Assembly (NCBI GenBank): GCA_037444445.1
Contig: JBBIMK010000048.1
Coordinates: 1-8,710 of the forward strand
Reading direction: 5' to 3'
Source: a bacterium
Lineage (GTDB): Bacteria; UBP7; UBA6624; JBBIMK01
DNA: 8,710 bases
Part shown: positions 1 through 8,710 of the stretch, in pieces
Position numbering within the stretch: position 1 is the first letter of the stretch
Layout of the letters: each line of letters opens with the position of its first letter
The notes under the pieces: generated by a model
The model's database searches: none
The model's input: the letters and a program-made list of their open reading frames with translations, nothing else
What the model was told of the DNA's origin: nothing
Translations under genes and position numbers: made by a program

Positions 1-47
1 AGGAGAGAAGTGATCTCACCTATACCGGATTCATTGAGATTTGTAAT

Positions 48-266
48 CTATCCTTCCGGGTATCGGGTGGGGGTTAAGGAGCCGAGGGCTTCTTTGAGCA
101 GGCGAACGGCACCCGCGGGGTGAGGCGAAGCCAGCACGCCAGAAATCACCGCCACCGCATCCACACCCGTCTCCCATACGATTTTCACATTCCTCGGCGT
201 GATGCCGCCAATGGCCACCACCGGGATTTTCAACACCCGCTTCGCCGACCGGGTCATATTTTGCAA
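48..266 (-). pseudogene. Orphan 3'-terminal fragment of a thiamine-phosphate synthase gene (about the last 60 codons only)
   Basis: The translation ...KIPVVAIGGITPRNVKIVWETGVDAVAVISGVLASPHPAGAVRLLKEALGSLTPTR is identical to the C-terminus of the full-length thiE ORF at 1269..1916. No N-terminal or catalytic part is present. The apparent start is a fortuitous TTG. The fragment reads 4 codons further (YPEG) because the homology ends inside the stop codon. Confidence 0.85.
61..252. repeat. Direct repeat copy A (partner at 1270..1461)
   Basis: Base-by-base comparison shows 61..237 identical to 1270..1446 (177 bp, offset 1209). The next 15 bp match at 12/15 (mismatches at 238, 240, 246). Beyond that the sequences are unrelated. 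The left flanks (1..60 vs 1210..1269) are also unrelated. Confidence 0.95.
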
Positions 267-293
267 GTAGCCAGCGAGGAGTTATCCAGAATT

Positions 294-309
294 GAGCGAC
301 GGTTCGCTC
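294..309 (-). terminator. Weak hairpin downstream of the small ORF (possible cassette terminator)
   Basis: GAGCGA-cggt-TCGCTC forms a 6-bp stem with a 4-nt loop. On the minus strand it is followed by AATTCT, which is not a real U-tract. A T6 run lies about 20 nt upstream of the hairpin on the minus strand (plus-strand aaaaaa at 330-335). It is not a canonical intrinsic terminator. Confidence 0.2.
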
Positions 310-374
310 CAGGTATTTGAAAAAAGATTCGCTGGGCAGGTGAGAATATGGATTTCATCTCCCATTACCATTTG

Positions 375-605
375 TCAGTTTTCAGCGTGTTTGCGAAGAT
401 TTTCCCGTAGTCGCCGAATCATCTTATCCCGGATTGGCTTAAATACCTCGCCTAATTCTGCCAGTTCGCCAACAATCTTCATTTTCTTGGCGACTGGAAG
501 CCGTGCCATCCGAATTCGCCATCGCCTTTTCTGTTCAAAAATTTCCTGGAGAAGGTCTCCCTTAGAAATCGGGGAATTCCGCTTTGAATTTTTTCCAGAG
601 TCCAT
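375..605 (-). CDS. Small (76 aa), very basic, predicted-helical protein of unknown function; second gene of the insert
   Basis: The ATG at 605 is preceded on the minus strand by AAGGAGGTG, a near-perfect SD about 10-12 nt upstream. That SD lies inside the 3' end of the upstream gene. The ORF overlaps the upstream gene by 44 nt in another frame. It is K/R-rich and its C-terminus is RRLRENLRKHAEN. I recognise no family by eye. Confidence 0.55.
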   Translation of the reverse strand: MDSGKNSKRNSPISKGDLLQEIFEQKRRWRIRMARLPVAKKMKIVGELAELGEVFKPIRDKMIRRLRENLRKHAEN

Positions 606-1089
606 GCCGCACCAACACCTCCTTCAATCTCTTGACCTGGATAGGAATCTGTTGGTTAAAGAACTTCTCTATGCGAGCCCAGTCCATACGCCTGCCGCAT
701 TCTACGGACATGGCTATCAAATACTCCGGGGAAATAACCCTGCATGGAACATCGTTATATTTATCCTCCAGAGCATTTTCTATGGCTTCCTCTACCAGTT
801 CGGTGCCGGCGGGAATGAAATCTACCAAAACATCTTCCATCAGCGCCCTCCAGCCCTGCATTTTATAGCCCCGAAGCCGGAGATACCGATAAACTGGTGC
901 CGGGTCTATCAACCCGTCGGGACCCTGTTTATAATGTGTGAAGATGTCCACATCTTTTGTGTAAAACGGTTCGATGTAAAACATGGCCCCGATAGAGCCC
1001 CCGATGGCATATTCTCCAATAATTCCCTCTCTTTTCATATCGTTAATGACCGAGAGAATTAGCCCCAGTTTTTCAAAAATATTCTTCAT
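562..1089 (-). CDS. Minimal nucleotidyltransferase-fold protein (Pol-beta-like NTase superfamily; DUF6036/AbiEii-like by eye), 175 aa
   Basis: Residues 30-48, IGGS-x13-DVD (AIGGSIGAMFYIEPFYTKDVDIF), fit the G[GS]-x9-13-D-x-[DE] NTase signature. A later VLVDFIP strand could supply the third carboxylate. The motif RVISPEYLIAMSVECGRRMDWARIE resembles the LIAMKL.AGR.KD..DI motif common in small stand-alone NTases. Family assignment is from memory and not searched. Confidence 0.7.
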   Translation of the reverse strand: MKNIFEKLGLILSVINDMKREGIIGEYAIGGSIGAMFYIEPFYTKDVDIFTHYKQGPDGLIDPAPVYRYLRLRGYKMQGWRALMEDVLVDFIPAGTELVEEAIENALEDKYNDVPCRVISPEYLIAMSVECGRRMDWARIEKFFNQQIPIQVKRLKEVLVRHGLWKKFKAEFPDF

Positions 1090-1143
1090 CCTTCAAGAGA
1101 AAAATCCGACAGCCATCCCGAGTTTGTAATTGTGTTCATCCTA

Positions 1144-1173
1144 TTTATACCACAAAATGGTCAAAAATGCAAA
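1144..1173 (-). promoter_or_regulatory. Candidate sigma70-type promoter of the insert (extended -10)
   Basis: The minus strand reads TTTGCA-N18-TATAAA, with TGG immediately 5' of the hexamer (TGnTATAAA). It lies about 55 nt upstream of the NTase ATG at 1089. Confidence 0.3.
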
Positions 1174-1268
1174 AGATGTTTTGCGGAGCCTCTGGTGTTT
1201 AGCGTCAACTTTTTTCTCCGAGTTTTCCAGGGCTTTTTGAGCGGCTCAAGGATTTCCTCAGGATAGTG

Positions 1269-1916
1269 TTATCGGGTGGGGGTTAAGGAGCCGAGGGCTT
1301 CTTTGAGCAGGCGAACGGCACCCGCGGGGTGAGGCGAAGCCAGCACGCCAGAAATCACCGCCACCGCATCCACACCCGTCTCCCATACGATTTTCACATT
1401 CCTCGGCGTGATGCCGCCAATGGCCACCACCGGGATTTTCAACACCTGTTTCGCAGACCGGAGGATGGAGAGGGAAATGACCGGCGCTTTCGGCTTGGTG
1501 GGGCTTTTGAAGCAGGCACCGAAAGCCACATAGTCGGCCCCTGCTTCCTCCATTTTTTTCGCCAGTTCTAAATTGCCGTGGCTGGAAACCCCGATGATGG
1601 CTTTATCCCCTAAGGCTTTTCGCAAAATCTCTATGGATGCATCCTCACTGCCCACATGAACGCCGTCGGCGCCTACTTCTTCCGCCAGCGTGGCATAGTT
1701 ATTGATGATGAAAGGAATTCCGTAATGGAGAGTCATCTCCCGCAATCGGCGAGCGACACGAACCCGCTCTTCATACCGCTCTGTCTCATCCCGATATTGA
1801 AAAACATCTACACCCGCCTTGAAGCACTCCTCCAGAATGCTAAAAAAGTGGGCTTTCCCGATATACCGCGCATCCGATACCAGATATAACCCTTTGATAG
1901 GAACCTTTCCTTCCAT
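1269..1916 (-). CDS. thiE: Thiamine-phosphate synthase (215 aa)
   Basis: Motifs typical of the ThiE TIM barrel are visible by eye: GLYLVSD, VFQYRDE, FIINN, GADGVHVGSED, IIGVSSH, GADYVAFGACFKSPTKP, PVVAIGGI, GVDAVAVISGV. I place the start at ATG 1916 (MEGKVPIKGLY...), with GGTGAG 4 nt upstream. The ORF-track extension to 2105 adds 63 codons that overlap the MFS gene's 3' end and is probably not translated. Confidence 0.9.
   Translation of the reverse strand: MEGKVPIKGLYLVSDARYIGKAHFFSILEECFKAGVDVFQYRDETERYEERVRVARRLREMTLHYGIPFIINNYATLAEEVGADGVHVGSEDASIEILRKALGDKAIIGVSSHGNLELAKKMEEAGADYVAFGACFKSPTKPKAPVISLSILRSAKQVLKIPVVAIGGITPRNVKIVWETGVDAVAVISGVLASPHPAGAVRLLKEALGSLTPTR
1270..1461. repeat. 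Direct repeat copy B (partner at 61..252), forming the 3' end of the intact thiE
   Basis: See copy A. The repeat edge at 1270 falls inside the thiE TAA stop (1269-1271). The last base of the stop codon is supplied by insert sequence. Confidence 0.95.
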
Positions 1917-1996
1917 CCCGCTCACCAACCCTATAGTATACAGAATATAGAAGACAGAATACAGGGGAAGGCAAAAGGGAATCCACTCACCATTTT

Positions 1997-3196
1997 CTAT
2001 TGGCCATCGGATGGACGCTCCGGCACCTTCAGAGGTAAAAGGGTGAGGAAAGCGAGAACCCCAAACAGAAACGTTAGGAGGAAGGGAGCCTGGCTTCCGA
2101 GCCACATTTTGAAGACCGTTCCTATCGCAGGACCCAGGAAGGATAGAAGCCCTGTGAGAGTGAGAAAGATGCCCACCACTCGTCCACGATGCGACCTCAT
2201 TGTCAGGTCGGAAAGTAGCACTCCGTGCATGCTCCAGATGAAAAGATTGAAAATGAAGGAAGCGATAAATAAGGCAGTGGCAACAAGGCTATCACCCGCA
2301 AAAGCCCAGAACCCTAAAAGGGCTGGATAAATCACCAGAGAAAGTTGCAGGAGTGAGCGGGCTTTCCATCTCTGTATCCACGGAAGGGCCAGAAGATTCA
2401 CCACCCCTGCAATCAGCCATCCACCAGCAAAAAACCGGTTGATTTCTCCCTCGCTCTTTGTCAGTTCATCCTTAAAGTGAAGGCTGATAAAGGGTCCATT
2501 GACGGTGAGAGAAAGCATAAAAAATATCAGGATAGAAGTCAGGAGAAATAAAAGAAGGGCTTTCTGACGGAATATGGATAGGAATACATCCCGAAAGGAT
2601 TCCGCAGGTTCACCAGAAGCTGTGTTTTCTGCCGGGGCGCCGGGAGAGGATAGCTCCACGAGAAGCCACTGACGGAAGATAGCCACAACGAGGGCTACCA
2701 CGGCAGTGATACCCATAAGCCAACGAATGCCGATTTCTTCCACAAAAACTGCACCCAGGTAAGACCCCACTCCCAGCCCCAGGGAAGCAAAGGCGTTCAG
2801 ATAGGTAAAAATCCTTTCGCGATTCTCAGAAGATTCTGCCATCAACGCCGTAAAAGCAGGACCCTGCAAAGAACCGGCAATATTTCCCCAGCAGAAGAAA
2901 AATGCTGCCATCCTCCAGTCGGGAATGAGCGCCATCAACCCGTAGATAACAGGATAAGCAAAAGTGGGAAGGACAATCATCCTCGCTCGCCCGAAGGTGT
3001 CTGTGAGAATTCCCCCGAGAAAACTGGTAACATAGAAAGCGAGGAAGAAAAAGGAGTAAGCCACGCCCACTTCATAATCGCTTGCTCCCAGTTCCTTCAG
3101 ATAAATAGGGAATACATTGAGCCAGGTAAAAGTTGCCACCAGCAAGAAAAATAAAGTAGCCGAAAGGACAAGTATATTCCGATGAACTTGCACCAT
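1997..3196 (-). CDS. Major facilitator superfamily transporter (399 aa), substrate unknown
   Basis: About 12 hydrophobic segments are visible. An MFS motif-A-like GGILTDTFGRARM follows the second segment. I place the start at ATG 3196 (MVQVHRNILVL...). The 20 extra codons in the ORF track run through the promoter-like region. Confidence 0.85.
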   Translation of the reverse strand: MVQVHRNILVLSATLFFLLVATFTWLNVFPIYLKELGASDYEVGVAYSFFFLAFYVTSFLGGILTDTFGRARMIVLPTFAYPVIYGLMALIPDWRMAAFFFCWGNIAGSLQGPAFTALMAESSENRERIFTYLNAFASLGLGVGSYLGAVFVEEIGIRWLMGITAVVALVVAIFRQWLLVELSSPGAPAENTASGEPAESFRDVFLSIFRQKALLLFLLTSILIFFMLSLTVNGPFISLHFKDELTKSEGEINRFFAGGWLIAGVVNLLALPWIQRWKARSLLQLSLVIYPALLGFWAFAGDSLVATALFIASFIFNLFIWSMHGVLLSDLTMRSHRGRVVGIFLTLTGLLSFLGPAIGTVFKMWLGSQAPFLLTFLFGVLAFLTLLPLKVPERPSDGQ

Positions 3197-3203
3197 TCTT
3201 TTA

Positions 3204-3209
3204 ATTATA
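3204..3209 (-). promoter_or_regulatory. Perfect TATAAT -10 box exactly 7 nt upstream of the MFS ATG (leaderless-mRNA candidate)
   Basis: The minus strand reads CTGTATAAT-TAAAAGA-ATG. There is no SD between the box and the ATG, and I found no convincing -35. Confidence 0.35.
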
Positions 3210-3341
3210 CAGAAAATCCACCCGTGGAGAATAGACAATTCCCCTGTGATTTCCAACGGCGTAGTTTTTGCCGCACTCGGAAGAGAAGCCTGTTCATTTG
3301 CTGTAAAATGGGTAAGGGATGAGGGAGGAGAAAAGGACTCA

Positions 3342-4175
3342 ATGGTAAAGAGAAAGCGATTGACTCGCAGGGAGTTTTTGGTAGGGGTTGGGCTTGCCGC
3401 AGGAGCGGTTTATTCTACTGCGATAGAGCCTTATCTGCCTCGGTTGGAACGCATTCGTGTTTCCATCCCTAACCTGCCACAGGAGTTTCATGGGTTTCAG
3501 ATTCTCCAGTTTACGGATATTCACCGGGGACCTTATGTAAGTGAGGAAAAAATCATTCACGGGTTTGAGTTGGTCAAGGGTGAGAACCCTGCTCTTTTGG
3601 TGTTAACAGGTGATTATGTCACTTTCTATGCAAAAAATGCCGATTTCGTAGCAAAGGAAATCCGTCAGCGTTTCCATCCGCCCTTTGGGATTTTTGCCGT
3701 CTACGGGAATCACGAATACTGGAGCGATGTGAAGACTGTGACGACGGCTTTTCAGAAATATGACCTTCCAATTCTGGTGAATGAGCATCGTAGAATACAA
3801 AAGGATGGGGCGGAGATATATCTGCTGGGTGTAGATGATGTGTGGGAAGGAAAGCCTTCTGTGGAAAAAGCCTGTGAGGGTGTTCCATCGGATGCCGTGA
3901 AAATCCTCTTATGCCACGAGCCCGATTATGCGGATATTGCCAGAGAATATAGCATCGTCCTTCAACTCTCCGGGCATTCACACGGCGGGCAAATCCGAGT
4001 TCCCTTCACAAAAATTGCTTACTATCCATATCTGGCTCGGAAATATCCGGTTGGCTTGCAGAGAGTGGAGAATAGCCAGATGTGGGTTTATACCTCCCGT
4101 GGGATGGGGAACGGGTTGCCTGTTCGTTTCGCCTGCCCTCCTGAAATTACTGTGATTACTCTGAGTTCAGTTTAG
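3342..4175 (+). CDS. Tat-signal metallophosphoesterase, calcineurin-like (YkuE/YaeI-like), 277 aa
   Basis: All metallophosphoesterase motifs are present: FTDIHRG (DxH), LTGDYV (GD), YGNHEY (GNHE), LLCHEPD (H) and GHSHGGQ (GHxH). The N-terminus MVKRKRLTRREFLVGVGLAAGAV carries a twin-arginine motif. A GGGAGGAG SD lies about 13 nt upstream of ATG 3342, and a TAAAAT -10-like hexamer is at 3304-3309. Confidence 0.85.
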   Translation: MVKRKRLTRREFLVGVGLAAGAVYSTAIEPYLPRLERIRVSIPNLPQEFHGFQILQFTDIHRGPYVSEEKIIHGFELVKGENPALLVLTGDYVTFYAKNADFVAKEIRQRFHPPFGIFAVYGNHEYWSDVKTVTTAFQKYDLPILVNEHRRIQKDGAEIYLLGVDDVWEGKPSVEKACEGVPSDAVKILLCHEPDYADIAREYSIVLQLSGHSHGGQIRVPFTKIAYYPYLARKYPVGLQRVENSQMWVYTSRGMGNGLPVRFACPPEITVITLSSV

Positions 4176-5321
4176 AAGCCTTTCGGCGAGGAAGGCACCT
4201 TCCACCATACGACAGAGTTTTTCATAAGCCACCTCCCAGGTTCGTGTGCGTAATCCACAATCGGTGCACACGAGAATCTTTTCCGGGTCGCCGAGGATAG
4301 AAACGGCATACAAAATCCGATCCCGCACTAACTCTGCAGGCTCTAAAAAATCGGTGTGTATATCAATCACTCCCAGCCCGATTCTGGCTTTCACCTGATG
4401 CTCCCGGAAAAGTTTTAGAATCGTATATCCGGGGCGCTGGGCTTCCTTCGTCCCGTGCTCTATGCTGTCGTAATTAGCAAAGCCTATGGCATAAGCGTAG
4501 GGGCCTCCGTTTTCCACCTGCCCGATGTGGGGGAAAAGAAGCCGATAATCGCTGAAGCAGATGTGGACGGTGAATCGGGTATGATGGTTCAGCCCAACCG
4601 TGGATTGATGGAATGCCTCCAGAAACCAGGGAACTTCCTCAGGACGGGTAGTGACTGCTGGCTCGTCTATTTGTATCCATTTTGCTCCTGCCTCTACCAG
4701 CGCCTTCAGGTTCGGGCGAATGACCTCTCTCGCCATGGCGGTTAAAAAAAGCCTCCTGGCTTCCTTTTGCCCCTGTACATCCCAGGGCAAAACCTCTCTG
4801 GAAAAATACTCATCATAAGACCAGTCCACGAGAGTATAGGCACCAGTGATAGGAATTTTCACCGGCTTACTTGCCCACTGAATGATTTCCAGAAACTCTT
4901 TCAGATGATAAGGCCGGGTAAGCTCAGGATAGCTCCGACAAACTCCTTTTCGGTAGTATTTATGCTCAAAGGAACGCACATACCCGGTGAGTTCCATGCC
5001 CTGGATGTGACGAATGGGATATTCATACATTTCCGTGCGGAACTGCTCACCATCATAAACCAGGTCCAGCCCGGCCTTTTCCAGGAGCCGAACAGCAAAT
5101 CTGGATGACCAGCGAATCACTTCTTGCTTCTGTTCCGCATTCAGCGGTGATTTTTGAGCGGTTTTCAGGAGGTCCAGTAAAGGTTCTGCTGAGAGGCTCA
5201 ATTGATTTGCCCAGTGGAGAGCATCCTCGTAGTCTTGAGGAGAAAGCAGGCGGCCCGCTACCACTTTTACCCGCCAGTTGGGCTTTGCTAAAGAGCCGAT
5301 TTCATGCTTCAGAAATTTCAA
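4167..5321 (-). CDS. metE: Cobalamin-independent methionine synthase, catalytic (C-terminal-barrel-like, zinc-binding) subunit, 384 aa
   Basis: MetE C-domain motifs are visible by eye: DGEQFRTEMYEY (cf. GE.ER.DMVEYF), IQIDEPAV, VHICFSDY (HxC zinc ligands), GLGVIDIHTD (cf. GPGVYDIHSP) and CTDCGLRTR (cf. NPDCGLKTR). The start is TTG at 5321 and overlaps the upstream stop as TTGA. Confidence 0.85.
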   Translation of the reverse strand: MKFLKHEIGSLAKPNWRVKVVAGRLLSPQDYEDALHWANQLSLSAEPLLDLLKTAQKSPLNAEQKQEVIRWSSRFAVRLLEKAGLDLVYDGEQFRTEMYEYPIRHIQGMELTGYVRSFEHKYYRKGVCRSYPELTRPYHLKEFLEIIQWASKPVKIPITGAYTLVDWSYDEYFSREVLPWDVQGQKEARRLFLTAMAREVIRPNLKALVEAGAKWIQIDEPAVTTRPEEVPWFLEAFHQSTVGLNHHTRFTVHICFSDYRLLFPHIGQVENGGPYAYAIGFANYDSIEHGTKEAQRPGYTILKLFREHQVKARIGLGVIDIHTDFLEPAELVRDRILYAVSILGDPEKILVCTDCGLRTRTWEVAYEKLCRMVEGAFLAERLLN

Positions 5322-6280
5322 AACTTCTCTTTCACCTCTTTCAAAATTTGAACCTTTTTTAAGAAAACATCGTGAGGAAGAAACTGCGGGTCACCATTCA
5401 CCGAAAGGGTCAATTCTGTTGGCTTCCAGTGGCTGATTAGTTTCGTTAGATAACCCGTGAGCCAGTCCAATCTTTCCACCCGTGTGGAGTGAACATCCAG
5501 AATGCCCAGAAGCAGACGCATCTTTCCATTGTAAGGAATGCAGGATATTTCATCGGATGTCTGGTGGCAGGCATCCAGCCCCAGACCAAAGACTGGAAAT
5601 TCCAGGAGCCGGGGAAGCCAGGAGAGAATGGGGGTGAAGTAAGTGTGGAGGATGATGGGCAGAGATGTGGTTTGAGCCATCTCCTGGAAGCCCTTCTGTA
5701 AAGATTTCAAGAGGATAGAATTCGCTGCCACATTGCCTAAAAATGGCTCCTGAAATTGAATCAGCACGCAATTCTGTAATGAAGTGAGAGCCTGTAAAAT
5801 TTCACCCAGTAGATAGGAGCATTCAGAAATGAGAAAATCTAAAGGATGGTGAGATTCATCTTGAATGGAGGAAGCAAAGTAAAAAGGAGAAGGGAAAATC
5901 ACTTTGTAAGGCTCGGTAACAGGAACCTCCACATAGGAGCGAATCCATTGATTCAGGGAATTCCGTTTCAGGGCGAGGGAGCCCGTGCGAACAGGAGCCC
6001 GGTAAAAGGTATTGGTTCGGGGAAACCGAACGAGGGGTCCTGCCGTGAGATTTGCCACGATTTCCGTGAATGGACGAAAATAATCCAGCCAGTTTAACAT
6101 CGGTGAAGTCAGAGGGCTGAAATGTAATTCTTTTTGCAGGGCAAGATAAGATTGGAAGAGTTCGGCTTCTGCCTGTAAAGGGACCGAAATGGCACAGCGC
6201 CCCCGTTCATATTCCTGCCAGGCTTTTGCCAGGACAGTTGAGTGAGGAAAAATCCCGTGGAGGCTGATGGATAGGTTCAT
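5318..6280 (-). CDS. MetE N-terminal-barrel-like protein (non-catalytic paralogue lacking the HxC...C zinc ligands), 320 aa
   Basis: I aligned it by eye to the E. coli MetE N-domain recalled from memory: GIFPHS/GFPRVG, RTNTFYRAPV/NTNYHYMVPE, IQFQEPFL/VQIDEPAL, ILHTYFTPI/LLTTYFEGV, GILDVHSTRVERL/GLINGRNVWRADL. There is no Cys at the position of the catalytic CGL motif (SVNGDPQF). It has an ATGA overlap with the upstream gene and a TTGA overlap with the downstream gene. Confidence 0.6.
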   Translation of the reverse strand: MNLSISLHGIFPHSTVLAKAWQEYERGRCAISVPLQAEAELFQSYLALQKELHFSPLTSPMLNWLDYFRPFTEIVANLTAGPLVRFPRTNTFYRAPVRTGSLALKRNSLNQWIRSYVEVPVTEPYKVIFPSPFYFASSIQDESHHPLDFLISECSYLLGEILQALTSLQNCVLIQFQEPFLGNVAANSILLKSLQKGFQEMAQTTSLPIILHTYFTPILSWLPRLLEFPVFGLGLDACHQTSDEISCIPYNGKMRLLLGILDVHSTRVERLDWLTGYLTKLISHWKPTELTLSVNGDPQFLPHDVFLKKVQILKEVKEKF

Positions 6281-7296
6281 GGCTGATTTGAAAAATAAGG
6301 ATGGTGCCTTGCCACGACCAGAAGCCTGCGGGTCAATTCGGCTGAAATGCCCAGATTATAAGTCATCACATGTTCTACATTCAGCCCAATGGGGATGGAA
6401 ATACCTGTGGAATAGACCCAGTCCAGGATGCCCCGCAAAAGAGTTTCCGCATATTGAATAGAGCGTTCCTCAGTCAGAGCAGGGTTCTCCAGCAGGTAGT
6501 CAGCCGTGCCATCGGAAATTTCCACTCCAAGCCAGCGCATAAATTGAAGGTCCTTTTCCCTGGTTAAGGGAGCGAAACTGAGGAAAATTCGCCGGGGTGA
6601 GACCTTCTTCTGCTGACAGAGGCGGGAAAAATCCATCAGCAATCGGCACACAGAGGAGGGCTCAAACAGGATTTGGGAAGTAAAAAAGGACACCCCACCT
6701 TTCATCTTGCTGAGCAGGCGATACGGCTCGTCCCGGGCTGGGTCAGTGTGCCGGCGAGTGGGAATGGTGATTCCTCCTGTGATATGAGGGATATGGAAAT
6801 GTCTTAAAAGACGAGCACTCTCGGAAACTGAGGGCCCCGGATAGCGAATCCGGCTGGATTCTCCCCCCACGAATAGAAAAGAGTAAATGCTGAATTCCCG
6901 ATGAGTTCGCCAGAGCCACTTTTCCAAAGTCGGTCTGGGGGAACGGACAACCACCCGGTTCACGATGGTGTCAGGAGGAAGGCAATGGATTTTTCGGTAT
7001 GCTCTTCTTAAAACCCTCGCGTAAGTTCGGGGAGGAATTTTCGGTGTATACCGGGTAACCCGTGGCTCGTTTCGGGCTTCATTGAGAACCTCTGGTATGT
7101 TGAGAGCATTCAGCGGAAGGCGGTGAAGGGTGTTCGCCGCACTTCGGGCATGCTGATAGACTTTCTCCAATGTAAAGTGAAGAGGGGGTGGAATGATAGT
7201 AAAAATGGTGGCAACATTATCAGGCTTCTGAACAGCCTCACAAAATCTCTTAAAGGCTAATTCAGCCTCTTTCATCACCCGGATTTCTTTGACCAT
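6277..7296 (-). CDS. Divergent methylenetetrahydrofolate reductase (MTHFR/MetF)-like protein, 339 aa (or 332 aa if the start is ATG 7275)
   Basis: By-eye matches to MetF are FTIIPPP (cf. FEFFPP), LFVGGES (cf. ALRGD), GGVSFFTSQILFE (cf. GANRAITQFFFD), IFLSFAPLT (cf. IIPGILPV) and a C-terminal TYN (cf. FYTLN). It heads a translationally coupled operon with the two MetE-like genes. Confidence 0.6.
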   Translation of the reverse strand: MVKEIRVMKEAELAFKRFCEAVQKPDNVATIFTIIPPPLHFTLEKVYQHARSAANTLHRLPLNALNIPEVLNEARNEPRVTRYTPKIPPRTYARVLRRAYRKIHCLPPDTIVNRVVVRSPRPTLEKWLWRTHREFSIYSFLFVGGESSRIRYPGPSVSESARLLRHFHIPHITGGITIPTRRHTDPARDEPYRLLSKMKGGVSFFTSQILFEPSSVCRLLMDFSRLCQQKKVSPRRIFLSFAPLTREKDLQFMRWLGVEISDGTADYLLENPALTEERSIQYAETLLRGILDWVYSTGISIPIGLNVEHVMTYNLGISAELTRRLLVVARHHPYFSNQP

Positions 7297-7299
7297 CGT

Positions 7300-7330
7300 A
7301 TTATACGATAGCAGGATTTACCGGGTAAAT
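7300..7330 (-). promoter_or_regulatory. Promoter of the methionine operon with an overlapping 7-1-7 palindrome (operator candidate)
   Basis: The minus strand reads TTTACC-N18-TATAAT (a perfect -10 at 7300..7305). The palindrome ATTTACC-g-GGTAAAT (7316..7330) covers the -35 and part of the spacer. The -10 ends only 3 nt from ATG 7296. Confidence 0.4.
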
Positions 7331-7404
7331 CAACCGATGATGGTGGATTCTAACTACAGATGAAGTCCCGATGATTTCGGAGCAGTCTACCAATCCGCGG
7401 TGAT

Positions 7405-8502
7405 TTAGTAGAAGAAGTGGAGAACGGTCATGCCCTCCCACTTCTCCCCGGAGGGGGAATCCGTGTTGTTTCGCACCATCAGGAGGACCTCCGTGAAAGA
7501 AATTGGGAAGATGGCTGTGCCGAAACTCCAGCGGTGGCGGTCGGGTGTTGTGTTCAGCTCCGGTTCAAACCGGTCATACTGCAAAATCCAGTGCCAGCCC
7601 AGTTTCTGTAAATACCGCCATTCGGTGTGAGAAACGATGTCGTCATGGTTGGTTTGAACCCACTCGGAGATGAGTGAGACTTTGCCGGAATGGAGTCCAG
7701 CGAAACCCGCAAGCCAATTCCCCTTTTGCTGGCTTCCCGTGTTTTTGAAATAGGAAGCGCCCGCCATCCATTTTGGCTGAAAATGGGTGTAAGAGGCGGT
7801 GACCGCTTTCCCAATATTCTGGTCAAACTGCCCCGTCCCACCGTTGGTGACGCTGAGGCTGAATAAATGGTTCCGTGCCCCATAGCCTGCCTCCAGCCCC
7901 GTGTCCCGATAAAACTGCGTGAAAGGTGTGAATGGAGTGGGAGGAGCGTCCGAACCGCTCTCCACATAGCCCCGGGTGTAAGAGTTGTGGTCATCCCACC
8001 GAACACCAAAATTGGGCACAAATCGCCCCATTTTCACATAGGTGCCTTCCCCGAAAAGGTCCCGGATAATCGCCAGAGAATCAAAATTCCCAAACTGCCC
8101 TCGTGAGAACAGAAAGTCCATCTTCAAGGATTTTCCTTCCAGGTGGAAATTGGCATAGAGATTCCCCTGCATATCAAAGAAGGTATTCTTCACACCCTGA
8201 TAGCGTTTGGATTCGGCTACATAATACAGTAAGCGATGGTCTACGCCGAAGGAGATGTTCTCGTTGAGGTCAGGGGAGGCTTCTTCAAAAATTTTCTTCA
8301 AAGGCAGTTTGGATTGAGCGAACTCAAAACCGCGACCGGTTCGCATACCGCCACCTGTGGGATTGATATGACAGCCGGCACAGGACACGCCTCGCACCGA
8401 CGAAAATACAGGCAGGGCGGGGCTTTCTTTCGTCCACATCAGAAGGAGAGCCACCACCAGGCTCCCCACCCAAACTGCCTTTCTTCCCCTCAGAAATCTC
8501 AT
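7405..8502 (-). CDS. Outer-membrane beta-barrel protein with an N-terminal single CXXCH haem-binding motif (Cyc2-like fused cytochrome-porin candidate), 365 aa
   Basis: The signal peptide is MRFLRGRKAVWVGSLVVALLLMWTKESPA. CAGCH (nt 8368..8382) lies about 10 residues into the mature protein and is followed by INPTGGG. The remainder is rich in alternating aromatic/G/N/S/T strands (GLEAGYGARNHLFSLSVTNGG, AVTASYTHF, AGASYFKN, WHWILQYDRF) and ends in ...MTVLHFFY, a typical OMP C-terminal aromatic signature. The start at ATG 8502 is supported by an AAGGGGGGGG SD and the promoter at 8534..8542. Confidence 0.7.
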   Translation of the reverse strand: MRFLRGRKAVWVGSLVVALLLMWTKESPALPVFSSVRGVSCAGCHINPTGGGMRTGRGFEFAQSKLPLKKIFEEASPDLNENISFGVDHRLLYYVAESKRYQGVKNTFFDMQGNLYANFHLEGKSLKMDFLFSRGQFGNFDSLAIIRDLFGEGTYVKMGRFVPNFGVRWDDHNSYTRGYVESGSDAPPTPFTPFTQFYRDTGLEAGYGARNHLFSLSVTNGGTGQFDQNIGKAVTASYTHFQPKWMAGASYFKNTGSQQKGNWLAGFAGLHSGKVSLISEWVQTNHDDIVSHTEWRYLQKLGWHWILQYDRFEPELNTTPDRHRWSFGTAIFPISFTEVLLMVRNNTDSPSGEKWEGMTVLHFFY

Positions 8503-8533
8503 TTTTGAGCCCCCCCTTCTTTTTTCGCTTACA

Positions 8534-8542
8534 ATTATATCA
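8534..8542 (-). promoter_or_regulatory. Extended -10 promoter (TGATATAAT) of the cytochrome-porin gene
   Basis: The minus strand reads TGATATAAT, a perfect TGnTATAAT, 31 nt upstream of ATG 8502. It lies downstream of the ORF-track start at 8556, which argues against that longer ORF. Confidence 0.45.
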
Positions 8543-8669
8543 TCTTCAAACCTCAATCCCTTTTTAATCTGTTTTGCAAGGTCTTAAAAGGAAGAAGAAA
8601 ACCTGTCATCAAACGGGACGGCGTCCCGCCAGCATGCCGTGCGGAGCAAAGTAATGTCATTCTGAGCGA

Positions 8670-8705
8670 AGCGGAAGTCCCGATAAAAGCCATCGGGTTC
8701 CCGCT
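8670..8705. other. Nested imperfect hairpin at the window edge (intergenic structured element or repeat-like sequence)
   Basis: AGCGGAA (8670-8676) pairs with TTCC(C)GCT (8698-8705). An inner CCCGAT (8679-8684) pairs with ATCGGG (8692-8697) across a 7-nt loop. A second small hairpin, GGGAC-ggc-GTCCC, is at 8614-8626. Confidence 0.3.
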
Positions 8706-8710
8706 GCTTT

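Follow-up and report, generated by a model that had tools for sequence, protein, structure and literature searches.

What event placed the 3′ end of a thiamine-phosphate synthase gene, thiE, on both sides of a short insert that carries two genes of its own? The question is raised by a bacterial contig of 8710 bp (GCA_037444445.1 JBBIMK010000048.1), which we analysed as a whole and call the window. It touches on a poorly understood process, the transposase- and integrase-free movement of chromosomal toxin-antitoxin modules between unrelated sites. In the window, positions 61-237 and 1270-1446 are identical over 177 bp. The match extends to positions 252 and 1461 with three mismatches (238, 240 and 246), so that the whole repeat measures 192 bp at 98% identity, its two copies being offset by 1209 bp. 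On their outer sides, the two copies are flanked by sequences that bear no relation to each other. No other repeat longer than 30 nt was found in the window, showing that the 177-bp repeat is far beyond chance.

The two copies do not have the same status. Copy B (1270..1461, minus strand) forms the 3′ end of an intact thiE gene (1269..1916, minus strand) encoding a thiamine-phosphate synthase of 215 aa (Pfam TMP-TENI, 4.4e-58; TIGR00693, 1.6e-57). The stop codon of this gene, TAA at 1269-1271, is formed across the thiE/insert junction 1269|1270. Copy A (61-252), together with a native tail ...YPEG and a stop codon (48-60), makes up an orphan thiE 3′ fragment (48..252, minus strand) matching just the last 40 positions of the TMP-TENI profile. 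An earlier reading of this DNA from its sequence alone (the sequence-only reading) had described the 177-bp identity with unrelated outer flanks and had assigned copy B to an intact thiE and copy A to an orphan 3′ fragment; the alignment reproduces the former, and the Pfam and TIGR00693 matches confirm the latter. The source record annotates the orphan fragment as a 69-aa protein, P0159, and the duplication of the thiE end accounts for this 'thiE-like' entry. The arrangement rests on one metagenome-assembled contig, in which a co-assembled empty-site strain could have contributed in part to how long the orphan is and to its connection with the flank.

An uninterrupted version of the locus was found in a Logan contig from another sample (L099, assembly of run SRR11582170). 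L099 is 96.1% identical to window positions 1270-5695, without gaps over 4.4 kb, and 94.9% identical to positions 27-242. The 1209-bp unit is therefore the sole structural difference between the two contigs. Both repeat copies align at 94.9% to one single-copy stretch, L099 4250-4426. The L099 thiE gene (P0158, 219 aa, ending in ...ARYPEG) runs directly into the flank seen at window positions 27-60, where 2 mismatches occur in 34 bases. The orphan tail RYPEG* is the same as that of this uninterrupted allele, and the intact thiE of the window is four residues shorter. Because the TMP-TENI match ends at residue 191, the lost YPEG falls outside the domain match. The junctions of the window read ...CCCGATA|ACACTATCC and ...ATATGAC|CCGGTCGG, and the corresponding empty-site junction would read ...CCCGATA|CCCGGAAGG.

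A more distant syntenic relative, L009, whose thiE is 85% identical at the amino acid level, is also devoid of the insert: thiE is directly followed by a convergent Pfam Amidase gene that ends in ...AGEAR*, 60 bp after thiE. In the window, positions 2-13 read GGA GAG AAG TGA, possibly the last codons (GEK*) of a convergent amidase gene (1..13, plus strand); with 13 bases this weak call is suggestive at best. Between these positions and the orphan fragment lies the native spacer downstream of thiE (14..47). [quoted passage not shown] The empty site predicted from the window sequence thus exists in L099, with thiE ending in ...ARYPEG and running into its native flank, and L009 agrees with it. 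Scans of genome contigs with thiE peptide patterns and a degenerate 52-nt thiE pattern, and of metagenome contigs with the latter, returned nothing. At the level of sequence comparison, the two relatives show the polarity of the change, from an empty to an occupied site. The window and L099, at 96% identity, make up a clean pair of occupied and empty sites, and the perfect 177-bp duplication looks very recent.

The three mismatches between the copies cluster within 15 bp at the insert-proximal edge of the repeat; for three random mismatches, the chance of such a cluster at a given end is about 5e-4. This edge sits in a patch of thiE that is hypervariable with respect to L099 (16 SNPs in 1437-1491). 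On the plus strand, the mismatched positions are all C in copy A and T, T and A in copy B. The cluster would be explained equally well by the presence of two alleles, by the boundary of a gene conversion or by synthesis associated with the junction. A diversity-generating retroelement was considered and rejected: there is no reverse transcriptase, and neither copy has adenines at all three mismatches on either strand.

The composition of the insert was then compared with that of its host. Its GC content is 45.5%, as compared to 49.6% for positions 1462-8710, and falls below that of every 1017-bp host window (46.3 to 52.7%). The repeat itself has a GC content of 63%, which explains a figure of 61% in the sequence-only reading, where an insert at 39-43% had been set against neighbouring genes at 52-61%. 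The direction of that difference was correct; its size is about 4 points. The promoter-like signal previously attributed to the insert was not confirmed, as a sigma-70 promoter scan of positions 1-2100 returned no promoter-like site. By eye, the leader of the cassette (1090..1269, minus strand, GC 42.2%), which takes in the junction 1269|1270, contains a sub-threshold TTGCAT-17-TATAAA alone (TTGCAT at 1172-1167, TATAAA at 1149-1144).

The insert consists of 1017 bp with two overlapping minus-strand genes, at 562-1089 and 375-605, and, as had been noted from the sequence, neither is related to thiamine metabolism. The first gene (562..1089, minus strand) encodes a 175-aa protein whose AlphaFold2 model (pLDDT 89) has as best PDB matches in Foldseek the MenT1 toxin and the MenAT1 complex (8an5/8an4, E 1e-8, TMq 0.69-0.71). 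We therefore consider it as a MenT1-like nucleotidyltransferase and a putative toxin. Among 22 homologues, residues A28, I29, G30, T44, D46, V47 and D48 are invariant and Y27 and G31 are kept in at least 90%, defining the motifs YAIGG and T-x-D-V-D. The nucleotidyltransferase matches Pfam DUF2204 at 17 bits, under the cut-off of 20.3, and has no match to Pfam DUF1814/AbiEii. Neither cassette protein has a match in NCBIfam, PADLOC or PHROGs, a profile search of PDB sequences gave no match, and nothing in the cassette matched a nuclease domain or family.

The second gene (375..605, minus strand) overlaps the end of the nucleotidyltransferase gene and encodes a small partner of 76 aa, a putative antitoxin. 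AlphaFold2 models it as a two-helix hairpin (pLDDT 88), and searches of Pfam, NCBIfam, PADLOC and PHROGs gave no family match for it. In 75 of the 85 loci examined, the screen found a small ORF of this kind, 40-110 aa long by its criterion, downstream of the nucleotidyltransferase gene and overlapping it. The partners that could be aligned are 55-76 aa long and have an AKLP motif in common.

These features may be compared with those of MenAT1, in which a nucleotidyltransferase toxin is neutralised by a 68-aa helical antitoxin (PMC10435456). The cassette model superposes on MenT1 of the M. tuberculosis pair (Rv0078B/Rv0078A) with a TM of 0.69-0.71, the cassette nucleotidyltransferase carries the G-G and T-x-D-x-D motifs, in line with the catalytic hG[GS] and acidic D-x-D motifs of the MenT/AbiEii type, and the helical partner is of similar size (76 aa versus 68 aa). 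In contrast, sequence identity to MenT1 is 18-20%, DUF1814 is not matched and DUF2204 remains sub-threshold. In addition, the nucleotidyltransferase gene comes first in the cassette, which is the reverse of the menA1-menT1 order. Overall, the models point to a putative toxin-antitoxin pair formed of a MenT1-like nucleotidyltransferase and a small helical partner. A literature search on DUF2204 and on toxin-antitoxin genes with flanking direct repeats brought nothing useful.

We then considered the age of the arrangement. The cassette could predate the split from L099. Recombination between the repeats would then have removed the unit from L099 and L009, and in the lineage of the window gene conversion would have preserved the identity of the 177 bp. 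Such recombination would indeed restore the exact L099 sequence, and the edge with three mismatches in 15 bp could be an unconverted remnant of an older divergence. However, this account has to deal with the absence of the unit in two relatives at very different distances (96% at the nucleotide level; thiE at 85% at the amino acid level) and with an insert GC content under that of every host window. Moreover, the closest relatives of the cassette protein are at 43% identity in a protein collection and 45% in metagenome loci, none exceeding 45% in the searches run. An exact-sequence look-up of the window's nucleotidyltransferase and thiE proteins gave no record. We regard an old arrangement as very improbable; it would in any case change the timing alone, the duplication still having arisen at an insertion. 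The insertion appears to be real and is recent-looking.

The explanation that we favor is that, in this lineage, the 3′ end of thiE probably received a selfish two-gene cassette of about 1.0 kb, with duplication of the last 177-192 bp of the gene. The upstream copy would have kept thiE intact, now ending in ...TPTR* with a stop codon made at the junction. The downstream copy would have become an orphan, keeping the native tail ...RYPEG* and the native flank.

Loci of related modules were surveyed for the same architecture. With 300-bp flanks, a direct repeat above the maximum of 338 mismatched-pair controls was observed in 12 of 57 non-redundant flank sets, the window included; no inverted repeat exceeded the control maximum in the same 57 sets. 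In eight of the 12 repeat-positive sets, the window among them, the repeat is unique host sequence, and each such repeat has exactly two occurrences in its own locus. With 500-bp flanks, a direct repeat was found for 11 of 60 modules versus one of 148 shifted positions (Fisher p = 5e-6), and for 7 of 60 when unique-sequence repeats alone were counted (p = 8e-4). The single control hit (L084) brackets two other toxin-antitoxin-like pairs.

The repeats that bracket related modules derive from many different host sequences and measure 20-192 bp. The L012 repeat comes from the 3′ region of a methyltransferase gene, the L048 repeat lies inside recA, close to its 3′ end, and the L043 repeat covers the ribosome-binding site of the downstream gene together with its first codons. 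The L012 and L048 pieces lie 33 bp and 159 bp, respectively, upstream of the stop codon of the host gene, and these two cases do not fit a simple target duplication unless deletion or divergence followed. In five loci (L036, L058, L062, L065 and L080), a target duplication was rejected as the source of the repeat signal, which comes from 7- or 9-bp periodic arrays between cassettes. A k-mer overlap artefact was also discarded for the 55-bp repeat of L019 and the 99-bp repeat of L071, both on SPAdes-named contigs, the copies being 98% and 95% identical rather than exact, and 0.9-1.2 kb apart. L036 and L043 carry a 0.79-kb module that is 95% identical in unrelated flanks; by this comparison, the module moves as a discrete unit. 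Repeat-flanked loci occur in contigs from JGI, ENA, NCBI and Logan records, which represent separate sources and projects, and the survey suggests that the architecture recurs in this nucleotidyltransferase cassette family.

Could a recombinase have made the duplication at thiE? As the sequence-only reading had stated, the insert contains none, and the observation extends to the contig, where no integrase or transposase was detected by Pfam, NCBIfam, PADLOC or PHROGs. The tRNA and Rfam scans returned no tRNA gene and no Rfam family in the window. A transposon target duplication was rejected, since terminal inverted repeats are absent and such duplications are far shorter than 177-192 bp. An integron gene cassette was rejected as well: the boundary repeat is thiE coding sequence, and by eye the junctions have no attC core site (RYYYAAC...GTTRRRY).

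An integrase acting in trans deserves closer attention. The cassette, comparable to a cis-mobilizable element, would then derive from a site-specific integrative element as its remnant or satellite. The thiE repeat would correspond to attL and attR, made by a tyrosine or serine integrase encoded elsewhere, on a neighbour since lost or on an element integrating in tandem, and the 1.2-kb unit would move solely when this integrase acts in trans. As established in reviews, some elements target and rebuild the 3′ end of a protein gene, and some derivatives bordered by att sites lack an integrase. The cis-mobilizable elements resemble the present unit in being small, recombinase-less and flanked by direct repeats at the 3′ end of a protein gene, but they are delimited by short att sites, made by the cognate integrase that a related element provides at that site, whereas the repeat here is 177-192 bp of host coding sequence. 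Furthermore, the window contig, which ends 60 bp beyond copy A, and L099 end at nearly the same point, at most about 30 bp apart, in the spacer that follows thiE, and a variable or repeated element past that spacer could explain both breaks. Against this, copy A is followed by the same bases as thiE in the empty L099 locus, so no second element adjoins within the available sequence; the 34 leftward bases covered by L099 are native thiE downstream flank and show neither a third copy of the repeat nor a tandem element. The 8.7-kb contig is without integrase, and repeats made of many host sequences, of 20-192 bp, would call for a separate trans-acting integrase at each site. Attachment-site cores are usually much shorter than the 177-bp perfect block. 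Taken together, these observations make an integrative element an unlikely source of the repeat.

The survey also bears on whether the arrangement could have been created by assembly. An uninterrupted thiE locus and a second molecule with the 177 bp in common, either a 1209-bp circle or multimer or the locus of another strain, could have been threaded into one path. The contig is a single metagenome-assembled one that stops shortly after the second repeat copy, and in an assembly graph, where the repeat is a node with two paths in and two paths out, the integrated form looks the same as an empty site plus a circle. A close empty-site strain exists in nature, as illustrated by L099, and bubble popping during assembly might also yield perfect identity of the repeats. 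However, the junction 252|253 sits 15 bp outside the identical block, next to copy-A-specific bases, so the cassette is joined to a thiE 3′ segment in a real molecule, as it also is at the junction 1269|1270. Even under an artefact, the cassette would therefore carry a thiE fragment. A 1.2-kb circle with no replication gene would hardly reach assembly coverage alone, and the recurrence of like architectures in the contigs of separate projects also argues against a fault of one assembly. We consider an artefact improbable.

Insertion of the cassette with duplication of the thiE end remains the preferred reading, and two routes of joining may be envisaged. In a homology-assisted route, incoming DNA with a thiE 3′ segment would enter by a single crossover, or by one homologous and one illegitimate join. 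Alternatively, a staggered break or a template switch would copy the target twice. The sequence does not distinguish between these routes. A Campbell-type single crossover of a circle, as put forward in the sequence-only reading, is a possible route, one of several. It gives the same topology, with a homologous segment on both sides of heterologous DNA and an intact upstream gene. Nevertheless, it needs a prior event joining the cassette to a thiE fragment, and it leaves unexplained the repeats of unrelated host sequence at new sites (L043 versus L036).

Once in place, the 177-bp repeat would offer a substrate to host homologous recombination, which could delete, amplify or circularise the 1209-bp unit. 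In particular, a perfect direct repeat of this length would permit RecA-type excision of a 1209-bp circle. As the released unit would bring a homology arm with it, it could enter thiE again in naive members of the species, and toxin-antitoxin addiction would penalise its loss.

Finally, we compared the locus with insertions of restriction-modification genes. Nobusato and colleagues (2000, Gene 259:99) reportedly recognised that restriction-modification gene complexes can insert with long target duplication. In a later description, such insertions are small addiction-type gene units that a conspecific genome lacks; they are bracketed by direct repeats of 46-423 bp and carry no mobility genes (PMC2853133; Furuta, Abe & Kobayashi 2010). 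[quoted passage not shown] A unit of this kind, which the sequence-only reading had called unusual, thus has a precedent. The likeness covers several features. The insert is absent from L099, whose flanks align on both sides; the repeats exceed 30 bp (192 bp at 98%, 177 exact) and each aligns with the single-copy target; and the insert, with 1017 bp, is shorter than 20 kb and without mobility genes. As far as can be judged from these sequence features, the structure is an insertion with long target duplication. It differs from the described cases in that the insert has no restriction or modification homologues, hence the same architecture with a different class of cargo. In the literature searched, no description of this architecture was found for toxin-antitoxin modules, the phrase occurring in reference lists only where checked.

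[quoted passage not shown] According to a suggestion of the same authors, the mechanism of insertion would depend on something that restriction systems have in common, such as double-strand breakage (PMC2853133). If the pattern of our survey holds, insertion with long target duplication would not be tied to restriction enzymes cutting DNA, as had been proposed. As a tentative and rather speculative generalisation, nucleotidyltransferase toxin-antitoxin cassettes, and perhaps toxin-antitoxin modules generally, might be autonomous, recombinase-less mobile units whose movement makes long target duplications of variable length, the duplicated host segment serving as a portable homology arm for excision, amplification and re-entry by host recombination. 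If this were true, insertion with long target duplication would be general to addiction modules or to a host repair pathway, rather than due to restriction cleavage, and the 'virus-like life cycle' proposed for restriction-modification systems would here be followed without any nuclease.

Self-comparison of the window showed that positions 61-237 and 1270-1446 form a direct repeat of 177 bp that is identical base for base. It extends to 252/1461 as 192 bp at 98% identity, with a spacing of 1209 bp and mismatches at positions 238, 240 and 246; no other repeat longer than 30 nt was found in the window. Copy B corresponds to the 3′ end of an intact thiE gene (1269-1916, minus strand; thiamine-phosphate synthase, 215 aa; Pfam TMP-TENI, 4.4e-58; TIGR00693, 1.6e-57), the TAA stop codon of which spans the repeat/insert junction (1269-1271). 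In copy A, the ORF aligns with no more of the TMP-TENI profile than its final 40 positions and has the C-terminus ...TPTRYPEG*. The repeat around an insert described in the sequence-only reading is thus real, and the ORFs and profile matches bear out its assignment of copy B to the intact gene and of copy A to an orphan 3′ fragment. In the source record, this fragment is annotated at 48-257 as a 69-aa protein (P0159, MTRSAKRVLK...RYPEG), most likely a pseudogene remnant and not a functional gene.

The 90%-identity cluster of the window thiE contains a 219-aa member (P0158, ending ...SLTPARYPEG) from the Logan assembly of run SRR11582170. The contig carrying it (L099, 4460 bp) has the gene order of the window (Meth_synt_2, Metallophos, MFS, thiE). 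It aligns with window positions 1270-5695 at 96.1% identity with zero gaps, and its final 216 bases align with positions 27-242 at 94.9%. In this contig, ...CCCGATA leads directly into CCCGGAAGGATAG, followed by the spacer as in window 27-47. The sole structural difference is the 1209-bp unit, made of the insert (253-1269) and one repeat copy; judging from this alignment, window 27-60 is the native sequence downstream of thiE. A more distant syntenic locus from JGI (L009, thiE 85% identical in amino acids) has a convergent amidase gene 60 bp after thiE and no cassette. Because two relatives at different distances are without the unit, insertion on the window's lineage is the parsimonious polarity. 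The predicted empty site was found, which supports the reading of the locus as an insertion footprint without a recombinase. Neither an integrase nor a transposase was detected in the window, in line with the absence of a recombinase noted initially, and scans for tRNA genes and known RNAs were negative. Overall, the data establish an insertion with target duplication, no recombinase in cis and a precise empty site.

The window contig (at position 1) and L099 (at 4460) are independent assemblies, and their ends in the spacer that follows thiE lie no more than 26 bp apart. This coincidence suggests that a repeat, or a region variable among strains, may follow directly. Elsewhere, the window and L099 share a metallophosphoesterase gene (window 3246-4175, plus strand) that L009 lacks (indel at window 3239-4142); in L009, 74 bp separate the MFS and Meth_synt_2 genes. 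No repeat flanks this indel.

All three repeat mismatches fall within 15 bp of the insert-proximal repeat edge (probability about 5e-4 that three randomly placed mismatches would do so at a given end). At two of the three, the orphan copy has the L099 state (AAG CGG, K-R) and copy B reads AAA CAG (K-Q). Such a distribution is compatible with a meeting of two alleles at the joint, with the boundary of a gene-conversion tract, or with mutation of copy B, or import into it, at a later stage. As compared to L099, thiE is hypervariable at the 5′ edge of the repeat (1437-1491, 16 SNPs in 55 bp), and its 3′ half diverges by 5-11% per 100-bp bin versus mostly 1-5%, up to 8%, elsewhere in the aligned 4.4 kb.

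GC content is 45.5% in the insert and 49.6% in the remainder of the contig; host windows of equal size span 46.3-52.7%, so that the insert falls slightly below them all. The AT-richness noticed initially was therefore right in direction; its size was overstated because the repeat itself, at 63% GC, inflated the contrast. The promoter-like signal attributed to the insert is unsupported: a promoter scan of 1-2100 returned no site, and the candidate seen by eye, TTGCAT-17-TATAAA at 1172-1144, is under the threshold of the tool. Apart from these two points, the observation is real. The cassette leader also has, at 1237-1249, a 13-bp palindrome read from the sequence (TTGAGC-G-GCTCAA); lying 20 bp away from the junction of thiE and insert, it may be an operator or may have arisen by chance.

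The insert encodes a 175-aa nucleotidyltransferase (562-1089, minus strand). At the sequence level, this protein matched only DUF2204, below threshold. Its AlphaFold2 model (pLDDT 89) has as best PDB matches M. tuberculosis MenT1, alone and in the MenAT1 complex (8an5/8an4; E 1e-8, TMq 0.69-0.71), followed by aminoglycoside and lincosamide nucleotidyltransferases. YAIGG and T-x-D-V-D motifs are invariant or nearly so across homologues. An overlapping 76-aa gene lies downstream (375-605, minus strand), with a predicted two-helix hairpin; of 85 loci examined, 75 had a small overlapping downstream ORF, and an AKLP motif is common to aligned partners. In MenAT1, a nucleotidyltransferase toxin is blocked by a 68-aa helical antitoxin (PMC10435456). 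With a MenT1-like model and a small helical partner, the cassette has the same composition, in reversed gene order, and we regard it as a putative MenT1-like toxin-antitoxin pair. The family comprises 2575 representatives at 50% identity (E up to 1e-3). Its members lie between housekeeping genes or in defence contexts, for example after recA, after carB, in a glycosyl hydrolase/ATP-synthase gene interval or beside MmeI-type methyltransferases.

The nucleotidyltransferase protein of the window is on record from a single 8710-bp NCBI contig, which the window covers from end to end. We surveyed 80 metagenome loci of homologues, together with those found earlier, by comparing the upstream and downstream flanks of each module. 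With 300-bp flanks, a direct repeat above the maximum of 338 mismatched-pair controls was observed in 12 of 57 non-redundant flank sets, window included, and an inverted repeat above the control maximum in none of the 57. With 500-bp flanks, 11/60 modules had such a repeat versus 1/148 shifted control positions in the same loci (Fisher p = 5e-6); 7/60 remained after removal of periodic-array cases (p = 8e-4). Unique-sequence repeats occur exactly twice in their own locus, bracketing the module at 827-1242 bp spacing, and correspond to different host sequences: sequence downstream of carB in L071 (99 bp, 95%), in L043 the ribosome-binding site of the downstream DUF3782 gene with the 14 codons that open it (about 85 bp, one 8-bp indel), intergenic sequence in L019 (55 bp, 98%), a piece of recA in L048 (46 bp, 96%) and the ...IDQMVYQLYGLTE region of a methyltransferase in L012 (41 bp, 85%). 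That the same architecture recurs in independent assemblies argues against the window arrangement being a one-off assembly error. Among the control positions, one had a repeat (L084; 54 bp, 94%, about 1694-1747 and 3071-3124). This repeat encloses two further toxin-antitoxin-like pairs (one RelE/ParE-like, 2539-2971; the second 1823-2393) and lies 0.9 kb upstream of the nucleotidyltransferase module in L084.

L036 and L043 have in common a 0.79-kb module at 95% identity with unrelated flanks, and remnants of the heptamer arrays bordering the L036 copy persist at the L043 copy. It follows that the module is mobile as a discrete unit; its arrival in L043 newly duplicated the local target.

In one group of metagenome contigs (L062 at 39-1880 and 3164-3209, L058 throughout, L036, L061, L065 and L080), tandem arrays of 9-bp (AAACCAGAC-like) or 7-bp (CTCACGC/TTTACGC-like) units lie between consecutive small cassettes. 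The cassettes of L062 comprise the nucleotidyltransferase pair, a HicAB-like pair and an AAA_14/DUF4143 ATPase, and a conserved 46-bp element (ATTCCACCTTTTCACAATTTCGAAAAAGTGAACATGGACA) occurs four times in this locus, ahead of each array. We could assign this organisation to no known family.

Three candidate routes would yield an identical product. In the Campbell-type route proposed initially, a circle bearing about 190 bp of thiE in addition to the cassette would integrate by a single crossover; alone, it does not account for related modules having repeats of unrelated host sequences at new sites. A linear donor could instead be anchored by homology in thiE, with an illegitimate joint at its far end, 192 bp upstream of where the gene ends. 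Finally, the target could be copied twice through a staggered break or a template switch, a route which in its simple form misfits two loci in which the host ORF continues past the upstream repeat, for 33 bp in L012 and 159 bp in L048. The insertion footprint stands, and the Campbell route to it is not established. Once formed, the 177-bp perfect repeat would be a substrate for host homologous recombination, by which the unit may be deleted, amplified or circularised. Deletion between the repeats would restore the exact L099 sequence, a released unit would carry a homology arm for thiE, and loss of the unit would be penalised by the toxin-antitoxin pair. It seems to us rather unlikely that this locus exemplifies a recombinase-less way of moving that is general to addiction modules.

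As to the identity of the unit, a cis-mobilizable element was considered; no integrase was found within the 8710 bp of the window, which ends 60 bp beyond copy A. Integron cassettes, diversity-generating retroelements and transposons each fail a defining feature. Nobusato et al. in 2000 reportedly described, by genome comparison, insertion with long target duplication of restriction-modification gene complexes. Such insertions were also described by genome comparison by Furuta, Abe and Kobayashi in 2010 (PMC2853133). Those units carry no mobility genes and have flanking repeats of 46-423 bp, each aligned with a single-copy target in a conspecific genome and often overlapping a gene 3′ end; flanking repeats were commoner at restriction-modification systems than at average genes. 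With this precedent, the label "unusual" given to the present unit is not established. The authors proposed that such insertion relies on some property shared by restriction systems, double-strand breakage being one example. No nuclease was detected in the cassette, which disfavours breakage as the necessary property. The literature searched, of incomplete coverage and hence not proof of absence, yielded no description of this architecture for toxin-antitoxin modules. The window has every architectural feature of insertion with long target duplication and differs in its cargo, which is not a restriction-modification system. This is the closest known kind, here with a putative MenT1-like toxin-antitoxin cassette.

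Follow-up and report, generated by a model that had tools for sequence, protein, structure and literature searches.

Cyc2 is the simplest known route by which electrons cross an outer membrane, and its gene is the most widely used marker for microbial iron oxidation. The Cyc2 proteins are divided into clusters 1-3 (McAllister 2020; Keffer 2021, PMC8406198). They are recognized by a signal peptide, a single N-terminal CXXCH and a C-terminally fused 16-stranded barrel, together with the motif AXPXFAR[Q/K][T/Y] upstream of CXXCH, which is screened as PXFAR[Q/K][T/Y] and described as unique to Cyc2, the motif PXL four residues downstream of CXXCH, and a BLASTP match at E<=1e-5 to a cluster representative in NCBI/IMG (PMC8406198). 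The length cut-off is 365 aa (PMC8406198) or 375 aa (FeGenie, PMC7005843), and most members have at least 400 aa. Acidithiobacillus carries the operons cyc2-cyc1-cup-cox-rus and pet (PMC10654088). Systems of the MtrAB/MtoAB/PioAB type use a separate multihaem (e.g. decahaem) cytochrome that is threaded through a 26-strand barrel (PMC10654088).

The window, meaning the whole stretch of 8,710 nucleotides that was analyzed, encodes on its minus strand a 365-residue protein that resembles Cyc2 in layout. It is probably an outer-membrane haem-c/porin fusion from a remote sister family of Cyc2, and most likely uses its single haem to conduct electrons across the outer membrane. An earlier note, prepared by reading the sequence, had called the protein Cyc2-like. 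The architecture implied by that name, a single-haem-c module joined to a 16-stranded porin, was retained after the analysis, and membership in Cyc2 was not, as the motifs and the BLASTP comparison fail. Every element that the note had listed is present in the sequence where it was placed, on the minus strand. The features of the gene are as follows.

7405 to 8502, minus strand: coding sequence of the 365-aa fused haem-c/porin protein, from the open reading frame list and its translation; stop codon TAA at 7405-7407
8534 to 8542, minus strand: extended -10 promoter-like element TGATATAAT, about 31 nt upstream of the ATG; a consensus match only
8510 to 8519, minus strand: putative ribosome-binding site GAAGGGGGGG, 7 nt upstream of the ATG; conserved in L088
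8416 to 8502, minus strand: Sec-type signal peptide, residues 1-29, read from the sequence; helix at residues 5-22 in the model
8257 to 8415, minus strand: haem module at the N-terminus of the mature chain, residues 30-82, reaching from the end of the signal peptide to the first barrel strand
8368 to 8382, minus strand: CAGCH haem-c attachment motif, residues 41-45, encoded by TGT GCC GGC TGT CAT
8341 to 8367, minus strand: family signature INPTGGGMR, residues 46-54, standing where Cyc2 has its PXL motif
7411 to 8256, minus strand: predicted 16-stranded porin-type beta-barrel, residues 83-364, from AlphaFold2 strands and Foldseek matches
7906 to 8019, minus strand: long loop joining strands 5 and 6, residues 162-199, placed where porins have their constriction loop L3
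7408 to 7428, minus strand: end of the C-terminal strand, TVLHFFY, aromatic like the signals that the outer-membrane protein assembly machinery recognizes
7417 to 7419, minus strand: His362 (CAC), near-invariant and lumen-facing on the last strand; candidate distal haem ligand

Haem module and predicted barrel

The Sec-type signal peptide named in the earlier note comprises an n-region MRFLRGRK, an h-region AVWVGSLVVALLLMW and a c-region TKESPA, and should be cut off just before L30. Family members keep the A-x-P around this cleavage site, P31 being present in 195 of 197 sequences, and the signal peptide contains no lipobox Cys. The haem module occupies mature residues 1-53 and is better conserved in the family than any other part. 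AlphaFold2 models it with a pLDDT of 78-97 (10-residue block means for residues 31-80) and with helices at residues 31-37 and 56-65. Its single CAGCH had been placed about 10 residues into the mature chain and is found at mature residues 12-16, where C41 and C44 are the only two Cys of the protein.

Conservation of CXXCH among homologues had been suggested as a check on its significance, and the motif passes it. C41, C44 and H45 are invariant in 205-206 diverse relatives that are 22-32% identical to the query, and the motif Cys are the sole Cys in 110 of 205 family members. The position of CXXCH is likewise fixed, about 10 residues past the cleavage site and with conserved motifs on both sides, and any CXXCH at all occurs in only 1.7% of unrelated neighboring open reading frames. 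The supposition of a fortuitous CXXCH in an ordinary porin has nothing in its favor beyond the porin fold and is refuted by the invariance, fixed position and flanking motifs seen in about 205 relatives, which leaves it a negligible probability. The haem is expected to be covalently attached at C41 and C44 with H45 as its proximal ligand; no cytochrome c maturation genes are visible within the 8.7-kb window.

The INPTGGG reported directly after CAGCH is there and continues as INPTGGGMR. In this signature N47 is conserved at 92%, P48 at 78%, G50 at 100%, G51 at 95%, G52 at 87% and R54 at 99%. Position 53 is Met in 54% only, with K in 17% and L in 14%, and Met53 of GGGMR was rejected as a distal haem ligand for this low conservation.

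The remainder of the chain had been described as beta-strand-like and ending in LHFFY, with barrel prediction by AlphaFold proposed as a check. The AlphaFold2 model, built with a 67-sequence alignment, has a mean pLDDT of 88.6 and a pTM of 0.83 and contains 16 beta-strands across residues 83-364, up to the terminal TVLHFFY. The 16-strand porin fold is thus a confident prediction. The best PDB matches returned by Foldseek are porins, with those of the 18-stranded OccK/BenF type first by E-value, 16-stranded porins (OmpF, Omp32, OmpU, PorB) at E 1e-8 to 1e-9 and TM 0.55-0.60, and OprP at E 5.7e-8. The protein resembles the 16-stranded diffusion porins and OprP/OprO (PDB 2o4v) in its fold, the long loop at the L3 position and the aromatic C-terminus, whereas those porins have no haem module and a sequence identity of 9-14%. 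Searches of PDB sequences with the protein and with the family profile gave chance-level matches only, around the signal peptide plus CXXCH, and the PDB copy searched yielded no structure of any Cyc2-type protein.

Within the barrel, the loop between strands 5 and 6 contains a conserved FVPNFGVRWDDH..R stretch (G166 99.5%, D171 87%, R177 96%) and forms a small hairpin at residues 179-190 in the model; judging from its position, it may fold inward. The C-termini of the family follow the pattern x-H-x-[FYW]-[FYL], and the protein is presumed to reside in the outer membrane. The strands hold many conserved charged residues and the N-terminal module is packed confidently in the model, which suggests that the barrel lumen is occupied rather than open.

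The position of His362 is occupied by His in 203 of 206 family members, and this is the only conserved His or Met in the family besides H45. His362 may act as the distal (sixth) ligand of a haem that would sit inside the barrel, a placement derived from strand alternation and topology and not from a measured H45-H362 distance. Bis-His c-type haems usually have a lower potential than His/Met haems. The conserved second His offers a concrete handle on how a porin holds a single haem.

Relation to Cyc2

The comparison with Cyc2 used a reference set of 81 Cyc2-like sequences that were retrieved from metagenomes by the published motif and hence all carry the full motif. The anchor of this set, L116c, shares 64% identity with a protein of Sideroxyarcus emersonii, a member of the Gallionellaceae. 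In common with Cyc2 proteins such as A. ferrooxidans Cyc2, Mariprofundus Cyc2PV-1 and Leptospirillum Cyt572, the window protein has a Sec signal peptide, one CXXCH some 10 residues after the start of the mature chain and a fused barrel predicted to be 16-stranded, which are three of the features used to recognize Cyc2. Both also have A-x-P-x-F-(A) upstream of CXXCH at the same distance from its first Cys, a conserved G-x-x-[FY] some 10-15 residues past the haem motif and an aromatic residue at the end of the barrel, and neither family has a Pfam model.

The other recognition features differ. In place of AXPXFAR[Q/K][T/Y], the window protein reads ALPVFSSVR-GVS-C, in which AXPXF and the spacing are kept and AR[QK][TY] has become SSVR. 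The family consensus upstream of the haem motif is A-x-P-[RY]-[FL]-A-x-R-x-G, so that A-x-R-x-G stands where Cyc2 has AR[Q/K][T/Y]. At the PXL site, where the Cyc2-like set has P in 98% and L in 96%, the family has [VI]-N-P-[TS]-G-G-G-[MK]-R with a 3-residue length difference, and in the window protein P lies at +3 after H45 and is followed by T-G. The near-invariant His four residues from the C-terminus is a feature of the family only, and the Cyc2-like set contains no equivalent of His362. With 365 aa, the window protein equals one of the Cyc2 length cut-offs (365) and falls under the other (375). The family as a whole is about 90 residues shorter than the Cyc2-like set (median 376 versus 462 aa), which agrees with the earlier suggestion that a protein shorter than Cyc2 might represent a compact or distinct clade.

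Pairwise similarity to Cyc2 is limited to about 16-40 N-terminal residues. BLASTP against P0312, the Cyc2 homologue of Sideroxyarcus emersonii, aligned 16 residues at 26.6 bits and E 0.001 for this single pair, above the published threshold. Against the 81 Cyc2-like sequences, the best match was N-terminal only and scored 38.5 bits (E 1.7e-5 in a database of 81). An HMM built from the same 81 sequences gave the window protein 26.4 bits, with the best domain covering the N-terminal 41 residues. Judged by its sequence, the window protein therefore lies outside the operational definition of Cyc2 given by Keffer et al. 2021 (PMC8406198).

Alignment with hhalign revealed a deeper relationship. The full-length comparison with the Cyc2-like proteins gave a probability of 98.8% and E 4.5e-17 over 351 columns, and the comparison of heads only gave 98.5% and E 1.5e-15. 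Barrels alone aligned with a probability of 94.3%, E 1e-7 and a score of 60, versus scores of 17.8 for a reversed control and 14-28 for 13 block-shuffled controls. These alignments show a remote homology between the family and Cyc2-like proteins that takes in head and barrel alike and is colinear over the full length. Since one Cyc2 motif is only half kept and the other absent, BLASTP similarity is confined to the N-terminus and the remote homology extends to both parts, the proteins are regarded as a large unnamed sister family.

A further-reaching proposal, to which slightly less than an even chance is given, is that this is a second, unrecognized family of fused cytochrome-porins. It would be as widespread as Cyc2, would be missed by the motif and length filters for Cyc2, and would hold its haem in the barrel by His45 and His362, so that its potential, substrate or electron direction would likely differ.

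Family distribution, gene neighborhoods and possible functions

An exhaustive profile search found 2,580 50%-identity clusters of family members at E<=1e-3 and 1,244 at E<=1e-10; a word-indexed homologue search recovered only 7 relatives where the exhaustive search reached thousands. The pattern CH[VIT]NPTGGG is present in 548 GTDB species genomes, and plasmids searched by tblastn gave no match. The carriers listed are mostly uncultured Nitrospirota, Ignavibacteria/Bacteroidota, Zixibacteria, Krumholzibacteria, Eisenbacteria, TA06 and Steroidobacteraceae, and many of them belong to groundwater and sediment lineages. Unlike the carriers of Cyc2, they are not classical iron oxidizers, and no known iron oxidizer is among the 80 listed. 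Complete genomes with a member include OZ252098.1, OZ245046.1 and that of Aliikangiella coralliicola, a cultured carrier which is not known to respire metals and which was counted against the conduit reading.

The family has neither a name nor a dedicated Pfam or NCBIfam model. All named members are labeled ‘hypothetical’ or ‘Porin’, and no mention of the family was found in the searchable literature under NPTGGG and related strings. The window protein had no match in Pfam or NCBIfam scans. For 67 family members, the scans produced nothing beyond chance matches and, in a few members, marginal ones to Porin_4, BBP2, Porin_O_P and the LbtU siderophore porin. A second CXXCH occurs in an N-terminal extension in 6 of 215 members, and such dihaem variants are as expected for a lengthened electron wire.

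Genes for redox carriers are enriched next to those of the family. At 29 of 79 loci, which belong to more distant members, the same strand carries a gene for a cytochrome c or a cupredoxin no more than two genes away, and at 23 of 79 a CXXCH protein is encoded adjacently on the same strand, a 17-fold enrichment over the 1.7% of background open reading frames. The partner genes match PSCyt1 (PF07635) and plastocyanin/azurin (PF00127); the neighboring cytochrome is of the PSCyt1 type and not the Cyc1 that accompanies Cyc2. Cupredoxin genes are located directly downstream in loci of Nitrospirota and Zixibacteria. In the distant homologue P0007, the gene order is TatA, TatC, PSCyt1-like, barrel cytochrome, dihaem cytochrome c, Rieske, cytochrome b and multihaem cytochrome, and in the homologue P0004 a gene for an 8-haem cytochrome is found on the opposite strand, about 850 bp upstream. 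The 50 loci out of 79 with no carrier gene nearby were counted against the conduit reading.

The earlier observation that no periplasmic cytochrome partner is visible is correct for the window, whose end lies 208 nt ahead of the start codon; in three close relatives the contig likewise breaks just upstream. An adjacent cytochrome or cupredoxin gene is present neither in the window nor in the close relatives P0001-P0004, whose neighbors are housekeeping genes or differ from contig to contig, and this too was counted against the conduit reading. Many neighbors found in Ignavibacteria/Bacteroidota (polyketide synthase, threonine synthase, pyruvate kinase and others) were rejected as partners, being a case of lineage-specific synteny.

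From this material we infer an electron-conduit function. The protein would be exported by the Sec pathway, receive its haem in the periplasm and then insert its barrel into the outer membrane. The haem module would pack in the periplasmic end of the barrel lumen, where conserved charged strand residues may keep it in place and the lumen-facing His362 of the last strand could give the haem its sixth ligand. A small dissolved redox species, for which Fe(II), Mn(II) and Fe(III) chelates are among the candidates, would come into the barrel from outside and swap one electron with the haem, which would in turn swap an electron with a periplasmic carrier that is soluble or anchored by a lipid. For relatives, the PSCyt1-type monohaem cytochrome c or the cupredoxin encoded next door may be this carrier. 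Such a protein would resemble the porin-cytochrome complexes (MtrAB/MtoAB/PioAB, PCC) in that a haem in the lumen of an outer-membrane barrel carries electrons. It differs from them in being one polypeptide with one haem motif and 16 predicted strands, and no sequence relationship to them was detected.

The direction of such a transfer may be read in two ways. If the protein functions as Cyc2 does, it would oxidize Fe(II) at the outer membrane, taking one electron from dissolved Fe2+ in the pore and delivering it to periplasmic carriers and then to an oxidase or bc complex. The common architecture and the remote homology of head and barrel are consistent with this role, as are the many carriers from groundwater and sediment lineages. 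The cupredoxin genes of Nitrospirota and Zixibacteria and the dihaem cytochrome c-Rieske/cytochrome b operon of P0007 also recall the Acidithiobacillus operons. However, three of the published Cyc2 criteria speak against it, close relatives of the window protein are without such an operon context, and known iron oxidizers are absent from the 80 listed carriers. The near-invariant second His moreover suggests bis-His ligation, which usually means a lower potential. For comparison, Cyc2PV-1 was measured at +208 mV (PMC8406198). Iron oxidation is accordingly held to be possible and on balance rather unlikely. The same His362, as candidate second axial His, is the starting point for an outward conduit, in which a low-potential bis-His haem in the barrel would hand respiratory electrons of periplasmic cytochromes on to soluble acceptors outside the cell (Fe(III) chelates, humics, flavins). 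This fits the frequency of the family, among the carriers listed, in Ignavibacteria, Bacteroidota, Zixibacteria, Krumholzibacteria and other anaerobe-rich sediment lineages, and also the 8-haem cytochrome gene near P0004 and the existence of dihaem variants. The cupredoxin neighbors and the Rieske/cytochrome b genes nevertheless better fit high-potential, inward or aerobic chains, the bis-His ligation itself is only deduced, and no multihaem partner is consistently linked, so that outward transfer is likewise considered possible and on balance rather unlikely.

A third account dispenses with electron transfer as the main task and makes the protein a solute porin or uptake channel, its haem being structural, a redox or gas sensor that gates the pore, or part of a peroxidase-type detoxifier. 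The general diffusion porin fold and the few marginal matches to Porin_4, BBP2, Porin_O_P and LbtU agree with this, and so do the 50 of 79 loci that have no redox neighbor and the position of the window gene among housekeeping genes. The account is made improbable by the 17-fold enrichment of adjacent c-type cytochrome genes and by the dihaem variants, both of which indicate electron transfer, and by the charged strand residues and packed N-terminal module, which suggest an occupied lumen. In addition, the only characterized homologues, the Cyc2 proteins, are redox enzymes (PMC8406198).

Whichever function applies, the published Cyc2 criteria leave out a family of at least 1,244 50%-identity clusters. 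If the preferred reading as an electron conduit is right, surveys of metal cycling in groundwater and sediment miss or misassign a common gene. If the proposal of a second family also holds, uncultured Nitrospirota, Ignavibacteria, Zixibacteria, Krumholzibacteria, Eisenbacteria and TA06 would have a one-protein means of extracellular electron exchange, and current marker-gene sets would either omit that route or wrongly score it as iron oxidation.

Start codon and flanking sequence

The start codon was assigned to the ATG at 8502, and the same ATG is called in the homologue P0001, which is 94% identical. A longer start at the TTG at 8556 is unlikely because it is sited upstream of the -10 box. 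Public assemblies held no exact copy of the protein with either start. On the downstream side, the earlier description of the gene as monocistronic could not be established, as the 108-nt gap to the next gene contains no convincing terminator. Among the close relatives compared, the downstream gene is retained only in the 94% relative, and a functional link with the downstream methyltransferase-like genes was rejected given that the synteny is restricted to that relative. Rfam and tRNA scans of the flanking gaps found no riboswitch or other RNA, and the genes surrounding the window gene are housekeeping genes. The extended -10 element TGATATAAT that had been reported is present at 8534-8542 on the minus strand as a sequence match only, and it escaped a two-hexamer promoter scan. 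In four relatives, a -10-like element (TAAAAT or TACAAT) aligns at the equivalent upstream position.

Architecture of the cytochrome-porin and its gene

The gene encodes a protein that the earlier note described as Sec-exported, with a single CAGCH, a following INPTGGG, a beta-barrel and an LHFFY end. The gene and the start of its product have the following features.

7405-8502, minus strand: intact open reading frame of 365 codons (ORF list and translation)
8534-8542, minus strand: sequence match to an extended -10 element, TGATATAAT, ahead of the ATG at 8502, agreeing with the promoter proposed in the earlier note
8510-8519, minus strand: GAAGGGGGGG, ahead of the same ATG (read from the sequence)
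N-terminus, minus strand: Sec signal peptide MRFLRGRK / AVWVGSLVVALLLMW / TKESPA, with cleavage expected before L30 (read from the sequence)
8368-8382, minus strand: CAGCH, residues 41-45, whose two cysteines are the only ones in the protein

An alternative start, TTG at 8556, lies upstream of the putative -10 box; the homologue P0001, which is 94% identical to the window protein, is called from the equivalent ATG. CAGCH is directly followed by INPTGGGMR, and the protein ends in TVLHFFY.

The barrel check recommended in the earlier note was performed with AlphaFold2. An alignment of 8 sequences gives 16 strands at a pLDDT of 61.5. An alignment of 67 sequences gives a pLDDT of 88.6 and a pTM of 0.83, with 16 strands spanning residues 83-364. 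Residues 162-199 form a long loop where porins have loop L3, and residues 31-80 form an N-terminal module that is placed with confidence (pLDDT 78-97 as means of 10-residue blocks). Searched against the PDB with Foldseek, the model matches porins. The top ranks by E-value mix 18-stranded OccK/BenF-type porins (TM about 0.44) with 16-stranded ones, and the best fit is to the 16-stranded porins OmpF, Omp32, OmpU and PorB at TM 0.55-0.60. OprP (2o4v), the template reported for Cyc2 (PMC8406198), is matched at E 5.7e-8. Each element of the described layout is thus borne out, the barrel as a prediction.

Size, conservation and carriers of the family

A word-indexed search finds only 7 relatives of the window protein. 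An exhaustive profile search, which covered 1.84 billion cluster representatives, returns 2,580 matches at E<=1e-3, 1,244 at <=1e-10 and 366 at <=1e-30, nearly all of them 340-420 aa long. Among 215 collected members, CXXCH occurs once in 199, twice in 6 and not at all in 10; the nine CXXCH-less members found among the profile matches are all short, and their matches start at residue 1 or close to it, as N-terminal truncation would produce. The family signature is A-x-P-[RY]-[FL]-A-x-R-x-G-x-x-CxxCH-[VI]-N-P-[TS]-G-G-G-[MK]-R. Whether homologues keep CXXCH had been raised in the earlier note; its cysteines and histidine are invariant in the alignment below, and the haem motif of the window protein is, judging from sequence, not a chance occurrence.

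Table. Residue conservation in the alignment to the family profile
C41, C44, H45, G50: 100%
R54: 99%
P31: 99%
H362: 98.5% (203/206)
N47: 92%
M53: 54%

Seven charged residues inside strands (R90, E141, K157, E204, E280, E294 and R324) are more than 85% conserved across the family. The dihaem variants (P0210, P0213, P0214, P0020, P0078 and P0138; 384-512 aa) carry their second CXXCH in an N-terminal extension, before the canonical CxxCH-x-N-P-x-G-G-G, as in P0213 (…RFAQNCAGCHAPGRVNKEAPGRRCTLSCQGCHVSPQGGGLRN…).

The pattern CH[VIT]NPTGGG is present in 548 GTDB species-representative genomes. Carriers listed include Nitrospirota, Ignavibacteria and other Bacteroidota, Zixibacteria, Krumholzibacteria, Eisenbacteria, Latescibacterota, Marinimicrobia, and Steroidobacteraceae and other Gammaproteobacteria; the closest among the matches listed is a candidate division TA06 MAG (38% identity), and one cultured carrier is Aliikangiella coralliicola. 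Source records name the members only 'hypothetical protein' or 'Porin'. No dedicated Pfam or NCBIfam model was found, with marginal porin matches in a few members only, and the searchable literature contains none of the family motif strings. The family is large, unnamed and apparently undescribed.

Relation to Cyc2

Cyc2 is defined (Keffer et al., 2021; PMC8406198) by a signal peptide, one CXXCH and a 16-strand porin, by AXPXFAR[Q/K][T/Y] upstream of CXXCH, which is called unique to Cyc2, by PXL four residues downstream of CXXCH, by a length of at least 365 aa and by a BLASTP match at <=1e-5 to a cluster representative. The FeGenie paper uses a length cut-off of 375 aa (PMC7005843). A Cyc2-like reference set was drawn from JGI metagenomes by searching their DNA for sequences coding for P-x-F-A-R-[QK]-[TY]-G-x-x-C-x-x-C-H. 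Among the matches listed, from at least 120 loci, are 81 full-length proteins of 396-528 aa (median 462), and P-x-L and G-x-x-F-K-x-x-G-Y follow the haem motif in 81/81. One of these, L116c, shares 64% identity with a Sideroxyarcus emersonii (Gallionellaceae) protein and 60-62% with Gallionella MAG proteins. Because the locus tag of the S. emersonii protein was found in no paper of the searchable literature, we infer from taxonomy and motif that the set is anchored in the Gallionellaceae Cyc2 group. Proteins with the full Cyc2 motif abound in soil and peat metagenomes; a dominant type there (IPAFARKYGLPCSACHEAWPMLNNFGQTFKDNGYQ with a …GFDFDF C-terminus) is unlike the Gallionellaceae one.

The earlier note had likened the window protein to Cyc2. 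As Cyc2 is currently delimited, the protein falls outside it on three counts: its ALPVFSSVR retains only AXPXF of the upstream motif, PXL is missing, and BLASTP against the S. emersonii protein aligns only 16 residues (26.6 bits). Against the 81 Cyc2-like sequences, BLASTP aligns N-terminal segments only (best 38.5 bits), and an HMM built from them scores the protein at 26.4 bits, mostly over the signal peptide and haem motif. Its 365 aa lie at the Keffer cut-off and below that of the FeGenie paper. Profile-profile comparison of the family with the Cyc2-like set recovers a relationship over the full length.

Table. Profile-profile comparisons of the family with the Cyc2-like set
Full length: 98.8% probability, E 4.5e-17, 351 columns
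Head only: 98.5% probability, E 1.5e-15
Barrel only: 94.3% probability, E 1e-7, score 60 over 262 colinear columns

Generic beta-barrel periodicity could in principle produce such a barrel match. The reversed barrel profile scores 17.8 and profiles shuffled in 12-column blocks score 14-28 (13 trials), against 60 for the true comparison, and periodicity therefore does not explain the match. In the head alignment, the family's NPTGGG forms a 3-residue insertion relative to Cyc2, and its M/K-R-N-x-[FY]-G stands opposite P-x-L-N-x-F-G. At the level of sequence profiles, the homology to Cyc2-like proteins is real, colinear and remote, and the family is a distinct sister within a wider Cyc2-type cytochrome-porin superfamily. 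The likeness to Cyc2 thus stands as remote homology and not as membership, and the earlier guess of a compact or distinct clade proved right, in length as in profile-based placement. FeGenie-type pipelines may already count some of the family as Cyc2.

Gene neighbours and proposed mechanism

ORFs were called and clustered in 79 loci carrying a family member. The commonest neighbour is a c-type cytochrome, with a same-strand, directly adjacent CXXCH protein in 23/79 loci against a background of 10/587 (1.7%) among ORFs more than two genes away. In Bacteroidota and Ignavibacteria the partner is a directly downstream monohaem protein of 120-150 aa with a PSCyt1 match (PF07635, 30 bits); in Gammaproteobacteria it is a directly upstream lipoprotein with one or two PSCyt1-type domains and an Ig-like Big_5 domain. 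Two loci of Nitrospirota and one of Zixibacteria have one or two cupredoxins (plastocyanin/azurin, PF00127) directly after the family gene. In 29/79 loci a candidate periplasmic electron carrier lies within two genes, and 50/79 have housekeeping neighbours only. PSCyt1 cytochromes or cupredoxins are thus frequent companions of the family gene. In five loci from different phyla (L020, L054, L056, L070 and L082), a gene for a YceI-like periplasmic protein (PF04264) turns up within about 3 genes of it.

The distant homologue P0007 (27% identity; L006 6680-15582, GCA_028289325.1 contig JANQQN010000324.1) stands in an operon-like row: TatA and TatC come first, then a PSCyt1-like protein of 201 aa and the barrel cytochrome, followed by a dihaem cytochrome c, a Rieske protein, cytochrome b in N- and C-terminal parts and an 8-haem cytochrome of 758 aa with a FixO-like stretch. 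This row is a candidate for a complete outer-membrane-to-bc-complex electron path. In the window clade (P0001-P0004, 57-94% identity) no cytochrome or cupredoxin neighbour was seen, in line with the earlier report of no periplasmic cytochrome partner in the window. Four contigs, this one among them (with L088, L089 and L001), break off upstream of the cytochrome-porin gene, at 140-370 nt from it, and downstream genes differ between window-clade contigs. In L003, an 8-haem cytochrome gene lies ~850 bp upstream of the family gene on the opposite strand. The neighbours, the P0007 row and the dihaem variants fit a predicted electron-transfer role.

The proposed mechanism builds on the observed domain layout, motif conservation, predicted fold and neighbour enrichment, and on the remote relationship to an oxidase family that has been characterised experimentally. 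In the periplasm, C41 and C44 would bind haem covalently and H45 would serve as its proximal ligand; the barrel would then insert into the outer membrane via its aromatic C-terminal signal. Both termini of a 16-strand barrel should be periplasmic, and strands 1 and 16 paired; on the last strand, Y365, F363 and L361 would point to lipid, and F364 and H362 into the lumen. No His or Met of the family is conserved apart from H45 and H362, and H362 has no equivalent in the Cyc2-like set. Because it is near-invariant and predicted to face the lumen, H362 would be well placed to act as the sixth ligand to a haem seated at the lumen's periplasmic end; Met53 varies too much to do so. Bis-His ligation generally gives c-type cytochromes a lower potential than His/Met ligation, and could, speculatively, mean a different substrate or electron direction from Cyc2. 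For Cyc2, it has been argued that a haem buried in the small pore reacts only with dissolved species (PMC8406198; PMC9040806). The family's role could be Fe(II) oxidation, another oxidation or electron export, electron transfer being in any case a prediction.

The remainder of the window contains the following features.

8640-8710: last 70 nt (…GTCATTCTGAGCGAAGCGGAAGTCCCGAT…), partly repeating 7347-7372 (73% over 26 nt)
7329-7300: promoter-like site TTTACC-18-TATAAT, in the 108-nt gap before the next three genes
4167-7296, minus strand: three genes whose stops and starts overlap, next in line downstream of the cytochrome-porin gene
1269-2105, minus strand: thiamine-phosphate synthase gene (thiE-like)
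61-252 and 1270-1461: 192-nt direct repeat, 98% identical, duplicating the 3' end of the thiE-like gene
562-1089, minus strand: weak DUF2204 nucleotidyltransferase-like ORF, in the segment of about 1 kb between the repeat copies
375-605, minus strand: overlapping 76-aa ORF in the same segment

The end sequence may be a dispersed repeat at which assemblies break, hiding the upstream region of the gene. Of the three downstream genes, the first encodes a protein of 339 aa that matches the methylenetetrahydrofolate-reductase part of PRK08645 only faintly, the product of the second (320 aa) resembles the Meth_synt_1 N-terminal domain, and that of the third (384 aa) has the Meth_synt_2 catalytic domain; together they look like a split cobalamin-independent methionine-synthase-like system. 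The repeat-bracketed segment looks like an inserted two-gene cassette with target duplication, possibly a toxin-antitoxin pair.
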